NCBI GenBank assembly: GCA_040752575.1
Contig: JBFMGK010000011.1
Location: forward strand, 2,580 to 66,579
Direction of reading: 5' to 3'
From: Candidatus Bipolaricaulota bacterium
GTDB lineage: Bacteria; Bipolaricaulota; Bipolaricaulia; UBA7950; UBA9294
DNA length: 64,000 nucleotides
Part shown: positions 1 through 64,000 of the stretch, piece by piece
Position numbering within the stretch: the first letter of the stretch is position 1
Layout of the letters: each line of letters begins with the position of its first letter
Translations under genes and position numbers: made by a program
Notes under the pieces: model-generated
Databases searched by the model: none
What the model was told of the DNA's origin: nothing
Seen by the model: the letters and a program-made list of their open reading frames with translations, nothing else

Positions 1-140
1 TGAAGGGGTTCGTCGTCCCCGGGTCTCCCGAGGTGGAGCAAGGGATCTGCATTTCCCTCGGCGTAGCCTTCGGATCGTCCGGACAACGATGGATGGAGCT
101 CGTGTCCGTCGGGGCCGACCTCTACTGGAGCGAGAACTAA
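1..140 (+). CDS. 3' end of a gene truncated by the window edge (...VSVGADLYWSEN*), product unknown
   Basis: Open frame from position 3 to TAA 138-140, followed by non-coding sequence. Confidence 0.5.
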   Translation, partial: KGFVVPGSPEVEQGICISLGVAFGSSGQRWMELVSVGADLYWSEN

Positions 141-377
141 CAGGCGGCTGTACTGGACGGATAGAATGGGGGGGAGTGCCACGTCGCCCGATCTCGTCGA
201 ACGCGCGCCGGGAGCTGAGACGGGCGCGCGGGCATGGGCGGCGCGGGCGCTGAGCTACCCCTGCGCGTGTTGGCGATCGTCGCGAAGATGCGCTAGAGGC
301 GAGATCTGAGGAATGCGTTCAGAGGCAGGCTCGGCAAGCCTGAAGCCGAGCGGGAGAGAGGAGGCTGGAGCCAAGAG

Positions 378-1262
378 ATGCTGAGCCGAGATGAGACCAA
401 AGCCATGGCGGCGATCCCGGTGGCTCTCGCGGTGGCTGCTGCGGTTGCCTGGGCAGGAAGCGCGGGAGGAAGAACGATTCTTGGGTTTCCTGTCTTTGCC
501 GTGCTCTTCGCCATGGCCTTTCTGATCCAGTGGGTGGTCTTCGTGCCGTCCTTCCTGCTTCGCAGCGAGCGCTTCTTCGACGTCACGGGGAGTCTGACGT
601 ACGTCTCGGTGATGGCTCTCGCGGTGGCGTGGAGTCCCCCCGTCGATGCGCGGTCCGCCCTGCTGCTGGCGCTGGTTGTCGTCTGGGCGGCAAGGCTTGG
701 GACGTTTCTCTTGCGCCGCGTGCGCCGCGCGGGCAAGGACGCGCGCTTCGACCAGATCAAAGGTTCCTTCTGGCGGCTCCTGCTGACCTGGACGCTCCAG
801 GGCCTCTGGGTGTCGCTGACGCTGGCTGCCGGGACGGCGGCGATCACGGCGGGGACGCGTCGGCCGCTAGGGATTCCGGAAGCCCTGGGCTTGGGGGTTT
901 GGCTGATCGGCTTCGGCCTGGAAGCATTGGCCGACGAACAGAAGCGCAGGTTCCAGTTGGTCTCTGCGAACCGGGGCGAGTTCATCCGAACCGGGCTGTG
1001 GGGGAGATCGCGTCATCCCAACTACCTGGGCGAGATCCTCCTCTGGACGGGCGTGGCCGCCATCTCCGCCCCCGTCCTGCGGGGATGGCAGTGGGTCACG
1101 ATGGTCTCTCCGGCCTTTGTCGCTCTTCTGCTGACGCGGATCAGCGGGATTCCCATTCTCGAGAAGCGCGCCGACAAGAAGTGGGGCGGGCGCGAGGATT
1201 ACGAGACCTACAAACGCAACACGCCCGTGCTCCTTCCTCGCCTCTGGAAGCGACAAGGCTAG
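378..1262 (+). CDS. DUF1295 / steroid 5-alpha-reductase-like membrane protein
   Basis: Multiple TM segments; motifs FFDVTGS, GKDARF, WTLQGLWV, EALADEQK, GLWGRSRHPNYLGEILLW. Confidence 0.85.
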   Translation: MLSRDETKAMAAIPVALAVAAAVAWAGSAGGRTILGFPVFAVLFAMAFLIQWVVFVPSFLLRSERFFDVTGSLTYVSVMALAVAWSPPVDARSALLLALVVVWAARLGTFLLRRVRRAGKDARFDQIKGSFWRLLLTWTLQGLWVSLTLAAGTAAITAGTRRPLGIPEALGLGVWLIGFGLEALADEQKRRFQLVSANRGEFIRTGLWGRSRHPNYLGEILLWTGVAAISAPVLRGWQWVTMVSPAFVALLLTRISGIPILEKRADKKWGGREDYETYKRNTPVLLPRLWKRQG

Positions 1263-1353
1263 ATCCGGGTCGGATCGCCCAGACGAGCACGCACGGGCCC
1301 ATGCTTCAGGCGCCCGCGAACGAGTCCACTAGAGCGTTCGCGCTGGAACAGGC

Positions 1354-1866
1354 CTAGTGGCTCTCCTGCCCCAAGGCCTGCAAGTGCGCGATGCTCTGCT
1401 CGACGACCGACGGGGGAAGACGCAGGGTCGCGACGCCGACGCTGCAATCAAGGCCGAGTAGCCTGCCCAGGCAGCGGAACGACCGGCCGCCGATCCAGAC
1501 GTACACGTAGGCCAGATCGATTCCCACGGTGAAGGCCCCCTCCTCTTGGACCGGGTGGAAGGTCCACAGCTCGTCCGGCACGGGGAAGTCGGCTGCAGAG
1601 TAGGTGCTGTCCGACGTGTACAGCACGCTTGCCGAGACGATGAGCTCAAATAGGCCGGGGGCGGAGGTCGCTGCGATCTGCGCTCCGCTGACCTGCCACA
1701 GTTGAACCTCATCGCGATCCGCCCGTGAGCAGAACGACACGATGAGCGAAGGCGCCGTGAGGCTGCTCGCGGCGGCCTCACAGACAGACAGCGAATTCCA
1801 CTGGAGTTGATCGCCCAGACAGGATCCTGTGAGGACGGCGACGATCAGGCAGCCGAAGAGCGCCAT
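1354..1866 (-). CDS. Hypothetical exported/lipoprotein
   Basis: Hydrophobic N-terminus MALFGCLIVAVLTGSC followed by globular sequence; start uncertain (1866 or 1911). Confidence 0.5.
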   Translation of the reverse strand: MALFGCLIVAVLTGSCLGDQLQWNSLSVCEAAASSLTAPSLIVSFCSRADRDEVQLWQVSGAQIAATSAPGLFELIVSASVLYTSDSTYSAADFPVPDELWTFHPVQEEGAFTVGIDLAYVYVWIGGRSFRCLGRLLGLDCSVGVATLRLPPSVVEQSIAHLQALGQESH

Positions 1867-2142
1867 GCGTTTCACGTGGAGCGGCCGTCGGTACGGTATG
1901 GGGGTTCTCATAGAGCCAGCATGGACCTGGAGAGGTCTGCCTGCCATCCCGCCGGGGATCGGGAGACGCGAAGCGTGTCCGCTCTGTGCGGCGGTCGCTT
2001 GGCCACACGCCTGTCCCTCTGCCTCCGTTTGCAGCTCGCCTGCCGGGGGAGGCGCAGCCGAGCCAGCACACGATCGAGTTCGCCGCCTGCGAGGGTCAGG
2101 AGGACTCAGGGGAGACGCATCGGCAGTCGCTCTCGCCACGTA

Positions 2143-2796
2143 TCAGTAGGGATACTGCATCTGGGTTCCGAACCCCTCCTTGGAGGCGCAGTTGTCCCAG
2201 ACCTCGCGCAGCGTGAACACGTAGGCCGGGTACTTGAGCCAACGATCGAGGTCCGGCCGGTGATACACGTCGTGCTGGGCGTTGATGAACTGCTGATAGA
2301 TCTCTCGCTTGCCGGACGCCGTCTGATCGAAGATCTCGATCGTGCCTCGGAGTTCGTAGGACACCATTGGGGGCTGATAGTAGATCAGCGTGGCCTCGGG
2401 ATTCGCCCGGTAGTTGTTCCAGCTATGCTTCTTGGCCATCTCCAAGCTGCCAAGGCGCGTCAGATCGATTCGATCCTGCACTTCGGGTCTGTAGAGGTGC
2501 TTAACGAGCAGGGCCAAGCCGCGCTGGCTGTACGCTTGGTCGTCTCCGTCGTAGCTCTTGATGTGCTGCATGTACGCGTCAAGCGTCTCCTCCAGATACT
2601 CGGGCTTCGGTAGGAAGCCGACCCCCTTGATGCTGCCGTTGAGTCCGTCGGGGCCGTGGGAGATGAAGGCCGGATTGTGAGAGCAGAAACTCAGGAAGAC
2701 CTTCTCCCGGCTCATCTCCTCCCCTTCGTGGAGCTTGATGACCGTCTGCGCTCTCGACCGAAACGCCCAGTTGAAGAATGCCTCGGCTGACTTCAT
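2143..2796 (-). CDS. Pyridoxamine 5'-phosphate oxidase-like FMN-binding split-barrel protein
   Basis: SHNPAFIS...NGSIKGVGF, KHSWNNYRANPEATLIYYQPPMVSYELRG pattern; GGAGG RBS upstream. Confidence 0.6.
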   Translation of the reverse strand: MKSAEAFFNWAFRSRAQTVIKLHEGEEMSREKVFLSFCSHNPAFISHGPDGLNGSIKGVGFLPKPEYLEETLDAYMQHIKSYDGDDQAYSQRGLALLVKHLYRPEVQDRIDLTRLGSLEMAKKHSWNNYRANPEATLIYYQPPMVSYELRGTIEIFDQTASGKREIYQQFINAQHDVYHRPDLDRWLKYPAYVFTLREVWDNCASKEGFGTQMQYPY

Positions 2797-2963
2797 GACG
2801 ACCCCTCCAGATGGTAAGGACTTCGTGCGATCCTAGCGTGCCCCCGAAGTTCCGTCAACGGCGACAGCGCGGTCCCGGAGTTCGCTCTTCCAAATGGAGT
2901 TGAGCCTGGGCTACCGAAGAGCGCCGCAGGACTGCATCGGATCGGCGGTGATCCGGGAGCGTC

Positions 2964-2992
2964 TTGACATGCCATGAGACGGGCTGTAGTTT
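2964..2992 (+). promoter_or_regulatory. Sigma70-type promoter TTGACA-N17-TAGTTT
   Basis: Consensus -35, 17-bp spacer, TAnnnT -10, 74 nt upstream of ATG 3067 with GAGGAGG RBS. Confidence 0.75.
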
Positions 2993-3066
2993 GAGCACGA
3001 GGGACGTGGAGCCTGACGCGTTCCGCGCGAAACAGGCCATCCAGGTTGGACTAGAGGAGGCTCGGT

Positions 3067-4407
3067 ATGTGTCGGAAGTTGGGAGCATGCATTGTGGTGT
3101 TGTTGATGTTCCTAGCACTCGCTGGCGTGGCCGCACTCGGCGCCGGGCGCTATGAGGCGATCGCGGGAGACTACCAGATCGACATCACGAACCTTGGGAT
3201 GCCGCTCATCTTCTACCTGCGGATTGACGCGGACGGGGCCTTCATGCTCGCCCCGAATACGGGTTTCGATCCCGTCGAGAGTCGCGGCGAGGGAGTGCTT
3301 GCCGAGAGTGGCGGCGTCTACATGATGATCTACAAGGAGCACACGTCCGACAATCCCAAGACGGCGACCTTCGTGCTCGACGGGCCGAACCTGGTGTTTC
3401 AATCGCGGCTTCCCTATGGCGCGAGCAACATCCTAAACAGCGCCGAGGATCCGGACGATCCGACGATTGTCTACCTCCTGACCGCGGACACGCTGGTGCT
3501 CGCGGAGTATTTCGGCACCTACGTCGGCTCCCACTCCACGCAGGCCATGGGGGCCACCGTCGAGTACGTGTACACGCTCGAGCTGAAGGCCGGGCTGCGC
3601 TATGCGTTCGTGAGCGAATTCGCCATGGGCGGCACCGACTACAGCTATGCCGAGAACGGTACCTGGAGTGTGGCCGACGGCAAGCTGACGCTTGATCCCG
3701 CCGACGAGGACCCCGTCGAGGGGACCATCAGCGCTGAAGGCGAGATCACCGTCGCGATCCGCCCGTCCGCTATGGCACCGATGAGGGCCGACCGCATTCT
3801 GCGCATCGCAACCCATGCCGAGGTGGCAGGCACCTACGTTGGCGAGAAGTCCTCGCCCATGTACACGGTGAAGTCGACGCTGGACCTGGACATGTTCGGC
3901 AACTACCACTACAGCGCCGATGTCGGAATGCCCGACAAGTACGAAGAGACGGGGGCGTACGATGTGGTCGACGGCACCGTCACCTTGGCCCCTGAAGGCG
4001 GGGCGGCGTACATGGCGATGTTAGCGAATCTGGTCGTGACGGGACGCTTCCGAATCATCGGCTCGATGCCGGCGACGGACCTCGTTATGTACAGCTCGAC
4101 GATTCAGGGAACGTTCGCCGGTACGGCGACAAACGAGGAGATCGAGTACACCGCTCGCCTCACGCTGAGCCCGGGTGGCACGTATGCGCTGCAGGTGACG
4201 GACGGCACGGAGCAAGTGATCGTCGACTCGGCGGGTAGCTTCGAGATGCGGCGCGGCATGACGCTCATGGTCGTCCTCGCCGGTATGGACCCGGCGCCGA
4301 CGTGTTCCGTCAGCGCCGAGGAGCTGAACCTGTCCATCGTGCTTCCGGGCGTCACCGTGACCTCGGGGATGGGCGGCGGTCTGGGCTTCACGCTCCGGAG
4401 AGAGTGA
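3067..4407 (+). CDS. Secreted protein with four lipocalin-like beta-rich repeats
   Basis: Signal peptide; repeated G-[TD]-[YF]-x starts (AGDYQ, FGTYVG, AGTYVG, QGTFAG); strong RBS. Confidence 0.75.
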   Translation: MCRKLGACIVVLLMFLALAGVAALGAGRYEAIAGDYQIDITNLGMPLIFYLRIDADGAFMLAPNTGFDPVESRGEGVLAESGGVYMMIYKEHTSDNPKTATFVLDGPNLVFQSRLPYGASNILNSAEDPDDPTIVYLLTADTLVLAEYFGTYVGSHSTQAMGATVEYVYTLELKAGLRYAFVSEFAMGGTDYSYAENGTWSVADGKLTLDPADEDPVEGTISAEGEITVAIRPSAMAPMRADRILRIATHAEVAGTYVGEKSSPMYTVKSTLDLDMFGNYHYSADVGMPDKYEETGAYDVVDGTVTLAPEGGAAYMAMLANLVVTGRFRIIGSMPATDLVMYSSTIQGTFAGTATNEEIEYTARLTLSPGGTYALQVTDGTEQVIVDSAGSFEMRRGMTLMVVLAGMDPAPTCSVSAEELNLSIVLPGVTVTSGMGGGLGFTLRRE

Positions 4408-4519
4408 CGCCGTGAGGTGTCGATAGGGCTCGTTTAACGCGCCGCCAGGCTTGGCTTGTGCTCGGCCTGGCGGTGCACGTCGTTCGACGATGGAGCGAGA
4501 TACGTAGCCGGGAGCGGAG

Positions 4520-6484
4520 ATGCCCAGAGCGCGGGGGATTACGATCGCGTGTCTTGTGCTGCTGACGGGCGCAGCGTTGCTCCAAACGGGCTGCCAGAAG
4601 ACCGAGTATCTCCGCCGTACCGACTCGACGAACACCCTCTACGTGGGCGTCGTCGAGTCGTCGTTTCCCGTGGCGTTCATGCCTTGGCTCTCCCGCGATG
4701 GAATCGCTCCGACCATCGCCAGCATGCTCTACAGCACGCTGTTCTCCTACGATGACGAGACCGGCGGATTCCTCCCGGGTCTCGCGCGGGACTGGTGCTA
4801 CGTCGATGCGCAGGGGGCGCCGATCGTCACCGAATCAGGCGGCATCGATTACGCGCGGGTCGAGACCGAGGGAGTGAAAGTTCTGCGGAATCCGCAGACG
4901 GGGAAGAACGAACGGTATTTGACGGTCCGCATCGAACTCGACCCCCATGCCCGGTGGAGTGACGGGCATCCGGTCACCGCAGAAGACGTCTACTACACGT
5001 TCGACATCGCGAGGAACAACTACCTCTCCAACCATGCCGGCGCGCTCGCGTGGACGGCCGACCTGTTGCACCTGTACTCGAACACGGGCCAGCTTCAGCT
5101 GCAGGGAGTCTTCACCTACAACCACGGTGCAGCCGATCTGGGATACCCCATCGCCGAGGCGGAGCGAGACCTGGTGGTCTACGTTCACGTTCGCGGCGTC
5201 CTGGGGGCGGTCACCAGCCTGTTCACGACGATTCTCATCCTTCCCCACCACCTCTGGGAGCCCGTCGTGAGCCGCCAGAACCAACTGAACAGCCGGAGCC
5301 CGGATGCCCACATGCAGCACCTCTATCAGAACCCGGTCGGCAGCGGCCCGTACGTCCTCGATGCTGCGGCTTCAGGGCCTTCGCAGATCGTCCTCCGGCG
5401 CAACGAGCTCTATCACCAGACCCGAGAAGACTCCAGCCCGCTCTACACCGTCGAGACCCTGCGCCTGGTGCTGTATCAGGAAATCAACGTGGCCATCTAT
5501 GCCGTCATGCAGGGCCACATCGACATGCTCAGCGCCGGCTTGAGCCCGAATTACGTGAAGCTGTTCGAAGGTCGTGACGACCTGTTCCTGTCGATCGCCG
5601 AGGGCGTGTTTACCCAGACCTTGGTGTTCAACGTCAACCCCGTCGCCTCGGAGCAAACCCCCTTGCGAAGGTTGCTGTCCGATGCGCGAGTGCGAAGGGC
5701 CATTGCGCTGGCGATCGACACGGACATGCTCATTCGCCTGGTCGCCAATGGTGCGGCGACGCGCATGAGCGCCGGTCTGATTGCCGAGAGCTTGACCGAC
5801 TTCTGCAATCCGAGCGCCGACATTCTTCACGGGGAGCACGCGGCCCGCCTGGAGGAAGCCAATGACCTCTTGGATCAGGTCGCGCCGCAGAGAGACGCTC
5901 AAGGATATCGCCTCCTCGAGGGAGAGCGCGTTACGTTCAACGTGTTGGGGCATCCCGGAGAGATGGAACTGGTCGCGTTCCTCGAGATCCAGCTCCAGAA
6001 GATCGGCATCAAGATCCGCTACCAGGCCAAGGGCAACTCGCCCGAGACGACGCACCTATGGACGAGCCGTTTCGACATGACCCTGCACGGGGTCATCTTC
6101 TCGCTCGCGAACGTCGACATCATGCTCAATGCCCACTTTGTCGCGCTGGGGCGCACGTCGAACTACGGCCGCCTGATCGAGCCGGAGCTGGCCGCCGCGA
6201 TCGAGGAGATGAGGTCCACCCTGAATCTCCACCGCAAGTTCGCGTTGCTGTACGACCTGCAGCCGGTGATCGCCGGGCTGTTCTACAAAGTCCCTCTTTA
6301 CACGCCGCAGATCATCTCCATCGCCCGGACAGATCGATACACCGGCTATGAAGTCGTCCCGGGCGAGGTCGTATTCAACTCGACCAACCTGCAGCGGATC
6401 CAGCGCGTAGAGTCTCCAGGCGACGCGGAGCCGTCGGCGGACGATGGCGCGGTGTCGCGGTGCGAACCGGGAGAGAGACAATGA
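4520..6484 (+). CDS. ABC transporter substrate-binding lipoprotein, family 5 (OppA/DppA-like)
   Basis: Lipobox LQTGC; ARWSDGHPVTAEDVYYTF; NPVGSGPY; VRRAIALAID. Confidence 0.9.
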   Translation: MPRARGITIACLVLLTGAALLQTGCQKTEYLRRTDSTNTLYVGVVESSFPVAFMPWLSRDGIAPTIASMLYSTLFSYDDETGGFLPGLARDWCYVDAQGAPIVTESGGIDYARVETEGVKVLRNPQTGKNERYLTVRIELDPHARWSDGHPVTAEDVYYTFDIARNNYLSNHAGALAWTADLLHLYSNTGQLQLQGVFTYNHGAADLGYPIAEAERDLVVYVHVRGVLGAVTSLFTTILILPHHLWEPVVSRQNQLNSRSPDAHMQHLYQNPVGSGPYVLDAAASGPSQIVLRRNELYHQTREDSSPLYTVETLRLVLYQEINVAIYAVMQGHIDMLSAGLSPNYVKLFEGRDDLFLSIAEGVFTQTLVFNVNPVASEQTPLRRLLSDARVRRAIALAIDTDMLIRLVANGAATRMSAGLIAESLTDFCNPSADILHGEHAARLEEANDLLDQVAPQRDAQGYRLLEGERVTFNVLGHPGEMELVAFLEIQLQKIGIKIRYQAKGNSPETTHLWTSRFDMTLHGVIFSLANVDIMLNAHFVALGRTSNYGRLIEPELAAAIEEMRSTLNLHRKFALLYDLQPVIAGLFYKVPLYTPQIISIARTDRYTGYEVVPGEVVFNSTNLQRIQRVESPGDAEPSADDGAVSRCEPGERQ

Positions 6485-7479
6485 AGAGAAGCTATGTTAT
6501 CAAACGGGTGCTGTATGCCCTATTCATCTTCGTTGTCGTGTTGACGCTCAACTTCTTCATCCCGCGCCTGGGCGTGGGGGATCCCGCCGAGCGCTACTAC
6601 CCTCCCAAGGGTGCGATGTCCGACATCGAGTACGAGATCATCAAGCAGTTCACCCGCGAGCAATATGGGTTCGACGTTTCGACGTTCCAGCAGTACATCC
6701 GCTATGTCCAGGGTTTGTTCCGTTTTGACTTGGGCACGTCGCTGCGGTCCGGTTCGCCCAAGGTGGTCGAGCTGATCGGGAAGCGACTTCCCTGGACGCT
6801 CGTGCTGTCGGTGACCACGCTTCTCATCAGCTTGGTCATCGGCCTGTCGTTCGGCACGTTGGCTGCCTGGAAGCGCGGGCGATGGCAGGATTCCGTCCTG
6901 CTCAATGCCTCAACGATCAGCGTGGCCCTACCCGGATTCTTCATCGCTTTGATGATGTCGTTCTATCTCGGCTTTGAGCTAGAGCTATTCCCTGCGTACA
7001 CGAACCCCAACATGGTTGCCGACTTCGACTGGAGCAAAGAGGCGATCATGGTCGTGCTGAACAATGCCGCCTTGCCCATCATGAGCATGGCTCTCGGGGG
7101 CATCGTCGGGTACTCGCAGAGCACCCGGAACAGCGTGATCGCCGTCACCAATGAGGACTTCGTGATCACCGCGCGGGCCAAAGGATTGAGCGAAACGACG
7201 GTCTTGTACAAGCACGTCTTGCGCAACGCCCTGCTGCCCCTCACAACCTCGATTGGGATGAGCGTCAGCGGCCTCATCGGCGGGGCGATCATCATCGAGC
7301 AGGTTTTCAACTGGCAGGGCATGGGAACGCTGTTCCTCGAAGCGAACAGCACCAATGACTATCCGCTCATGATGGGCATCATGCTTTTCCTCTCTGCGTT
7401 TGCGATTCTCGCGAATCTCGTCACGGAGCTGTTCTACGTGGTTCTCGATCCTCGCGTCACCGTGGGGGAGAAACGATGA
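6481..7479 (+). CDS. Peptide ABC permease (OppB/DppB-like)
   Basis: FDLGTS, LPWTLVL, EAA loop EDFVITARAKGLS...KHVLRNAL; ATGA-type coupling. Confidence 0.92.
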   Translation: MKRSYVIKRVLYALFIFVVVLTLNFFIPRLGVGDPAERYYPPKGAMSDIEYEIIKQFTREQYGFDVSTFQQYIRYVQGLFRFDLGTSLRSGSPKVVELIGKRLPWTLVLSVTTLLISLVIGLSFGTLAAWKRGRWQDSVLLNASTISVALPGFFIALMMSFYLGFELELFPAYTNPNMVADFDWSKEAIMVVLNNAALPIMSMALGGIVGYSQSTRNSVIAVTNEDFVITARAKGLSETTVLYKHVLRNALLPLTTSIGMSVSGLIGGAIIIEQVFNWQGMGTLFLEANSTNDYPLMMGIMLFLSAFAILANLVTELFYVVLDPRVTVGEKR

Positions 7480-8507
7480 CCGGACGCAACGTGCTCCTCC
7501 AGGTGGCGCAAAGGGGCGGCTCGTTCCTCGGTTTCGTGAGGAAGCTCTGGCAGCATCCCAAGGGACGGGTGGGGTTGATCATGGCTGGCTTCCTCGTCCT
7601 TGTGGCCGTGCTTGCGCCGGTGCTTGCACCGTACGACCCCTACGACGTCACCCAACGGGCGGCCAAAGGGCTTCGCCCGAGTTGGGCACATCCGCTTGGG
7701 ACGACGATTACCACCGGACAGGACATCCTGAGCATGCTGATCTACGGAGCGCGGGTGTCGCTGATGATCGGCATCGGGACGGGAATCGCGCTGGCCGCTC
7801 TCGGCGCCCTGCTGGGTGTCATGGCCGGGTACATGGGGGGGCTCGTCGACAGCCTGATCATGCGGATCGTTGACATCCTGCTCGTGATCCCGACGCTTCC
7901 GCTGATCATCGTGCTCACCAACTTCCTGGGGCGAAGCTACTTCGTGATTGTTCTGGTGTTCGTGCTCTTCGGATGGACCGGCCTCGCGCGGGTGATCCGG
8001 TCGCTCGTCCTCGTCCTGAAGAACAGCAACTACGTCAAGGCCGCCGAGCTCGCAGGAGCCAGCCGATGGCACATCATGACCAAGCACATCCTGCCGGGGA
8101 CCTCGCACCTGATCATCATGAACACGACCCTGACCTGTGCCGGCATCATGGTGGCCGAAGCCGGGCTGAGCTTCCTGGGCTTGGGGGACCCCACGGCGAT
8201 CAGCTGGGGCAAGATGCTTGCCGAAGCCCAGAGCGGAGGTGCGCTGCTATTCGGCGCCTGGTGGTGGATCATCGCGCCCGGCCTCGGCATCTTCCTTTCG
8301 GTTTTCGCCTTCATGCGCATCGGCTTGGTCATGGAAGAGGTGTTCAACCCCAGGATGAAGGCCTCGAGCAGCATCCATAAGCTCTTCAAACACCTGAACA
8401 ACAAGTACCTGGACGAGGTGTTCCAATCGATGGACGACGAGGCGGCCTGTGGACCGCCGGAACGCCTTGACGAGATCGATGCCTCGCAGGCCCGAGGGCT
8501 GCCATGA
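7476..8507 (+). CDS. Peptide ABC permease (OppC/DppC-like) with C-terminal extension
   Basis: HPLGT...GQDILSMLIYGARVSL, YVKAAELAGAS, EAGLSFLGLG, SWGKML. Confidence 0.92.
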   Translation: MTGRNVLLQVAQRGGSFLGFVRKLWQHPKGRVGLIMAGFLVLVAVLAPVLAPYDPYDVTQRAAKGLRPSWAHPLGTTITTGQDILSMLIYGARVSLMIGIGTGIALAALGALLGVMAGYMGGLVDSLIMRIVDILLVIPTLPLIIVLTNFLGRSYFVIVLVFVLFGWTGLARVIRSLVLVLKNSNYVKAAELAGASRWHIMTKHILPGTSHLIIMNTTLTCAGIMVAEAGLSFLGLGDPTAISWGKMLAEAQSGGALLFGAWWWIIAPGLGIFLSVFAFMRIGLVMEEVFNPRMKASSSIHKLFKHLNNKYLDEVFQSMDDEAACGPPERLDEIDASQARGLP

Positions 8508-9496
8508 CCGAAGCGATGCTCAACCTTCGGAACCTGAAGGTCGCTTTTCCCTGCCCGGCGGGGATGATCCGCGCGGTCGAGGGCATCGACCTATCGGTGA
8601 AGCGGGGCGAGTGCGTTGCGTTGGTTGGCGAGTCCGGGTGCGGGAAGAGCGTTACGGCCCTGGCCGTGATGAGGCTGCTCAGGACGCCCCCTTCGATCAG
8701 CCGCGTCGACAAGCTTGAGCTGGACGGCGTCGATCTCACCGATTGGACCGATCGACAGATGCGAGACCTTCGTGGCAAAGACATGGCGATGATCTTTCAG
8801 GATGCAATGACGGCGCTGAATCCCGTCATGACGGTCGGCAGGCAGATCGAAGAGGTGTACCAACGCCACACTCGGATGGCGAGAAGGGAAGCTCGGCGGG
8901 AGACGATTCGGGCTCTGGAGCTTGTCGGCGTTCCCGAGGCCCGCTCGCGGGTCAAGAGTTACGCGCACGAGCTGTCCGGCGGATTGCGGCAGCGGGTCCT
9001 GATCGCTTTGGCGTTTGCCTGCCTGCCGAAGCTGATCATCGCCGACGAGCCGACGACGGCTCTGGATGTCACGATCCAGGCACAGGTGCTGGATCTACTG
9101 AAGGCGATGCAGAAAGAGCATGGCGTCTCCACGCTGCTCATCACGCACGACCTGAGTGTCGTTGCGAACATGGCCGATACGGTCTACGTCATGTACTCCG
9201 GCAAGATCGTCGAGCGGGCTGCGGCGCGGGACGTTTTCCAGAAACCGCGCCATCCCTACACGCAGGGGCTCATGGCCTCGGTCCCGCGGCTGTCCGACAG
9301 GCGGCAGATGTTCGTTCAGATTCCGGACACCGTGCCGCATCCGATGCACAAACCCACCGGCTGCTACTTCCATCCTCGTTGTTCCCGCGCCGCGGACGAG
9401 TGTCGGCGGCGGATGCCTCGCCTGGAGACCCTGGAGAGCCATCGTGAGGTTCGCTGTTGGTTCCCGCTGTCCAATCCGCAGGAGGCAGGCTCATGA
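8504..9496 (+). CDS. Peptide ABC ATP-binding protein (OppD-like)
   Basis: Walker A GESGCGKS, LSGGLRQR, IIADEPTTALD, C-terminal Cys cluster GCYFHPRC. Confidence 0.95.
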   Translation: MTEAMLNLRNLKVAFPCPAGMIRAVEGIDLSVKRGECVALVGESGCGKSVTALAVMRLLRTPPSISRVDKLELDGVDLTDWTDRQMRDLRGKDMAMIFQDAMTALNPVMTVGRQIEEVYQRHTRMARREARRETIRALELVGVPEARSRVKSYAHELSGGLRQRVLIALAFACLPKLIIADEPTTALDVTIQAQVLDLLKAMQKEHGVSTLLITHDLSVVANMADTVYVMYSGKIVERAAARDVFQKPRHPYTQGLMASVPRLSDRRQMFVQIPDTVPHPMHKPTGCYFHPRCSRAADECRRRMPRLETLESHREVRCWFPLSNPQEAGS

Positions 9497-10542
9497 TCGG
9501 TCTCGAGCGCGAAGCCGGCCCCCTGTTGGAGATGGAGAACGTCTCGGTCAACTTCCCCGTCAAGAAGGCCTACCCGTTCAGCCGGAGGCGCTGGATCCAG
9601 GCCGTCACCGACGTCTCCCTCCGCGTCGCCTATGGCGAGACGTTCGGTATCGTCGGGGAGTCGGGCTGCGGAAAGAGCACGCTGGCCAACGCGATGGTCG
9701 GCATGGTCCGCCCGACGGCAGGTGTCGTGCGCTTCCAGGGCGCCGACCTGTACTCCCTGAGACGCCGCGAGTTTCGAGACGCACGGCGGAACATGCAGAT
9801 GATCTTTCAGGACCCCTTCTCGTCGCTCAATCCGCGATTCTCGGTCTACGAGATCATCCGCGAGCCGCTCTACATCCGCGGCGGGGCGACGGAGTCTGCG
9901 ATGAAGGCAAGAGTGCTGGAACTCCTCAAGCTCGTCGGCCTCGATGAGGAGGACATGAACCGCTTCCCCTCGGACTTCTCCGGCGGGCAGCGCCAGCGCA
10001 TCGGGATCGCTCGTGCGATCATCCTCAATCCGGTCTTCCTGGCCTGCGACGAACCGGTCAGCGCGTTGGACGTGTCGGTGCACGCCCAGATTCTGAACCT
10101 GTTGATGGAAATCCAGCGGAGCCGGAACCTGACCTACGTGTTCATCTCGCACAATCTGGCCGTGGTGAAGAACATCTGCGACAATCTCCTCGTGATGTAC
10201 TTGGGCACGGTGATGGAGTCCGGAGCATCGGACGCCGTGTTCGCCAATCCCCTCCACCCGTACACGAAAGCCTTGCTGTCCGCGGTTCTCGACATCGATG
10301 TCGACGGATCTCGCGAGAGGATCCTCCTGAAGGGTGACACGCCAAGTCCGATCGATCCGCCGAGGGGATGTCGATTCTGGCAGCGCTGCCCGTCGGCGAT
10401 GAACGGCTGCGCGGCGATTCCGGCGCCTCTGGTTGAGGTCGAGCCGGGCCATCAGGTCGCATGCCATCTCGTCTCCGGCTTCTCTCGCGAGCAACTTGCG
10501 GCCGGCGCCGGAGAACCCGTCACTTCGGCGACCGGTTCGTGA
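9493..10542 (+). CDS. Peptide ABC ATP-binding protein (OppF-like)
   Basis: GESGCGKS, FSGGQRQR, CDEPVSALD, HPYTKALL, GCRFWQRC; ATG 9493 overlaps the previous stop. Confidence 0.95.
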   Translation: MIGLEREAGPLLEMENVSVNFPVKKAYPFSRRRWIQAVTDVSLRVAYGETFGIVGESGCGKSTLANAMVGMVRPTAGVVRFQGADLYSLRRREFRDARRNMQMIFQDPFSSLNPRFSVYEIIREPLYIRGGATESAMKARVLELLKLVGLDEEDMNRFPSDFSGGQRQRIGIARAIILNPVFLACDEPVSALDVSVHAQILNLLMEIQRSRNLTYVFISHNLAVVKNICDNLLVMYLGTVMESGASDAVFANPLHPYTKALLSAVLDIDVDGSRERILLKGDTPSPIDPPRGCRFWQRCPSAMNGCAAIPAPLVEVEPGHQVACHLVSGFSREQLAAGAGEPVTSATGS

Positions 10543-10552
10543 GCAATCCGTC

Positions 10553-10927
10553 GTGACACGAAGAGCGAAGGCCCTGGCGCTGTGCGCGTCTCAGGCCCTG
10601 ATGCTGGGCTGCTTGAGCCTCCTCCAGGTCGCGCCAGGTCGATTCTCCCTTGCGCTGTTGGTGGCGATGCACGTGGGGATCGTGTCGTTCATGAAGCTGA
10701 GGAGAAGCCTCGCCGCAGGCTCGCCGGACGTCGCACGGGTCGCGCGTGCCACCTATCTTCTGTTGGCCGTGTACCTGCCGGTGCTGCTCTACAGGTTGCT
10801 TGGCACGCTTGGCCTGCTTCGTGTCGACCCTCACGTTCTTCTCGGCGTGACGGTCGGGCTCTCCCTTCCCGCGGCTCTCCTCAATGGCTGGGCGATTTGG
10901 AGACTGGGAGTACGAGGGGGAGATTAG
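10553..10927 (+). CDS. Small four-TM hypothetical membrane protein
   Basis: Hydrophobic ORF directly after the opp operon; GTG start inferred. Confidence 0.55.
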   Translation: MTRRAKALALCASQALMLGCLSLLQVAPGRFSLALLVAMHVGIVSFMKLRRSLAAGSPDVARVARATYLLLAVYLPVLLYRLLGTLGLLRVDPHVLLGVTVGLSLPAALLNGWAIWRLGVRGGD

Positions 10928-11134
10928 CTCGCGAGAGAACGCTCCATGCCTGTGCAGAACGGCTTACGGAGCGCCGGATCGAGCCCGCGCGCCCCTTGGC
11001 GCCGGGCGATGATCGACTCCCCATCAGAGGCACTCCCACGGAGCAGGGCCTCGGGTCCCAGTGAACAGGCTGCCGGGGTACGGGCGTGCGAAGGCGAGGC
11101 TCCACGCTGGATCCCCGACGGGCGGCGGACGACG

Positions 11135-11178
11135 TTGCCCAAGCTGCGGACCTGGAGTATATTAGTCATCACGTATAT
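11135..11178 (+). promoter_or_regulatory. Promoter TTGCCC-N17-TATATT with overlapping ArsR-type imperfect palindrome (ATATtaG..CgtATAT)
   Basis: Directly upstream of the arsR-family start codon. Confidence 0.55.
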
Positions 11179-11593
11179 GGATCCCACGAACGCCCCGAAG
11201 CCTACGATCGAAGTCCTCTGTGCTGGGCTGAGGGTCCTCTCGGTCGAGACTCGGCTACGGATGCTGACGTTGCTCGCCGAGCGCAACCTGTGCGTTGGGG
11301 CTTTGGCCTGTCAGCTTGGACTCACGCAGGGGGCCGTCTCTCAGCATCTCAAGGTACTGCGAGAAGCCGGTCTTGTGGCGGCAGAGCGCGCGGGGTACTT
11401 CGTGCACTACAAAGTCGATGGCGTGTCCGTGGGTCGATTGCAGGCGGCCCTCGATCGGATGCTCGAGCAGGTCCAGCGGGGGCGCGCAGATCGGGGGCCG
11501 GGGAGCGAGACAGCCAAGCAGGGGTGCGGAAGCCGAAAGGAGAGCGCATGTGCGAAAAGTCGCCAGGTTGTTGCCAGAAGGGGCGCGACGTAG
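11177..11593 (+). CDS. ArsR/SmtB family transcriptional regulator
   Basis: TRLRMLTLL..NLCVGALACQLGLTQGAVSQHLKVLREAGLV..ERAGYFVHY. Confidence 0.92.
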   Translation: MDPTNAPKPTIEVLCAGLRVLSVETRLRMLTLLAERNLCVGALACQLGLTQGAVSQHLKVLREAGLVAAERAGYFVHYKVDGVSVGRLQAALDRMLEQVQRGRADRGPGSETAKQGCGSRKESACAKSRQVVARRGAT

Positions 11594-11742
11594 CCCGCGG
11601 GGGTTGCTCGCCCGAGCAGATCCACGAGTGCCACGGCCCCGAGGGTGGCCATCCGTGCAAGAATGCCGCGGGGGAGTGTTCGCCTGAGCAGATCCGCGAC
11701 GGTCATGGGGCCGAAGCGGATCACCCTTGCAAGCGGGGATAG
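11548..11742 (+). CDS. 64-aa Cys/His-rich microprotein (metallothionein-like candidate)
   Basis: AGGAG RBS; 8 Cys and 5 His; two 24-aa repeats CSPEQI..[C/G]HG...HPCK. Confidence 0.7.
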   Translation: MCEKSPGCCQKGRDVARGGCSPEQIHECHGPEGGHPCKNAAGECSPEQIRDGHGAEADHPCKRG

Positions 11743-11752
11743 GGGTCTGCCG

Positions 11753-12721
11753 ATGTCGATCCGGGTTCAGGGCCTCTCGAAGGCGTTCGACGACGTTCAG
11801 GCGGTTGCCGAAGTCTCCTTCGAGATCCAGGAGGGCGAGTTGTTCGGTTTGCTCGGGCCGAATGGCGCGGGGAAGACGACGACGATCAACATGCTTACGG
11901 GGTTGGCGCGCCCCGACAGCGGATCGATCCACGTCGGCGGCATCGACTGCACCCGAAACGTCAAGGCGGCGCAGCACCTGGTCGGCGTCGTTCCCGACGA
12001 GAGCAACCTCTACCCTGAGCTGACGGGGAGGCAGAACCTCACGTTCTGCGCCGCGCTGTATGGGATCCCCAAGAGGGAGCGCGAGGAACGGGCTCGCCGC
12101 CTGATCGACCAGTTCGGCCTCAGCGACGCAGCCGACCGGAAGTTCGCCGGCTATTCGAAGGGGATGAAGCGCAAGTTGACGATTGCCGCGGGCATCATCC
12201 ATCGACCTCCGATCCTCTTCCTCGACGAGCCGACGACCGGGATCGACGTCGCCAGTGCACGGCAGATCCGACAGCTGATTGCGTCGCTCAACGCGGACGG
12301 GACGACGATCTTGTTGACGACGCACTACATCGAGGAGGCCGAAAGACTGTGCGGACGGATTGCGTTCATCGTGCGCGGACGCATCGTGCGGATCGATCGC
12401 GTATCCGACCTGCTGCAACCGCTTCAGGAGAAGCACGTTGCCGTCATCGAGGTATCGGATGCGGTGAGGGTCGATGCGCGCGCTTTGGCTGCGGCATTCC
12501 CGAAGGCTCGGTTCGAAACGCCTAAGCCCGGTGAAGTTCGGGTCGAATCGCACGTACGGATGGCTGTGGGGCCGATCGTGCGCTTCCTGGAAGAGGCCGG
12601 CGTCGAGGTGGCCGAAGCCCGACGCGTTCGACCGTCACTGGAGGAGGTCTTCGTTCAGGTCACGGGGATTGAGGCCGACGCGATGCGCGGCGAGAAGCCG
12701 AGGGCGGGGGGGCGGACATGA
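11753..12721 (+). CDS. ABC-2 type exporter ATP-binding protein
   Basis: GPNGAGKTT, YSKGMKRK, FLDEPTTGID, TTHY. Confidence 0.93.
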   Translation: MSIRVQGLSKAFDDVQAVAEVSFEIQEGELFGLLGPNGAGKTTTINMLTGLARPDSGSIHVGGIDCTRNVKAAQHLVGVVPDESNLYPELTGRQNLTFCAALYGIPKREREERARRLIDQFGLSDAADRKFAGYSKGMKRKLTIAAGIIHRPPILFLDEPTTGIDVASARQIRQLIASLNADGTTILLTTHYIEEAERLCGRIAFIVRGRIVRIDRVSDLLQPLQEKHVAVIEVSDAVRVDARALAAAFPKARFETPKPGEVRVESHVRMAVGPIVRFLEEAGVEVAEARRVRPSLEEVFVQVTGIEADAMRGEKPRAGGRT

Positions 12722-13458
12722 GACGCGCGTGGATTGCCTTCTGGAGCATCCTCGGCAAGGACATGCGGTCCTACTACCTGAAGCCGCCGAACATCAGCTG
12801 GGGAATCATCTTTCCCTTCGCCTGGACCGGCATGTTCCTGATTCGCTCTGGCGGGTCAGTCAGCGACGTGCTGTCTCTTCTGCCCGGCGTGATGGCGATC
12901 TCGATTCTCTTTGGCACAACGTCCATGCTCGCGGTCACGATTACCTTCGAGAAGAAGGGTCGATCGTTCGAGCGGCTGTTGCTGGCTCCGATTGCGCTTG
13001 ACCTGCTGATGATGGCCAAGACGGCAGGCGCGGTCGCCTTTGGCATCGCCAACGCGTTCGTTCCGGTCGCGATGGTCGCGTTCCTCGTCGATCTCTCGGG
13101 GATCGCCTGGGGCGTCCTGATCTCCGCTGTCGTGCTGATCGCGCTTTCCTCGACATTTGTCGGTCTGTTCGTGGCCGTGGCGGTCAGCGAGGTGTTCGAA
13201 GCGCAGACCTTCTCCAACTTCCTGCGCTTTCCGATGATCTTCCTTTGCGGGCTGTTCTTTCCGATCGAGAGCCTCCCGTGGGCCATCCGACCGCTGTCCT
13301 ACGCCCTGCCTCTGACGTACGGCGTCGACGCCCTACGCGGCGCCGTGCTGGGCAGCCGGTCGCTGCCGCTGGCTGTCGATCTGCCGGTGCTCGCTTTCTT
13401 CTGTGTCGCGCTATTTGCGCTGAGCCTGCGGAACATACGGAGGAAGTGGATCGTCTAG
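12718..13458 (+). CDS. ABC-2 type exporter permease
   Basis: Six TM segments, FERLLLAP, FLCGLFFP..LP, LPLTYGVDALR. Confidence 0.9.
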   Translation: MRRAWIAFWSILGKDMRSYYLKPPNISWGIIFPFAWTGMFLIRSGGSVSDVLSLLPGVMAISILFGTTSMLAVTITFEKKGRSFERLLLAPIALDLLMMAKTAGAVAFGIANAFVPVAMVAFLVDLSGIAWGVLISAVVLIALSSTFVGLFVAVAVSEVFEAQTFSNFLRFPMIFLCGLFFPIESLPWAIRPLSYALPLTYGVDALRGAVLGSRSLPLAVDLPVLAFFCVALFALSLRNIRRKWIV

Positions 13459-13548
13459 CGGGCGCATGCCTTGCGGCGCGAGCGATCCGCTTCCGCATCA
13501 GCTCAGACCTCAAGCCGCTCTACATACAGAGGCGCCCGGCGTAGCTGC

Positions 13549-13700
13549 GGGGTCAGATCTTCATTCTTGGTGTTCCTGCGGCTCCGTGATGAGTCTCAGG
13601 TGCCTCGGGCTCGGTCCTGCGTCACGACGGTGGGCGCGCGGCAAACCTTCCTCTTGGGCGAAGTCGCACTGCTGTCGGGTGGCGGGGGCGCGTCTTGCCT
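13549..13700 (+). repeat. Direct repeat copy 1 (152 bp), starting and ending in 26-bp GGGGTCA..TCTTG motifs
   Basis: 150/152 identical to 15382-15533. Confidence 0.95.
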
Positions 13701-14153
13701 TTGGGCGTTGGGTCCGGTTGACCGTCTGCGATAACGGGTTTGTCGGCCTTCCCCTGATATGTTCATAGTGTCGATGCGTGAGTCAGCTCCGTGTACTGGT
13801 CGCGAACGCATACGTGCAGGAGCGCAACGAGTGCAGAGGCCACAACCAAGTGCAGAGGCTCCCCGCGCGCGGGTTCGCTACTTCGCTGACGAAGCGGGGG
13901 GCCCAAAGCTCTTCGGTGAGAAGGGGCGCTGCATCACCGGCAAGGACGGATGCTCGCACTGCTTTGCTCTCCGACTCCCCGAAGTCGAGGCCCGCGCGGA
14001 ATGCGAAGCAGGCTGAAGCTGGTGCAGAAGCGGCTGCTGGCCGATCCATGCTCCCGTGGAGCCAGCAGCGTCCATGCCGCGACCGCGGCAACGAAGGGCT
14101 AGCTCCATGGCGGGATTGTGGTTGTTATCTATCTGGATTACTCTATTCTGCAC

Positions 14154-14948
14154 ATGAGAGGCTACCGTTTGTACGTCGACGAGGTCGGTAATTCCAGCCT
14201 GCGCGTCGGCGATCCGAACAACGAGAACGATCGCTTCCTATCGCTGACCGGCGTAGCCGTTCGAGGAGACTACGCACTCGCGTCCTTCGTGCCTGAGATG
14301 GATGCCCTGAAGAGGAGATTCTTCCAGACAGACCCAGACGTGCCGGTGATCCTCCACAGGACGGATATGCTCAACAGGAAGTGGCCTTTCACCGAGTTGC
14401 AGGACCCGGCTACAGAGAGCGCTTTCTATGTAGCGTTGAACGAGCGACTGGCAGCGTGGGAATATGCAGTTGTCTCCGTCGTGATAGACAAGCACCGGCA
14501 GAAGAATCTCTACCAGGTTTGGCAGGCTAATCCATATCACTACTGCATGAAGGTGCTACTAGAGAGGTACGTGATGTTCCTGCAGGGGGGCAGCGCGACG
14601 GGCGATGTCATGGTAGAGAGCAGACAGGCGAAAGACGACTTCAAGCTCAAGGAGTCGTACAAGCGTCTCTACATCTCCGGCACCGAGCGAATCGCAGCCA
14701 CGAGTTTCCAGCGCCGGCTATCGTCGAAGGAACTGAAGGTCAAACCCAAGAGCGCCAATATCGCGGGCCTTCAACTCGCGGATCTACTCGCCTGCGGAGC
14801 GCAACGAGGGATTCTCTCCGAGGTTGGGCTCCCGTCTCGCTCGAACCACGGGTTCGACTCGGATGTCTGGGCGCTTCTTGAGGGCGCGAAGTTCATCCGT
14901 GACCGCGATGGAAAGACTCTTGGGTTCGGAAAGAAACTCCTCCCATAG
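14154..14948 (+). CDS. DUF3800 domain protein
   Basis: LYVDEVG N-terminus, VILHRTDM, ESR..KDD, NIAGLQLADLLA. Confidence 0.85.
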   Translation: MRGYRLYVDEVGNSSLRVGDPNNENDRFLSLTGVAVRGDYALASFVPEMDALKRRFFQTDPDVPVILHRTDMLNRKWPFTELQDPATESAFYVALNERLAAWEYAVVSVVIDKHRQKNLYQVWQANPYHYCMKVLLERYVMFLQGGSATGDVMVESRQAKDDFKLKESYKRLYISGTERIAATSFQRRLSSKELKVKPKSANIAGLQLADLLACGAQRGILSEVGLPSRSNHGFDSDVWALLEGAKFIRDRDGKTLGFGKKLLP

Positions 14949-14954
14949 AAGAAG

Positions 14955-15030
14955 AGAAGCGCCCGTTGGGGCGCCCTCCCGATGGCCTACGGACCATCCA
15001 CCTCCGACGAGCGGATTACTCCGAGCTTAG
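14955..15030 (+). ncRNA. Candidate DUF3800-associated structured RNA
   Basis: GC-rich short stems (GCGCCC/GGGCGC; GATGG/CCATC) immediately after the DUF3800 stop; position typical of DUF3800 RNA motifs; no covariance test done. Confidence 0.4.
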
Positions 15031-15133
15031 CATTGTGTACGTGCGAAGTCAAGAGCGCCGCGGCTGCGTAACCCACACCTCTACTGAGCTTGGCGCATCT
15101 TGCGCAGAGTTTCGAAGCGGGCGACGGGGTCTG

Positions 15134-15542
15134 GGAGTCAGAGTCGTTTCTTGCCCCTAGACGGCAGTGGGTCAAAACGAAGCTGGCGTTGACACCAGTG
15201 AGGTCGCGTGGTCAGATCTCAACTCTTTGCATCGCGCGGCACCTCGACAGGACGTCAAAGTGGCCGCGGGGTCAGATCTTCATTCTTGGTGTCTCTGCGG
15301 CTCCGTGATGAGTCTCAGGTGCCTCGGGCTCGGTCCTGCGTCACGACGGTGGGCGCGCGGCAAACCTTCCTCTTGGGCCACGGGGTCAGATCTTCATTCT
15401 TGGTGTTCCTGCGGCTCCGTGATGAGTCTCAGGTGCCTCGGGCTCGGTCCTGCGTCACGACGGTGGGCGCGCGGCAAACCTTCCTCTTGGGCGAAGTCGC
15501 ACTGCTGTCGGGTGGCGGGTTCGCGTCTTGCCTCTTGACGTT
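15134..15542 (+). repeat. Array of GGGGTCA-family motifs (about 15134, 15208, 15268, 15382, 15517) including repeat copies 2 (15268-15378) and 3 (15382-15533)
   Basis: Direct alignment; 114-bp tandem duplication; variable spacing 74/60/114/135 bp. Confidence 0.85.
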
Positions 15543-15748
15543 GGCACGGGCGACCCCCTTGATGCGGTGTCGTCTGGTCCTGCACTGCTGCACCCCGGCG
15601 CACCATCCGTCGGCGTGAAGAGGCCGCCAACGCCGTTCGACTTCGCTACTGCCGCGGTGCAGCTTCCCCGGCGCATCCCCGAAAGGGGGAGACGGTCGAA
15701 GCGCTGGAAATGGCGGAATCTCCTGGTCTAGGTCTTGCGCGCAACGGC

Positions 15749-16813
15749 CTAGAGCACGCCCTCGGCCGCGCCGAAGGCCTTCGAGATGACGCGTTCCGTT
15801 TCGCCGCTCACAATCATCAGCAGGTAGTCGCCGACCTCGATCGAGATGTCGTCCCGCGGGAGTTTCAGCAGCTTGCGGCCACCGCTTGTGCCCTTTGCGA
15901 TGCCGATGAGGACGACGTTGTATGCCTTCTTGAGGTCAACGAAGGCGTCCCCGTACGTCCGCCCCGCGTAGGGATTGCCTGGCGTCACGAGGAACTGCTG
16001 GATGTCGTATTCGTCGCTCCCCTCGGCAGAGGCGAGTAGATCGGCCTCGTACTCCGCGACGTCGGGTTCGAAGATGTAACTGGCAACCATCTTCGCGGCG
16101 ATCTCGCCTCGGGAGAGCACGAAGGTCACTCCCGCCGTGCGGAACGTCCCTCGGAGATCCTCGTTATCCAACGCGACGACGAACTGCGCGTTCGGGAATT
16201 CGCGCTTGATGTTGAGGATGGCCACCAGCTTGTCCGTGTCGGTCTTAAGGTTCGGGAAGACCATTCCGGCGTCTCGGATCCCGGCTTTCTCCAAGACGAG
16301 CGGATCCCTGAGATCGGCGAACAGCACGAAGACCTTGTCCCTTGGGAACTGCTCGTGGATCAGATCGACGTCGTCCTTCGCATCGGTAACGATCGCGACG
16401 CGCAGATCGGCTTTCAAGAGCTGCTGCGCGACCGACTTGGCGAAGTCGTCCCAGCCTACGATGAGAACATGCTTGCTGAAGCTCGTTCCATTGTGCCCCA
16501 TCCTTCTGCGCTCCCTTATCTCCGAGAGGCGTCCGGAGACCTTGTAGACGAGAACTCCGAGGACGCCAAGGCTGCCCAAGAGAAAGAGCGAGCCGATCGC
16601 CCTTCCCCCCGCGCTGACGGGGTACTTGTCCCCGTATCCGACGGTGGTGAGCGTGACGAGCGAGTACCAAGCGGCATCGCCGACACTGCGGATCGTCGCG
16701 CCGGGGTGCCCACGTTCAGCCCACACCAGAGACACGACGAGGAGGCTCCAGACCAGAACCAGAGGGACGATCACCTGCCACAGCCTCGGTCCATTCGTCT
16801 GCCGACCGCTCAC
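15749..16813 (-). CDS. Potassium channel protein (2-TM pore plus RCK/TrkA domains)
   Basis: Selectivity filter TLTTVGYGD, KHVLIVGWDDF; GGAGG RBS before GTG 16813. Confidence 0.92.
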   Translation of the reverse strand: MSGRQTNGPRLWQVIVPLVLVWSLLVVSLVWAERGHPGATIRSVGDAAWYSLVTLTTVGYGDKYPVSAGGRAIGSLFLLGSLGVLGVLVYKVSGRLSEIRERRRMGHNGTSFSKHVLIVGWDDFAKSVAQQLLKADLRVAIVTDAKDDVDLIHEQFPRDKVFVLFADLRDPLVLEKAGIRDAGMVFPNLKTDTDKLVAILNIKREFPNAQFVVALDNEDLRGTFRTAGVTFVLSRGEIAAKMVASYIFEPDVAEYEADLLASAEGSDEYDIQQFLVTPGNPYAGRTYGDAFVDLKKAYNVVLIGIAKGTSGGRKLLKLPRDDISIEVGDYLLMIVSGETERVISKAFGAAEGVL

Positions 16814-17104
16814 GACACCTTCCTCCCGCCTGCCGGGCCGCCGGCCATCTGCCCGATCGAACGTCACCCGCAGCCCCGAGCCCTCGCGTGAGGCGTTGCC
16901 TGCCGTGGCGGGACGCCTCGGCAGAGAGCATAGGGCGAGAACGAGGCGGAAGGAAGAGATCCTGACGAAGGATGCCTCGGGTTCGGCTTGCGGCGAGGCT
17001 TGTGGGGCGGCATCGGTCGCGGCGCAGAGAGCCGTGACGAGCGCCCTCCCGACGCCGATCCCTACGCCCAGGTCCGGCGGCGTCAGGCGCGAAGAGCAGG
17101 CTAG

Positions 17105-18301
17105 TTACGTTGGCGGCGCAGAGGCGCTGCCCAGATCGAGGAGCCGGCTCTCTCCCTGGAGGCTCCGGATCTCTGTCGCATCCTGACTGACCTCGAGGCA
17201 ACCGAGATACGAACCCTGCTCGTCCCGAACTGCGAAGTACTCGATCACGATGAAGCGGCCGCCCAGTTGGATCCAGAATCGCGCCTCGTTTCGCGATCCG
17301 TTCTTGAACGCATCCAAGATCTGGAGGACCTTGTCAACGCTCTTGGGAGGATGGCAGTTCGTAACCGAACGGCCGATCACGGCGGGGGTGCGGGGGAAGA
17401 CGCGCTGCGGGTTGTCGGAGTAGAACTGCACCCGATCCTGCGCGTCGACGAAGCTAATGTCGACGGGCAAGCGAGTCAGCATCCGGCGAAGCTGCAGCTC
17501 GGTGAGTTGCCCCGTCGCGAGGCGGATCCCGGCGACGTCTTGCCCTTGTCCGCCCGTCCTCGAGCTGTCTTCCGGCGTCGCAGGCCACGCGGGGGGCTTG
17601 CCGAAGGCGAATCCGACGGCCTCCTCGCCGCGGCGCATCTCGACCCACTCCTGGTCGGACAGCTTACCCAAGGCCATTGGGAAAAGGATCTTCTCTTCCT
17701 TGTAGATCATCTCCGTGATGGCCTGGGCCAAGCTTGCGATGTCCCGAGCTCCCGCCTCGCGATCGCCTGTGAGTGCCTCCGCATCGAGGTCGCGAAGCTG
17801 CTTACGGATCTGGTCGTGGATGCCCCACATCACCTGCGTCGGACCCGTCACGCCGTGCTTTTCGAGGAAGGGAAACAGCTGGTTCTCCTTCCGGAGGTAA
17901 TGGATGTGGACCTTCGCGAGGGTTGCGAGATGTTCGGCGATGGCTGCATGGCGGCTGCTTTGCTCCTCGATCCGCGAGGCCTCGAGAAGACGATTTGCAG
18001 CTTGCTCAAACTCGCGATTCTCCAGCATGTAAGTGTGAAGGGGATGGCCCGCCGGAACGCGAGAGATGCCTTGGTCCTGGAGGCGGTCGCGGACAACGCC
18101 TACGTGGAGATCGCAAAGACGTTGGATCTCCTCCACGGGGAGCCCTTGGCGGATGAGCGTCTGCTCCATCTCAGCCAACTCGTCGGGGGACACCTCGGCG
18201 ATCAGACGGTCGAACCTCGCCTTCACACTCTCAACGGCTTCTCCTGCGTGAAGAGCCAGAATCATCCTCTTCAGGGCTTCAGTCTTCTGCGCGTCAACCA
18301 T
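17105..18301 (-). CDS. DUF438-hemerythrin-PAS domain protein
   Basis: LHAGEAVESVKARF, LCDLHV, GHPLHTY..EN, HYLRKENQLFP, MWGIHDQIR, C-terminal PAS with NCHPPKS. Confidence 0.88.
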   Translation of the reverse strand: MVDAQKTEALKRMILALHAGEAVESVKARFDRLIAEVSPDELAEMEQTLIRQGLPVEEIQRLCDLHVGVVRDRLQDQGISRVPAGHPLHTYMLENREFEQAANRLLEASRIEEQSSRHAAIAEHLATLAKVHIHYLRKENQLFPFLEKHGVTGPTQVMWGIHDQIRKQLRDLDAEALTGDREAGARDIASLAQAITEMIYKEEKILFPMALGKLSDQEWVEMRRGEEAVGFAFGKPPAWPATPEDSSRTGGQGQDVAGIRLATGQLTELQLRRMLTRLPVDISFVDAQDRVQFYSDNPQRVFPRTPAVIGRSVTNCHPPKSVDKVLQILDAFKNGSRNEARFWIQLGGRFIVIEYFAVRDEQGSYLGCLEVSQDATEIRSLQGESRLLDLGSASAPPT

Positions 18302-18527
18302 CGTGACCTCCGGCAGTACAGTACCCAGGGAACGGGGGCCGTCCAAGTGCTCGGGCCATCCACAACCGGAGCGGCGTGGGCCTGCAGGGTCCGGTGGCGG
18401 TGCGCCCGCCATCGTTGCGGAGCCGCCGCGTCTCAGCTGTGGAGGCGCGCCGGCCCGGGGAATCGAGGGCTCCGAGGCGTGCTCACCCCTCACTTGCTAC
18501 TTCTTCGGCGCGCTCGCGCACTTGCGC

Positions 18528-19895
18528 TCAGGGCGCGACGACGGTGAGATCGGCCGCGAACGTTCCGACGACCGTGCCGGCGCTGGTCGCCGTCACAACG
18601 ATGGAGGCTGCCTCGCCGTGGGGCGCGGTGGCCGGAGGCATCACGGTCAGAAGCACGTTTCGGGTGGGGCCGGGAGTGCTCACCCACTGCTTCTCGATGG
18701 ATACCTCCGTCTGGCTGAGGCAGGCATACCAGCCGGCCGGCACGCCGGAAACGGAGAGGGTGAGGTCGAGATCGGCATAGCCGAAGCCGGCCTCGTACAG
18801 GAGGACCTCGTAGTACGAGGGCGAGCGTAGGGTAAGGACCCACGAGATCGCGACGCCGAGAGGAACGTCGGCTTGTGCCTGCGTAACCTCGCGCGGTCGC
18901 TCGACCTCGGTGATGCTGGCTGTGTGTTGCTCGTCGAAGCTCGCTCCGGAAATCCCCCTCTCGTCGCCGCGGGCGACGGTGAGGTGCTGCGGAAGAAGGA
19001 ACGTTGCGGGGACGCCCGTTTCGGGGAAGTGGTTGTTGAACATCTCAAGGACCAGGGCCGCTCCCGACGGCACCCAGGGCGAGCTCTCGAACTCCGTCCA
19101 CCCAAGGTCGGGGAAGAAGACGTCGATCCAGACATGGCCGATGCCGTTCTGGGCGTCGGCGTCCGCCACGTACCCCCAGGCAGGCCGTGACGGAATCCCG
19201 GCAGCTCGCAAGAGGGCGAGGGCGAGGTTCGAGAAGTTCCCGCAGATGCCGCGGCCGTTCTCAAGCGTCCAGAGCGCGTCGATCTGCGGCACGGGAGTGT
19301 CGCACTCCGCGATGGCCACATGCTCATGGAGCCAGCCCAATACCCTCGCCACGACCTCGATCTGCATGACCGCGCCGGTCGTGAGCTGTCCCGCCAACTG
19401 AGCGACGGCTGGGGCATCCGACTGGACCTGCGCGCTTGCCGCGAGCCACGGCAAGGCATCCGCCGGAAGAACACCCGGGTCGATCGGATAGCGTGACGTC
19501 GTGAGGATCGGGGCGTATAGAGTTTCGTCCAGCCAGCGCGTCCTCCGGACGAGGCTAGCGTCGCCCGAGGCGTCGGTCCAATGGGCGATGAACCACCGGT
19601 TCCCATCGGTGTCCATCTCCTCCCGCGAGCTCTGAAGAGCGGGATCCGCGGTCAGGTCGCAAGCGGCGATCCTCTGCTCGTGCCCGAGAGAGCCGCCTGA
19701 GGTCGGCAAGGAGATGGTGACGCTGACATCGCTGGGTCCGGTTCCCGCGGCCGCAATCACCGTGTACGTGTGCTCGGACTCCTGCAGCAGGACCCCCTCG
19801 AGGGCGAACAGAACGGGTCCCGGCGTCATCTCCTCGGCCGCAGAGCTCAAGCAGACCATCGCCAAGAATCCCAGCGTGAGTAGCACGATCTTCAT
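18528..19895 (-). CDS. Secreted transglutaminase-like domain protein
   Basis: Signal peptide; GICGNFSNLALALLRAAGIPSR, GHVWIDVF, GWTEFE. Confidence 0.8.
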   Translation of the reverse strand: MKIVLLTLGFLAMVCLSSAAEEMTPGPVLFALEGVLLQESEHTYTVIAAAGTGPSDVSVTISLPTSGGSLGHEQRIAACDLTADPALQSSREEMDTDGNRWFIAHWTDASGDASLVRRTRWLDETLYAPILTTSRYPIDPGVLPADALPWLAASAQVQSDAPAVAQLAGQLTTGAVMQIEVVARVLGWLHEHVAIAECDTPVPQIDALWTLENGRGICGNFSNLALALLRAAGIPSRPAWGYVADADAQNGIGHVWIDVFFPDLGWTEFESSPWVPSGAALVLEMFNNHFPETGVPATFLLPQHLTVARGDERGISGASFDEQHTASITEVERPREVTQAQADVPLGVAISWVLTLRSPSYYEVLLYEAGFGYADLDLTLSVSGVPAGWYACLSQTEVSIEKQWVSTPGPTRNVLLTVMPPATAPHGEAASIVVTATSAGTVVGTFAADLTVVAP

Positions 19896-20197
19896 GTCGA
19901 CTGGCCCTCCTTCGCCACGCAAGCTTCGCGCGAACTCCGCGAAGCCTAAGCCTCGGACACACGCCCAGGCCCTCTGACCCAGAGGCAGTTTACGGATCTC
20001 GTGCATCCCAGCCAAATCCACCAGGTCGGGCGTCTGCGACCGGTGGCGTCGGACTCAGCGCGCATCGGGCGCGGCGGCTTCGCGTGGGCGAAGGCTCTGG
20101 CGAACTCGTCGCCCAGGGGCCTGTGTAGGCGATGTCCCAAGACCAGTGCGCTGCACGTGCTCCGGAGAGACAGCCCGGGCATGAGGCCGGCGAGCCG

Positions 20198-20560
20198 TCA
20201 ACCGGCGCGCAGGATCGACGCCACGCGGGCGAGAACGATCGCCCGAACGACGGCGTCCGGAATCGGATCCGCCGGCTGGAAGCGAATGGCGCCCCTGCTT
20301 GTCGCGAGTCCCGTAAGCGCGGGGAGCTGGGCTTCGATGAGCTTTGGATCCAAAGGATAGAGGGCGCAGTGCTTCTTGGTCGCCCCATAGGCGACCAAGG
20401 GTTTCCCGTCGAGGCAGAGGGCCGGGACTCCGTAGCTCATGCACTCCCTGGCCTCGGGCACGGCGTCCCGAATGACGGACCGTAGACGTTCCAGCGCGTT
20501 GCGCTGGTCGATCGACAAGCCCTTCAGGTAGTTCGCGATGCTCTCGACGTCGTGGGTCAC
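20198..20560 (-). CDS. DUF1801 (YdhG-like) protein
   Basis: LERLRSVIRDAVPEARECMSYGVP, KKHCALYP, GAIRF. Confidence 0.85.
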   Translation of the reverse strand: MTHDVESIANYLKGLSIDQRNALERLRSVIRDAVPEARECMSYGVPALCLDGKPLVAYGATKKHCALYPLDPKLIEAQLPALTGLATSRGAIRFQPADPIPDAVVRAIVLARVASILRAG

Positions 20561-20805
20561 ACGGGCAGTATAGCCGTGCCTGGGGGTGCCGAGCCTGTGA
20601 GAAGGTCGTCAGCCTCCACACCGCGCGAAGAAGCGATCGGCGTAACGCTGGGGCGGACGATACGGGGACCGTGGAATGCGTCAAGAGGCGGACGACATGC
20701 GGGGTCTGGCTGGAGTGCCTGGGAGACTCATCGGACCCTGCCGCCGGCCCCCCGTGCCTAGATCTCTCGTTGGGAGCGGTTCAAGGGCCGAGGGCAATGC
20801 GGCGA

Positions 20806-21110
20806 CTACGGATCCGCGAAGCGCAGGGCGTCGAGCGCGCGGCGGGCGGCGGCGTTGAGCGGACGGGCTCTGCGCGTTGCGGCGTCGATCTGCACGGCAA
20901 TGACCTCGGCCTCGGCGACCCAACGCTCCTCCTGGAAGACCGCCTGCGTGAGCGTGATGGAGCTGTTCCCGATTTGCTTGACTGCCGTGCCGATGGTGAC
21001 GGAGCCCGGCCAACGGACATCACCCAGGAAGCTCAGGTCGAGATGGGCAATGACCAGCTCGGCATCGCCGTCCGCGAGACGCTCCCGCGCACGGGCGATG
21101 CCGGCGCCCA
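20806..21110 (-). pseudogene. 5'-truncated acyl-CoA thioesterase (hot-dog fold)
   Basis: C-terminal part LVIAHLDLSFLGDVRWPGSVTIGTAVKQIGNSSITL..VQIDAATRRARPL intact; N-terminal D..GHVNN segment absent; upstream boundary approximate. Confidence 0.65.
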
Positions 21111-21171
21111 ACGCTTGTCGGCGCACGGGCCGTCTCGCTAGATTCGGTGGACTGCGGGAGAGGAGGCCGAG

Positions 21172-21816
21172 ATGGAGGGTCGAGTCGGGATTCGCGGCGT
21201 CGCGATCGTCGCGTTGGTTGTTCTCGGGCTTGCGCTGGGGGCTGTCACTCAAGAGAACCTCGCGCTCTATGGCGGCGTTGGCATTGTCCACGCGATGGCA
21301 TTCGATGCGGGAGATGCGGTGGAGATCTCAGGGTGGCTGTGGATGCGCCCGGAAACGAGGCAGTACGCCGACTGGGTATTTGGTCCGATTCAGACGAGCA
21401 GGGTCTCTTTGGGCGATCCCTACGTCTACATCCACATCGACGCTCTGGTGACGAACGGGCTGGATGGAGGCAGCGGCTGGAGCACACACGTGGGCGTCGA
21501 GCTATACCTGATCAACGACACGGGTGCAGCTCTCGGGCTTGCAGAGCCCGTGGGTAAGAACATCGCGACGAGAACCTCCGTGTTGCTCGACAACCCATTT
21601 CTGCCCCAGGTAGAGGGGAACACCTTCGGAACCGGGTATCAAGCATCGTCCGAGCCGCTCCGAATCTCCACGGAGCTCGTGGATCGGTACGCGAGCGAGT
21701 TTGGGCCGCTGCTCCTCGTGCGCGTCCTGCGGAAGGGTGCGAGCGAAGGGGAACCTGAGCACATTGCCGTTCGCCCCGGCGGCGTCTGGCTGTCGTTTGC
21801 CGCCGCGCCCGGGTAA
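21172..21816 (+). CDS. Hypothetical secreted protein
   Basis: GGAGAGGAGG RBS, signal peptide, coding-like composition. Confidence 0.7.
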   Translation: MEGRVGIRGVAIVALVVLGLALGAVTQENLALYGGVGIVHAMAFDAGDAVEISGWLWMRPETRQYADWVFGPIQTSRVSLGDPYVYIHIDALVTNGLDGGSGWSTHVGVELYLINDTGAALGLAEPVGKNIATRTSVLLDNPFLPQVEGNTFGTGYQASSEPLRISTELVDRYASEFGPLLLVRVLRKGASEGEPEHIAVRPGGVWLSFAAAPG

Positions 21817-22030
21817 ACCGGAGAGAGACGGAGAGAGACGGGGCGTTTGCGGCTGGCGGGAGGAGGGATGACGCCACGCCCAAGGCGTCGTGCGAGGCGT
21901 CAGCGTCGGACGGCCCTTCGGTCGGCGTCTCAGCACGGGCAGCATGGGACGTCGAGTCCGCATCTCGGCGCCCCGCGGGTCGAGTTCGTTTGGCTTTGCG
22001 GCGGACTCCGGAACCCCTCCGGAGAGAGGC

Positions 22031-22266
22031 TCAGGTCGTGTCTCCCAGCAGCTTCTTCGGATCCCCTGCCGAGGGAACCTTTCCCACCGCGACGAGATTC
22101 CCTTCGATCGCCAGCGCTGGCGTGAGCATCACGCCTCGGTTGACGATCTCGTCGATGCTCGTCACCTTGATGACCTCGGCCTGAAGCGACCGGTCTGCGA
22201 CGGACTTCTCCATGGCATCCGCCAACGCCCTGCACTTCGGGCACCCGGTACCCACTCAATCTTCAT
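22031..22266 (-). pseudogene. Small redox-active disulfide protein (MTH895-like thioredoxin), frameshifted after codon 4
   Basis: RBS GGAGG then ATG AAG ATT GAG TG GGT ACC GGG TGC CCG AAG TGC; GTGCPKC..TPALAIEG lies in a different frame. Confidence 0.8.
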
Positions 22267-22280
22267 CTGCATTCCTCCCT

Positions 22281-22883
22281 CTAGCGGACGATCGCTCCGA
22301 AAAGCTTGCCGGCGAGCGTCGAGGCCATGACGACGAGCATCACATAGGCCGCGGTCATCTTGGCGTGCATCACCTTGCCGATGACGATCATGCTGGGCAA
22401 CGACAAGGCGGGGCCGGCGAGCAGTAGCGCGAGTGCAGGGCCGTTGCCCATACCGGAGCCGATGAGGCCTTGGAGAATCGGGATCTCCGTCAGGGTCGCG
22501 AAGTGCATCAAAGACCCGGCGATGCTCGCGGCGGCATTCGCCCCCCAGGAGTTGCCGCCGACAGCGCGAGCGATCCACTCCGGCGGGATCAGGGCGGTGT
22601 GGCCCGGACGCCCGAGGAGGAAGCCCGCCACGAAGACGCCTCCGAAGAGATAGGGCAGGATCAACGTGGCGAACGACCACGTCGAGCCGCCCCAATCGAT
22701 GAGCTCCGACTTCTTGAACCCCAAAGCGACTTGCAAGACGAGCAGACCAGGAAGAGCGCCTGCGATGACAAACCGCGCGTTGTAGATCGACGTATACAGC
22801 GAAGGCGCGAACTCGAGCTTGGCCACCTCGCCTCGCGGAATCAAGACGACGCCCGCTCCCTTCTCGGCCGGCTCCATCAGCAC
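22281..22883 (-). pseudogene. C-terminal half of an ArsP/DUF318-type permease
   Basis: LIPPEWIARAVGGN, LMHFATLTEIPI, GPALALLLAGPALSLPSM; about 200 aa with no N-terminal half. Confidence 0.75.
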
Positions 22884-22895
22884 GCCTTGAGATTC

Positions 22896-23273
22896 TTAGG
22901 GACGGCCACGCTGGTTCACCTCGCAGCGAGTCGGGTCCCCGCACGTTTCGCGTTCGCGGGTCCTCGCAGCGGCGGTGACGCGATCGGCCGCCGACAGCAG
23001 CTCTGCGACGGCCGGCGACGCAAGGCGGTGAAGAACGCGGACGCCGTCGCGTCGAGAAACGATCAGCCCCGCATCGCGCAAGGCAGACAGATGACGCGAC
23101 ACCCCGGAGGGATCTACGTCGAGACAGGGTTCGATCTCGCACGAGCACAGCTCAACCCGCTCAGCGAGCCTCCGCAGAATGGCGATCCGGATCGGATGAG
23201 AGAGCCCCATGCCCACCGACGCGCAGCCAAGGTCCAGCGGCGTTCCTGGGCTTTCGATGCTTTGTTGCACCAT
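22896..23273 (-). CDS. ArsR family transcriptional regulator
   Basis: LSHPIRIAILRRL..ELCSCEI...DPSGVSRHLSALRDAGLIVSRRDG. Confidence 0.88.
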   Translation of the reverse strand: MVQQSIESPGTPLDLGCASVGMGLSHPIRIAILRRLAERVELCSCEIEPCLDVDPSGVSRHLSALRDAGLIVSRRDGVRVLHRLASPAVAELLSAADRVTAAARTRERETCGDPTRCEVNQRGRP

Positions 23274-23310
23274 GATGCAGCAAAGCTACCCTGGTCCAGC
23301 CACTCGTCAA
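23260..23310 (-). promoter_or_regulatory. arsR promoter TTGACG-N16-TAGCTT with operator palindrome CTTTGCTGCA-N6-TGCAACAAAG
   Basis: 9/10 inverted repeat at 23260-23285 centred on the start codon. Confidence 0.65.
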
Positions 23311-23678
23311 GGGGTTCGACGATCGCGGACACCGCGAGGTCTACGCGTCTGTGAAGGGCAAGGGGCATGAAGGGCCAATGCGGAGCCGGAGCGTGCAACT
23401 CGTCGGGCGTAACGGTTGTCGGTGGCGCGCGCAACGACGGGACGGCGCGTGCATCCTAGACGAGGGAAAAGGGCATCCCCGAAGCGAAGATGAAAGCACG
23501 ACAGCCTCGCATCCATGCCTGGGGTTGAGTCGGTGAGGCCCCCGAATATCTCGACGGTGGACGGGAAGAGATGAGGCTGCCCAGTGGAGCGGATGCCCGA
23601 GGACCCGCCGGGGAGCTCGGCCCCGCGATCCAAGGGCGGGCAGGCGATCCGCCGGCCCTTGGAGCACGAGACGTAAGG

Positions 23679-23918
23679 CTAGTTCGGGATCGGGCCGTTC
23701 GGCGGCACCAACTCGCTGCCGTCGGGGATTCCGTCACCCGCGCTGGGATTCGGACCGAACGGATCGCCGTCGCCGATCGGGCCGGGCGGCACGTCGTATC
23801 CGCTGCCGTCAGAGACACCATCGCCGGAGTTCGGTGCAGGTCCCGGCCCCGCGGAGATCGCGAGCGTCGCGCTCATCGAGACAAGGAGCACCAGCAAGAG
23901 CACAAGCATCTTCCTCAC
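23679..23918 (-). CDS. Small secreted Pro/Gly/Asp-rich peptide (79 aa)
   Basis: GAGGAGG RBS, GTG start, signal peptide, two GPxPxxGDGxxDGS repeats. Confidence 0.7.
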   Translation of the reverse strand: MRKMLVLLLVLLVSMSATLAISAGPGPAPNSGDGVSDGSGYDVPPGPIGDGDPFGPNPSAGDGIPDGSELVPPNGPIPN

Positions 23919-24293
23919 GTTGACCTCCTCATAGAGACACACGTGTAGCAAGCAGCTACGGATAGAATGGCAGTATAGCAGAACACTCTGGCAGAGCCCA
24001 AACGCACTTGGCGCAGTTCTGTCCATAACCGGAAGCGTGGGGCTTGCGCGGGCGTGGTCCAGACCGAGTGGGCTTGGCGGATCCATGGGCTTGACGCCGA
24101 GTCGGCGGAGGTCTGCCGAGATGCCTTCCTGATCATGGGGTGTGGAGATCCGCGTGGCCTTGCCTGCTCGGGTGCAGCGAGTCCGCCTGCGTGTTGCTTC
24201 TGCGGCGAGAGGGGCGATGTTGTGCTGAACGCTCAGGGTCTTCTCCGTCGATTGAAGGGCTTTTCCCCTCAGGGTTGCACGACGTGTCGGGAT

Positions 24294-24310
24294 TTGTGGC
24301 ATAGTGACAA
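24294..24310. promoter_or_regulatory. Candidate PucR operator TTGTGGCATAGTGACAA
   Basis: TTGT-N9-ACAA, near-identical to 26093-26109. Confidence 0.6.
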
Positions 24311-24334
24311 GAGACTGCGGTCGAAGGAGGATCC

Positions 24335-26074
24335 ATGCAGTTGACCTTACGGCAGGCTCTGGAGCTGGCGGAGCCTCTGCGCAACGCGCGAGTCGTCGCC
24401 GGCGCGGCGGGACTGGACAACGTGGTCGCCTCGGTCAATGTGATGGAAGTGCCCGACATCGTAGACTGGGTGCATCCTGGTGAGCTCCTGGTCTCGACTC
24501 TCTATCCCCTGCGGGACGACAAAGCCGCTGTCTCGAGGCTGATCCCAGAGCTGGCCAAGAAGAAGCTCGCCGGCTTGGCCGTGACACCGGAGACCTACAT
24601 AGAGGAACTGCCGCAGTCTATGGTAAGGGATGCGGATCGGCTGGGCTTCCCATTGATTGAGCTACCACCACGCGTCTCGTTCGTCGACATTATCCAGCCG
24701 CTGACCTCTCGAATCCTCGATCTTCAGGCTGCGGAGTTGCGCCAGTCTGATGCCATTCTCAAGCGGTTTCTGGACCTGGTTCTGGTCGGTGGACACTACT
24801 CGGATATCGCCCAGGTCATCAGCGAAGTCTGTCATCGCCCTGTCTCAATTGTCGACCGCTTTCGAAGAGTCCTGGGGCATGGTGGGAAGGTTGGCGACTC
24901 CGTCGCCAGCCGCCTCATCGAAGAAGACCGTGCCGGGGAGAGCTATGTCAGTCCTGCAGTTGATCTGATGGGGGGGGCGGCTGGAAGGGGCGACCGAGCG
25001 GGGTGGCACGTCGTCACGGAGCAAGATGGGATGGAGATCTCGAGCCTGATCTCGCCCGTGGAAGTTAGTGGGACATCGCTGGGGAGCATCATTGTCTGGG
25101 AGCCACTCGCCATCGAAGCACAGGGCAGAAGTCTGATGGCGATACAGCATGGTGCAACGGTTGTGGCCCTGAAGATGATGGAGACGCGCTCCATAGGGCA
25201 GATTGAGCAGCAGTTTCACAACGAGATTCTGGAAGGCTTACTCTCTGATCAAGCTGCCACTCGGTCCAGCGCGCTTCAACTGGCGGAGAGTCTGGGCAGA
25301 GCGCTCTCGCCTCCGTTCGCGATTCTGCTTGTGGGCTCCGACTTGCCATCTCATCGGCTACTCGCTGCCAGGGAGCGCCGTGAGCAGAGCAACGTCGATG
25401 CGAGCCTACACCTGGCGCAACGGTACATTCGGAGCTATCGAGACGGCGTCTCCTTCTGGAGACGCGGCCCCCATCTGATTGTCTGTTACCCCGTGCACGC
25501 TCAGGACAGGCCGCACGGTTGCGGCATCGTCGCGGAGATGCTACGGGAGGTTTGCGATCGGATCGAAAAAGAGAACGCACCCTACACCGTGTCCGCTGGA
25601 ATCAGCCGGAGGGTGGAGAGTCTTGATCGGTTCCCTCACGGCTACGAAGAAGCGAAGCAGAGCTTCGAGATCGGGCGGGCCCTCGCCGGTGAGAAGGCGA
25701 GCACTGTGACCCTCTTCGATGAGCTTGGACTGCTTCGGTTCGCCAAAGTGTCGGAGACCACGATCGGGATACGCAACTACTGCATGGACATGCTGGGGCC
25801 GCTTCTGGAGCATGACGCACGCAGTCCGGCGAGCCTTGTTCGAACGCTCAGGGTATTCCTTGACGCCAATCAGAGCCATGTGGAAGCAGCACGCATGCTG
25901 GGGATTCACTACAACACATTGCGCTACCGTCTGAGGGGAATCCGCGCCCTGGTTGGCGACATCTTTGCAGAGCCGCAGAGGCGACTCGCTGTCGAAGTTG
26001 CTCTTCATCTTTATCCCCTGTTGGAGAGCGCTGTTCGGGACGCGACAGGGCCGAAGGCGAAGGGGCGACGGTAG
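24335..26074 (+). CDS. PucR family transcriptional regulator
   Basis: N-terminal VVAGAAGLDNVVASVNVMEVPDIVDWVHPGELLVST; C-terminal HTH AARMLGIHYNTLRYRL. Confidence 0.93.
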   Translation: MQLTLRQALELAEPLRNARVVAGAAGLDNVVASVNVMEVPDIVDWVHPGELLVSTLYPLRDDKAAVSRLIPELAKKKLAGLAVTPETYIEELPQSMVRDADRLGFPLIELPPRVSFVDIIQPLTSRILDLQAAELRQSDAILKRFLDLVLVGGHYSDIAQVISEVCHRPVSIVDRFRRVLGHGGKVGDSVASRLIEEDRAGESYVSPAVDLMGGAAGRGDRAGWHVVTEQDGMEISSLISPVEVSGTSLGSIIVWEPLAIEAQGRSLMAIQHGATVVALKMMETRSIGQIEQQFHNEILEGLLSDQAATRSSALQLAESLGRALSPPFAILLVGSDLPSHRLLAARERREQSNVDASLHLAQRYIRSYRDGVSFWRRGPHLIVCYPVHAQDRPHGCGIVAEMLREVCDRIEKENAPYTVSAGISRRVESLDRFPHGYEEAKQSFEIGRALAGEKASTVTLFDELGLLRFAKVSETTIGIRNYCMDMLGPLLEHDARSPASLVRTLRVFLDANQSHVEAARMLGIHYNTLRYRLRGIRALVGDIFAEPQRRLAVEVALHLYPLLESAVRDATGPKAKGRR

Positions 26075-26092
26075 ACGGACTGGCACGCGGTA

Positions 26093-26169
26093 TTGTGCAG
26101 AAGTGACAAACGCCCGACGCTTGGTTGTGCCAGTTCGACATTCACAACGAACCCGGGTCCTCCCACAAT
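26093..26169 (+). promoter_or_regulatory. PucR-type operator sites (26093-26109, 26125-26141) and weak promoter TTCACA-N17-CACAAT
   Basis: Repeated TTGTG..ACA motif upstream of the ABC operon. Confidence 0.55.
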
Positions 26170-26272
26170 GGCACAGAGTGAAGTGCCCGATTCAGTATTG
26201 GGCACGAGAGGCCGAGTGGTCGTCCCGTCAGCGGCTGAGTCACGCGGTGCGTTGGCGCAATCCGGGGAGAAT

Positions 26273-27847
26273 ATGTGCAGTAGGGGAAGGGTCACAGCAG
26301 GTGTCGATCGCGTCAGTGCACGCGCGGGCCATCCCATTGCCCAACTCAGGGGAGTCACTAAGCGGTTCCCAGGCGTCGTAGCGAATGATGCCGTCGACCT
26401 CGACCTGTATCCGGGTGAGGTCCACGCTCTCCTTGGGGAGAACGGCGCGGGGAAGAGCACGCTGATGAAGATTCTCTACGGGTTCTACAGCTACGATGCC
26501 GGGTCAATCCATATTGACGGTCGCGAGGCTCATGTGTCTTCGCCGCTCGATGCCCGCAAACTGGGGATCGGGATGGTGTTCCAGGTCTTCACGCTCATCC
26601 CCGCGATGACAGTCGCAGAAAACGTTGCGCTGTATGTACCCGGGTTGCCCCTGATGCTCGATGCCCGCTCTCTCGGGAAGAGCCTCCGTGCTCTCGGCAA
26701 CCGCTGTGGGCTTCGAGTAGATCCGAGTGCCAACGTGCGCAGTTTGCCGATCGGAGATCAACAGAAGGTCGAGGTCTTGAAGTTGTTGGTTGCAGAGGCG
26801 CGCATTCTGATTTTCGACGAGGCCACCCGCGTGCTTGCCCCCCATGAGATTGAGGGTCTCTTCGAGATCTTCGAAATGCTCAAGAAGGATGGATACGCCA
26901 TCGTCTTCATCACGCACAAAATGCGCGAGGTCCTTGCCTGTGCGGATCGAATCACCGTGATGAGACGCGGGAAAGTCTCCGGAACCGTTCGAGGCTCGGA
27001 GGCGACGGAGAAAGCACTGATCGAGCTGATGTTCGGTGGATCCGTACCCGATCAGGCGCCCCGCGGCGTGAGGGATGCAGCGGCGGGCGACTGCATCCTA
27101 GAGCTTCGCGGCGTCAGTACTAGGGCTCATGGAGTGGGTATTGGACTTCGCGATGTGGATCTCGCGGTTCGCTCTGGCGAGATTGTGGGCGTTGCCGGAG
27201 TGTCGGGCAACGGGCAGCGCGAGCTGACCGATCTAGCTCTCGGGTTGGCTGCGTGTACCCGCGGGGAGAGACTGATCCTCGGTTCGAACGCCACAGCTTG
27301 GGGCGCTCGCAGGGTAAGGGCGATGGGAGTCGGGTTCATTCCGGAGGATCCGCTAGGTATGGGTGTGGTCCCATGGATGACGCTTGCACAAAACGCTGCG
27401 CTCGGTGATGTCGAGACGTACTCCCGCTACGGTGGACTATCGATCGATTGGCAGCACGTTCGCCGAGATGTCGCAGCTGCCTTCGCTGAACTCGATTTCG
27501 AGCCGCTGGAGACATGGGTTCCCGTCAGAACCTTCTCGGGGGGGCAGCTTCAGCGAGCCGTGCTGGCGCGAGAACTTGGCAGACACCCGCGCATATTCGT
27601 TGCCTCGTATCCGACACGTGGATTGGACGTACGCAGTGCGACGGCGACACGGCGGGTTCTGGCCGGACTGCGAAGCCGGGGCGGCGGGGTTCTTCTGATC
27701 TCCGAGGATCTGGACGAGCTCTTCCAGCTGAGCGATCGGCTCGTCGTCCTCCGCGAGGGCAGAATCGTCGGGCAATTCCTGCCCCAGGAGTTGGATCGCC
27801 ACACGATCGGTCACCTGATGACGACTTCCGGAGATGGCCATGAGTAG
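26273..27847 (+). CDS. CUT2-family (nucleoside/sugar) ABC ATP-binding protein, two NBDs
   Basis: GENGAGKSTLMK, ILIFDEAT, GVSGNGQREL, FSGGQLQR, SEDLDEL; start could be upstream. Confidence 0.92.
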   Translation: MCSRGRVTAGVDRVSARAGHPIAQLRGVTKRFPGVVANDAVDLDLYPGEVHALLGENGAGKSTLMKILYGFYSYDAGSIHIDGREAHVSSPLDARKLGIGMVFQVFTLIPAMTVAENVALYVPGLPLMLDARSLGKSLRALGNRCGLRVDPSANVRSLPIGDQQKVEVLKLLVAEARILIFDEATRVLAPHEIEGLFEIFEMLKKDGYAIVFITHKMREVLACADRITVMRRGKVSGTVRGSEATEKALIELMFGGSVPDQAPRGVRDAAAGDCILELRGVSTRAHGVGIGLRDVDLAVRSGEIVGVAGVSGNGQRELTDLALGLAACTRGERLILGSNATAWGARRVRAMGVGFIPEDPLGMGVVPWMTLAQNAALGDVETYSRYGGLSIDWQHVRRDVAAAFAELDFEPLETWVPVRTFSGGQLQRAVLARELGRHPRIFVASYPTRGLDVRSATATRRVLAGLRSRGGGVLLISEDLDELFQLSDRLVVLREGRIVGQFLPQELDRHTIGHLMTTSGDGHE

Positions 27848-28931
27848 GCGCTGGGCGACCGTGTATGGCGTGCTGAAGGGTGGATGGAGCGCTGCAGTGG
27901 CGCGATATGCCGTGATCCTCACGGTTGCTCTGATCGGCTACGCAGCCGTTCTCCTCCTGGCCGGCAAGGACCCGGTTCGCGCCTACGCCGACACGTTCGC
28001 TTATGCGTTGGGCACTCGCTATGGCTTCTCTGAGGTCCTTGTGAGAATGATCCCTTTGCTGCTGACCGGCGTTGCCGTCGCTCTGCCGGCGCGGCTTGGC
28101 CTGATCAACGTGGGGGGCGAGGGGCAGCTCTATATGGGTGCGTGGCTTGCGACGTGGGGAGCGATTACCTTCACAACGCTGCCGCAGTTCCTGCTCATCC
28201 CCCTTCTGGTACTTATGGGCTTCGTCGGCGGCGGTTGCTGGGCGGCCTTCGCAGGGCTGTTGCGCGCTCGAGGGTTGGTTAACGAGACGATCACCACGCT
28301 CCTGATGAACTACGTTGCCCCGTTGCTTGTGGGGTACTCGGTCTATGGAATGTGGCGATCTCGTGAGGTCGGGTCTGCGGCGTTCCCGCAGACGGTCGCG
28401 TTCCCGAGTGCGGCACGACTGCCACGCTTCTTTGGCACGAGAGTCCACCTGGGTCTCGTACTCGGCCTTATCGCGCTCTTCGCCGTTTGGTTCGTGGTGG
28501 AGCGGACCAAGTGGGGATTGAAGATGCGCGCGATCGGCGGGAATCCCGAAGCTGCGCGGAGATTGGGGATCCGCCTGGGCCTCTATATCGTTGTGGTGAT
28601 GTTCATCGCGGGTGGGGTCGCGGGCCTTGCAGGCATGGCGGAAGTCACAGCGCTTCACGGGCGGCTGCGTGCGGGCTTCTCGCCTGGGTACGGCTTCATG
28701 GGATTCCTCATCAGTTGGCTCGCTGGTGGGAGTCCTCCCGGGATCCTCGTGATGTCCTTCGTGCTGGCGATCGTGTTCGCCGGCGGGACCCTGCTGCAGA
28801 TCTCGCAGGGTCTGCCCTTTGCGGCGATCAACGTGCTGATGGCAATGATCCTGTTTGTTGTTCTCGCGAATCCGCGGTTCTCTGTCAGCGTTCTGAAGAG
28901 GGCACTCGCGGGCAAGGGGAGGCAGAGATGA
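27840..28931 (+). CDS. Nucleoside-type ABC permease 1
   Basis: NVGGEGQLYMGA, TLLMNYVA, AGLAG, GYGFMG. Confidence 0.9.
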   Translation: MSRRWATVYGVLKGGWSAAVARYAVILTVALIGYAAVLLLAGKDPVRAYADTFAYALGTRYGFSEVLVRMIPLLLTGVAVALPARLGLINVGGEGQLYMGAWLATWGAITFTTLPQFLLIPLLVLMGFVGGGCWAAFAGLLRARGLVNETITTLLMNYVAPLLVGYSVYGMWRSREVGSAAFPQTVAFPSAARLPRFFGTRVHLGLVLGLIALFAVWFVVERTKWGLKMRAIGGNPEAARRLGIRLGLYIVVVMFIAGGVAGLAGMAEVTALHGRLRAGFSPGYGFMGFLISWLAGGSPPGILVMSFVLAIVFAGGTLLQISQGLPFAAINVLMAMILFVVLANPRFSVSVLKRALAGKGRQR

Positions 28932-29845
28932 ACTGGGATCTCCTTCTCGGTGTCCTGTCGGGGACGATCATGTATGGGGTGCCATTATTATATACGACGC
29001 TGGGCGAGGTGGTCGGGCAGCGCGCCGGCATGGTCAACCTTGGCCTGGAGGGCATTCTCCTTGTTGGAGCTGCCGTAGGTTTCGTCATCTCGAACCTGAC
29101 CGGGAGTCCATGGGTCGGTCTCGGCGTGGCGGCAGTCGCTGGTGCTGCATTCAACCTCGTTTATGCGTTCCTTGTTGTGACACGAAGGGCGAACCAGCTG
29201 GCGAGCGGACTGACCGTGATGTTTCTCGGCATGGGGCTCAGCGCAATGATCGGGCGGAGCTTTGTCGGGGGAGGAAGCAGAGGCCTCCCTCGCTATCAGA
29301 TCCCGGGCCTGTCGCGGTTTGCCTGGGTAACCCAGTCCATGTTCAGCTACGATTTCGTGGTCTATCTCGCCTTGCCGGCGGCCATCGTCGTCTGGTGGTT
29401 TCTCTTTCGCACACGTTGGGGTTTGAGCCTGAGAGCTGTAGGTGAGAGCCCCACGGCGGCCTTCGCGGCCGGACGCCGGATCTCTCTACTCAAGTATCAG
29501 GCGGCCATGGCGTGCGGCCTTCTGTCGGGTCTTGCGGGCGCCCACCTCTCCGTAGCGTTGGCCAGGACGTGGAGCGAAGGGATGACCGGCGGGAGAGGGT
29601 TCATTGCCGTTGCATTGGTCATTTTCTCCAAGTGGCATCCGCTCCGGGCGATTGCGGGTGCCCTGCTCTTCGGTGGTGCGGTGACTCTTCAGCTGCAGCT
29701 GCAGGCGCAAGGAGCGGCGATTTCACCCTTCGTCCTGAACATGATCCCCTACGTGCTCACCCTTGGAGTGCTCCTGCTATGGGGTGGATCTCGGAGGTTC
29801 GCTGCTCCGGGAGGTCTTGGTCGGGTCTACTCGGGAGAGGAGTAG
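28928..29845 (+). CDS. Nucleoside-type ABC permease 2
   Basis: RAGMVNLGLEG, LRAVGESP, GRGFIAVALVIFSKW, PYVLTL. Confidence 0.92.
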   Translation: MNWDLLLGVLSGTIMYGVPLLYTTLGEVVGQRAGMVNLGLEGILLVGAAVGFVISNLTGSPWVGLGVAAVAGAAFNLVYAFLVVTRRANQLASGLTVMFLGMGLSAMIGRSFVGGGSRGLPRYQIPGLSRFAWVTQSMFSYDFVVYLALPAAIVVWWFLFRTRWGLSLRAVGESPTAAFAAGRRISLLKYQAAMACGLLSGLAGAHLSVALARTWSEGMTGGRGFIAVALVIFSKWHPLRAIAGALLFGGAVTLQLQLQAQGAAISPFVLNMIPYVLTLGVLLLWGGSRRFAAPGGLGRVYSGEE

Positions 29846-29982
29846 CGGGAGGCTCAGCGTGTCGGCAATGTAGACGCTATGCGCCGACGGGACACGAGGA
29901 GGTGATCGAGGCGGCTGGGCCGTGGCGAGCAGACAAGCGGAGAGCTGAACAGTGAGACAGGTCAGCAACAAGGAGGAGAGGG

Positions 29983-31071
29983 ATGAGAGCGCGAAACGCG
30001 ATGGCCTTAGCGATGCTCGTTGCGTGTGCCGTAACATGGGTTGGGGGATGGGTTGTTGCACAGGATGCGAGTCTGGTGATTGGGCTCATCCTCCCGGGAC
30101 CGAAGAATGATGCCGGTTACAACCAGACGTTCTACGATGCTGTACTGGAAGTGCAGGCGAACATCCCCAACGTCAAGGTCGTTGTAGCGGAGTGGGTCGC
30201 CGACGCGGATGCCGAGAGCACGATGGAGACGATGATCCAACAGCAAGGGGCGGAGCTGATTCTTGCTTGCGGGTTCGCCTTCCAATATCCGGCACTGGCC
30301 GTGGCGGAAAGGCACCCGGATGTCAAGTTCATGCATCCCGGGGGGTGGGAATCAACACACAATTTCATCAATTTCTTCGCCACAACGCAGCTGCATTTCT
30401 ATCTAATGGGGGTGGCGGCGGGCATGATGACGGAGACCGACAAGATCGGGTTCATCGCCGGTATGCCGCTGGGCTACATGTACGGCAACGCGAACGGTTT
30501 CCATCTTGGTGCCAGAGCCGTGAATCCCGACGTGCAGACGCATCTACTCATGACCTTTGCGTGGTACGACCCCGCGAAGGAGGTCGCTGCCGTCCAGGCA
30601 CTGCTTGACGCCGGATGTGACGTCTTCACCTACCACCTCGACTCGCCGTCCGCGGTGATCCAGGCTGTTGAGGCGGGCGGCGCGCGGACGATCGGCTTCA
30701 TGTCCACGGGGGCGCAGCAGTACGCCCCGAGCGGCTGGATCACCGGTCTGTTGCTGTCATGGGGCGACTACTTCACCGAAAACGCGCAAGCCGTGATCGA
30801 TGGAACCTGGGAAGGATTCCGATGGGATCGGTTGGGCCTTGCCGACGGAATGCTGGAGATCGCACCGTTCGGCGATGCCGTGCCGGATCGCGTACAGCAG
30901 TTTGTCTTGGCTGTAGCTGAGGGCTATAAGGCGGGTCTCATCGACACGTTCATCGGGCCGCTCGCGGACCAGGACGGTGTCATCCGAATCGCGGAGGGCG
31001 AGTTCTGGGGCAATGACCGGATGGGCGATTGGGACTTCCTGCTCGAGGGGATGGTTGGACAAGCTCAGTAG
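29983..31071 (+). CDS. BMP family (purine nucleoside-type) substrate-binding protein
   Basis: GPKNDAGYNQ, GMMTETDKIGFIAG, NGFHLGA..VNPD, WYDPAKE. Confidence 0.9.
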   Translation: MRARNAMALAMLVACAVTWVGGWVVAQDASLVIGLILPGPKNDAGYNQTFYDAVLEVQANIPNVKVVVAEWVADADAESTMETMIQQQGAELILACGFAFQYPALAVAERHPDVKFMHPGGWESTHNFINFFATTQLHFYLMGVAAGMMTETDKIGFIAGMPLGYMYGNANGFHLGARAVNPDVQTHLLMTFAWYDPAKEVAAVQALLDAGCDVFTYHLDSPSAVIQAVEAGGARTIGFMSTGAQQYAPSGWITGLLLSWGDYFTENAQAVIDGTWEGFRWDRLGLADGMLEIAPFGDAVPDRVQQFVLAVAEGYKAGLIDTFIGPLADQDGVIRIAEGEFWGNDRMGDWDFLLEGMVGQAQ

Positions 31072-31079
31072 AACGGTGC

Positions 31080-31120
31080 CGTGGGGGGGGGGGGGCGCGG
31101 GGGGGGGGCCCCCCCCCACG
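31080..31120. repeat. G13-CGC-G10-C9 low-complexity hairpin after the BMP gene
   Basis: CGTGGGGGGGGG / CCCCCCCCCACG stem; homopolymer lengths may be unreliable. Confidence 0.6.
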
Positions 31121-31176
31121 CGTCTTGCCGTCGTCGCGCCGAGACACGCCTGAGCTTGCATCCAGAGGACAGAGGT

Positions 31177-32226
31177 ATGATGAACTCGCTACCGGCACTG
31201 CACATCGGGTCGCGTGCGCTGGCACTTCTCGGGACTGCCGACGCGCGATGGGATGTGCTTGCGACGGTTGGGCATGCCGTGTACATCGTGAACCGCGATG
31301 GAGAGATCGTCTGGATCACTGATCGGGCCGAAGCTCTGCACGCGAGGGGGGTCCTGCTTGCTGCGCTGCCGACGCGTCTGACGAACTCCCGATTGCCGTT
31401 GCGTGCTTCCGCGGGACGGCTTCATTGCGCGGGTGTTAAACTGACCTGGCGGCAGGTCGATCTGTGGGAGCCGCGAGCCGCCGTGACCTCGGACAGCCGT
31501 GTCGAAGGCTTTCCGGATCGTGTTTGCGATGCGATCCGGTCCGTGGGGAGCATGGAAGGCCCCCCAGCGGGAGTTCGCAGGGACGAAGCACTTCCTGAAG
31601 GCGACGGCAGTCCGGGCGGGGAAGCTTCGGTCGCAGACGCACTCACCGAGAAGCTCATGCGCGGCGTGCGGACACTGTCGGTGGCTCCGGCGGGCTCCGA
31701 AGTGCTGCCTAGGCTTCGCGCGGTGGCGTATGTGGTGGGGTTGGGGCAGGGCCTGACGCCAGCCGGAGATGATATGTTGGGGGCGTTCCTGTACACCCTG
31801 CAGATGCTGAGTGGGACATGCTACGCAATGCCGGGCATCGATTGGGCAGATGTGCGGGCATGGGTTCACAGGGTGGCGCGTCGCACGAGTGTCATCAGCC
31901 GTTGCATGCTTCTTGATCATGCCTATGGCTCGACCTGTGCTCCGTTGGCCGAGTTCCTGCGCGCGGCGCTCGAAGGCGGAGAGGATGCGCAGCTCTCTCG
32001 ACTGGCCCGCGGTGTTGCCGGCGTCGGCGCTTCCTCCGGGCGGAGTCTACTTGCCGGGGTCGGAGCCGCCTGCAGCGCGATGCTGACGTGCCGCGCTGGC
32101 CCAAATCCGGTGCCTGTTGGACGAGTGGATGTCGTGCTGGGCGAAGATCAGAGAAGGGAGGTCGCGTGTCCGTTGACGTCAAGCGGGAGATCGAACAGGC
32201 AAACGGCGAATTCCTGCGTAGGGTAA
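31177..32226 (+). CDS. DUF2877 protein (YlbF/AllH, YahE-like)
   Basis: VGLGQGLTPAGDDMLGAFL, RTSVISRCML, GASSGRSLLAG. Confidence 0.85.
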   Translation: MMNSLPALHIGSRALALLGTADARWDVLATVGHAVYIVNRDGEIVWITDRAEALHARGVLLAALPTRLTNSRLPLRASAGRLHCAGVKLTWRQVDLWEPRAAVTSDSRVEGFPDRVCDAIRSVGSMEGPPAGVRRDEALPEGDGSPGGEASVADALTEKLMRGVRTLSVAPAGSEVLPRLRAVAYVVGLGQGLTPAGDDMLGAFLYTLQMLSGTCYAMPGIDWADVRAWVHRVARRTSVISRCMLLDHAYGSTCAPLAEFLRAALEGGEDAQLSRLARGVAGVGASSGRSLLAGVGAACSAMLTCRAGPNPVPVGRVDVVLGEDQRREVACPLTSSGRSNRQTANSCVG

Positions 32227-33443
32227 CGTCGGGCAACCCGGTGCTGGTTGACGTAGCCCCCGCGGGAGAGGTGTACGCGGACTTCCCAGAAAGGACGATC
32301 CTGCACTCTGGACCGCCCGTCGTGTGGCGGTTCATGAGCGGGGCACAGCGTGGCGCTTGTATCGGGGCTGCGCTCTTCGAAGGCTGGGCCGCGGATCCGG
32401 GGGAAGCGGTGCGGCTGCTTCAAGACGGCCAGATCGCACTTGCTCCGAACCATCCGCACTCTTTCGTAGGTCCTATGGCAGGCACAATCACGCCATCGAT
32501 GTGGGTCTGGGTGGTCGAGAACGAGACGTTCAGGAACCGAGCCTGCTGCCGACAAGTCGAGAGCCGTCAGCAGTTCGGAGAATACTCGGAAGAGGCGCTC
32601 GCGGGACTCGAGAAGTGGCGCGATGTCTGGGCCCCCGCACTGCAGAGAGCTGTCCGCAAGATGGGCGGGCTCCCCTTGAAGCCGATCATCACCAAGGCGC
32701 TGCAGATGGGCGATGAGCTTCACAATCGGCCGATTGCGGCCTCCAGTCTTTTTGCCAATGCGATGTCGGTGCCGCTTCTGAGATGCGGTCTTCCCGAGGA
32801 TCAGATTGCCGCGACCATGGGACTGCTGGCGGGGCATGAGCTCCTCTTCCTCGGGCTGTCGATGGCCGCGGGGAAATCCATAGCGGATGCAGCTCGCGAC
32901 ATCCCGTTCTGCACAGGTGTCACGGCTATGGCACGCAATGGATCGGAGTTCGGGATTCAGGTGAGCGGGCTAGAAGGGGAATGGTTCACCGCCCCTGCGC
33001 CCGAAGTCACGGGTCTGTATCTACCAGGATACAAGAGGGGAGACGAGGGCAGAGATATCGGAGACTCGGCCATTACCGAGACGGTGGGCTGGGGAGGATT
33101 CGTGCTCGGTGGGGCAACCGGGATCCTCAATTTCGTAGGAGGTACGCCCGAAGAGGCGTTCGCCTACAGCCGACAGATGCGACAGATCACGATCGGGCAA
33201 AGCCCCGACTACCTGATTCCCCCTTTGGGTTTCGAGGGAACGGCCGTCGGGATAGACATCCGAAAGGTCGTCCAGTCGGGAACGCTGCCGATCATTGACA
33301 CGGCGATGGCGCACAAAGAGCCGGGACACCCGATTGTCGGAGCAGGGCTTGTGCGCCCCCCTATGGAGTGCTTCAAGCAGGCGCTGAAGCGATTCGCCGA
33401 GAAATACACCGTGAACGCAGCAACAGATAGCAAACGACCCTAG
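32166..33443 (+). CDS. DUF1116 protein (YlbE/AllG, YahG-like)
   Basis: TILHSGPP, MSGAQRGA, VGPMAG, ALQMGDELHNR, AMARNGSEFGI, DIGDSAITETVG. Confidence 0.92.
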   Translation: MSVDVKREIEQANGEFLRRVTSGNPVLVDVAPAGEVYADFPERTILHSGPPVVWRFMSGAQRGACIGAALFEGWAADPGEAVRLLQDGQIALAPNHPHSFVGPMAGTITPSMWVWVVENETFRNRACCRQVESRQQFGEYSEEALAGLEKWRDVWAPALQRAVRKMGGLPLKPIITKALQMGDELHNRPIAASSLFANAMSVPLLRCGLPEDQIAATMGLLAGHELLFLGLSMAAGKSIADAARDIPFCTGVTAMARNGSEFGIQVSGLEGEWFTAPAPEVTGLYLPGYKRGDEGRDIGDSAITETVGWGGFVLGGATGILNFVGGTPEEAFAYSRQMRQITIGQSPDYLIPPLGFEGTAVGIDIRKVVQSGTLPIIDTAMAHKEPGHPIVGAGLVRPPMECFKQALKRFAEKYTVNAATDSKRP

Positions 33444-33460
33444 AGTCACAGAGGCAAGTG

Positions 33461-35017
33461 ATGAGTAAGTCAAGGCAGACTGCGATCAGGGTAAACCGCT
33501 ATTTCGACTCGGTCTTCTTGATGGCCGTGGCGCGCCGCCTGAGCGAACAGCCGGGCGTGAGCGCGGCGGTCGCCGTCATGGGAACCCCGGCGAACAAGCG
33601 GACGCTCGCCGAAATGGGGTTCAGCGAACGCGAACTCGCCAGAGCGTCTTCAAGTGATCTCATCGTCGCTCTTGACGGAGATGAGGAAGCGGTGCGGGCA
33701 CTTCTCGAGAGCCTTGAGTCCTGGCTTGTACGCCCCAAGATGAACCTCTCTGGAGGGACAGCGATCTCCGTCGATGACGCGCTTTCGCGGCAGCCCGAGT
33801 CGAATCTTGCCGTGGTCTCCGTGCCGGGAGAGTATGCGGCCGCCGAGACCTCCCATGCGCTGGATCGAGGCCTGAGTGTCTTCTTGTTCAGCGACCACGT
33901 CTCGATTGACGATGAGATTGCGCTGAAGGAGAAGGCTCGCTCCGCGGGTTTGATCGTCATGGGGCCGGACTGCGGTACCGCCCTGATCGCAGGTATCGGT
34001 GTGGGCTTCGCAAATGTGGTTCGCAGGGGACCGATCGGTGTCGTGGCGTCATCGGGCACGGGGCTTCAGGAGTTCGCATGCCTCGTTGACCGCTTGGGTT
34101 CAGGAGTGTCGCACGGACTCGGAACCGGAAGTCGAGACCTGTCTGACGAGGTCGGTGGAATTGCGACCCTCACGGCGATTGATGCGCTCGAAGCGGATCC
34201 AGGAACTGAGGCAATCGTCGTGATCTCGAAACCGCCGGGTGCGGCGACCCTGAAACGTGTTGCGAAGCGGCTGCAGACGTGCAGCAAGCCGGCCGCTGCC
34301 TGTTTCCTGGGGCTGAAGCCGCAATCCCCGTCACAGGACTGGCGGTTCAAGGTCTGCGCGTCGTTGGATGATCTTGCTCTTGCCGCGCTGTCCCTCGTGG
34401 GAGTGGGGCCCGCGATCGATCCAGCCGGCCTGACCGTAGTCGATCTCGTCGGGGACGAGGTTCGACGCATGGCTGCCACCCAACGCTACCTGCGCGGCCT
34501 CTTTGCCGGCGGCACTTTCTGCTATCAGTCACAGCAGATCTTCAAGAACGCCGGCGTGGTAGTTGGCTCAAACGCTCCGCTCGCCGGCATGCAGAGAATC
34601 GTGGATGTCCGGAAGAGCACCGGGCACTCGCTGATCGACATGGGGGCGGACGAGTTCACCGTCGGGACTCCGCACCCGATGATCGACGCGACCCAAAGAG
34701 TGCGGCGCATTGAAGCCGAAGCGCAAGATCCAACCGTTGCTGTGCTCCTTCTGGATGTCATTCTGGGGTATAACGCTTCGTCGGATCCGGCGGGCGATCT
34801 CGCTGAAGCCATCTCCACCGCGAAGGGAAACGCGTTGAAGAGCGGAAGGTATCTCGCGGTTGTCGCATCGATTTGCGGGACGGCAGGCGATCCGCAGGAT
34901 CTCGAAGCGCAGGAGCGGATTCTGAGGGACGTTGGCGTGGCCGTGTTCCCAAGCAACGTCCAGGCCACGAGGCTTGCGCTGGACCTTGTCCTGCGACGGC
35001 AGGAGGAAGGGCGATGA
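33461..35017 (+). CDS. fdrA: FdrA (acyl-CoA synthetase-like; AllF/YahF family)
   Basis: YFDSVFLM, VMGTPANK, SVPGEYAA, FLFSDHV, MGPDCGT, RGLFAGGTF, DEFTVGTPHPMID. Confidence 0.93.
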   Translation: MSKSRQTAIRVNRYFDSVFLMAVARRLSEQPGVSAAVAVMGTPANKRTLAEMGFSERELARASSSDLIVALDGDEEAVRALLESLESWLVRPKMNLSGGTAISVDDALSRQPESNLAVVSVPGEYAAAETSHALDRGLSVFLFSDHVSIDDEIALKEKARSAGLIVMGPDCGTALIAGIGVGFANVVRRGPIGVVASSGTGLQEFACLVDRLGSGVSHGLGTGSRDLSDEVGGIATLTAIDALEADPGTEAIVVISKPPGAATLKRVAKRLQTCSKPAAACFLGLKPQSPSQDWRFKVCASLDDLALAALSLVGVGPAIDPAGLTVVDLVGDEVRRMAATQRYLRGLFAGGTFCYQSQQIFKNAGVVVGSNAPLAGMQRIVDVRKSTGHSLIDMGADEFTVGTPHPMIDATQRVRRIEAEAQDPTVAVLLLDVILGYNASSDPAGDLAEAISTAKGNALKSGRYLAVVASICGTAGDPQDLEAQERILRDVGVAVFPSNVQATRLALDLVLRRQEEGR

Positions 35018-35190
35018 AGATGGACCTGTTGAGCGACCTTCTCGAAAAGGGACCGATAGCCGTCAACCTCGGGCTCCCGGAGTTCGCGAGATCTCTGCAG
35101 GGCCAGGGCCGGGACGTCATCCATGTTGACTGGGCGCCGCGCCCGGTGCTTGAGGCGGAACTCCGGGAGATTCTCGAGCAGCTTCTGTGA
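35014..35190 (+). CDS. Small FdrA C-terminal-domain protein
   Basis: VNLGLPEFARSLQGQGRDVIHVDWAP; ATGA coupling to fdrA. Confidence 0.85.
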   Translation: MKMDLLSDLLEKGPIAVNLGLPEFARSLQGQGRDVIHVDWAPRPVLEAELREILEQLL

Positions 35191-35789
35191 TCGCCACGCA
35201 ACCGAGCTGCGCCAGGTGGCGGGGCCGCATCGACACTCTGCTTGCACGGCGCGCTTTCCAGTCTGGGGGGGAGAGCGCGTAGCTGTGGGATCCGCAGCAT
35301 CGTACAGCCCCGGGGACATCCGCGGGCGGCACGATGAAGTTCTCCCCGTAGCGCGGCAGATCTCGGGGACACCGTCAGCGTGCGTGCGGCACAAGCCCGA
35401 GACGCTGCGGCCGCCGCCCGAGGGCATTGGATGGCCACGAGGAGTACGCCGCGAGAGAACAGAGTGTGTCTCGGCGGCTGGCCGCAAAGTGCGGCACAAG
35501 TCATGGGCAGTCGCCTTCCGTAGCGTGGGCAAGCCGGGCCATCGGCCCCCAACGGAGTCAGGAGCGACTGAGTCCATCACTCGCGCGCTACCGTTTCGCG
35601 TCGGCCGCCGTCCCGTTGCACGGCAGGGTCACCAGGGAATGCTCATGGCTTGGCCCGTGCCGCTCTCGATGAGGACATCAAGCCCTCCCGCACCCGCCGG
35701 GCTTCCCGCTATACTCGCGCCGGGTTCGGTGTCTGCATCCCGAACGGGGAGCCTGGGGACGCAAGCGCGTGGAGGGAGCGGATGGGCGC

Positions 35790-36245
35790 ATGGGAGAACC
35801 GAGGCACTCGCTGTCCGACCTGACGGAGGCCGAAGTCAGGGATCTTTGGACCCAGACCTACAATCGTGAAGGAAAGCCCGACTGGTCGCACATCTGGCCC
35901 TACTACGCCGAGGATGTCGTGTTCAGGGATAGCGTTCAGGAACTACGGGGACTCGACGCGTTCCAGGCGATGTGTCAACGGCTCACCGGCCGATGTCGAC
36001 AACTCGAAATGCATCTGCCGCATGTGGTCAAGCGGCCTGATCTCATCTTCATCGAGTGGGAAATGACGATGAGGTTCAAGCGGTTCCCGAGCTCCGTCCT
36101 GTACGGGACGACGAGGCTCGAGCTCAATGAACAGGGCAAGATCCGCAGCCAGCGGGACTACTACGATCTCTGGGGCGACATCTTCGACAACATCCCCTGG
36201 TTCGCCGGCCCCTATCGGCGGTTCATGCGTCGCAAGTTCGGTTAG
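35790..36245 (+). CDS. NTF2/SnoaL-like protein
   Basis: YAEDVVFRD..ELRGLDAF, IEWEMTM, GKIRSQRDYYD. Confidence 0.88.
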   Translation: MGEPRHSLSDLTEAEVRDLWTQTYNREGKPDWSHIWPYYAEDVVFRDSVQELRGLDAFQAMCQRLTGRCRQLEMHLPHVVKRPDLIFIEWEMTMRFKRFPSSVLYGTTRLELNEQGKIRSQRDYYDLWGDIFDNIPWFAGPYRRFMRRKFG

Positions 36246-36254
36246 GAGGCGAGC

Positions 36255-37187
36255 GTGCTCAAGTACCTCAAGGAGTATCGCTGGGCCGACATGCGACAGA
36301 TGCGCGACAACGACCGGGCCGCGCAACACACGAGCGAGCTGCGCATGGAGGGCAAGCTGTGCGTCGTGACCGGATGCACGTCGGGCGTCGGCTGGGAAGC
36401 CGCCCGACGTCTTGCGGCCTACGGAGCACACCTTGTCATGGTCAACCGCAGCGCCGAGAAGTCCGAACGCGCTTGTCGGTCGCTTCGCGACGAGTTTGAC
36501 GCCAAGTGCTCGTATCTGATTGCCGACTTCTCCGAGCTGTCGCAGGTCCATCGAGCGGCGGAGCGACTCATCGCTTCCCACGACCACATCGATCTGCTTG
36601 TGAACAACGTGGGCATGCACTCCACGAAGCTCGAGCGGACGGCCGACGGCCACGAGAGGGTCTTCTGCGTGAACCACCTTGCCTCGTTCGCGCTGACGTG
36701 GAGGCTTCTCGATACCTTGAAGCGCAGCGCCCCCTCGCGCATCGTCCAGGTGAACTCGCAGGGGCACCGCTTCGGCGGCCTAGATGTGACCGATCTGCGT
36801 TGGGAACGGCGGCACTACACGGGGCTGCGCGGCTACGGCGCTTCCAAGACCGCCCAGCTCTTGACGGTCTGGCGATTCGCCGAGATCCTCGAGGACAGCG
36901 GTGTGACGATCAACGCGATGCATCCCGGGGCGGTCAAGAGTGGTATCGGCGACAACAACGGGCCGCTCTATCGCTGGGTCAAACGCAGCTTCTTGAGCCG
37001 ATCTCTACGCGATCCCGCCATTTCGGGGCAGGCGATTCACTACCTGGCCACGGCGCCGGAGCTCGACGGCGTCAGCGGGAAGTACTTCAACCTCACGCAT
37101 CCCGAGAAACCGGCTCCTCACGCCCTGGACCGAGAGGTCGGACGCGTCGTCTGGGAGGCAAGTCTCGACATGGCGGGGCTGGCATGA
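36255..37187 (+). CDS. SDR family oxidoreductase (retinol dehydrogenase-like)
   Basis: TGCTSGVG, LVNNVG, VNHLASF, YGASK, HPGAVKS. Confidence 0.92.
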   Translation: MLKYLKEYRWADMRQMRDNDRAAQHTSELRMEGKLCVVTGCTSGVGWEAARRLAAYGAHLVMVNRSAEKSERACRSLRDEFDAKCSYLIADFSELSQVHRAAERLIASHDHIDLLVNNVGMHSTKLERTADGHERVFCVNHLASFALTWRLLDTLKRSAPSRIVQVNSQGHRFGGLDVTDLRWERRHYTGLRGYGASKTAQLLTVWRFAEILEDSGVTINAMHPGAVKSGIGDNNGPLYRWVKRSFLSRSLRDPAISGQAIHYLATAPELDGVSGKYFNLTHPEKPAPHALDREVGRVVWEASLDMAGLA

Positions 37188-38890
37188 GTCCGAGTCGCAA
37201 CACGGCGCCGGCGAACCCAGGGCGTGCAGAGAGCCGCAGACCGGCGCCCCATGATCTGATCGTCGTCGGCGGGGGAATGGCGGGACTCACGGCGAGCGCG
37301 TACGCCGCGCGGGCGGGTCGCCGCGTCCTGTTGTGCGACAAGGAGCCCGTCCTCGGAGGACTGGTTCGGTCGTTCGTCCGCAAGGACTTCATCTGGGATG
37401 CGGGCATTCGCGCCCTTGAGGACTCCGGAATCATCTTCCCGATGCTGGGCGACCTGGGCATCCACATCGACTTCGCCCAGAGCCCTGTTTCCGTTGGGAT
37501 CGAAGACCGAGTGATCGCCGTGGAGTCCAAGGAGAGTCTCGCCAGCTATCAGGCGTTGCTCGAGCATTTCTACCCGGAAGCGCGAGCGGACATCGCGAAG
37601 ATCCTGAGCGTCATCCGGCGTGTGATGAAGCACATGGACGTCCTGTACGGCGTCGAGAACCCGGCGTTCAAGGATCTCCGGCATGACCGCGGATACGTCC
37701 TCCGCGAGCTCCTGCCGTGGTTGGGCAAGTTCCTCGTGACGATCGGCAAGATTCGCCGGATGGGGATGCCCGTGGACCAGTACCTGGAGCGGCTGACCGA
37801 TTCTCAGACGCTGATCGACATCATCAGCCAGCATTTCTTCCGGAAGACGCCGGCGTTCTTCGCGCTGAGCTACTTCAGCCTGTATCTCGACTACGTCTAC
37901 CCCAAAGGCGGGACGGGGACCCTCTCTCGGGCGATGGAGCAGCACTGCGAGGAGAACGGCGTCGACATCCGCAGACAGACGCGAATCGCGGCGGTCGATC
38001 CGATCGCCCACACGGTGGTCGACGACCGGGGGAAGACCTATGCATATCGTCAACTCCTCTGGGCGGCCGACCTGAAAACCCTCTACCGAAGCATCGACTT
38101 CCGACGGCTTCCCGAAGAAGGGTGGGCTCGGCAGGCCGGCGCGCGTTCCGCCGTCGTAAAGGCGTCGAGGGGCGGCGACAGCGTGTTCACGCTCTACTTG
38201 GCTCTTGACATCGATCCGTCGTGGTTCGCCGCGAAGTCCAACGGGCACTTCTTCTACTCGCCGACCCGCACGGGAGTTGGCGCGGGCATCTTCTCGAGCC
38301 TCGATGCGATCCTTTCGCAGGCGGCCCTTGGCGAGGCGGCAACGGTCTTCGAGAAGATGCTGGACTGGATCGAGCGGTATGTCGGCTCGACGACCTACGA
38401 GATCTCGATCCCCGTGCTGAAGGATGGTTCGATGGCGCCGGAGGGGAAGACCGGGCTCATCGTGAGTGTCCTGTTCGATCACGCGCTCTGCGAGGCCGCG
38501 CGCGCTCTGGGGCGCTACGAGGATCTCAAGTTGGCCGTGGAGGAACGGCTGATCGAGACACTGGAGGCCTCCATCTACCCGGGGATTCGCGGGGCCGTGC
38601 TGGATCGCTTCTCGTCGACTCCTCTGACGATTGCCGAAGCTGTCGGGAGCTCGGAAGGGGCCATCACCGGCTGGGCGTTCACCGACCCTGTGCCGGCTGT
38701 GCGCCGGATCGAGCAGGTCGCTCGGTCCGTCCTGACGCCCTTCCCCGACATCTCGCAGGCTGGGCAGTGGTCCTACAGCCCTTCCGGAGTCCCCATAGCG
38801 ATTCTGACGGGGAAGCTTGCCGCCGACCGTGCGCTCAAGGGGTTGCGGCGCCGGCGGACCGGGATTCGCGCGGCACGCGGCGAACCGTGA
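37184..38890 (+). CDS. FAD-dependent oxidoreductase, phytoene dehydrogenase superfamily
   Basis: GGGMAGLTAS, YPKGGTGTLSRAM, STPLTI..GSSEGAITGW, AGQW. Confidence 0.88.
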   Translation: MSPSRNTAPANPGRAESRRPAPHDLIVVGGGMAGLTASAYAARAGRRVLLCDKEPVLGGLVRSFVRKDFIWDAGIRALEDSGIIFPMLGDLGIHIDFAQSPVSVGIEDRVIAVESKESLASYQALLEHFYPEARADIAKILSVIRRVMKHMDVLYGVENPAFKDLRHDRGYVLRELLPWLGKFLVTIGKIRRMGMPVDQYLERLTDSQTLIDIISQHFFRKTPAFFALSYFSLYLDYVYPKGGTGTLSRAMEQHCEENGVDIRRQTRIAAVDPIAHTVVDDRGKTYAYRQLLWAADLKTLYRSIDFRRLPEEGWARQAGARSAVVKASRGGDSVFTLYLALDIDPSWFAAKSNGHFFYSPTRTGVGAGIFSSLDAILSQAALGEAATVFEKMLDWIERYVGSTTYEISIPVLKDGSMAPEGKTGLIVSVLFDHALCEAARALGRYEDLKLAVEERLIETLEASIYPGIRGAVLDRFSSTPLTIAEAVGSSEGAITGWAFTDPVPAVRRIEQVARSVLTPFPDISQAGQWSYSPSGVPIAILTGKLAADRALKGLRRRRTGIRAARGEP

Positions 38891-38966
38891 CGAGACGCGG
38901 AAGGATCGGCGGGGTGCGACTCGCTGGCAGGTTGGCGAGCCGATCGAACACAAGGAGGTTCTGAGC

Positions 38967-39746
38967 ATGAAAGGGGCAAGATCTCGATGGGGCGTGGCCC
39001 TTGCCGCGGTGGCTGCGGCGCTGAACGTCGTGGCTGCGGGGGCGTTGCCGGACCTCGAGGGGACGTGGGCCATGCTGCAGGTCTACCCGAGGATCGCCGA
39101 GTTGCCGCTGGTCGGGGACTCCGCGCAGACAAGCTACGTGATCCAGCTGGTGGACGTCGGGCAGGAGGGGGCGCTGCTTCGGATGGACGATCGCTACTGC
39201 TTCACCTACATCGAAGAGAACACCTTCCTCGCCAAGACGGAGATTCCCGATGCCTTCATGCGTTCCTTGATGCCCCATCCGCGTGAAGCGTCGGTGCGCG
39301 AACAGAACGGGGAGATTTGCTTCGAACAGCCTTCCTACGTTGAGGTCCGCGGTGCGATTCTGGAGAACCCCGAGACCGACGTACTGCCTTTGGGTCCGGA
39401 GGATCCGCGGGTGGTCGATCAAGACGCCGACGGCTTCCCCGGGATGACGGTGAACGTGAGTCTCCTCGGCCTGATGCAGGCCCAGATCTACGTTGTGCAG
39501 CGTGTCCAATATGCGCTTCAGGGAGTGGTCGTCTCGCCGGATCGAATCGAGGGTCTTGTCGACTGGACCGACGAACAGGTGATCCTCTCCGCGACGAGCC
39601 CACTTCTCTTGGCCGGCGCCGAAAGCCGACCCGATCCGGATCCGGCCAAGCACATCTTCGTGATGCTCCGCGCGCAGGAAGCTTGGACGTGCGAGTGGCT
39701 TCGCGACCACTGGCGCGAGGTGTTCGGCGTAGGGGACGGGATCTAG
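38967..39746 (+). CDS. Hypothetical secreted protein with DQDADGFPG Ca-binding-like loop
   Basis: AAGGAGG RBS, signal peptide. Confidence 0.72.
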   Translation: MKGARSRWGVALAAVAAALNVVAAGALPDLEGTWAMLQVYPRIAELPLVGDSAQTSYVIQLVDVGQEGALLRMDDRYCFTYIEENTFLAKTEIPDAFMRSLMPHPREASVREQNGEICFEQPSYVEVRGAILENPETDVLPLGPEDPRVVDQDADGFPGMTVNVSLLGLMQAQIYVVQRVQYALQGVVVSPDRIEGLVDWTDEQVILSATSPLLLAGAESRPDPDPAKHIFVMLRAQEAWTCEWLRDHWREVFGVGDGI

Positions 39747-39841
39747 CTGTAGGCAACCTGGAGCCGTCGGCCGATCGCTTGCGCTTGCGAGGTCCCATGG
39801 AGACCCCGCATGACGGGCGATGCGGCTGACCCTGACTTCTC

Positions 39842-40792
39842 CTAGGGTGCAGCCTTTACGAGGCGGAAGCCCAACGTGTTGTGCTCGGTATCCGGAGCAA
39901 GGTAATGTCGGCGCGCAACGGGACAACGACTGGCGTCATGGTACCAGCTTCCCCCGCGATCCACGCGGTGCGTTCCCGTGGCCGGGCCACGGGGGGACTC
40001 GCCACCCGACAGCCCCTCTTCGTACCAGTCCCAACACCACTCCAAGACGTTTCCCGCCATGTCATAGAGGCCATAGCCATTGGCGTCGAAGCCTCCCACC
40101 GGAGCCGTGAACGGGTAGCCACCCACGGCATAGGCAGGATGGTCGCCGCGAGTGGAACTCGTGTCATAGCTGTAGAACACGTCGCTGTAGTAGTTCGCAC
40201 GGGTCTGCTGAATCTCGTCCGTGTCGCACCAGGGGAAGCGGTGGCCTTCGCAGCCGCCACGCGCTGCCTCCTCCCACTGCGCCTCGGTGGGAAGGAAGTA
40301 TCCGTTCGCGGCCCAGTCCACCCACTCGATCCGCACATCGACACTCCCCGTCCTGTAGGCGAACTTCCTCGCTCCATCCGTGTAGTAGCACGGCGTGAGG
40401 CCTTCCATCTCGCTGCGGGCGTTTGCCCACTTCACGGCCTCGTACCACGAGACGCCGAAGACGGGGTGATCCGCTGCCTTCGCGCTGGCGTCTGTCGGGC
40501 CGATGTCGTACCCGTTCTCCGCTGCCCACGCCGCCACGCGATCCCACTGGGCCTTGGTCGTCTCGACGGCATCCATGTAGAAGGCATCGAGCTTCACCTC
40601 GTGCATCGAGGGAGTGCTGTCGTCGTTGGCAGCGAAGTCGTCGCCCATCATGAAGCTGGATGCCGCGATGAGGATCATCCCTTCTGGCGGCTCAAGTTGC
40701 TCCTGCACCGCGGACGCGATGTGTCCGACACACGCCGCGGCAAGAACGAGCAGAATGCCCAACAGGGAACGCATGGCTTGGCTCTTCTTCAT
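39842..40792 (-). CDS. Secreted FGE-sulfatase (SUMF1) domain protein
   Basis: FMMGD, HEVKLDAFYM, PTEAQWEEAARGG, NGYGLYDMAGNVLEWCWDWY, RGGSW, LGFRLV. Confidence 0.92.
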   Translation of the reverse strand: MKKSQAMRSLLGILLVLAAACVGHIASAVQEQLEPPEGMILIAASSFMMGDDFAANDDSTPSMHEVKLDAFYMDAVETTKAQWDRVAAWAAENGYDIGPTDASAKAADHPVFGVSWYEAVKWANARSEMEGLTPCYYTDGARKFAYRTGSVDVRIEWVDWAANGYFLPTEAQWEEAARGGCEGHRFPWCDTDEIQQTRANYYSDVFYSYDTSSTRGDHPAYAVGGYPFTAPVGGFDANGYGLYDMAGNVLEWCWDWYEEGLSGGESPRGPATGTHRVDRGGSWYHDASRCPVARRHYLAPDTEHNTLGFRLVKAAP

Positions 40793-40919
40793 GGAACGGA
40801 CCCCCTTTCCAGATCATCGTACCTTCGCAGGGCCCAGCGCGGCTACCGACCCGGCGAGGTCGCCTACCCGAGTCTGAATACCAGGCGATCGCGAGAAGGT
40901 CGGCCGCGCAACGCTAGGC

Positions 40920-41636
40920 TCATTCTGCGATCAGCGCGGCGAGAAGCGTTGCGAAGTCGAGTTCGTCGCGCCGGTCGATCGAGTCCAGGATGAACCGAAA
41001 CTGGTAGTAGCCGTACTGGTACGGGTCTCGCGCCAAGGCGGCGTACTGGCTGTTGAAGAACTGCGCTTCCTCGGACTGCGGTGGCGTGGGATCGGCGAGC
41101 CGCGCGAGGGCGGCCTCAAGCCTTGGCCGCAAGCTGTGAAAGAGCGTGTCTCCGCCGTCCAGGCCGCCGAAGAAGGCGACGGCGATGTCGTTGGCTTCGC
41201 GCTCGGAAGCGTAGCGATCGCGTTCGACGCCCAGGCCCCACTGCAGCCAGTGAGCCATCTCGTGCGCGACGAGAAAGGTGTTGAACAACCCGATAAACAG
41301 TGTCGCGGCGTCCTCTTCGGAGTCGGCCAGCTCAACGAAGAACCGTCGGAGCGCCGGATCCAGCGTCGGCCAGTGGGGGATCACGATCCTCTGCGCGCGG
41401 GGGTCGAAGTACGCGAGATTCGGCGTGTTGAGGACTTCGACGGTGGGTGCGACGGCCGCTCCATCCAGACTCTCGTTCACCGCCAGCGCGAACGAGAAGA
41501 CGATTCGCTCGGCTGCTGTCTGAACCTGCTCCGGCGTCGCGTCGATCGAGAGAGCGAGCAGCGAGACGTTGGCTGGCGCAGCGTGGCCGACCGTGCAGAG
41601 CAGTCCGGCAAGTACGAGGCAGGCTACACGAGTCAT
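40920..41636 (-). CDS. Secreted protein with HExxH zincin-like motif
   Basis: Signal peptide; LVAHEMAHWLQ ... EREANDIA. Confidence 0.72.
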   Translation of the reverse strand: MTRVACLVLAGLLCTVGHAAPANVSLLALSIDATPEQVQTAAERIVFSFALAVNESLDGAAVAPTVEVLNTPNLAYFDPRAQRIVIPHWPTLDPALRRFFVELADSEEDAATLFIGLFNTFLVAHEMAHWLQWGLGVERDRYASEREANDIAVAFFGGLDGGDTLFHSLRPRLEAALARLADPTPPQSEEAQFFNSQYAALARDPYQYGYYQFRFILDSIDRRDELDFATLLAALIAE

Positions 41637-41797
41637 CTGAGGACGATCGTATGCCGAATCGGAAGGCTGAGCTACTGCGCCCGACGCGCGGTTCCCCATG
41701 GGATGGGCTGCGCGCCGCCACCAAGCCGCAGGTACCTTCAGACAGAGCGCTGGCGCGTGGCTCGTTCGTCCATGACGTGCGCCGAAGTGGACGTCTT

Positions 41798-44700
41798 TCA
41801 CTCGCTAGTTGCATCGAGGGGAAGGTCGAAGAAGAACCGCGTGAACTTGCCGACCTGCGTCTCGAACAGCAGCCGCCCATCGTGCTCGGCTGCGATCCCA
41901 CGGCTGACCCAGAGCCCGAGGCCGGTGCCTTGGTCGCGGCCTCGGCTCGTGAAGAAGGGATCGAAGATGCGATCGCGGATCGCTTCGGGAATCCCGACGC
42001 CGTGATCTGCCACGGTCGTGCGCAGCCACCTACCCTCTGCGTCCTCGAGCACTTCGACCGCAAGGGTCAGCTGCTTGTTCGGATCGCCTCGCGGATAGCG
42101 TTCGTCGAGAGCCGCCTGCGCGTTGGTGATCAAGTTCACGAGCACCTGTTGGACCTGCTGCTTGCGGCACTTCACCATGGGTGCGTCGACCGGGATGTTG
42201 ACGGCGAGCTCGATCTGGCTTCTGATGAGCGACGAACGCAGGAGAGACAGCGACGCGTTCACGATCTCGGAGATGCCGACGACGCTGCCGGTGCCATCGC
42301 CGTGCCTCGCGTAGGTGAGGAGATTGCGTACGATCTCTGCGATGCGGTTCCCCTCGGCCAGAATCCCCTGTGCGAACTCGGCGACGCGTTCGTCATCGCC
42401 GGCTCTTGTCTTGATCAGCTCGGCGTAGTTCAGGACTCCGGTCAGAGGGTTGTTGATCTCGTGCGCCACGCCGCTGGCGAGCGTGCCGATCGACTCGAGT
42501 CTCTGGGTCTGTCGGAGGTGCGCCTCGCGCTCTCTTTGGAACTCCTCCTCTTGCCGCTGCCGCGTGATGTCGGCCACGATGCAGAGGATAGCAGGCCGCG
42601 CCTCCCACTCGATGCGCGACGCGTACCCCTTGACCCAGCGCACCGTGCCCCGTTCGGACACAACGCGAAACTCGTTACCGGTCTCGAACGCTTCTCCCGC
42701 CAGCCGGCGCCGGAAACGCTCCGCAACCGTCGGCAGATCGGCGGGGTGGATGAACTCGTGGAAACGGCGCGCGGCGAGAGTCGGAGCGGAGGACTCGAGA
42801 AGCCGCAACGTGGACGCATTCGCAAACCGCACGACATCGTCCTGGATGATGCAGATCGACTCCGTGGAGTGCTCGACGACCTGCCGATACTTTTCCTCGC
42901 TCTCGCGCATCGACTGCTCGTGGCGAGTGCGTTCCTCCTCCAGCTTGAGGCTGTGCAGGGCATAGGCCACGTCGCCGACGAGTTCCTTGAACAAGGATTG
43001 CTCCTCGGGATCGTCCGCGAGGCCCTTGGGAAGAGCGACAACCAGAACCCCATACTGCCGTTCCCCCAGCCGCAACGCGCCGGCGAGCGCCGCTGTATCG
43101 CGGTAGAGGCGGGACAGAGGGCACGAAACACAGTTGGTGTCGGTGTTATGGATGACGCTCACTCCGCTCACGGACTCCATCGCCGCGTGACAGCAGGCGG
43201 GGCACTCTCCGCGCTCGAGCGCCGCCTTCACCTTGGAGAACTCGGCGCCAATCCCCGACTCGGCATAAGCAAGAAGCTTCCCCTGGGGGTCTTGCACCCC
43301 GATCCATGCGCTGCGATAGCCGCGTGTAGAGATGAGGATCTCACAGGATCGCGAGAGGAGGGCCTGGCGGTCTGTCGCGTGGGTGATGAGCTGGTTGACA
43401 TCGCGAATCGCACGCAAGACGCGATTGAGGTGCTCGATGCGGGCCGCGGCGCGCTTGCGGGCCGTGATGTCCTCGGCGGCGGCCATGATGGCGACCGCGT
43501 CGCCGCCAGCATCACGCACCGGCGCGGCCGAGAGACGGATGTCGAGCGGTTGGCCATCGCGCCGCCGGCCGGGGATCTCCCGCCCCGCGAATCCCCCCTC
43601 TTGCAGAGCCTGTCGACGCAGTGCGGCAACCTCGTCGTGCGAGCCATCTGGAAGAATCGGCAGCGGCTTGCCGACCACGTCGCCTTCCGCCCAGCCGAAA
43701 ACACGTTGCGCGGACGCGTTCCACGTGAGAACGCGATCCTCCATGTCGGTGCTGAACAGGGCTACCGGCGAGCAGCTCAGCAAGGCTCGCTGCAGTTCGG
43801 CGCTTTCGCGGAGTTCTTTCGTGCGAGCGCGCACTTGCCGGCGGAGGCTCTGTGCCCAGAACAGGGCCAGCGCAACGAAGAGCAGGAGCGAGCTGGCGGC
43901 GATCAGCACGAGCTTCAGCCATCGACGGGCGACGATGCCGGGGTCGTAGATGCCCATCCACGTCTCGTAGATGTGCCGATACTCCCCCGACTGCTCGAGG
44001 ACCGTGAGTCCTTCGCTCAGCTCCGCGAGCAGGGCCGCACTTCCCTCCGCTACGGCGAAGCAGTACTCGAGCGCGAGGAGAGGCGTGCGCCCGACGACGA
44101 GATCCCGCATCTCGGTGCGGCGAATCCAGTCCAAGGCCGTGCTACGGGCCACGAGCGCGCAGTCGAAGTCGCCCGCCGCGACGGCTTGAAGCGCCTCCGC
44201 TTGCGTCTCCACGGTGACCAGGCTGTCTGATAGCCCGTGATCCAGGGCGTAGCGCTCCATGATGTCGCCGGCTTCAACGACGATGCGCCTGCCCTTGAGC
44301 GCCTCCGCGGAAGACGGCGGCGGTCCCTCACCGGCGCGCATCACGGCCACGCAGTGGTTGACAATGTGGGCCTGGCTGAAGTCGAACCTCTGATCGCGTT
44401 CCGGCGAGTAGTACATCCCCGCGAGGGCGTCGACTTCGCCGTCTTCGAGTGCCTGGACCATTTCTGCCCACGGACCCAAGCGAATCTGGATGTCGAGCCC
44501 GACCGCCTGGGCCACGGCCCGTACGAGGTCGATGTTGTAGCCCGCCGGCTGTCCGTCGGCGTTGAGATACTCAAACGGCGGGTAGTCGAAGTCGCCGCCG
44601 ATGAGAATGGCCCGATTCGGCGGCAGCTCCAGATGCGCGAACCACTTCGCGTAGAGCCGGCGATACGTGCCGTCCGCGATGACGAGTGCGAGCCCTTCGT

Positions 44701-45403
44701 TCAGAACGGCGAGGAGATCGGCGTTACCTTGCCGGACCGCGAAACAGAAATCCTGCGAGAACTCCAGGATGGGCGGCTCGACGATCCGCAATTGCGAGGA
44801 AAGGTCGAGTTCGTCGATCAGGCGTATCGCGACGAGCTGCTGGATGACGACCGCGTCGCATCCGCGACGGGTCAGGAGACGGAGAGCTTCGGCGAAGGTC
44901 GGCGTTGTGACGATCTGGAACCCGCGCTCCTCGCGGCGCAGGAACTCCTCTGTGTTGTCGCCTGCCATGACAGCGACGACGCGCCCGCGAAGATCGTTGA
45001 GGGTTCGTACGTCATGGGTCTCACTGCGGACGACGATCGCTCCATGCATGACCAGGTACGGCACGGTGAAGTCGAAGATGGACTCGCGCTCGGGAGTCCG
45101 TCCCACCAGGGGGAGGGCCTCGATCTCGCCGCGTTCGAGCCAGCCGCGCACGTCCTCCCATGGGCCCGTCCGGAAGGTCACGTCTCGCCCCATCGCCCGC
45201 GCCGCTGCGGCCATGAGCTCGACCGAGAAGCCGTCAGCAGTTCCATCCTCGTGGACGATGCAAAACGGGGGATAGTCAACCTCGCAACCCGAGGAGATGG
45301 GAGTGAGCGGGTCACTCTGCGCGACAGCCGCTGCGCCGAGAGACAGCACGCAAAGCAGGACGCCAGCCAACCCGTCGAGGGATCTCAGCGCGCCAGGTCT
45401 CAT
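41798..45403 (-). CDS. Sensor histidine kinase: 2x SBP family 3, TM, PAS, GAF, PAS, HisKA, HATPase
   Basis: DYPPF..GFSVEL twice; GVAHEINNPL; QVLVNLITNA; DHGVGI; FDPFFT; GTGLGL. Confidence 0.93.
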   Translation of the reverse strand: MRPGALRSLDGLAGVLLCVLSLGAAAVAQSDPLTPISSGCEVDYPPFCIVHEDGTADGFSVELMAAAARAMGRDVTFRTGPWEDVRGWLERGEIEALPLVGRTPERESIFDFTVPYLVMHGAIVVRSETHDVRTLNDLRGRVVAVMAGDNTEEFLRREERGFQIVTTPTFAEALRLLTRRGCDAVVIQQLVAIRLIDELDLSSQLRIVEPPILEFSQDFCFAVRQGNADLLAVLNEGLALVIADGTYRRLYAKWFAHLELPPNRAILIGGDFDYPPFEYLNADGQPAGYNIDLVRAVAQAVGLDIQIRLGPWAEMVQALEDGEVDALAGMYYSPERDQRFDFSQAHIVNHCVAVMRAGEGPPPSSAEALKGRRIVVEAGDIMERYALDHGLSDSLVTVETQAEALQAVAAGDFDCALVARSTALDWIRRTEMRDLVVGRTPLLALEYCFAVAEGSAALLAELSEGLTVLEQSGEYRHIYETWMGIYDPGIVARRWLKLVLIAASSLLLFVALALFWAQSLRRQVRARTKELRESAELQRALLSCSPVALFSTDMEDRVLTWNASAQRVFGWAEGDVVGKPLPILPDGSHDEVAALRRQALQEGGFAGREIPGRRRDGQPLDIRLSAAPVRDAGGDAVAIMAAAEDITARKRAAARIEHLNRVLRAIRDVNQLITHATDRQALLSRSCEILISTRGYRSAWIGVQDPQGKLLAYAESGIGAEFSKVKAALERGECPACCHAAMESVSGVSVIHNTDTNCVSCPLSRLYRDTAALAGALRLGERQYGVLVVALPKGLADDPEEQSLFKELVGDVAYALHSLKLEEERTRHEQSMRESEEKYRQVVEHSTESICIIQDDVVRFANASTLRLLESSAPTLAARRFHEFIHPADLPTVAERFRRRLAGEAFETGNEFRVVSERGTVRWVKGYASRIEWEARPAILCIVADITRQRQEEEFQREREAHLRQTQRLESIGTLASGVAHEINNPLTGVLNYAELIKTRAGDDERVAEFAQGILAEGNRIAEIVRNLLTYARHGDGTGSVVGISEIVNASLSLLRSSLIRSQIELAVNIPVDAPMVKCRKQQVQQVLVNLITNAQAALDERYPRGDPNKQLTLAVEVLEDAEGRWLRTTVADHGVGIPEAIRDRIFDPFFTSRGRDQGTGLGLWVSRGIAAEHDGRLLFETQVGKFTRFFFDLPLDATSE

Positions 45404-45763
45404 CCGTCATCCTACACCAACTTGGCCTGAGGAAGTGGATCTTGATGGGATTCGCCAGGCGCGGCGGTAACGCTGGGACGGCCGCGGGTCTGAGATCTGG
45501 CGCATCAAGGGCTATGGAGCGACGACTCGCCGGGGAGTCCACGAGCGAGCGTCAGGAGCCGAGATCGCCGCGTCCCTGTGTGACTCGCCGCCAGTCTTAA
45601 GGGCCGAGTGGAGAGCCAAGGGCAGAGCCACGGTAGTCAGCGGGCCTCTTCGGGCCGGGGAGCGATCCGAAACGCGCGGAGATGCCGCAACATGGCCATC
45701 TGCCAGCGCCTGCGGGGTGGGGTCGGCCGCGTGCGTGCGTGCGTGTTCCGGCGTCCGATGGCC

Positions 45764-46430
45764 CTACGTCGGCTCTGCGTTTCGCTTTGCGTTTGCCCGA
45801 ATCGCCTCACTGGACCACATGGCAAGCCCTTGGCGGTGATGGTCGTAGAACGCCCTGAACCGCGGGTCTGCCAGGTATCCAGTCGCAAGAGCGGCGTGCA
45901 TCTCATGCGAACAAGGGTAGAAGGCCTGATCGATGACGAGCCGCGCGCGCTCGGCGATCTCCATCCCTTCGTCGCTTGTCGGAAGCACGCCACGATCGAA
46001 AGCGTCGAGCATCCTCTCCGTAACCGCCAGGTTCATGTCGCGGATGCGCTCCCAGTCCGCCTTGGTGTACCTGCTGGCGCGCCGCGAGTACTCCCGATAC
46101 GCATCGGTGCGGCCCCAGCGCGCCTTGACCTCTTCTTCGTGTTCGGCCGGGTCGAAGTCTCCGAAGACCGCGAACATCTCGTGCGGATCCATGTCCCTCC
46201 TCTCCTGCAAGTCGTGGATCGTCCTGTCAATCAGGGCCATTGTCGCCGCGAGACGAGCCGCCTGCCGCTCCAGTTGGACTCGCTGGCTGGCGAGCGCGCG
46301 GCGGCTCAGCTTGGAGTCGGCGATAAGCGCGCAGATCTGGTCAAGCGAAAGTCCGAGTTCCCCGAGGCACAGGCCCGGCCGAAGCCTCTCCAAGTCTCCC
46401 GTCGAGTACAGGCGGTACCCGGCCCGGCGG
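45764..46430 (-). pseudogene. tipA: tipA-like MerR regulator lacking most of its HTH; internal TipAS frame 46192-45764 intact
   Basis: AGYRLYSTGDLERL..ELGLSLDQI with no upstream start or VRTLHHYD segment; C-terminal TipAS (EEVKARWG.TDAY.E, FYPCSHEMHAAL..YLADPRF). Confidence 0.75.
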
Positions 46431-46530
46431 GCAAGGTTCGTGGAGGCAGCGCATCGCCCCTCAGCTCGCTTCGTGCGGCGGCGGGCTCAACAGCCTGCTC
46501 TCGGGAGAGCGCGGGGCGGTTCGGCGGGGG

Positions 46531-46575
46531 TTGACATCAGGCGGGCAGTCGCTATGATGGTCAGCGGTCGATAAC
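46531..46575 (+). promoter_or_regulatory. Promoter TTGACA-N16-TATGAT with candidate TetR operator at 46560-46575
   Basis: Near-consensus hexamers upstream of TAAGGAG RBS. Confidence 0.7.
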
Positions 46576-46592
46576 TAACATAAGGAGTCCGA

Positions 46593-47177
46593 ATGATCCG
46601 CAAGAGCACGGCACAGAGACAGCAGGACATCGTGAGCGCAGTCCTGTCTCTGATTGCGGAGTCAGGGATTCAGGGTGTGACAATGGCCCGCATTGCTGGA
46701 AGGGTTGGGTTGACCGAAGCTGCGTTGTATCGGCACTTCAAAGGCAAACTAGCGATCGTTGGCGCCACGATAGATAGGGCATTCGACGAGCTACTTGAAG
46801 CGCTGGAGCCGGCCGGGAGAGGAGGGGACGTGCTCGGGAAGCTCAAGGCCGCGCTCACTGCGCACGTAAGCTTCGTCGAAGGACGGCCGTGGATGGCTCG
46901 CATCCTGTTCTCGGACGAGGTGCACTTCAACTCCAAGGAGCTGAAGCAGAAACTCATCGCCCGTGGAGATGAAGTGGCCCAAAGGATTGGCGGGATGCTC
47001 GCTCTGGGCAAGGCAACGGGCGAACTCGACAGGGAGCTTGATGTGCAAAGCGCAGTGGTGATGTATCGCGGAATCGTGCAAGCCCAGGTGATGCTCTGGA
47101 CGCAAGGGAAGCTTGAGAGGCTTATGGAGCGTCAAGAGGGACTCTGGACTCTCTACCGCAGGGCAATTGGCGGGTGA
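46593..47177 (+). CDS. TetR/AcrR family regulator
   Basis: GVTMARIAGRVGLTEAALYRHFKGK. Confidence 0.93.
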   Translation: MIRKSTAQRQQDIVSAVLSLIAESGIQGVTMARIAGRVGLTEAALYRHFKGKLAIVGATIDRAFDELLEALEPAGRGGDVLGKLKAALTAHVSFVEGRPWMARILFSDEVHFNSKELKQKLIARGDEVAQRIGGMLALGKATGELDRELDVQSAVVMYRGIVQAQVMLWTQGKLERLMERQEGLWTLYRRAIGG

Positions 47178-47238
47178 GTTTTTTTGGTCTCGGAAGTGAG
47201 CGAGCGCTTACTGATATACGGACGGACGGGAGAATGGA

Positions 47239-49548
47239 ATGCGTTGGCTAGTAGACTGGATCATCAGACGACCTTGGATCACCTTGACCGGTCTCCTCTT
47301 GGTCACGGCTTTCTTTCTGGCAGGGATTCCGCGACTCACGGTGGACAACTCCGTGGACTCGATGCTGCCGAGTGACCATCCGGCGAGGCTCCTCTACGAC
47401 GAGGTCAACGTCACGTTTGGAGGGACAGACGTGATGGTCGTCGCGCTGGAGAGCGAAGACCTCTTCGGCGAGCCCTCGCTCGCTCAAGTCGCAGATCTCA
47501 CGGATGCATTCGGGCGGATTCCCGGAGTCGATGAGGTTGTCAGCTTGTCTACCGCGAGGCGGATGGACGGCGAGGAGGGAACGCTGATCGTTCGAGATCT
47601 CATGGATGTCGTTCCCGGGAACGAGGAAGCGCGTGGCGCACTGCGGGAGTACGTCCTCAACCAAGAGCTGTACGTCAACAGCATCGTGTCGAGCGACGGG
47701 CGGTTTGCCGGCATTGTGGTTGAGCTTCTTCCAGATGCTGATGACAGCGCGGTGTACTCGCAGCTGATGCAGGTTGTCGGTGAGCAGGAGAATGCTGACT
47801 CGATCTTCGTAGCTGGCGGTCCTGCGGTGAACGCTGAGATGACGAGTTCCATGAAGTCGGACCTCGTTCGTCTCACCCCGTTTGTCGTTCTGGTTCTTGC
47901 AGCCGTTCTCTACCTCTCGCTGCGAACGCTCTCGGGAGTCCTGCTCCCTCTAGCCGTTGTCCTTATCACCGTCATCTGGACGGCGGGGTTGATGGCCTGG
48001 CTCGGGATCCCCATGGCGATGATCAGCACCACGCTTCCCGTGATGCTGATCGCGATTGGGGTCGCAGATGCGATTCACATCCTTACGGATTACCGCGCCA
48101 GTCTGCGCTCAGGCGAGGCGAAGAGATCGGCCATCCGTCTGGTCGTGCGCCACATCGGCATGGCGATTGTTCTTACGAGCGTAACGACGCTCGTCGGGTT
48201 CCTTTCGCTAGCCACGTCGCCCGTTCAACAGGTGATGCAATTCGGGTTGTTCGTTGGGTCCGGCGTCATGGCCGCGTTGGTTATCACGCTAACCTTGATC
48301 CCAGCAGCGCTGGAGATCGGTCGAGGACCTCGTGCCTCAGACACCAAGGAGAGAGGCAACCGGAGCCACCGCGGCCTCCTTGAGTGCCTAGGCAGTCTTG
48401 TCGTCAAGAGACACAGAGCGATTCTCGCTATCGGAGGCGTGCTGTTCGTGCTGACAGCCATCGGTGCGGCTCAGCTCACGGTGGAGACGAACACGCTTCG
48501 GTTCTTCCACCCAGCGACGCCGATTCGTCAGGCAACAGAGGTGGTGGATCAGAGCTTCGGTGGGTCAGAGAACCTGTCCGTCGTCGTGCGAGGCGACATC
48601 AAGTCGCCTGATGTGCTCAAGGGCATGCTGGAGTTTCAGGCGCGAACTCTCCGGCTGGATGCTGTCGGGTACTCAGCGTCGATCGCAGACTACGTCACCC
48701 AGATCAACGGAGCGCTACACGACAATGATCCCACGGAGCGGGTGATCCCGGAAACGCGGAACGCGGTAGCGCAGGAGATCTTGCTCTATGAGATGTCCGG
48801 TGACCCGACCGACTTCGCGCGCGTTGTCAACTACAACTATGAATGGGCACGCATCATCCTGAGGATGAAGTCCCTGTCCAGTGTCGAACTGGGGGTGCTT
48901 GTTGAGTCGGTGGAGGCTCAGGCTTCCGACAGCTTTGGGGGAAGCTCTGTTGCTGAGGTAACCGGCTCGACGTATCTGTTCAAGGTTCTGACGGATCTGC
49001 TTGTCCATGGGCAGATGCTTAGTCTTGTCGTGTCCCTCTTGGGAGTTGCCTTGGTGGTGGGGCTGATCTTCCGCTCTGTTCGCTTTGGGTTGCTCAGCAT
49101 GATCCCCCTGGGCTTCACCATCACGTTCGATTTCGGAGTCATGGGATGGCTAGGCATCCCGCTGGATACGGCAACGACGATGCTGGCCAGCATCGCGATA
49201 GGAATTGGCGTTGACTACACCGTCCACTTCCTGTCCAGGTTCCGTCGGGCGCGGAGTGAAGGTCATGAGGTGGCCGCGGCGGTGGCCGTAACCATCCAGA
49301 CCACGGGCAAGGCAATCGCCTTCAACGTGTTCGCGGTCGCAGCGGGCTTTGCGGTTCTGCTGCTGTCAAGCTTCGGGCCCATTGCCACGCTCGGTGCCAT
49401 GGTCGCCCTCTCCATGGGAATCAGCGGTCTGGCGGCGCTGACGCTGCTGCCCACGGCGTTGTTCGCGACCGAACGCACGAGGAGGAACTCACAAGAGAGA
49501 GAAGCCAGCAATCGAGAGCTTGGTCTTCAGGGACCCAAGAAGGAATGA
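47239..49548 (+). CDS. MMPL/RND family transporter
   Basis: Duplicated 1+5 TM topology; LIAIGVADAIH; IAIGIGVDYTVH; TTGKAI. Confidence 0.9.
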   Translation: MRWLVDWIIRRPWITLTGLLLVTAFFLAGIPRLTVDNSVDSMLPSDHPARLLYDEVNVTFGGTDVMVVALESEDLFGEPSLAQVADLTDAFGRIPGVDEVVSLSTARRMDGEEGTLIVRDLMDVVPGNEEARGALREYVLNQELYVNSIVSSDGRFAGIVVELLPDADDSAVYSQLMQVVGEQENADSIFVAGGPAVNAEMTSSMKSDLVRLTPFVVLVLAAVLYLSLRTLSGVLLPLAVVLITVIWTAGLMAWLGIPMAMISTTLPVMLIAIGVADAIHILTDYRASLRSGEAKRSAIRLVVRHIGMAIVLTSVTTLVGFLSLATSPVQQVMQFGLFVGSGVMAALVITLTLIPAALEIGRGPRASDTKERGNRSHRGLLECLGSLVVKRHRAILAIGGVLFVLTAIGAAQLTVETNTLRFFHPATPIRQATEVVDQSFGGSENLSVVVRGDIKSPDVLKGMLEFQARTLRLDAVGYSASIADYVTQINGALHDNDPTERVIPETRNAVAQEILLYEMSGDPTDFARVVNYNYEWARIILRMKSLSSVELGVLVESVEAQASDSFGGSSVAEVTGSTYLFKVLTDLLVHGQMLSLVVSLLGVALVVGLIFRSVRFGLLSMIPLGFTITFDFGVMGWLGIPLDTATTMLASIAIGIGVDYTVHFLSRFRRARSEGHEVAAAVAVTIQTTGKAIAFNVFAVAAGFAVLLLSSFGPIATLGAMVALSMGISGLAALTLLPTALFATERTRRNSQEREASNRELGLQGPKKE

Positions 49549-49571
49549 ACTACTCGAAAGGAGCAGCAAAC

Positions 49572-50363
49572 ATGAATAGCGGCCGATGGATCGTTGCAGC
49601 CGTTGTCGCACTGGGAGTTCTGGGGGCGAGTCGGGTTGGTTTCGCCGCCCCATCTGGGCTCACCGGGAGGCAGATCATCGAGAACGTCAACGCTGTGGAG
49701 ACAGCGGACGATGCCAGGATGTCGATGTCAATGACGCTCATCAACAGCCAGGGCGAAGCCATCTCGCGCGAGATTCATACCTGGAAGCTAGGGAACGAGA
49801 AGACGGCCTTGGTGTTCGTCGCTCCTGAAGATGTAGCTGGAACCTCATTCCTGACGATCGAGACAGATGGAGACGATGATGCGTGGCTGTACCTTCCCGC
49901 GCTTGGGCTGACCAAGCGAATCGACGCGGGCAGCAGGTCGCAGAGCTTCATGGGGTCAGACTTCACGTACGACGACATGGGCGATCGAGACATCGACGCC
50001 TACGAGTACACCTTCCTCCGGGAAGACACAATCGAGGGAGAGCATGTCCTGGTTGTTGAAGGAACCGCTGTGGATCCACAGGGCTCTGGCTACAGCAAGG
50101 TCGTCACTTGGATCCGGGATGACATCTGGATGCCCGTGATGGTCGAGTACTACGACCTCAACGGCGATCTCCAGAAGGTCCAGACGAACCCTCGCATCGA
50201 GAACATCGATGGCTACTGGGCAGTAACCAGGATGCAGATGGAGAATGTCCAGATAGATCACAAGACGATTGTGGAGATGTCCCAGGTTGAAGTGAACGCG
50301 GGCACTCCCCAAGAGCTCTTCACGTCGGGGGCACTCCCGACCCTACAGGACAGGGTTCCGTAG
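49572..50363 (+). CDS. LolA-like outer-membrane lipoprotein-sorting family protein
   Basis: PEDVAGTSFL, AWLYLPAL..TKRI, SFMGSDFTYDD. Confidence 0.88.
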   Translation: MNSGRWIVAAVVALGVLGASRVGFAAPSGLTGRQIIENVNAVETADDARMSMSMTLINSQGEAISREIHTWKLGNEKTALVFVAPEDVAGTSFLTIETDGDDDAWLYLPALGLTKRIDAGSRSQSFMGSDFTYDDMGDRDIDAYEYTFLREDTIEGEHVLVVEGTAVDPQGSGYSKVVTWIRDDIWMPVMVEYYDLNGDLQKVQTNPRIENIDGYWAVTRMQMENVQIDHKTIVEMSQVEVNAGTPQELFTSGALPTLQDRVP

Positions 50364-50679
50364 CAACCCCATCGGATGGCCCGGGACGGGACCGTACAGC
50401 TGCCTCGTCCCCCTGTCACGTGCGCAGGGAGCGACATGGAACTGAAAGGACCGAGCTCCAGCGCCAGCGGCCGCTGCTCGTGGCTTCTACCTCGCAACTG
50501 GAGCCCCGCGGCGACATCGGAGAGCGTGGCCCAACCCGCGGGTACGGGCGTACGCCTGCTGATCGATGATGAGACGCAGAGCATCCGGAGTTCCTTGCGG
50601 ACTGCCCAGTTCGCACGTGCCTCCGACGCGAGCGGCCTGTTTGAGTTGGATGCGATACTGCAGATGAGGGCCAGGAGAG

Positions 50680-51775
50680 CGTGGGCTCCGCGCCGCATGA
50701 CTACGTGCTCGTTCTCCCGGAGCGCATCGGTCAAGTCTGGACTGTCACGACAGACCTCCCATCCAGTTTGCGTGTCCAGATCAGGTGGCGTACGAGGTTC
50801 CGCAAGGGTGGGCGGAGGCGGTCCATCGGAACGAGCAGGCACGGGTGGACCCGCGCCTTGTCGCGGACGTTGGTGAGGGAGTTCGTCCAGCGATCATCCC
50901 GGGTGAGCTGGCCAAGAGAGGGTAGTTCTTGTCGGCCGAGGTTCGGTCCACGGGGCTAGGGAACCAGGAGGAGTGATGTGTGCACACCCGGCGAGCTCAT
51001 GACACTCAGGCAGCGGACAGGCGCACCACCACCCGTGACCCTTGGCCGTCGAAACGCGTTGCGTGAAGCCGTCAGGCGGATGATGGCTGACGGCAACTCG
51101 CAGCCTCGCATCGTGAGCTCGGACGGAGGCCGAGTGGAGGGCGTGATCAGCACCGAGAGCTTCGTCCACGCGCCCTGCCACGTGCACGATCCAGCGGGGC
51201 AGCGAAGGGGATACGCCCAGGAATCGTTGCGGCCAAGCGTCTCGCAGTGCACCGGGGAGAAGGCGCTACACCCAGCCGACACGGGCATGTTGGGGATCGG
51301 GGATCATCTGGCACGGTCAACCTGCTTGCCTGTTGAGGAAGAAGGTCCGTTGGCTGTCATCCTGGCGCACGCGGATCTTGTGGATAGGTTTCGGCTGCTC
51401 GCGGCCCCCTTCTTGGTGATCAGCATCATCGAGCAGAGCCTTCGGTCACTCACTCAATGTGCCTTCGCAAAGGACGCAGAGCTTCAAGAGGCGACCGATG
51501 GCGCCCGACTCCATCGTCGGCAAAAGATCCGCAGTCGTTGGAAGAAGCGACGCTTGACGACTAACGCCAGATCAGCATCTGCAAGAGGAACTGCCGCCGC
51601 TTCGACGAGCAGAGCTCCGATCGAGACGCCACCGAGAGGCGGTTCATCAAGGTCTGTGGTCCGCGCCGTGACCTGTTCCACTTCAGGTCACACGCTGACC
51701 GACGATCAGAAGGATCTTCCACTCGAACCGTGCGGTGGCTCGGCCGATTGGGGACCCGCACGGCCCGCAATGTAG
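50680..51775 (+). pseudogene. Degenerate CBS-pair plus Swt1-like HEPN gene, possibly with a restriction-associated N-terminal region
   Basis: LREAVRRMMADGNSQPRIV..VEGVISTES; ADLVDRFRLLAAPFLVISIIEQSLR; after a frameshift SLEEATLDD*RQI...RRDLFHFR. Confidence 0.5.
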
Positions 51776-51784
51776 GGAGGTTTC

Positions 51785-52261
51785 ATGACGAAGCTGATGC
51801 TTCCGGCAGGGATTCTGTTCCTGCATAACGTGTTCACAGTGGTGTGGATCGGGGGGATGATCACGCTAAGCTTGATCATTCTCCCCGTTGCCAGCAAGGT
51901 GCTCGGACGGGGGGCGCAAACGAAAGAACTCGTGGATCGGATGCAGAGCAGGCTGAGTTGGTTCGTCTGGGTCAGCATTGCTGGACTGCTTCTCACCGGG
52001 GTATTGCTCTCGAAGCGAGCCGCAGCACTCGACCAGCCGTTCTCGTTTGCCACGACGTACGCAGCTGTCCTCTCGGTGAAACACATCGCAGTCGGCCTCA
52101 TGGTTGCCCTCGCGGCGACACGGAGGTGGTTCCTGAGGAGCAAGAGGGGGAGCCGACAGCGCGGGTTGAGGAAGGCCTCTCTCGTCCTACTGGTTGCCAA
52201 TACTGCCCTTGGGCTGCTGGTGCTTCTCCTGAGTTCGATGGGGGCGGTGTTGAACGCCTAG
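51785..52261 (+). CDS. CopD/DUF4149-like four-TM membrane protein
   Basis: FLHNVFTVVWIGGMI, LLLTG, LSVKHIAV; GGAGG RBS. Confidence 0.75.
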   Translation: MTKLMLPAGILFLHNVFTVVWIGGMITLSLIILPVASKVLGRGAQTKELVDRMQSRLSWFVWVSIAGLLLTGVLLSKRAAALDQPFSFATTYAAVLSVKHIAVGLMVALAATRRWFLRSKRGSRQRGLRKASLVLLVANTALGLLVLLLSSMGAVLNA

Positions 52262-52570
52262 CAGATGGAGGCTCGGCTGCCGTGCTTGGCCATGACGCCA
52301 CGATGGGCAGGTGTGGGTCAAGGCTGTATTGGGGTAGTTGCCGAGTCGAGCGGCGTTGGCCGGTAGGATCACTTCGAGAGAGGAGCGATCGTGATCGGCA
52401 AGAACAGAGGCATCTCGCCAGCTGAGTGCGTGACACGGTGCGGCGGAGGGAAGGGCGGGTCCGGTCGCGGCGGCTTGACGCAGGCAATCCACCCTCTGGA
52501 GAACCCAGGGCGATTCACGGGGAGTTCGATGCGCGGGACCGAACGGAAATCGAAGTGCGGCTACTGCTGG

Positions 52571-53137
52571 ATGCGCATCGGACGCGCGGATTCGTGGTTC
52601 TCGGCTGCCGTGATCCTTGCCGCAGCGACCGCCGTTGTCTGTCTGGGATACTGGGCCTACCAGGAGATGCGGGCGATGGAGCATCGGCTGGTGAGCATCC
52701 TGGGGATCTACGCTCTGGCCGGGATCTTCTACGGGAATGTGGGTGTGTGGATGCATGAGCAGCTTCACGGCCTCGCCTATCGTGGGAGCATCCCCGCGAA
52801 ACGGATACGAGTGTCCTACGAGCGGAGGCTCATCCTCGGTCTGAGAGGCTGCTACCGAGTGAATGGGCGGATGGCCTACCGAATCCAGAGGCGCGCCCTC
52901 TTGGCTCCTCTGGTCTTGTGTGGAGCCCTCGCGGTCCTCGGAGGACTGGGAAGCCTTGTCCTTCCCGGGTGGTGGCTCCCCGTGCTGTTGAGCCTCGCGG
53001 TGGCAAGTCTCGCGGACATGCTCCACGACATCTACATGGTGCTCAAGATGCGACCCATAGGGGACAAGGGAAGATACTGGGACCGCGGCTCTGAAGTCCA
53101 TGTTGTGTGGAAGGCGGAACGGCCGGCGGACGGGTGA
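52571..53137 (+). CDS. DUF3267-like membrane zincin
   Basis: WMHEQLHGLAY (HExxH), ALLAPLVL, LADMLHD; start uncertain. Confidence 0.65.
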   Translation: MRIGRADSWFSAAVILAAATAVVCLGYWAYQEMRAMEHRLVSILGIYALAGIFYGNVGVWMHEQLHGLAYRGSIPAKRIRVSYERRLILGLRGCYRVNGRMAYRIQRRALLAPLVLCGALAVLGGLGSLVLPGWWLPVLLSLAVASLADMLHDIYMVLKMRPIGDKGRYWDRGSEVHVVWKAERPADG

Positions 53138-53528
53138 GCGCGTGAGACCCAACGGAGTGAGCGTCGCTGGGTGCCATGATCGCGCGAGGAATGCACCCGT
53201 TGACCTTCGCGCCGAAGACGTGCGGTCTGGCGGGTCAAGACTCGCTCTAGACGATGCAGCATCTCGCGCCGTCTTGTCGGGGGCATCTTCTGGATGCTCT
53301 GAGGCTTCCACGGGGGCGGCACGCCGCTCGAGATGGCCGAAGCCAAGCCGTATCCACTCCGGCTCACCTCGTTGCCTCGACAGCAGGAAGCCATGCTTCG
53401 TCGCCGAGTGGTGAGACGAGTCCCTTCGGGGCGCACCCTCGGCCGCGGTATGCTTGTGGGCAGCGGCTGCCGCGCGGCGAAGCCAACGCGCCAGCGGACC
53501 CAGCGAGACTCGAGGAGCAAGCAGGGAC

Positions 53529-55388
53529 ATGAAGCGGAAAATGCTCGTGGTTCTGATCGTGACCGGTCTGCTGGCAGGTGCAGGAGGCGGCTCTTGCCCG
53601 CGCGCTGAACCGCCGCCCCTGCGGCCGCAGGCGGCGAACGGGGAGCCGGATGTCCCGCCAGCGATCGCGACGCGCGAGCCCGCCGCCGGCGCGACGATCA
53701 CCTTCGCCTACGGGTCGCCGGAGTCACAGGGTGTCGCTTCCGAGGCGCTGCAGGATCTGGCGGAGATCGTTCGCGGTTTCGTCGAGAACGACGGAATTGT
53801 CGGAGCGGAGCTTGTGGTGCTCAAGAACCGGTGCGTTCTGCTGCACGAATCCTTCGGCTGGAAGGATCGAGACGACGGACAGGCCATGGCGATCGACACG
53901 CTGTTCAACATTCGCTCCATGACCAAACCCGTGGTGGGCACGGCCGTCCAGATGCTCATCGACGACGGGCAGCTCGCGCCGGGCGATGCGGTGGCCAAGT
54001 ACTTGCCCTCGTTCGACAACGCGAGATCGCGAGCCATTACGATCGAGATGCTGCTCACCCATCGCAGCGGCCTGCCCATGAGTCTGATCGCGGCATCTTT
54101 CGGAGAATACACGAGCCTGCGCAGACTGGCCGATGCCGCGGGCGAGCGCGGCCCCGACTTCCAGCCGGGCAGCGCGTTCCAGTACAGCGACGCGGGGTTC
54201 GAAGTCCTCGGCGCGCTGGTCGAAGTCGTATCGGGCGTGCCCCTGCAGCAATTCGTCCAGCAACGCATCCTCGACCCCCTGGGCATGGCCGATACCATCA
54301 TGCTGCCCGAGCCCGACGATCCGCGCGTGGAACGCATGGCCAGCCTGTACTTCGGCGCCCGGGGTAGCTGGAGTCTGCTCTGGAGTCAGGATCGAGGTCC
54401 CCTCTATCCCTTTGCCATGGGCTCTCAGAGCCTCTACAGCACGCCGCTGGACTACGCCCGCTTCCTGACGCTGTGGATGGACTGCGGTGTGATTGGCGAT
54501 CGGCAACTCCTCTCGCCCGAGGCAACGCGCCGGGCTCTGACGCCGGTGTCGGACAGCAAGCTGTCCGGCGGCTTCCACGGCCTGCGGCTTGACTACGGCC
54601 AGGCGTGGATTGTCTATGTTCCTCAGGATGCGCCAGAAGGCGGGGGCGCGGTGGCGCTGTTCGGCCACAGCGGTTCCGATGGCACCTGGGCGTGGGCCTG
54701 GCCGGACCAGGACCTCCTCGTCCTGTACTTCACCCAATCGCGGGGCCAGGGCACCGGCACGATTCTGGAGTCCGAGGTGGACCGCCTGCTGATTCACCCT
54801 GGCCGGTACGAGGCGGAACTGCCGGCGGAGCTGGAACCGCTCTTGGGAACGTACACCGCCCTTTCCGGGCCCCTGATGTACCAGGAGTTCGAGATCGTCG
54901 CCCTCGATGGAGGATTGGCCGTCCGTCTCCCCGAGCAGGTCGTCGTGCCCCTTGAGGGTCCGGACCGCGCGGGCCGCTGGACCCTGGCTGTCGATCCTTC
55001 GTTGTCCGTCTCGTTTGTGCTCGACGAACAGGGAGATGCAACCCGAATGCATTGGCATCAGGCCGGCGAAGTCTTCGACCTGCCCCGGGGCGCCGCCCCC
55101 GAGGAACCGCCCCTCGACCGGGAAGCCGTGCAGAAGTACTTGGGCCGCTACAAGCGGCCGGAGGACGGCGCGACCATCGAAGTCGTCATCTACAACGGAC
55201 ACCTTGGCGTCGTATCGCCCGAGGTGTCTGCCGTGCTCGAGCTATTCCCGCCCAGCGAGGAGGGCGCGTGGCGCTTCCGACTGAACCCTGCTGTGTACAT
55301 CAGCTTTCAGGTGGGGGAGAACGGCGAGGTCGCGTCGTTCACGGCACATACGCCGGAGGGCGACTTCGTCCGGCCGAGAAGCGAGTAG
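53529..55388 (+). CDS. Secreted serine hydrolase (beta-lactamase/AmpC family) with two C-terminal beta domains
   Basis: FNIRSMTKP (SxxK), LLTHRSGL, FQYSDAGF, FGHSGSDG. Confidence 0.9.
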   Translation: MKRKMLVVLIVTGLLAGAGGGSCPRAEPPPLRPQAANGEPDVPPAIATREPAAGATITFAYGSPESQGVASEALQDLAEIVRGFVENDGIVGAELVVLKNRCVLLHESFGWKDRDDGQAMAIDTLFNIRSMTKPVVGTAVQMLIDDGQLAPGDAVAKYLPSFDNARSRAITIEMLLTHRSGLPMSLIAASFGEYTSLRRLADAAGERGPDFQPGSAFQYSDAGFEVLGALVEVVSGVPLQQFVQQRILDPLGMADTIMLPEPDDPRVERMASLYFGARGSWSLLWSQDRGPLYPFAMGSQSLYSTPLDYARFLTLWMDCGVIGDRQLLSPEATRRALTPVSDSKLSGGFHGLRLDYGQAWIVYVPQDAPEGGGAVALFGHSGSDGTWAWAWPDQDLLVLYFTQSRGQGTGTILESEVDRLLIHPGRYEAELPAELEPLLGTYTALSGPLMYQEFEIVALDGGLAVRLPEQVVVPLEGPDRAGRWTLAVDPSLSVSFVLDEQGDATRMHWHQAGEVFDLPRGAAPEEPPLDREAVQKYLGRYKRPEDGATIEVVIYNGHLGVVSPEVSAVLELFPPSEEGAWRFRLNPAVYISFQVGENGEVASFTAHTPEGDFVRPRSE

Positions 55389-55549
55389 GAGCGGCCGGGA
55401 GAGTGGCGTCACGCCCCCGGCGTGGGGGGATGTCCATGGGGCGTCTCGGTGCGTGAGACAGAGCCAGCCTCGCACGCCAGCAAAGCGGCTTCCCGTCGTC
55501 TTGAGGAGCGCCGAGCGCCGCTTGCTGACGTTTGGCCTGGAGCCTGAGA

Positions 55550-55642
55550 GCCGATCAGAGAACTCCGGTGGCCGTGGCAGAGTGGTAGTCATTGGCGGCG
55601 AACGGAACATCAAGAGGCAAGGGGTGACCCCACTGCCCGTGT
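55550..55642. repeat. Dispersed repeat copy A containing the 26-bp motif on the minus strand (55606-55631)
   Basis: Colinear, roughly 80% identical to 57055-57144. Confidence 0.85.
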
Positions 55643-55785
55643 ACCCCTGCGAATGCATTGCGACGTGCGTCTTGAGTTCCCTCAGTTCTCACGCCAAGAC
55701 GCTGGAGGCCTCACGGTGGTATCCTGGGAAGCGCGCATTGCGCAACACGGCGGAGGCGTTGTCGTGCCAGAGGAAGGAGTGCACC

Positions 55786-56976
55786 GTGGCGGCATTGCGG
55801 CGATTTGCGTGGATGGGGCCACTGATCGTGCTGGCGGCGAGCGCCATCGCATGTGGCCAGGTCACATCTTCTTCGCTGTTCGAGATGCTGGCGCGGGTGC
55901 CGCAGGCCGCGGTGCCCGCAAACAGCGTGTGGGCGGTCGCCCGCTACGCCAACTACGAGGCATTGTTCGCCGCCGAGGGTGCGACAGAGCTTCGGGATCT
56001 CGGAGACGTGGCACGGATGATGGAGTCCCTGCCGCTTGGCGCCATACTGAACCGCGTCGTCGCCGGTCCGGAAGCGATCAACTACCTCTCTTCGGGTACA
56101 GGGCAGATGCCCGACGTAGTTGGCTTCGAGTGGCTCGTGGATGTCGATAGCAGCCTCGAGTTCGGGGATCCGCCGGACCTCGGCTTGCTTCTGGGCGGCG
56201 ACTTCGACGCCGAGGCGATCGGACGAGCGCTACAGGGCCGCAACTTCGCCCTCGAGGAGATCCAGGGGGTTCCGGTCTGGCACCGGTTGGGGGATCGAGA
56301 GATCTCGCTCCAAGACCGCAATCCGGCCGATCCGTTTGGCGGTCACCTCGGAGCGGCGGCGCGCATCGCACTCCTTCCGAGGATGATCGCCAATGCCCGC
56401 AGTTGGCCGTTCATCGAGGCAATCCTTGCTGCGGGGACAGGCGAGCTGCCATCGTTGGCCGAGGACGTGGGCTACCGGGCGCTTGCCACAGCCGTCTCGG
56501 AGCCAGAAGGGATGCTCATCCAGGCGTTGCTGTTCACCGGCGCTTCGTTGCGTGTGACGGATGTCCCCGAGCTGTCCGGCGACCTAGCGCTTGAGCCGAT
56601 CGACGGACTGCCGTGGTACTCCCACGCCATCCTTGCCGATCGACAGGAGGGCGACGATCAGGTTCACCTCATCGGGCTGGTGTGCAGCGACAGGGTCACG
56701 GCGCAGACTGCCTCCTTCGTGCTGTCAGGGCGCTTGGAAGCCTTCCATCCGCCCGATCAGCCCGAGCAGGTGCTCGCCGAACGATACGGGGCGACGACCC
56801 GTGCTTCGGTCATCGAGTTCCCTGAGGACAACTTGGCCATCGCCCTGGTCGAGGTACGCTACCCCGTGCCCGCCGACCGCGACGACCCAGACACCGGCTT
56901 CTACGCCACGCTCGGCCCTCTGTTCCGCGCGTGGGTGAACGCAATCCTCCGGCGTGAGTTCAGCCCCCTCTGGTGA
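55786..56976 (+). CDS. Hypothetical secreted/lipoprotein
   Basis: AGGAAGGAG RBS, GTG start, hydrophobic leader ending AIACG. Confidence 0.7.
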   Translation: MAALRRFAWMGPLIVLAASAIACGQVTSSSLFEMLARVPQAAVPANSVWAVARYANYEALFAAEGATELRDLGDVARMMESLPLGAILNRVVAGPEAINYLSSGTGQMPDVVGFEWLVDVDSSLEFGDPPDLGLLLGGDFDAEAIGRALQGRNFALEEIQGVPVWHRLGDREISLQDRNPADPFGGHLGAAARIALLPRMIANARSWPFIEAILAAGTGELPSLAEDVGYRALATAVSEPEGMLIQALLFTGASLRVTDVPELSGDLALEPIDGLPWYSHAILADRQEGDDQVHLIGLVCSDRVTAQTASFVLSGRLEAFHPPDQPEQVLAERYGATTRASVIEFPEDNLAIALVEVRYPVPADRDDPDTGFYATLGPLFRAWVNAILRREFSPLW

Positions 56977-57054
56977 TTCGCGGGTGCGTTGGAGCTGCTC
57001 CGTCCCGTCGATGGGCGGAAGTGCTCCACGAGGGGATGGATCGTGGAACCTGGG

Positions 57055-57144
57055 GCCGATGAGAGAACTTGGGTAGCCGTGGCAGAGTGGTAGTCATCGG
57101 CGCCGAACGGAACGTCAAGACGCAAGAGCTGACCCCGTCGCCCG
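57055..57144. repeat. Dispersed repeat copy B containing the 26-bp motif on the minus strand (57111-57136)
   Basis: Direct repeat of 55550-55642. Confidence 0.85.
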
Positions 57145-57295
57145 AACGGGTTGGCAAGTTGCGCGGCGGCGACACACAAGCCACCCTCTTCACTCTTGTA
57201 GTAGCATGGGATGAGTGGGAAGTGAGGCGTTCTCTTCCGTTGGCTTCGGCGAATACAAGAGAGATCGTGGGAGATACGTAGAGGAGGAAAGACTG

Positions 57296-58402
57296 ATGGT
57301 GTCAAAGGCTAGACTGCTCGCTCCCGGTGTTGTTCTGCTGGTGATCCTCGTTGTCTCCTCGAGCAGCGTCAGGTGCGAAACAGGTTCAGCCTCTGCCAAC
57401 CCATCTGACTGCCCGTTCCAAGAGCTCTACGATCAAGGGGTGGATCGCTATCTTGGTGTATTCGTGCCAACAGCCACGGAACTCCTCATGGGAAACGTTG
57501 TCAAGCACGAATTCGTCGGCGGTGACGGGCCCCTTTGCTTCACTGGCAACGAGTTCTCGATGTACACGAGAGATGGTGAGAGCGAGGAACTCATGATCTT
57601 CCTGCAGGGTGGCGGTGCCTGCGGACCGACATCTTGCGAAGCTGTCGATTTCCCCTTGCCGATTGTCAGCCTGGGCATTCTCGATCCCAGAAACGCGGCA
57701 AACCCTGCGGCGAACTTCGACCTGGGCTACACACCCTATTGCGACGGAACGCTGTTCAGTGGCGACAAGGAAGTCGATAGCAATGGAGACGGAAACATCG
57801 ATCGATTCTTCCGCGGAATTCAGAACCTCTCGGCCGCACTAGACGTTATCGCCAGCACCTATCCCGCCCCAAGCAGAATCCTCCTAGTCGGCAATAGCGC
57901 AGGCGGGTTCGGCGTCCATTACGCCTTGCCGCTTGTTCGGAAGCTGTACCCGGAGGTGCCGATCGACCTTGTCAATGACTCCGGAGTCGGCATCCAACAA
58001 CCTGGTGTGCAGGAGAGCCTGATTGACTATTGGAACTCCGGTGGCTTCTTCCCGGCAAGCTGCAGTCGTTGCATCGGCGACGATGGCAATCTCACCGACT
58101 ACTACAAGTACCAACTCGCCGAAGACGAGAACGTCCGAATGGGCTTCATCAGCTCCACGCGTGACGAAGTGGTGACTGGACGAACGATGATCGACGGTGC
58201 CGAGTTTGAAGCGCAGCTTATCGCGGCAATGGCCGAGCTCGAACAGGCATACCCCGACCGCTTCCGCAGCCTGATTTCCGACACGGCGGAGCATACCTTC
58301 GTCATCAAGCAGTTTGGGTTCGCTGTCGCCGACACCACCGTCCTGCAGTGGATCACGGATATGCTAAGTCAAAGCGGTGATTGGGTGTCCGCCAGCGACT
58401 GA
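57296..58402 (+). CDS. Secreted pectinacetylesterase-family hydrolase
   Basis: IFLQGGGAC, PYCDGTLFSGD, GNSAGG nucleophile elbow, NDSG; GAGGAGG RBS. Confidence 0.85.
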   Translation: MVSKARLLAPGVVLLVILVVSSSSVRCETGSASANPSDCPFQELYDQGVDRYLGVFVPTATELLMGNVVKHEFVGGDGPLCFTGNEFSMYTRDGESEELMIFLQGGGACGPTSCEAVDFPLPIVSLGILDPRNAANPAANFDLGYTPYCDGTLFSGDKEVDSNGDGNIDRFFRGIQNLSAALDVIASTYPAPSRILLVGNSAGGFGVHYALPLVRKLYPEVPIDLVNDSGVGIQQPGVQESLIDYWNSGGFFPASCSRCIGDDGNLTDYYKYQLAEDENVRMGFISSTRDEVVTGRTMIDGAEFEAQLIAAMAELEQAYPDRFRSLISDTAEHTFVIKQFGFAVADTTVLQWITDMLSQSGDWVSASD

Positions 58403-58564
58403 TCCACCATTCGGCATGAAGAGCCTGCACGCTTGCCTGGCCACAGCATCCAGTCACGATTCACCGGGAGCCGACTCATCTGCGTTTAGAGCCTAGGAGA
58501 CCCGAGCGAAGGCTCCCGCCTTCATAGGTCCTAGAGAGCGTTAGGGAATCGCGCACCAGAAAGA

Positions 58565-59518
58565 AGGGTCAGGTCTTCCTATCACGCATTCCTTCTTCTC
58601 CGTATCACACCTTCCTGTGCGCGCACGCGGCGGCTGATGGTCGAGTAGTGAATGCGAAGATGCGCGGCGATCTCCTGCTGGGTGTAGCGGTGTTCGAGGT
58701 ACGCGCGGGCAATCCCGGCAGCGTCATCGGGGTTGGAGACGATGGCGATGAGTGCAGGCCGCCCGGCGACAAGCTGATCCCGGGGGATCTCTGAGAAGGC
58801 CGTTCGCGGGGGCGTGTGCTCCTCGATGAACGCGTCGCTCCCCAGATAGACTTGCCCGCGCAGGTTCTCCCACACCGTGACCCCGCGGCCTTGTGATACG
58901 AACTTCCGGTACGCCTTCTGCGCTCTGGCCCTCGATGCGCCGAACTGGTCAAGGATCCAGTCGGTCGTTAGGAACTCGGGTGTGGCCTCGAAACCGGCCG
59001 TGGCGCGATAGCTTGACCATGGCCAGTCCCGCGCGGAGCGGACCATCCGAGCTCGAACCGGATTCAGGACCACGTAGCGGGCGAGCTCAAGGAGGTACGG
59101 ATCCCGCTCCACGAGGACTCCCTTGAAGCGCCCCTGGAAGACGTGGCCCGTTCTTCGGTGCCTGCGGTTGAACTCCTGGGTGTACACGCCATTCAGCTGT
59201 CGCATCCCGAGAGACAGGGTGGGCTCAAGCGTCTCGATCAGGAGGTGATATGTGGTTGGCGACGCTGCGCGTCGCTAGGGGCGAACTGCGTTCGCCTTGA
59301 CGTTCTGGCAATACGCATGGCACTGCCAAGTGAACCGTTCGACGACCTCCGTGAGCAGCTCGAGGAACATCTCTCGGTCGGGGTCGGTGAAGAAGATCTT
59401 CTCGCGCGCATTGCCGCGACAAGTCACATGGTAGACAGCTCCGGGGTACTCAATTCTCAGAGGACGAGCCATATGCCCAGCATAGCCCTTTCGGTGCTTG
59501 ATAGGAAGACCTGACCCT
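58565..59518 (-). mobile_element. RAYT (TnpA-REP, Y1 HUH) element bounded by perfect 20-bp inverted repeats
   Basis: AGGGTCAGGTCTTCCTATCA at 58565-58584 and its reverse complement at 59499-59518. Confidence 0.85.
58582..59472 (-). pseudogene. RAYT transposase with C-terminal HTH, interrupted at the HUH motif
   Basis: MARPLRIEYPGAVYHVTCRGN...CHAYC, in-frame TAG 59277-59275, YHLLIET..GMRQLNGVYTQEFNRRH.R.GHVFQGRFK...NPVRA...WPWSSY. Confidence 0.92.
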
Positions 59519-59549
59519 ACGCCCTGACCCTACGCCCTGACCCTACGCC
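59511..59549. repeat. Tandem repeat (CTGACCCTACGCC)x3
   Basis: Three exact 13-bp units overlapping the RAYT upstream inverted repeat. Confidence 0.95.
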
Positions 59550-59752
59550 CCGGGTCCCACTCAAGTCGGACAGTGAGGTCCTCGTCTCCGGCCGTGATCG
59601 GCACGAGTCGCATGGGGCACCTCCACTCCCTGGACGCGTTCGGACAGCCGGGTAGCACATCGACGGCACGGGCTGCTCGGCTGTTGCCAGGAGCATGACC
59701 CGCCGCCGCTGTGCGTCGAGCGTCGCGGGAGTCCGTGTACGAAGGCGCAACG

Positions 59753-60703
59753 CTATGGTCGTGGCGGGCCGATGTGCCATTCGCTCATTCGGGCGTACTC
59801 GACGCAGCCCTGTCTGGCGAAGAGGCGCATCATCGCCCCATTCGTCTCGCTCGTTCCGTCATGATAGGTCGTACCTCCGAGCGCGCGCAGCGTTGCAATC
59901 CCATGTCGGTGCACCGGAAGGCCGAGGCCACGCCCGCGATGCGTGGGAACGATGCCGATGAACGCAATCGTCGACCAGCCGTCCTCGGGCGTCGCCAGGC
60001 AGAAGAGAATCGCCACCGGCTCAGCCCCCAAGTAGCCGATCTGGATCGCACGCGGGTCTAGGTCTTCGTAGCGCGCCCCGAGGGTGTTCTCGATGGCGGA
60101 AGAGCCCACGCTGGTGTCGACGGCGTCCGGAGAGTCGATGCTCGCTACGCGAAGGAGATGGAGCACGAGGTCCTCGCCTGTCTCAACCATCGTCCTCCAA
60201 ACGAGATCCGAGGTGTCCTCCAGGGCCATCTGATCGAGCGGCGTCTTGTACTCGACTCTGCGAGTGACCCGCCCGAACCCCGCATCGAGTAGGGCGGCTT
60301 CGTAGTCAGGCGTCATCTGATCATCGTGCACGCGCGTGCCAAGGTCGCGAATGCCCATCTCCCCCGCTCGTCGGCGTGCCTGCATCAGGAGCCGCGTGAT
60401 ACTCCCCCGCGTGCCGTACCCGTCGCGGCCTCGCCACGGCATGAGCACGGCCTCGTCGGGTCCGCGGCGAAACAGACGAAGGCTGCCCGTCACGTGGAGT
60501 CCGTCAGGGCCGATCTCGACGAAGACATCGGCGAGATCGAGGTCGCCGGTCTCGACTCGGCGAGTCATCCGCTCCAGGACGGCGGAAGGCTCGTCGCCCT
60601 GGAGCGAGGCGAGTAGCTCGGCGTATGCCTCAAGATGTGAAGGGTCAAGACGCATGGCCCGGGCTGTGCATGAGCCGGGCTGCGGTCTGTCGGCTTGTGT
60701 CAT
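59753..60703 (-). CDS. GNAT family N-acetyltransferase (tandem GNAT)
   Basis: IAFIGIVPTHRGRGLG, TSETNGAMMRLFARQG; GAGGAG RBS. Confidence 0.85.
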   Translation of the reverse strand: MTQADRPQPGSCTARAMRLDPSHLEAYAELLASLQGDEPSAVLERMTRRVETGDLDLADVFVEIGPDGLHVTGSLRLFRRGPDEAVLMPWRGRDGYGTRGSITRLLMQARRRAGEMGIRDLGTRVHDDQMTPDYEAALLDAGFGRVTRRVEYKTPLDQMALEDTSDLVWRTMVETGEDLVLHLLRVASIDSPDAVDTSVGSSAIENTLGARYEDLDPRAIQIGYLGAEPVAILFCLATPEDGWSTIAFIGIVPTHRGRGLGLPVHRHGIATLRALGGTTYHDGTSETNGAMMRLFARQGCVEYARMSEWHIGPPRP

Positions 60704-61126
60704 GAAGTCTCCTCTTCTGCGTGCGGTGTGATTCGCGCGCGACAGACGTGCCCCGAATGGGGCAGGATTGGGATGCCGCGCACCGGTCTTGCGGGAGGAG
60801 CGACCCAGGCAACGGAGAAATCCGTGGCGCTCTAGAAGAGGCTCGATGCTCGCGTGGCGAGGGTAGCTTCCGGCTCTGGAATGGGTTTTCTGGCTGTTAA
60901 CATCGCTACCCTCCTTTCTCTCTCAGGCTCCGTACAACGATGGCAGCCGTTGGAGAACGCATCGGATGGGGCCAGTATAGAGACGTGCCGATGCCGGCGC
61001 AAGGGGCGTCCACAAAGTAGGCCGAGCTGGCGGGGACTGGATCCGACCGGCGCGGAGGGCCATGATGGGCCTCGTGGGTTTCCATCGAGCGGCAAGGGCT
61101 GGGAGGCAACTCGTGAGGTGCGAAGA

Positions 61127-62107
61127 ATGAGGAAGGACAGGACGCCGGCGGCAGCGGCGATGAATGCGGTTGTCTGCCGCAGGTATGGACCGCCCGAAGT
61201 CTTGCAGCTCGCGAAGGTCGCGAAGCCGTTTCCTAGACCTGACGAAGTGCGCGTACGCATCCATGCAAGCGCCGTCACAGCAAGCGACATCTTCATCCGA
61301 TCGGCGCGCGTGACGCCCGCGTTCCAGATTCCATTCCGCCTGATGATGGGGATCACCAAACCACGGCATCCTGTTGTCGGGTTTGTCTTCTCTGGCGTTG
61401 TGGATGAAGTGGGCGCGAGGATTGAGCGGTTCAAGCCGGGGGATGAGGTGTATGGAACGACAGGATTTCGCCTCGGCGCCTACGCGGAGTACCGATGCAT
61501 GAGAGAAGCGGACTCACGTCAGCACGGTTGCCTGGCGCTCAAGCCCGAGAACGTCACACACGAGGAGGCAACTGCGGCCGCATACGGCGGGTTGCTAGCA
61601 CTTCAGTATGTCGAGAAGGGGAACATCCAGGCCGGCGACAAGGTCCTCATCTACGGAGCGTCGGGGACGTCCGGCACGATCGCTGTGCAATACGCAAAAC
61701 ACCTCGGCGCGATCGTAACGGGCGTGTGCAGCACGACGAACATCGACTTCGTGAAGTCGCTTGGCGCAGATCAGGTGATCGACTACACACGGACGGATGC
61801 GCCGCCGGAGGGTGCCCGTTACGACTTCGTGCTCGATTCCGTCGGTGGCATCAAGACGTCGAGGCTGAAGAAGGCGTGCAAGGAAGCGGTTGCGCCAGGA
61901 GGGAAGTACGTCTCGATTGACGACGGCGATCTAGAGCTGAGCTCCAAACGGATGGCGCGACTCAAGGAACTTGTCGAAGCTGGGACGATCACGCCGGTTC
62001 TTGGGCGCACGTATTCGCTTAGCGACGTCGTTGAAGCCCATCGCTTCGTCGAAGGCGGGCACAAACGTGGCGGTGTGGCGGTGACAATTCCGCATGCGGA
62101 AGACTGA
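61127..62107 (+). CDS. NAD(P)-dependent MDR-family oxidoreductase (quinone reductase/ADH-like)
   Basis: YGPPEVL, VRIHASAVTASD, GAYAEY, VLIYGASGTSG, VKSLGADQVIDYT, GHKRGGV; start 61127 or 61160. Confidence 0.92.
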   Translation: MRKDRTPAAAAMNAVVCRRYGPPEVLQLAKVAKPFPRPDEVRVRIHASAVTASDIFIRSARVTPAFQIPFRLMMGITKPRHPVVGFVFSGVVDEVGARIERFKPGDEVYGTTGFRLGAYAEYRCMREADSRQHGCLALKPENVTHEEATAAAYGGLLALQYVEKGNIQAGDKVLIYGASGTSGTIAVQYAKHLGAIVTGVCSTTNIDFVKSLGADQVIDYTRTDAPPEGARYDFVLDSVGGIKTSRLKKACKEAVAPGGKYVSIDDGDLELSSKRMARLKELVEAGTITPVLGRTYSLSDVVEAHRFVEGGHKRGGVAVTIPHAED

Positions 62108-62211
62108 CCTGCCCCCGAGGGCGCTGGGGGGATGAAGAGCAGACAGGGACAACGCTGTGGAGTCTGGATGACTGCAGCCAGAACCTTCGTTCTGACTACA
62201 GAGTGGTAGTG

Positions 62212-62284
<73 letters not shown>

Positions 62285-62296
62285 AGAGTCAGCCGC

Positions 62297-62326
62297 ATGA
62301 TACCCGTTGATGGCGGAGGGGCGCAA
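62297..62326 (-). promoter_or_regulatory. tRNA promoter TTGCGC-N18-TATCAT
   Basis: Directly upstream of the tRNA 5' end. Confidence 0.5.
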
Positions 62327-62335
62327 CGGGCGGCT

Positions 62336-62452
62336 GAGTCCGTGGTCCAGAGTCGAGAACCGATTCGTTGGGTTCATTGGGTTGCGAGGAACTGGGTGCG
62401 CGGTGCGCAGCCCCTGGTCCGCAGTGCGCGGTCCGCAGTCCCGGAGGACGGC
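62336..62452. repeat. Mixed 7-mer (GTCCGCR) / 9-mer (GRGTTCRTT) repeat tract, left
   Basis: 23-bp exact match 62364-62386 = 63667-63689. Confidence 0.85.
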
Positions 62453-62537
62453 AGGCCTACGGCCGCGCGCGGTTCGGGATCATGTAGCGTCGGGGCTTGC
62501 CCCGGCGGCATCTGTGGGCGCGGAGCGGAAGATGCCT

Positions 62538-62978
62538 CTACATCAGGTCAGGGTGCTCGGCCTGGAGCCATTCGCGGACGCGCGTGACGACTTGTGTCGC
62601 GAGGGCGATCGCGTCGAGCGCTTCCTGAGCGGACACGCCACCCGCGCGCTCGTAGTCGCTCTTGTCTCTCTTCCTTTTCACGGTCTGAAGCATCAAGAGG
62701 GTTTCGGAATCGAGGCCGACGGTGAAGCGCAGGGACTGGAGCGTGTAGTGGTGGTGGCCCGAGCCTTTCGCGGCACGGTAGCCGGCGGCGGCCAGCGCAG
62801 TCGTGGCTGCCTGGAGGGCGGCGTTGAAGGCGATGGCGAGCTTCCATTCGGGGCAGTGCGTGGCCGACGAGGCCTCCCTGAGATCACGCCGCGTGATGGC
62901 CAGCAGGTCGGCGATCTCCTGTGGGCTCGTCGCATGTGCGGCGAGGAAGCGATGCTGCAGCCACTCAGTCAAGCTCAT
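62538..62978 (-). CDS. HEPN domain protein (SAV_6107-like)
   Basis: All-helical; AFNAALQAATTALAAAGYR..GHH..KRKRDKSDYER; overlaps the MNT stop. Confidence 0.8.
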   Translation of the reverse strand: MSLTEWLQHRFLAAHATSPQEIADLLAITRRDLREASSATHCPEWKLAIAFNAALQAATTALAAAGYRAAKGSGHHHYTLQSLRFTVGLDSETLLMLQTVKRKRDKSDYERAGGVSAQEALDAIALATQVVTRVREWLQAEHPDLM

Positions 62979-63567
62979 CGAGATCCCCGATCAGTTGCAG
63001 CTTCGGACTTCTAAGAACCGAGGCTACGAAGTGCTCCCCTGTCCTTCGTCTCTCTCGGAACTCGTTCGTGGCGAACACGGTGGGATTGAGCTCACGGCCG
63101 AGGGCGTCGCGAACGTGGGCCGTTGCGGAGACGATGTCGAACAGTGAGACGTCCCCGATGACGAGAAGGTCGACGTCGCTCGCGGCGGTCTCGTCGCCGC
63201 GCGCCATCGATCCGTAGACGGCTGCCGCGTCGATCCGGTCCGCCAGAGGTTCGAGGGCGGCGCGAAGCACGTCGACGACTCCCGATGTCTTGCGGATTAG
63301 GCCCCTGAGCTCCTCAAAGGCCGGCGCCATCTCGTTGGCCTGAAAGTAGACCTGCTGTCCGTCCGGGGTTCGCGTCAGGAGACCGGCGTGAGTCAAGCGC
63401 GCGAGTTCGCGCTGCACGGCGCCACGCCCCGCCCCGGTCCGCCGCAGGATCTCGGTCAGGTAGAAGCGGCGCTGCGCATGGCCGTAGAGCAGCGTGAGGA
63501 CGGCGAGACGCGTCTTGCCGAAGAGCGCTGGGCCGACGGACGAAGTCCCCATATTGGGTACGAGCAT
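62965..63567 (-). CDS. wHTH plus minimal nucleotidyltransferase (MNT) protein
   Basis: LFGKTRLAVL..FYLTEILR..GRGAVQRELARL; AVYGSMARGDETAASDVDLLVIG; start 63567 or 63552. Confidence 0.88.
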   Translation of the reverse strand: MLVPNMGTSSVGPALFGKTRLAVLTLLYGHAQRRFYLTEILRRTGAGRGAVQRELARLTHAGLLTRTPDGQQVYFQANEMAPAFEELRGLIRKTSGVVDVLRAALEPLADRIDAAAVYGSMARGDETAASDVDLLVIGDVSLFDIVSATAHVRDALGRELNPTVFATNEFRERRRTGEHFVASVLRSPKLQLIGDLDELD

Positions 63568-63614
63568 ACTCACTATGGGTACGCGAGGCAAGCGCGATCT
63601 CGAGGGCGGGGGGC

Positions 63615-63870
63615 AGTCCGTTGAGTTCGTTGAGATGGAGTCCGGAGTCCGCGGTCAAGAATCGAGTTCGTTGGGTTCATTGGGTTGCGGGCGACGAAGG
63701 CGTCCGCAGTCCGGGGGCCGGAGTCCGCGGCCAAGAACCAAGTTCGTTGGGTTCGCTGAGTTCATTGGGTTCCGACCGGCGAGGGCGTCCGCAGTCCGCG
63801 GTGCGCAGTCCGCAGTGCGTTGAGTTCGTTAGGACGGAGTGCGCAGTGCGCCGTCCGCGGTCCCGGGAAC
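63615..63870. repeat. Mixed 7-mer / 9-mer repeat tract, right
   Basis: Multiple GTCCGCAG/GTCCGCGG and GGGTTCATT/GAGTTCGTT units arranged in roughly 75-bp higher-order repeats. Confidence 0.88.
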
Positions 63871-64000
63871 GGGCAGCCTGCGCAGTGCGCGGTTGGGGAT
63901 CACGTGGCGTGGAGGCTTGCCGCGACGGCTTTGCGCCGGCGGGGCGGCTCAGACGCGCAGCTTGACAAGGATCAGATCTACCGCCGCCGCGAGGTCGGCG

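Follow-up and report, generated by a model that had tools for sequence, protein, structure and literature searches.

The HUH catalytic motif of a Y1 transposase gene from Candidatus Bipolaricaulota is occupied by a short element folding into two hairpins. We consider it probable that this gene, a TIRYT, has recently been inactivated by a discrete noncoding two-hairpin cassette and, jointly with this, that such cassettes home repeatedly to TIRYT genes. The gene lies in a 64,000-nt stretch of DNA, here called the window. An earlier reading made from the letters alone (the sequence-only reading) had described a RAYT-like Y1 transposase inactivated exactly at its HUH motif by a structured two-hairpin insert, and the present analysis supports this description.

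The interrupted gene and its TIRtron

The Y1/HUH transposase gene is located on the minus strand, within a TIRtron of 954 bp whose inverted ends measure 20 bp each (Table 1). TIRYTs and TIRtrons are defined by terminal inverted repeats (TIRs) with GGGGWSAS around the gene (Di Nocera et al. 2013, PMC3733652; Quentin et al. 2018, PMC6006769), and TIRYTs correspond to subclass 2.1 TnpA-REP of Quentin et al. (2018). The window copy is enclosed by TIRs of this type (AGGGTCAGGTCTTCCTATCA at both ends; GGGGTCAGATCTTC in paralogues), which carry the motif as GGGGTCAG or AGGGTCAG. The identity of about 94% on the DNA level with the uninterrupted element P0001 and with contigs from other metagenomes ends exactly at the TIRs (58565/59518). 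The gene is flanked by these 20-bp TIRs and not by genome-abundant REP hairpins. The host gene is therefore a TIRYT, a RAYT-like Y1/HUH transposase on a TIR-bounded TIRtron, and not a REP-associated RAYT. Further features in common with described TIRYTs are the product, a RAYT-like Y1 protein about 282 aa long that has an HTH at its C terminus, and the presence of several copies per genome without a REP family. The HTH was matched by HTH_23 (E = 3e-5; 24 bits, borderline at a cut-off of 24.6) and by HTH_28 (E = 4e-4, residues 253-288). Two tandem units of the GGCGTAGGGTCAG type were also seen upstream of the paralogue C46 and of the copy L017.

The read-through translation of the window gene, cassette included, has no match to PF01797 (Y1_Tnp) at E<0.01. 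When the cassette codons were exchanged, for the search only, for the LMTNH of the family, PF01797 was found with E = 6.9e-12. The uninterrupted relative P0001, whose protein is 92% identical, has PF01797, and the intact paralogue C46 matches both PF01797 and NF047646 (RAYT; 91 bits, cut-off 80). Downstream of the cassette the catalytic tyrosine helix LARYVVLNPVRA is kept in frame. The upstream called ORF (59275..59472) continues into the cassette and ends at its TAG, and the downstream one (58582..59205) begins at an internal Met. The window copy differs from described TIRYTs in having lost the HUH motif to the cassette; PMC3733652 and PMC6006769 describe no such interruption, and our literature search for interrupted RAYT or TIRYT genes found none among the papers covered.

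Table 1. Features of the interrupted TIRtron (window positions).
Feature	Position	Strand	Basis or remark
Whole TIRtron, the mobile unit: TIRYT gene and 20-bp terminal inverted repeats	58565..59518	-	exact inverted repeat AGGGTCAGGTCTTCCTATCA at both ends
Terminal inverted repeat, gene 3' end; overlaps stop codon region	58565..58584	+	fits GGGGWSAS except first G -> A
C-terminal coding part: YHLLIET..., catalytic-Tyr helix (ARYVVLNPVRA), C-terminal HTH; open throughout	58582..59250	-	
53-nt cassette in place of 11 nt TGACGAACCAC (codons M-T-N-H of the HUH motif)	59251..59303	-	alignment to uninterrupted P0001
3' cassette part: AACCAC (N-H codons) and one extra base (A)	59251..59257	-	
Conserved 40-nt core AGGCGAAC-GCA-GTTCGCC-CCTAG-CGACGC-GCA-GCGTCG-CC	59258..59297	-	
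Hairpin 1, GCGACGC-TGC-GCGTCGC, perfect 7-bp stem, 3-nt loop, GNA-type	59259..59275	-	
CTAG between the hairpins	59275..59278	.	coding-strand TAG at 59275-59277
Hairpin 2, GGCGAAC-TGC-GTTCGCC, perfect 7-bp stem, 3-nt loop (GCA, coding strand)	59280..59296	-	
Variable 5' cassette part, ACGTCA on the coding strand	59298..59303	-	
N-terminal TIRYT coding part, MARPLRIEYPGAVYHVT to CHAYCQ, intact	59304..59472	-	
Terminal inverted repeat, gene 5' end	59499..59518	-	exact inverted repeat AGGGTCAGGTCTTCCTATCA
Tandem (GGCGTAGGGTCAG)x3 running into the upstream inverted repeat	59505..59552	-	

The cassette replaces the codons of the catalytic motif

The alignment to intact homologues, which the sequence-only reading had proposed for defining the junctions, was carried out and gave the limits in Table 1. 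Against relatives with about 94% DNA identity the cassette is a replacement rather than a clean insertion, 53 nt standing for 11 nt, with a net gain of 42 nt in frame. The minus-strand frame reads ...CHAYC QNVKANAVRP* RRAASPTT YHLLIET..., with 19 codons between CHAYC and YHLL vs 5 in the homologues (LMTNH or QMTNH), and instead of the His-hydrophobic-His motif we find P-T-T-Y-H. These spacings, the TAG and the TTYH had all been read correctly beforehand, and so had the positions of the two perfect hairpins. The N-H codons AACCAC survive in the cassette and sit +1 out of frame through the extra base that follows them (C in most copies, missing in three decayed ones). An HUH-competent protein is impossible because the cassette replaces the motif codons, adds an in-frame TAG and shifts N-H out of frame.

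We also considered that the interrupted gene still works, the cassette being skipped or decoded by bypass, TAG read-through, pyrrolysine or excision from RNA or DNA, or the two halves inhibiting transposition. Four cassette copies (the window copy, L016, L075 and L076) are open save for one TAG, and the lengths added by the two cassette subfamilies (+42 and +39 nt) both keep the frame, so that some small chance is left for an expressed product under selection. Moreover, omega on the window branch is about 0.22 and not 1 (dN/dS deep in the tree about 0.11, window vs P0001 0.23). Y1 enzymes such as the IS608 TnpA act as dimers, and by analogy a catalytically dead partner could therefore be dominant-negative. 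The low omega is, however, explained by the recency of the insertion, and most of the other cassette copies are in decay, being truncated or frameshifted. TAG is an ordinary stop in this genome, terminating 940 long frames, and in the same genome neither a CUA-anticodon tRNA nor a PylS above cut-off was found, so that pyrrolysine or suppressor decoding of the cassette TAG was excluded. Nor could ribosomal hopping or a single deletion of any length rebuild H-U-H in frame, because AACCAC is +1 relative to TATCAC. No take-off/landing codon pair for a programmed bypass is consistent across the cassette copies, and there is no good ribosome-binding site ahead of the internal ATG of the downstream ORF. 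We therefore regard a still functional gene as highly improbable.

The hairpin structure is probably the conserved feature

Folded as single-stranded DNA, the 59-nt stretch of the window reaches -16.2 kcal/mol (z = -4.4; 0 of 200 shuffles as stable), and the uninterrupted target about -1 kcal/mol. The 53 nt hold neither an ORF nor an encoded endonuclease, and Rfam returned no meaningful match to the cassette, only sub-threshold noise. Pairwise differences across the copies are 0.03-0.045 in the stems, 0.36 in loop 1 and on average 0.49 in the 13-mer formed by the 5' part ACGTCA and the host-like TGCCAGA. In the stem of hairpin 1 one pair has changed in a compensatory manner, being G:C in the window copy and L016 and A:T in 13 other copies. 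The mean pairwise identity of the core is 0.93 (14 copies) vs 0.62-0.69 for the 120-nt flanks, a core value that is inflated because most copies were retrieved by patterns fixing part of the core. Independent of such patterns are only L040, L075 and L076, and the cassettes of the latter two are more divergent (80-90%). We infer that the cassette is conserved as a nucleic-acid structure, with CTAG-tagged, GNA-triloop hairpins of the kind recognized by Y1 enzymes in single-stranded DNA.

Many TIRYT genes carry the cassette at one and the same site

We found the cassette in 15 distinct TIRYT copies, always at the HUH site; 8 of them are in 8 of the 74 family genomes and 7 in metagenome contigs. 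No full two-hairpin cassette was detected outside TIRYT genes in the 74 genomes and the metagenome contigs, hairpin 2 is confined to TIRYT cassettes in these genomes, and viral contigs had no cassette. CTAG is kept in 13 of the 15 copies and reads CAAG in the second subfamily. The left boundary also seems to differ between the two subfamilies, with TGCCAGA retained in one and GCCGCG standing there in the other. Similar cassettes are present at two further conserved-motif sites of TIRYT genes, the beta-1 strand and the QGRF motif. With many unrelated copies of the gene carrying it at this one position, the cassette acts in the manner of a very small site-specific element that turns these transposases off. 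The same recurrence, in independent assemblies and studies, speaks against an assembly artefact or a chimeric join, which could be suspected in a metagenome-assembled genome (MAG) of 78 contigs; furthermore, one run has a contig piece across the cassette with the variant GCAACGC. We judge the chance of an artefact to be negligible.

Two pairs of closely related elements show the site with and without the cassette: the window copy and P0001 (about 94% nt identity from TIR to TIR) and L016, with the cassette, and the uninterrupted P0024 (94% nt identity). The junctions are identical in both, TGCCAGA|TGACGAACCAC|TAY becoming TGCCAGA|ACGYCA + 40-nt core + AACCAC + N|TAY. Contigs from three other metagenomes skip the 53 cassette nt and have the 11 letters GTGGTTCGTCA instead; these uninterrupted contigs are related elements from other samples. 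In the search for an uninterrupted allele among reads of the same sample, no run contained more than 25% of the words. The 25 nucleotide changes specific for the window copy (cassette columns excluded) are distributed evenly, and the 23 nt upstream and the 85 nt downstream of the cassette are free of them; a co-conversion tract beside the cassette was therefore excluded. An R-to-Q change 23 nt upstream lies outside any continuous donor-like tract. Among the polarized amino-acid changes, 10 fall on the window branch and 3 on the P0001 branch. These counts, the even spread of the nucleotide changes and the dN/dS values speak for a recent insertion in the window copy.

The cassette copies are scattered over the TIRYT tree, each adjoining uninterrupted relatives. 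In an IQ-TREE tree of 47 TIRYTs the cassette label requires 7 changes for 8 rows, at least 5 of which are forced by starred branches; since this tree is unrooted, these changes do not distinguish gain of the cassette from loss. Four cassette copies are starred, well-supported sisters of uninterrupted proteins. A single cassette clade is rejected by the AU test (delta lnL 548, p-AU 0.0005). Comparing L024 with L040, the 40-nt core is identical and the 60-nt unit 95% identical, at an identity of the flanks of 72-77%. As judged from these comparisons, the phylogenetic data demonstrate that the cassette was gained or exchanged repeatedly, independent of host-gene descent, in many TIRYT lineages of this Bipolaricaulota family. 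Its constant position in the host gene along with a distribution incongruent with the host phylogeny is what characterizes a homing-type element.

One ancient insertion, inherited vertically and kept unchanged by selection because the host or the element benefits from the interrupted gene or from the hairpins, would agree with a core much more conserved than its flanks, with the compensatory stem change and with the likeness of the 13-mers, which partly tracks host-gene relatedness (TGCCAGAACGYCA being common to the window copy and L016). It is at odds with the rejected monophyly, with the uninterrupted sister of each of the four well-supported copies and with the decay of most copies. In addition, the window copy is about 94% identical to the uninterrupted P0001 but only about 75% to the cassette-bearing L016. 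A single vertical insertion is thus strongly disfavored, and we give it very little credence.

The cassette is not a REP element of its own genome

The sequence-only reading had furthermore proposed that the transposase inactivated itself by its own substrate element and had named a genome-wide count of the hairpins as the check, with hairpins unique in the genome as a refutation. Searches with exact and with short words found each hairpin, and the whole insert, once in the 2.16-Mb genome, and self-inactivation is therefore not supported as it was put forward. A donor copy of the cassette was likewise not found in the window MAG, which is 94.7% complete and in which repeats may be collapsed. 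We also looked for a family of tagged hairpins: a hairpin follows 1.1% of the CTAG and 1.3% of the GTAG sites in this genome, compared with 0.9-1.0% for control tetranucleotides. With the hairpin searches returning the insert only and CTAG or GTAG plus hairpin being unenriched, a REP family in this genome was excluded. The many dispersed, mostly intergenic copies in one genome that mark REPs, REPINs and BIMEs are not seen for the insert. As the cassette is unique and a CTAG-tagged hairpin family is absent, the reading as an own REP substrate lacks support.

The likeness to a REP doublet pointed out before holds insofar as a hairpin comes after CTAG on both strands. The two hairpins are, however, of different sequence and not inverted copies of each other, and therefore the insert is not a REPIN. 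The proposed link through CTTGACGTTC to a '26-bp motif' was dismissed: the 10-mer is indeed present, but it is an accident of the junction, found at 15 places of unrelated context in the genome and missing from the other cassette copies. The '26-bp motif' itself is the inverted-repeat end of another TIRtron subfamily. Hairpin 1 in the form GCAACGCGNAGCGTTGC is a dispersed repeat in a sister genus, with 2-9 copies per genome and only there, always 3-5 nt after another hairpin. As hairpin 1 belongs to this repeat family, the cassette may have a REP-like origin.

Proposed mechanism

The reading that we favor, with fair though not full confidence, is repeated homing of a noncoding mini-cassette to TIRYT genes, which it inactivates. 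The cassette would be copied as a short patch from a cassette-bearing TIRtron into an uninterrupted one. The patch may be anchored on the strongly conserved flanks coding for the motif (left CAYGCNTAY, right TAYCAYCTN...ATCGAGAC), by homing-like templated repair or because single-stranded intermediates of transposition anneal there. Another possibility is that the cassette is exchanged as single-stranded DNA by a Y1 enzyme. Once the cassette is inserted, the dead TIRYT copy would decay. Against this reading it can be held that the conserved anchors of 12-20 nt, which are imperfect between clades, are short for RecA-type recombination.

Enzyme-driven exchange would amount to true site-specific transposition without general recombination: a Y1/HUH enzyme, a TIRYT or another RAYT, would recognize the CTAG-tagged single-stranded hairpins, cut at two fixed points and ligate the cassette. 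Identical junctions in independent events, the lack of co-converted flanking polymorphism and the transfer between clades at only 72-77% flank identity fit such an enzyme. So do the GNA triloops and the CTAG tag resembling GTAG REPs, the dispersed hairpin 1 with its regular place 3-5 nt behind another hairpin, and the analogous cassettes at two other fixed sites. The known chemistry of IS200/IS605 and REP, however, inserts beside the target and does not remove 11-18 nt, no shared cleavage motif is seen at the two junctions, and full cassettes outside the gene, which could serve as a source pool, were not found. The left boundary, which seems to depend on the subfamily, agrees better with variable conversion tracts. 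We consider exchange by an enzyme unlikely on balance, and more plausible than either vertical inheritance or a functional gene.

Comparison with known systems

With REP, BIME and REPIN elements and their RAYTs the cassette shares short GC-rich hairpins, a tetranucleotide tag at their foot, two units arranged head to head and, for hairpin 1, dispersal in the sister genus. REP dimers are known in frame within genes (PMC3733652). The cassette differs in that its tag is CTAG, common to both hairpins, and not GTAG (described GTAG variants keep the first G), that its unrelated hairpins have one copy in this genome and that it occurs as a whole at one kind of site only, inside the transposase gene and with a stop.

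Like inteins and group I introns with homing endonucleases, the cassette sits with precise junctions in conserved DNA, here the codons of a catalytic motif, and has spread against the phylogeny of its host gene. Unlike them it is only 53 nt long and encodes nothing, and its host gene belongs to a mobile element. It does not remove itself at the RNA or protein level and for that reason kills the host gene. With MITEs and the miniature derivatives of IS200/IS605 (PATEs) it has in common a build reduced to two hairpins and short extensions on the 5' and 3' sides, plausibly handled as single-stranded DNA by a Y1 enzyme; PATEs and MITEs, in contrast, insert by a short target without replacing sequence and are scattered across many loci. 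Small in-frame palindromic inserts in coding regions are also known as Rickettsia palindromic elements (RPEs) and as bypass elements (T4 gene 60, yeast mitochondrial 'byps'), and T4 gene 60 shares the stop codon after the hairpin. RPEs are, however, translated and have no stops, whereas the cassette has a TAG, and bypassing depends on a matched pair of take-off and landing codons and gives back the protein; the cassette shows neither feature.

To our knowledge RAYT and TIRYT proteins belong to the HUH enzymes about which least is understood, also as regards what keeps their activity in check. The cassette at the catalytic motif, together with the similar ones at the two other motifs, offers a concrete, testable case of a natural transposase switch-off. 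The cassette, its uninterrupted target and the dispersed hairpin-1 repeats are defined DNA substrates for biochemical work on binding and cutting by TIRYTs. For annotation it follows that interrupted genes will appear as two ORFs or as 'hypothetical proteins' and that the cassette can serve as a simple marker of dead copies. More tentatively, TIRYT/RAYT-like genes might have parasites or off-switches of their own, namely CTAG-tagged double-hairpin cassettes that home, via single-stranded DNA handled by Y1/HUH enzymes, to the DNA of conserved motifs and silence the gene. If this were true, three sites would be involved (the beta-1 strand, the HUH motif and the QGRF motif), with few codons replaced per cassette, the dead TIRYT copies might act as dominant-negative inhibitors, and the cassettes would represent a form of transposase self-limitation or hyperparasitism that is new to description.

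The interrupted transposase gene

The window carries a TIRYT gene, i.e., one for a RAYT-like Y1/HUH transposase, which reads as a single frame with one internal stop: MARPLRIEYPGAVYHVTCRGNAREK...FTWQCHAYC QNVKANAVRP* RRAASPTT YHLLIETLEPTLSLGMRQLNG...ARYVVLNPVRA..., with a helix-turn-helix at the end. Between CHAYC and YHLL we count 19 codons, the homologues having five, and here lie two perfect stems of 7 bp, each with a 3-nt loop, and CTAG in between, as the sequence-only reading had described. Folded as single-stranded DNA this two-hairpin stretch (hereafter the cassette) reaches -16.2 kcal/mol (z = -4.4, 0 of 200 shuffles equally stable), and the uninterrupted target is unstructured. A Pfam search gave no Y1_Tnp match for the window protein with the cassette present; the match was regained when, for one search only, the cassette codons were exchanged for the LMTNH of the family. 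TAG is an ordinary stop in this genome, where it terminates 940 long frames, and neither a tRNA with anticodon CUA nor a PylS match above the cut-off was found there. An extra base at the 3' end of the cassette puts the N-H codons out of frame with the downstream Y-H, and an in-frame His-hydrophobic-His cannot be recovered by a deletion of whatever length. With these features the gene is dead as an HUH enzyme.

Coordinates of the cassette, its host element and related features
Feature	Position	Strand	Remark
TIRYT gene	window 58582-59472	-	297 codons
Inverted repeat AGGGTCAGGTCTTCCTATCA	window 58565-58584 and 59499-59518		20 bp, exact; encloses the TIRYT gene
Cassette	window 59251-59303		53 nt
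Hairpin 1	window 59259-59275
Hairpin 2	window 59280-59296
13-mer GGCGTAGGGTCAG	window 59505-59552	-	3x tandem; leads into upstream inverted repeat
Repeats starting with a solo TIRtron end (GGGTCAGATCTTCATTCTTGGTGT...)	window 13550-13640, 15269-15360, 15383-15470	+	three, near-identical, ~90 nt or more; no transposase gene attached
Solo TIR-like GGGGTCAGCTCTTGCGTCTTGACGTTCCG	window ~57105-57135	-	nearly identical to left end of C73 TIRtron
TIRYT copy open except for a site 1 insert	C73:55304-56250		insert of ~80 nt, double hairpin, near N-terminus
Decayed paralogue	C27:33769-34490		without cassette
Remnant with site 1-type insert	C50 ~3390-3440		hairpin-CTAG-hairpin
Site 3 insert	L017 (G056:C115) ~1180-1215; L018 (G054:C117)		TGGCCGCTC...GAGCGGCTAG...
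MazE/AbrB-like and MazF/PemK-like gene pair	L012 (G054:C117) ~1960-2350		immediately 3' of heavily decayed TIRtron
Constant hairpin GCAACGCGAAGCGTTGCC	L079 (G083:C23:188307-188496); L082 (G080:C65)		sister genus; low-copy, dispersed

The host element and its relatives

The ~954-bp unit between the inverted repeats (a TIRtron) is mobile, since DNA similarity to related elements elsewhere ends precisely at these repeats. Its gene can be assigned to the TIRYT/TIRtron group (Di Nocera et al. 2013, PMC3733652), which equals subclass 2.1 of Quentin et al. (2018, PMC6006769) and has as hallmarks a GGGGWSAS repeat motif, a C-terminal HTH and the lack of a REP family (PMC3733652, PMC6006769). The relatives belong to Candidatus Bipolaricaulota, where TIRYTs are common: 62 of the 74 genomes of the taxonomic family have copies. 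The own genome holds one intact copy on contig C46, which matches Pfam Y1_Tnp and the NCBIfam REP-associated tyrosine transposase (91 bits, cut-off 80), besides the interrupted window copy, the C73 copy with its different insert, two decayed copies on C27 and a remnant on C50. One C27 copy has a compensated frameshift pair exactly over the HUH codons (CLADLPDDRPLPLL vs CHAYCQMTNHYHLL).

The C46 copy and the related locus L017 have two units of the GGCGTAGGGTCAG tandem in the corresponding position, which suggests end duplication during transposition. The close TIRYT relatives P0021-P0032 (~375 aa) possess an additional C-terminal MarR/LexA-like winged-helix region, and the MazE/AbrB-like and MazF/PemK-like gene pair adjoins the TIRtron at L012. 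The solo end GGGGTCAGCTCTTGCGTCTTGACGTTCCG in the window is the 26-bp motif of the sequence-only reading; the TTGACG inside it could provide the neighbouring gene with an upstream, outward-facing -35 box.

Junctions and conservation of the cassette

In a protein search uninterrupted relatives were much nearer to the window protein than any interrupted one. One of them is P0001 (282 aa, reading CHAYCQMTNHFHLL), whose DNA is ~94% identical from inverted repeat to inverted repeat, the sole structural difference being the cassette in place of TGACGAACCAC. This alignment fixes the junctions, with 53 nt replacing 11 nt, and contigs from three other metagenomes skip the 53 nt and have the 11 letters GTGGTTCGTCA instead. 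On the coding strand the cassette consists of a variable 5' part (ACGTCA), a 40-nt core (AGGCGAAC-GCA-GTTCGCC-CCTAG-CGACGC-GCA-GCGTCG-CC) and a 3' part (AACCAC and one extra base). The related locus L016 and the protein P0024 form a second before/after pair (94% nt identity) with exactly the same junctions, dS between the two pairs being ~1.2-1.3.

Altogether 15 distinct copies were found, by pattern in the 74 family genomes, all GTDB species representatives and JGI metagenome contigs, and by protein-guided look-ups. All 15 sit between the CHAY and YH codons of TIRYT genes; none was found elsewhere in these genomes and contigs, nor any in the viral contigs searched. Within the own genome neither the cassette nor either hairpin has a second copy, and CTAG followed by a hairpin shows no enrichment. 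Judged by the criterion of the sequence-only reading itself, the proposal that the transposase was inactivated by its own REP substrate fails for this genome.

Among the 15 copies the mean pairwise difference is 0.03-0.045 in the stems, 0.36 in the hairpin 1 loop and 0.49 in the 5' 13-mer. One stem position is compensatory (G:C in the window and L016, A:T in the 13 others), and a second subfamily (L075, L076) has CAAG for CCTAG, other loops, a net gain of 39 nt and the stop shifted to GGA-TAG. Most copies were retrieved by patterns fixing part of the core, which overstates its conservation; pattern-independent copies have 80-100% core identity. The conserved feature of the cassette appears to be its structure.

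In the 74 family genomes hairpin 2 is confined to TIRYT cassettes. Hairpin 1 in the form GCAACGCG(N)AGCGTTGC is also found outside TIRYT genes, with 2-9 copies per genome in the sister genus and two in one congener, invariably 3-5 nt downstream of a second, variable hairpin; these dispersed repeats are built in two parts like the cassette. The apex of hairpin 1, GCGNAGC, is the classic very stable DNA mini-hairpin of Hirao and colleagues (1990s). The shared two-part build and this apex support a REP-like, single-strand-DNA origin; they give no support to the cassette being a substrate of the window transposase. In the sister genus, the hairpin GCAACGCGAAGCGTTGCC likewise always stands just after a variable hairpin; a tRNA gene is flanked by two of its copies, and a palindrome cluster contains three of them within 350 nt.

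Incongruence with the host gene

In other genomes of the genus a DNA search found the insert 93% identical and the flanking gene only ~77%. When the HUH columns were masked and 132 TIRYTs were placed on a FastTree, the cassette copies came out scattered. On an IQ-TREE of 47 rows the cassette label needs seven changes for eight rows, at least five being forced over branches with SH-aLRT >=95, and four copies have well-supported uninterrupted sisters (window with P0001/P0002, L016 with P0024, L075 with P0043, L040 with P0021/23/27). A single cassette clade was rejected (AU test, delta lnL 548, p = 0.0005). L024 and L040, from different major clades, share an identical 40-nt core and a 95% identical 60-nt unit, vs flanks of 72-77% identity. 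Taken together these data argue for many separate gains, or exchanges, of the cassette.

dN/dS is ~0.11 in deep comparisons and 0.22-0.23 in two close pairs. Polarised with four outgroups, the window branch has 10 amino-acid changes and the P0001 branch three; with cassette columns left out, ~10 of 25 window-specific nucleotide changes are non-synonymous (omega ~0.22). These values fit a window gene selected during most of its branch and then recently inactivated. The majority of the remaining cassette copies have truncations, frameshifts or further stops, and decay is the usual fate; that dead copies act as inhibitors is a small residual possibility.

Mode of spread

The replacement is precise, recurrent, site-specific and gene-inactivating, incongruent with the host phylogeny and conserved in structure. 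We infer that the cassette is copied as a short patch from a cassette-bearing to an uninterrupted TIRtron, where the conserved motif-coding flanks would anchor it; single-stranded intermediates of transposition would be a natural source. No clustering of window-specific changes is seen beside the cassette, so if templated repair was at work, either the tract did not reach beyond the patch or a near-identical sibling acted as donor. The main rival is a direct exchange in which a Y1 enzyme itself brings in the cassette. In its favour are that junctions are identical, that co-conversion is lacking and that transfer has crossed clades, but the replacement of 11-18 nt is foreign to known IS200/IS605 chemistry and the left boundary is apparently variable.

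Other double-hairpin inserts, with TAG adjoining a hairpin, occupy two more fixed places in the TIRYT family. At site 1 (C73, C50, L018, L019, L027, L029, L040) the AVYHVT strand is replaced and the first hairpin shows strong co-variation; the site 3 insert directly follows the QGR codons. Some dead copies combine two or three cassette types, and all three sites lie in DNA encoding the motifs that are best conserved in the protein.

No description of the cassette was found in the literature searched. Its form recalls intragenic REP dimers and RPEs, its distribution homing introns and inteins; unlike all of these it is non-coding, unremoved, stop-bearing and restricted to one kind of gene, a transposase gene, in which it takes the place of catalytic-motif codons.

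Follow-up and report, generated by a model that had tools for sequence, protein, structure and literature searches.

A putative MNT-HEPN toxin-antitoxin cassette between composite REP-type repeats in a Bipolaricaulota genome

GTAG REPs and mosaic clusters have been described by Di Nocera et al. (2013, PMC3733652), and these elements, together with the BIMEs (Ton-Hoang et al. 2012, PMC3333891), offer the closest comparison for the repeats found at positions 62336-63870 of a 64,000-nt stretch of DNA (hereafter the window) from contig JBFMGK010000011.1 of the Candidatus Bipolaricaulota metagenome-assembled genome GCA_040752575.1 (here G000). In common with those families, the repeats contain GTAG followed by a short, GC-rich imperfect palindrome, and they have tens of extragenic copies, mostly just 3' of genes, in a genome that also carries RAYT-family genes; some known REP families are, furthermore, regularly joined to other repeats. 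The present repeats differ from GTAG REPs in that co-oriented arrays of 7-nt and 9-nt units precede the hairpin, giving a hierarchical unit of 100-150 bp, and from BIMEs in that the REPs at this locus are direct, while those of BIMEs form inverted pairs. The phylum Bipolaricaulota lies outside the 2013 REP survey (PMC3733652), and the nonamer strings had no match in the literature searched.

A related situation is known from E. coli, in which the gap between folA and apaH is occupied by a REP or by the ccdO157 toxin-antitoxin (TA) system (Mine et al. 2009, reviewed in PMC3184786). As in our case, a chromosomal TA system occupies a gap between housekeeping genes that holds a REP in other strains, and the REP is suspected of driving plasticity. 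The difference is that here REP-type units are present on both sides, that several loci are concerned, and that the cassette is common to two genera.

Sedentary chromosomal integrons are rich in TA cassettes. The cassette considered here resembles those of integrons in being small, in encoding a putative TA pair as they often do, in having an imperfect palindrome at one end, and in occurring at sites with empty and occupied states. The hairpins, however, are ~25 bp long and begin with GTAG, whereas attC sites measure 57-141 bp and contain R''/L''/L'/R' boxes (RYYYAAC...GTTRRRY); moreover, the cassettes are not arranged in a single array or orientation, and the repeats also flank housekeeping genes. 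The genome yields two tyrosine recombinase matches, a Xer-like gene on contig C36 and, on contig C46, a remnant of an integron integrase comprising 117 aa of its C-terminus, neither of them on the contig of the locus. An integron was rejected, both intI and the attC structure being absent at the locus. In the minimal mobile elements of Neisseria, homologous recombination exchanges cassettes that lie between conserved genes, and it is these flanking genes, not dispersed repeats, that provide the homology. The STRRs of cyanobacteria are intergenic tandem heptanucleotide arrays of unknown function, and they are not known to be joined to REP hairpins or nonamer arrays.

The composite repeat and its distribution

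Co-oriented heptamer and nonamer tracts, first pointed out in a sequence-only reading of the window, can be read directly on both flanks of the MNT-HEPN gene pair; the heptamers follow the pattern GTSCGNR and the nonamers the pattern GTTCRTTGR. The array part of the left composite repeat (62336-62483, + strand) begins with a heptamer stub (62336-62354). A nonamer array follows at 62364-62383, then the linker GTTGCGAGG.., then a heptamer array at 62396-62444, from which a further linker leads to a hairpin. In the array part of the right repeat (63610-63870, + strand), nonamer arrays at 63616-63633, 63666-63686, and 63742-63772 are found together with heptamer arrays at 63637-63658, 63702-63729, 63787-63816, and 63839-63866, all on the + strand. 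The higher-order unit of ~75 bp proposed earlier is borne out, since the right flank holds about three units of 76-85 bp (63637-63712, 63713-63797, and 63798-63870). A repeat search over 63613-63870 returns a 50-nt family with a spacing of 76, a 63-nt pair with a spacing of 85, and a 44-nt pair with a spacing of 199, and TRF finds arrays of period 9, 7, and 14 in the flanks.

Within 62336-62450 plus 63610-63870 (376 nt), GTCCGCR occurs nine times on the + strand and never on the - strand, compared with 33 occurrences, on both strands, in the remaining 62 kb of the window. The corresponding numbers for GRGTTCRTT are six and zero in the flank tracts and four in the rest of the window. Genome-wide, there are 26 runs of at least three heptamers and 14 runs of at least two nonamers, against one of each in a shuffled genome. 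The exact 23-bp direct repeat TTCGTTGGGTTCATTGGGTTGCG (62364-62386 and 63667-63689) that had been reported is verified; the two flanks, which are ~80% identical overall with homology continuing through the terminal hairpins, have no longer exact match in common. The flanking units resemble each other no more than they do the copies at other loci, and therefore no scar of a recent duplication or recombination is visible.

Coding repeats are excluded because the 7-nt period breaks every frame and because strain indels are not multiples of three, in line with the lack of convincing coding capacity noted previously. The indel in question measures 154 nt and is found in a 95%-identical strain (metagenome run X3), which is without 63633-63786 of the right arrays; the array copy number is thus polymorphic between strains. 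Similar-looking 9-bp arrays were seen in Streptomyces, Nonomuraea, and Paenibacillus, and some of them do lie within open frames. That the tracts might be assembly artefacts, a concern raised in the sequence-only reading, is rejected because the same junctions are present on contigs of independent metagenome runs (exactly in X1, and also in X2 and X3) and because the relative G056 shows an equal MNT-gmhB synteny.

Each flank ends in a GTAG-type hairpin, a feature absent from the earlier account. The first, REPc (GTAGCGTCGGGGCTTGCCCCGGCGGC, 62484-62509, + strand), follows just after the HEPN stop codon; the blastn alignment with G056 starts here, and the hairpin forms the left border of the shared segment. 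As ssDNA it folds into an 8-bp stem, with an energy close to that of shuffled sequences (z about 0) in its GC-rich context. The second, REPr (GTGGCGTGGAGGCTTGCCGCGACGGC, 63904-63929, + strand), is the resident hairpin just after the gmhB stop codon and is 81% identical to the REPc region; we consider it degenerate because it carries GTGG in place of the GTAG of REPc and most genome copies. REPr occupies the position of the empty-site REP just 3' of gmhB, its equivalence as a degenerate copy being one of position; the REPs next to gmhB in G056, G004, and G001 are clearly one sequence (CCGAGACCGCGTAGCGTCGG.GCTTG.C.CCGACGGCG). A stop codon is found at most 30 nt from REPc and likewise from REPr. 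The hairpin family displays three features by which REPs are recognised, namely a 20-40 bp imperfect palindrome forming a stem-loop, an unpaired 5' GTAG, and many extragenic copies. The locus does not contain a BIME, i.e., an inverted REP pair with a short linker, since its two REPs share the + strand and are separated by 1.4 kb; inverted pairs are found elsewhere in the genome, for example at C7 (15320+/15406-) and C15 (101+/165-). A long hairpin variant of 66-70 bp, also located elsewhere, contains GCCCAAC...GTTGGGC as the inner and not the outer part of its stem.

The genome family to which these hairpins belong (TGTAGCGTCGCAGCTTGTCTGCGACGTT / GTAGCGTCGCAGCTTGTCTGCGACG) gives 58 hairpin matches, compared to six in a shuffled genome, and about 45-50 clear copies are present in the incomplete assembly, extragenic and mostly downstream of genes. 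REP clusters are located at six contig ends of the fragmented assembly, which makes the counts minimum values and the loci dependent on one another. The complete unit comprises two to seven GTTCRTTGR nonamers, a short linker, three to ten heptamers with an RGTC core, another linker, and the GTAG REP hairpin, in a single orientation, and the same order of nonamer array, heptamer array, and REP is observed at the genome loci C7, C15, and C44. GTAG itself occurs inside some heptamers (GTAGTGC). The arrays are accordingly modules of a dispersed, non-coding, and selfish-looking composite REP-type mosaic repeat of Bipolaricaulota, which is intergenic and present in many genera.

Folding calculations on ssDNA predict no structure for the nonamer arrays (z +0.5 to +1.2), and the heptamer arrays reach only z -1.2 to -1.9. 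A strong ssDNA or RNA structure in the arrays was rejected in view of the unstructured nonamers and of the local REPs folding no better than shuffles. A known RNA family was likewise rejected, a search of Rfam at E up to 1 over 58000-64000 giving only the tRNA and a chance lncRNA match. In Type III toxin-antitoxin systems, the repeat RNA antitoxin is a co-transcribed array directly upstream of an endoRNase toxin, which cleaves it into its units. Here, the arrays lie on the strand opposite the genes, identical arrays stand beside unrelated TA families and housekeeping genes, and Rfam gives no match, on which grounds both a Type III system and iterons were discarded.

The composite repeat is present at about eight loci in G000, and the 14-mer GAGTTCRTTGGGTT is found in 18 of 41 relatives, with a single match for the reversed control pattern. 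The genome G015 (49% GC) has the same layout, with conserved nonamers and with heptamers recoded to GAGTCNR and GTRATGR. Between this genome and those of 65% GC the nonamer sequence is conserved while heptamers and hairpins are recoded, and its retention across a 16-point difference in GC content calls for a functional or mechanistic explanation. The 21 array sites of G015, on 18 contig pieces, have housekeeping genes as neighbours (DnaX, Pth, PrfB, MetK, RNase H, and similar), the nonamer array usually beginning 15-60 nt past the stop codon of a co-oriented gene.

The association with TA genes varies between genomes. In G000, TA pairs adjoin six of the eight array loci (VapBC twice, MNT-HEPN, MqsA-type, HicAB, and RHH plus MNT) and HsdR/ORF6N adjoins one further locus, in a genome that has only four PIN genes and about 15-20 TA loci in total. 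A partial replication comes from G011, where arrays enclose a MazE-ParE pair and a PemK pair is found at a distance of 275 nt from arrays. Among the array neighbours scanned in G015, by contrast, a TA toxin accounts for one of 20, and a phmmer screen of low sensitivity detected no TA gene within 1 kb of any of 86 public nonamer-array loci. The enrichment suspected from the present locus is strong in G000 and weak elsewhere, and a general link between nonamer arrays and TA genes was rejected. Nor do the arrays constitute a distinct TA-specific device, as had been proposed; they are modules of a general intergenic REP mosaic that in G015 stands beside housekeeping genes.

The gene pair and its insertion site

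The downstream gene of the pair (62538-62978, - strand) encodes a HEPN-domain protein of 146 aa, the putative toxin, and overlaps the MNT gene by 14 nt. Its match to Pfam HEPN (E 0.005) scores 17.4 bits against a cut-off of 22, the HepT-like family PF01934 is not matched, and the protein contains the R-x6-H string RAAKGSGH, the RNase motif of HEPN partners being R-x4-6-H. The upstream gene (62965-63552, - strand) encodes, from the ATG at 63552, a putative antitoxin and regulator of 195 aa that combines a wHTH with a minimal nucleotidyltransferase. This protein matches Pfam Polbeta (29.1 bits) and NTP_transf_2 (28.6 bits) above their cut-offs, with MarR_2/HTH at the N-terminus, and reaches 26 bits for the NCBIfam MntA equivalog (cut-off 60); the nucleotidyltransferase motif G[GS]x9-13D[x]D is read directly as YGSMARGDETAASDVDLLV. 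HEPN homologues are paired with an MNT homologue in at least 15 relatives, and homologues of the cassette occur in 44 genomes. The arrangement is that of the type VII MntA-HepT systems, in which MNT-dependent nucleotidylation neutralises a toxic HEPN protein: a two-gene operon with the MNT gene upstream, an overlapping HEPN gene downstream, and a pairing conserved in many relatives. It differs from them in the N-terminal winged-helix domain of the MNT protein and in the scores of both proteins, which fall below the curated cut-offs (NCBIfam for MntA, Pfam for HEPN). We therefore describe the two genes as a putative toxin-antitoxin pair.

The region upstream of MNT (63553-63604, - strand) contains two copies of TGGGTACG (63555-63562 and 63576-63583, 21 bp apart) and is nearly identical in G056. 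The region may represent an operator or a promoter. A scan of this region with the sigma-70 consensus gave no match, a promoter or terminator consensus was not found at the locus, and none of the RNA runs searched contains this stretch.

On the left, the locus is adjoined by tRNA-Ala(GGC) (62211-62284, - strand; ARAGORN, Rfam tRNA 64.5 bits). The tRNA adjoins gmhB in G001, G004, G005, G007, G009, and G013 and its presence next to the site is conserved throughout the relatives examined; the tRNA adjacency noted in the sequence-only reading holds as a property of the site rather than as evidence of an integration target. The spacer that follows (62285-62335) is common to congeners (CCGCATGATACCCGTTGATGGCGGAGGG.CGCAA.GGGC), and it is at its right end that divergence from the empty sites of G004 and G007 starts. 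On the right stands the 3' end of a gmhB-like HAD-IIIA phosphatase gene (63949-64000, - strand), which runs past the window and is followed by leuS. Its product scores 161.8 bits for the NCBIfam D,D-heptose 1,7-bisphosphate phosphatase family PRK08942 (cut-off 178) and is above the cut-off for HAD-SF-IIIA.

Empty sites do exist. In G001, G004, G005, G007, and G009, which have the order leuS-gmhB-tRNA-Ala, gmhB and the tRNA are separated by about 150-600 bp. The site of the congener G001 contains exactly one unit of nonamers, heptamers, and REP, and that of G004 a heptamer stub and a REP. In G056, which belongs to another genus (g18), the same 1.12-kb cassette is found at the same site, with MNT next to gmhB. 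The laterally exchanged cassette extends over 62484-63604 (- strand) and comprises REPc, a 3' untranslated stretch, the HEPN and MNT genes, and the MNT upstream region. Between G000 and contig C67 of G056, it has a nucleotide identity of 84.6% over 1126 nt, compared with 71% for the adjoining gmhB (blastn), and at the protein level the identities are 86% for MNT, 84% for HEPN, 71.5% for GmhB, and 69% for LeuRS. Judged by these identities, the cassette is younger than its flanks. The junction in G056 is located ~10 nt 5' to the GTAG that belongs to the resident REP. Plain REPs bracket the cassette there, one on each side, without nonamer or heptamer arrays on the gmhB side. The more distant MNT-HEPN homologues (at most 68% identity) are in unrelated contexts without a recognisable REP, and for this reason it is the G000/G056 pair that informs the cassette borders. 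The MNT-HEPN pair is a true inserted accessory cassette bounded by directly repeated units.

A second case is provided by an MqsA/SocA-type pair, which lies between two sets of units in the aor-ior gap. In G000 the gap measures 2853 bp; that of the congener G007 has 317 bp and one REP, and the gaps in four other genera range from 30 to 613 bp. The MqsA-type gene is present in four of 78 genomes, the copies of three relatives being only 45-54% identical. Excised or circular forms of the cassette were not found among the metagenome contigs. Metagenome joints that skip about 1.3-1.45 kb or go back were rejected as empty sites, as they have sides of 20-37 nt inside heptamer arrays with extra letters between them; we interpret them as further repeat copies or as variants.

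Gain and loss of the cassette

Mobility of the gene pair by means of the bounding repeats was one of the mechanisms proposed in the sequence-only reading. The inserted cassette, the direct-repeat units, and the empty sites agree with it; a dedicated mechanism has not emerged, no special machinery for cassette movement being evident and no recombinase linked to the locus having been found. Since the REP-type mosaic repeats are shared between genomes and genera, they may serve as portable homology for the gain and loss of cassettes, with the arrays as fast-changing add-ons, and it is towards this reading that we lean. The gmhB/tRNA-Ala gap would already have held one composite unit when a cassette composed of a promoter, the wHTH-MNT antitoxin, the HEPN toxin, and its own REP entered it, to stand as now between two co-oriented units. 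A molecule entering as repeat-cassette-repeat, or as a circle with one repeat, would recombine with the resident repeat and leave a direct repeat on each side, and exchange between the direct repeats would delete the cassette and restore a single unit, as at the empty sites. The short-period arrays would expand and contract fast by slippage or unequal exchange and would be unnecessary for occupancy of the site by the cassette, the acting enzyme being presumably that of general recombination or a REP-associated HUH transposase. Several observations weigh against portable homology. The 23-bp exact match is marginal for RecA-type exchange, the flanks are only ~80% identical, and the TA association is weak outside G000. 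Of at least 50 REP sites in each genome, the same one is occupied in two genera, which hints at a site specificity above that expected from homology alone.

Alternatively, the composite units could be cis-acting ends recognised by RAYT/TIRYT, the HUH tyrosine transposase associated with REPs, or by some other enzyme, which would cut ssDNA at the GTAG hairpin and move the unit together with the genes, in an integron-like manner without IntI and attC. Such a dedicated enzyme would account for the direct co-oriented units that bracket TA pairs at C11, C15, and C7b, for the single REP retained at empty sites, for the identical cassette at the same REP in two genera with its junction fixed ~10 nt from GTAG, and perhaps for the GTAG within some heptamers. 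RAYT-family genes are indeed present on C46 (an intact gene; 91 bits, REP_Tyr_transpos cut-off 80), C73, and C8 (a divergent gene), with a disrupted copy in the window. None of them, however, is flanked by these REPs, as would be typical of a REPtron, and this speaks against one; the orientation of units relative to the enclosed genes varies (co-oriented at C7b, opposed at C11 and C15, mixed at C7a), the flanking units are 20% diverged, the comparison is limited to one junction pair, and a circular or excised junction is missing from the metagenome contigs. We consider this explanation unlikely. Its most far-reaching form, in which the units would be the working ends of an undescribed Bipolaricaulota system for cassette capture and exchange, with GTAG hairpins and probably a HUH (RAYT-type) enzyme carrying small cassettes, above all TA, between genera to the same landing sites and the nonamer array as recognition platform, appears decidedly doubtful. 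The conservation of the nonamer between 65%-GC and 49%-GC genomes and its usual place behind co-oriented stop codons in G015 could also indicate functional punctuation, with arrays acting as insulators, terminators, or platforms for nucleoid- or RNA-binding proteins that shield neighbouring genes from transcription of the cassette, and the cassette from read-through, and would be kept around TA genes for that reason. The predicted lack of structure is what would be expected of a binding platform, and the complement of the nonamer array, C-rich and G-poor, is in our reading similar to a Rho loading site. Against such a role stand the inconstant orientation relative to transcription in G000, the absence of an Rfam match or a terminator or promoter consensus, the variation in array number among near-identical strains, and the absence of arrays at the same site in G056, and we find it quite improbable.

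Vertical inheritance from the common ancestor of the genera g1 and g18, with independent losses in G001, G004, G005, G007, and G009, would explain the identical site in G000 and G056, and the direct repeats would favour deletion. It would require at least three to five independent losses and does not fit the higher identity of the cassette, including its non-coding parts, compared with gmhB and with the GmhB and LeuRS proteins; we regard it as very unlikely. Least probable of all is phase variation, in which the number of 7-nt or 9-nt units would switch the expression of the TA operon. The arrays are directly upstream of the MNT start region and their copy number differs among strains, and this between-strain polymorphism is all that can be retained of the earlier suggestion. 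The change observed comprises whole units of 76-85 bp and not steps of 7 or 9 nt, the conserved upstream region (63553-63604) ends before the arrays start, unrelated genes are flanked by the same arrays, on their 3' sides too, and G056 has none at this position.

The hierarchy of 9-nt array, 7-nt array, and GTAG hairpin was not found in the literature searched and extends the known forms of REP. On the practical side, such repeats break metagenome assemblies and can extend the reading frames of housekeeping genes into repeat DNA. If the reading of portable homology is true, the dispersed mosaic repeats would offer common landing pads through which small accessory cassettes hop between genomes, and even between genera. 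As no transposase or integrase would be needed on the cassette itself, this would be a cheap way of spreading TA and defence genes in an uncultured phylum with small genomes.

The repeat tracts and the gene pair they flank

On the minus strand, the genes leuS and gmhB (a gmhB-like HAD phosphatase gene) are followed by the right tract (63610-63870), the MNT gene, the HEPN gene, the left tract (62336-62483) and tRNA-Ala(GGC). The first of the pair (62965-63552, minus strand) encodes a winged-helix and minimal nucleotidyltransferase (MNT) protein that scores above the cut-offs of Pfam Polbeta and NTP_transf_2, contains the motif YGSMARGDETAASDVDLLV and matches NCBIfam MntA weakly. The second (62538-62978, minus strand) overlaps it by 14 nt and gives a weak HEPN match of 17.4 bits, with an R-x6-H string. 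At least 15 relatives have homologues of the two as a pair, and a putative MNT-HEPN toxin-antitoxin (TA) operon is a plausible assignment. Just upstream of the MNT start, TGGGTACG occurs twice, 21 bp apart (63555-63562 and 63576-63583), and is conserved in the relative G056; the MNT protein's winged-helix domain may use the two copies as its operator.

The sequence-only reading had described co-oriented heptamer and nonamer tracts on both sides of the pair, and the motif counts bear this out for motifs and strand: within 62336-62450 and 63610-63870, GTCCGCR occurs nine times on the plus strand and GRGTTCRTT six times, neither occurring on the minus strand, while the remaining 62 kb of the window holds 33 and 4, respectively, with both strands summed. 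The exact 23-bp direct repeat is present at 62364-62386 and 63667-63689, and the flanks share no longer exact match. The higher-order unit, put at about 75 bp in roughly three copies, is recovered in the right tract by a repeat search as about three units of 76-85 bp, and TRF reports arrays of periods 7, 9 and 14 at the locus. Absent from that description is that each flank terminates in a GTAG-type hairpin, one (62484-62509) directly after the HEPN stop and the other, degenerate (63904-63929), directly after the stop of the next gene; the flank-to-flank homology continues through both.

A genome search for both oligomers, which the sequence-only reading had proposed, finds further tracts on contigs C7 (two regions), C15, C44, C41, C71 and C27 of the 2.16-Mb MAG, whose 78 contigs include that of the window (C11). 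Heptamer runs of three or more (GTSCRNR) number 26 versus 1 in the shuffled genome, nonamer runs of two or more 14 versus 1, and matches to the hairpin consensus TGTAGCGTCGCAGCTTGTCTGCGACGTT 58 versus 6, copy numbers being lower bounds because REP clusters lie at six contig ends. The MAGs are fragmented, and gene calls come from a home-made caller. Complete units keep a constant order and orientation, in which a nonamer array leads through a linker (e.g., GTTGCGAGRGGCGT) to a heptamer array and, after about 25 nt, to the hairpin. The hairpin family bears the GTAG tag, the defining mark of the main REP super-family (PMC3733652). The tracts have no match in Rfam, the nonamer strings were not found in the literature searched, and a consensus scan found no promoter or terminator at the locus. 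Of the single-stranded structure suggested earlier, fold prediction gives little, the nonamer arrays being predicted unstructured and the heptamer arrays weakly structured. On the best-supported reading, the tracts belong as modules to a mosaic repeat of the REP type.

A longer form of the REP, 66-70 nt, also occurs in the genome (C7:13160-13227, 15119-15287 and 35329-35394; C33:14768-14833 and 15095-15160; C20:160-229); inside the loop of its GTAGCGTCGCAG...CTGCGACG hairpin it contains another palindrome (GCGCCAGCCCAAC ... GTTGGGCCAGGC).

Empty and occupied sites

Empty sites exist in five relatives: in G001, G004, G005 and G007 of the same genus, and in G009 of another, gmhB and tRNA-Ala are adjacent, about 150-600 bp apart, without MNT-HEPN. 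The G001 site contains exactly one nonamer-heptamer-REP unit in the same orientation, and that of G004 a heptamer stub and a REP. The gmhB homologue gives a two-piece match in G004 (L009/L012/L014) and G001 (L008/L011/L015), within an open frame of 264-278 aa that exceeds the 201-aa protein, and in G004 this frame seems to extend into the downstream repeat DNA; the cause may be a frameshift, or faulty assembly at the repeats.

The occupied site of G056 (genus g18) has MNT and HEPN proteins 86% and 84% identical in amino acids, adjoining gmhB (71.5%) and leuS (69%). The cassette (62484-63604, minus strand) is 84.6% identical to it over 1126 nt versus 71% for the adjoining gmhB, and is therefore younger than its surroundings. 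The segment common to both genomes begins at the cassette's REP and ends ..GCAAGCGCGATC, directly after which G056 continues with CCGAGACCGC-GTAGCGTCGG.., the resident REP, as at the G004 and G001 empty sites. The cassette lies between two direct REPs, and in G056 its gmhB side is without nonamer or heptamer arrays. Remoter MNT-HEPN homologues (at most 68% identity) lie in other places with no recognisable REPs. Lateral acquisition of the MNT-HEPN cassette into a repeat-bearing gap is the best-supported reading.

Contigs of independent metagenomes contain the cassette together with its junctions. In metagenome run X3, a strain of 95% identity lacks two units (63633-63786, 154 nt), and its heptamer stretch to the left of the cassette REP differs. 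Identical heptamers stand in runs of two or three that change stepwise, as in (CGTAGTG)2(CGCGGTC)3(CGGAGTC)2 on C15, a pattern that local slippage would give. The arrays are best regarded as fast-evolving add-ons.

On C15 a second cassette, made up of an MqsA/SocA-type antitoxin gene and a gene for a 128-aa partner, is flanked on each side by a set of co-oriented units. The aor-ior gap that holds it measures 2853 bp, versus 317 bp with one REP in the congener G007 and 30-613 bp in four other genera. This cassette is rare and its distribution patchy (4 of 78 genomes), the copy here being 45-54% identical to those of three relatives. The gene for the 128-aa protein (C15:79125-79511, plus strand) immediately precedes that of the MqsA/SocA(Panacea)-type antitoxin and runs in the same direction; the protein matches nothing in Pfam or NCBIfam and may be a new toxin partner.

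Neighbours and distribution of the arrays

The expected enrichment of TA genes holds in this genome but is not general. Here six of the eight array loci lie beside TA genes, namely PIN and RHH with arrays on both sides (C7a), VapB and PIN enclosed with PemK and HEPN alongside (C7b), MNT and HEPN (C11), the MqsA-type pair (C15), HicA and HicB (C41), and RHH and MNT (C71); the other two adjoin HsdR and ORF6N (C44) and an amine oxidase gene (C27). By our own arithmetic P is below 1e-6 even if 5% of gaps abut TA genes, for loci that are not fully independent and neighbours some of which were classified by eye. The genome has roughly 15-20 TA loci, and three of its four PIN genes are at array loci.

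In the relative G015, by contrast, the 21 array sites on 18 contig pieces adjoin DnaX, Pth, PrfB, MetK, RNase H, PFOR and Na/Pi transporter genes, among others, with one PemK among 20 neighbours scanned. Two of seven array loci in G011 adjoin TA pairs (MazE-ParE enclosed; PemK 275 nt off), and by eye none do in G003, G024, G025, G027 and G010. A phmmer screen of low sensitivity found no TA genes within 1 kb of nonamer arrays at 86 public loci. These results indicate that the arrays are general intergenic repeats, and a TA-specific role finds no support; cassettes are preferentially found at such repeats.

The 14-mer GAGTTCRTTGGGTT occurs in 18 of 41 relatives, spanning several genera and a second family of the order, versus one match for its reversed control pattern. 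G015 (49% GC; loci L041-L058) conserves the nonamer arrays, followed by other heptamer arrays (GAGTCNR, GTRATGR, AGCTGAW) and then CCGGAAT-type hairpins; the architecture is therefore conserved and the GC-rich modules recoded. Its nonamer arrays usually start 15-60 nt past the stop codon of a co-oriented gene. In public genomes the pattern GTTCRTTGRGTTCRTTGRGTTC gives at least 120 stretches (L059-L178), a raw count without a control pattern whose excess is unproven. The matches listed come from many phyla, including Ignavibacteria, Acidobacteriota, Desulfobacterota and other 'delta' lineages, and Chloroflexota, and several genomes have more than one locus. Of 92 arrays from these matches, about 64 appear non-coding. 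At L059 and L061 similar 9-mers form an inverted array after the nonamer array.

Proposed routes of cassette gain and loss

Of the repeat-bounded mobility proposed earlier, the insertion of the cassette between repeat units stands, together with the empty sites; a distinct, dedicated mechanism is improbable, and phase variation finds no support. A dedicated HUH-type mechanism would fit several facts: the cassette's landing site is identical in two genera, the junction keeps a constant distance from GTAG (one informative junction pair), and the nonamer is conserved despite a large difference in GC content. We nevertheless consider such a mechanism unlikely. The MNT-HEPN locus itself has neither a RAYT gene, the REP-associated HUH tyrosine transposase, nor a tyrosine recombinase gene, and no GTAG REPs flank the RAYT-family genes checked in the genome. 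These comprise one on C46 above the NCBIfam cut-off, a divergent one on C8, one with a damaged N-terminus (C73:54691-56146) and one in the window disrupted into two open frames of 65 and 207 aa (58582-59472, minus strand). The C73 gene lies directly beside a HicB-HicA pair, another TA pair adjoining mobile-element DNA, and a 13-nt unit is repeated 3.2 times at 59510-59550 of the window.

Two tyrosine recombinase matches are present in the genome: a Xer-like gene, and a fragment comprising the C-terminal 117 aa of an integron integrase (C46:25479-25853; TIGR02249, E 2e-51, model positions 198-314 of 315). The missing N-terminal side of the fragment abuts the intact C46 RAYT-family gene (25923-26786), and this integron may have been destroyed through insertion of an HUH-transposase element.

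The folA-apaH gap of E. coli, occupied either by ccdO157 or by a REP (PMC3184786), offers a close precedent. On the best-supported account, the shared repeats would supply the homology for insertion of the cassette, and the same homology would serve for its deletion, back to a single unit.
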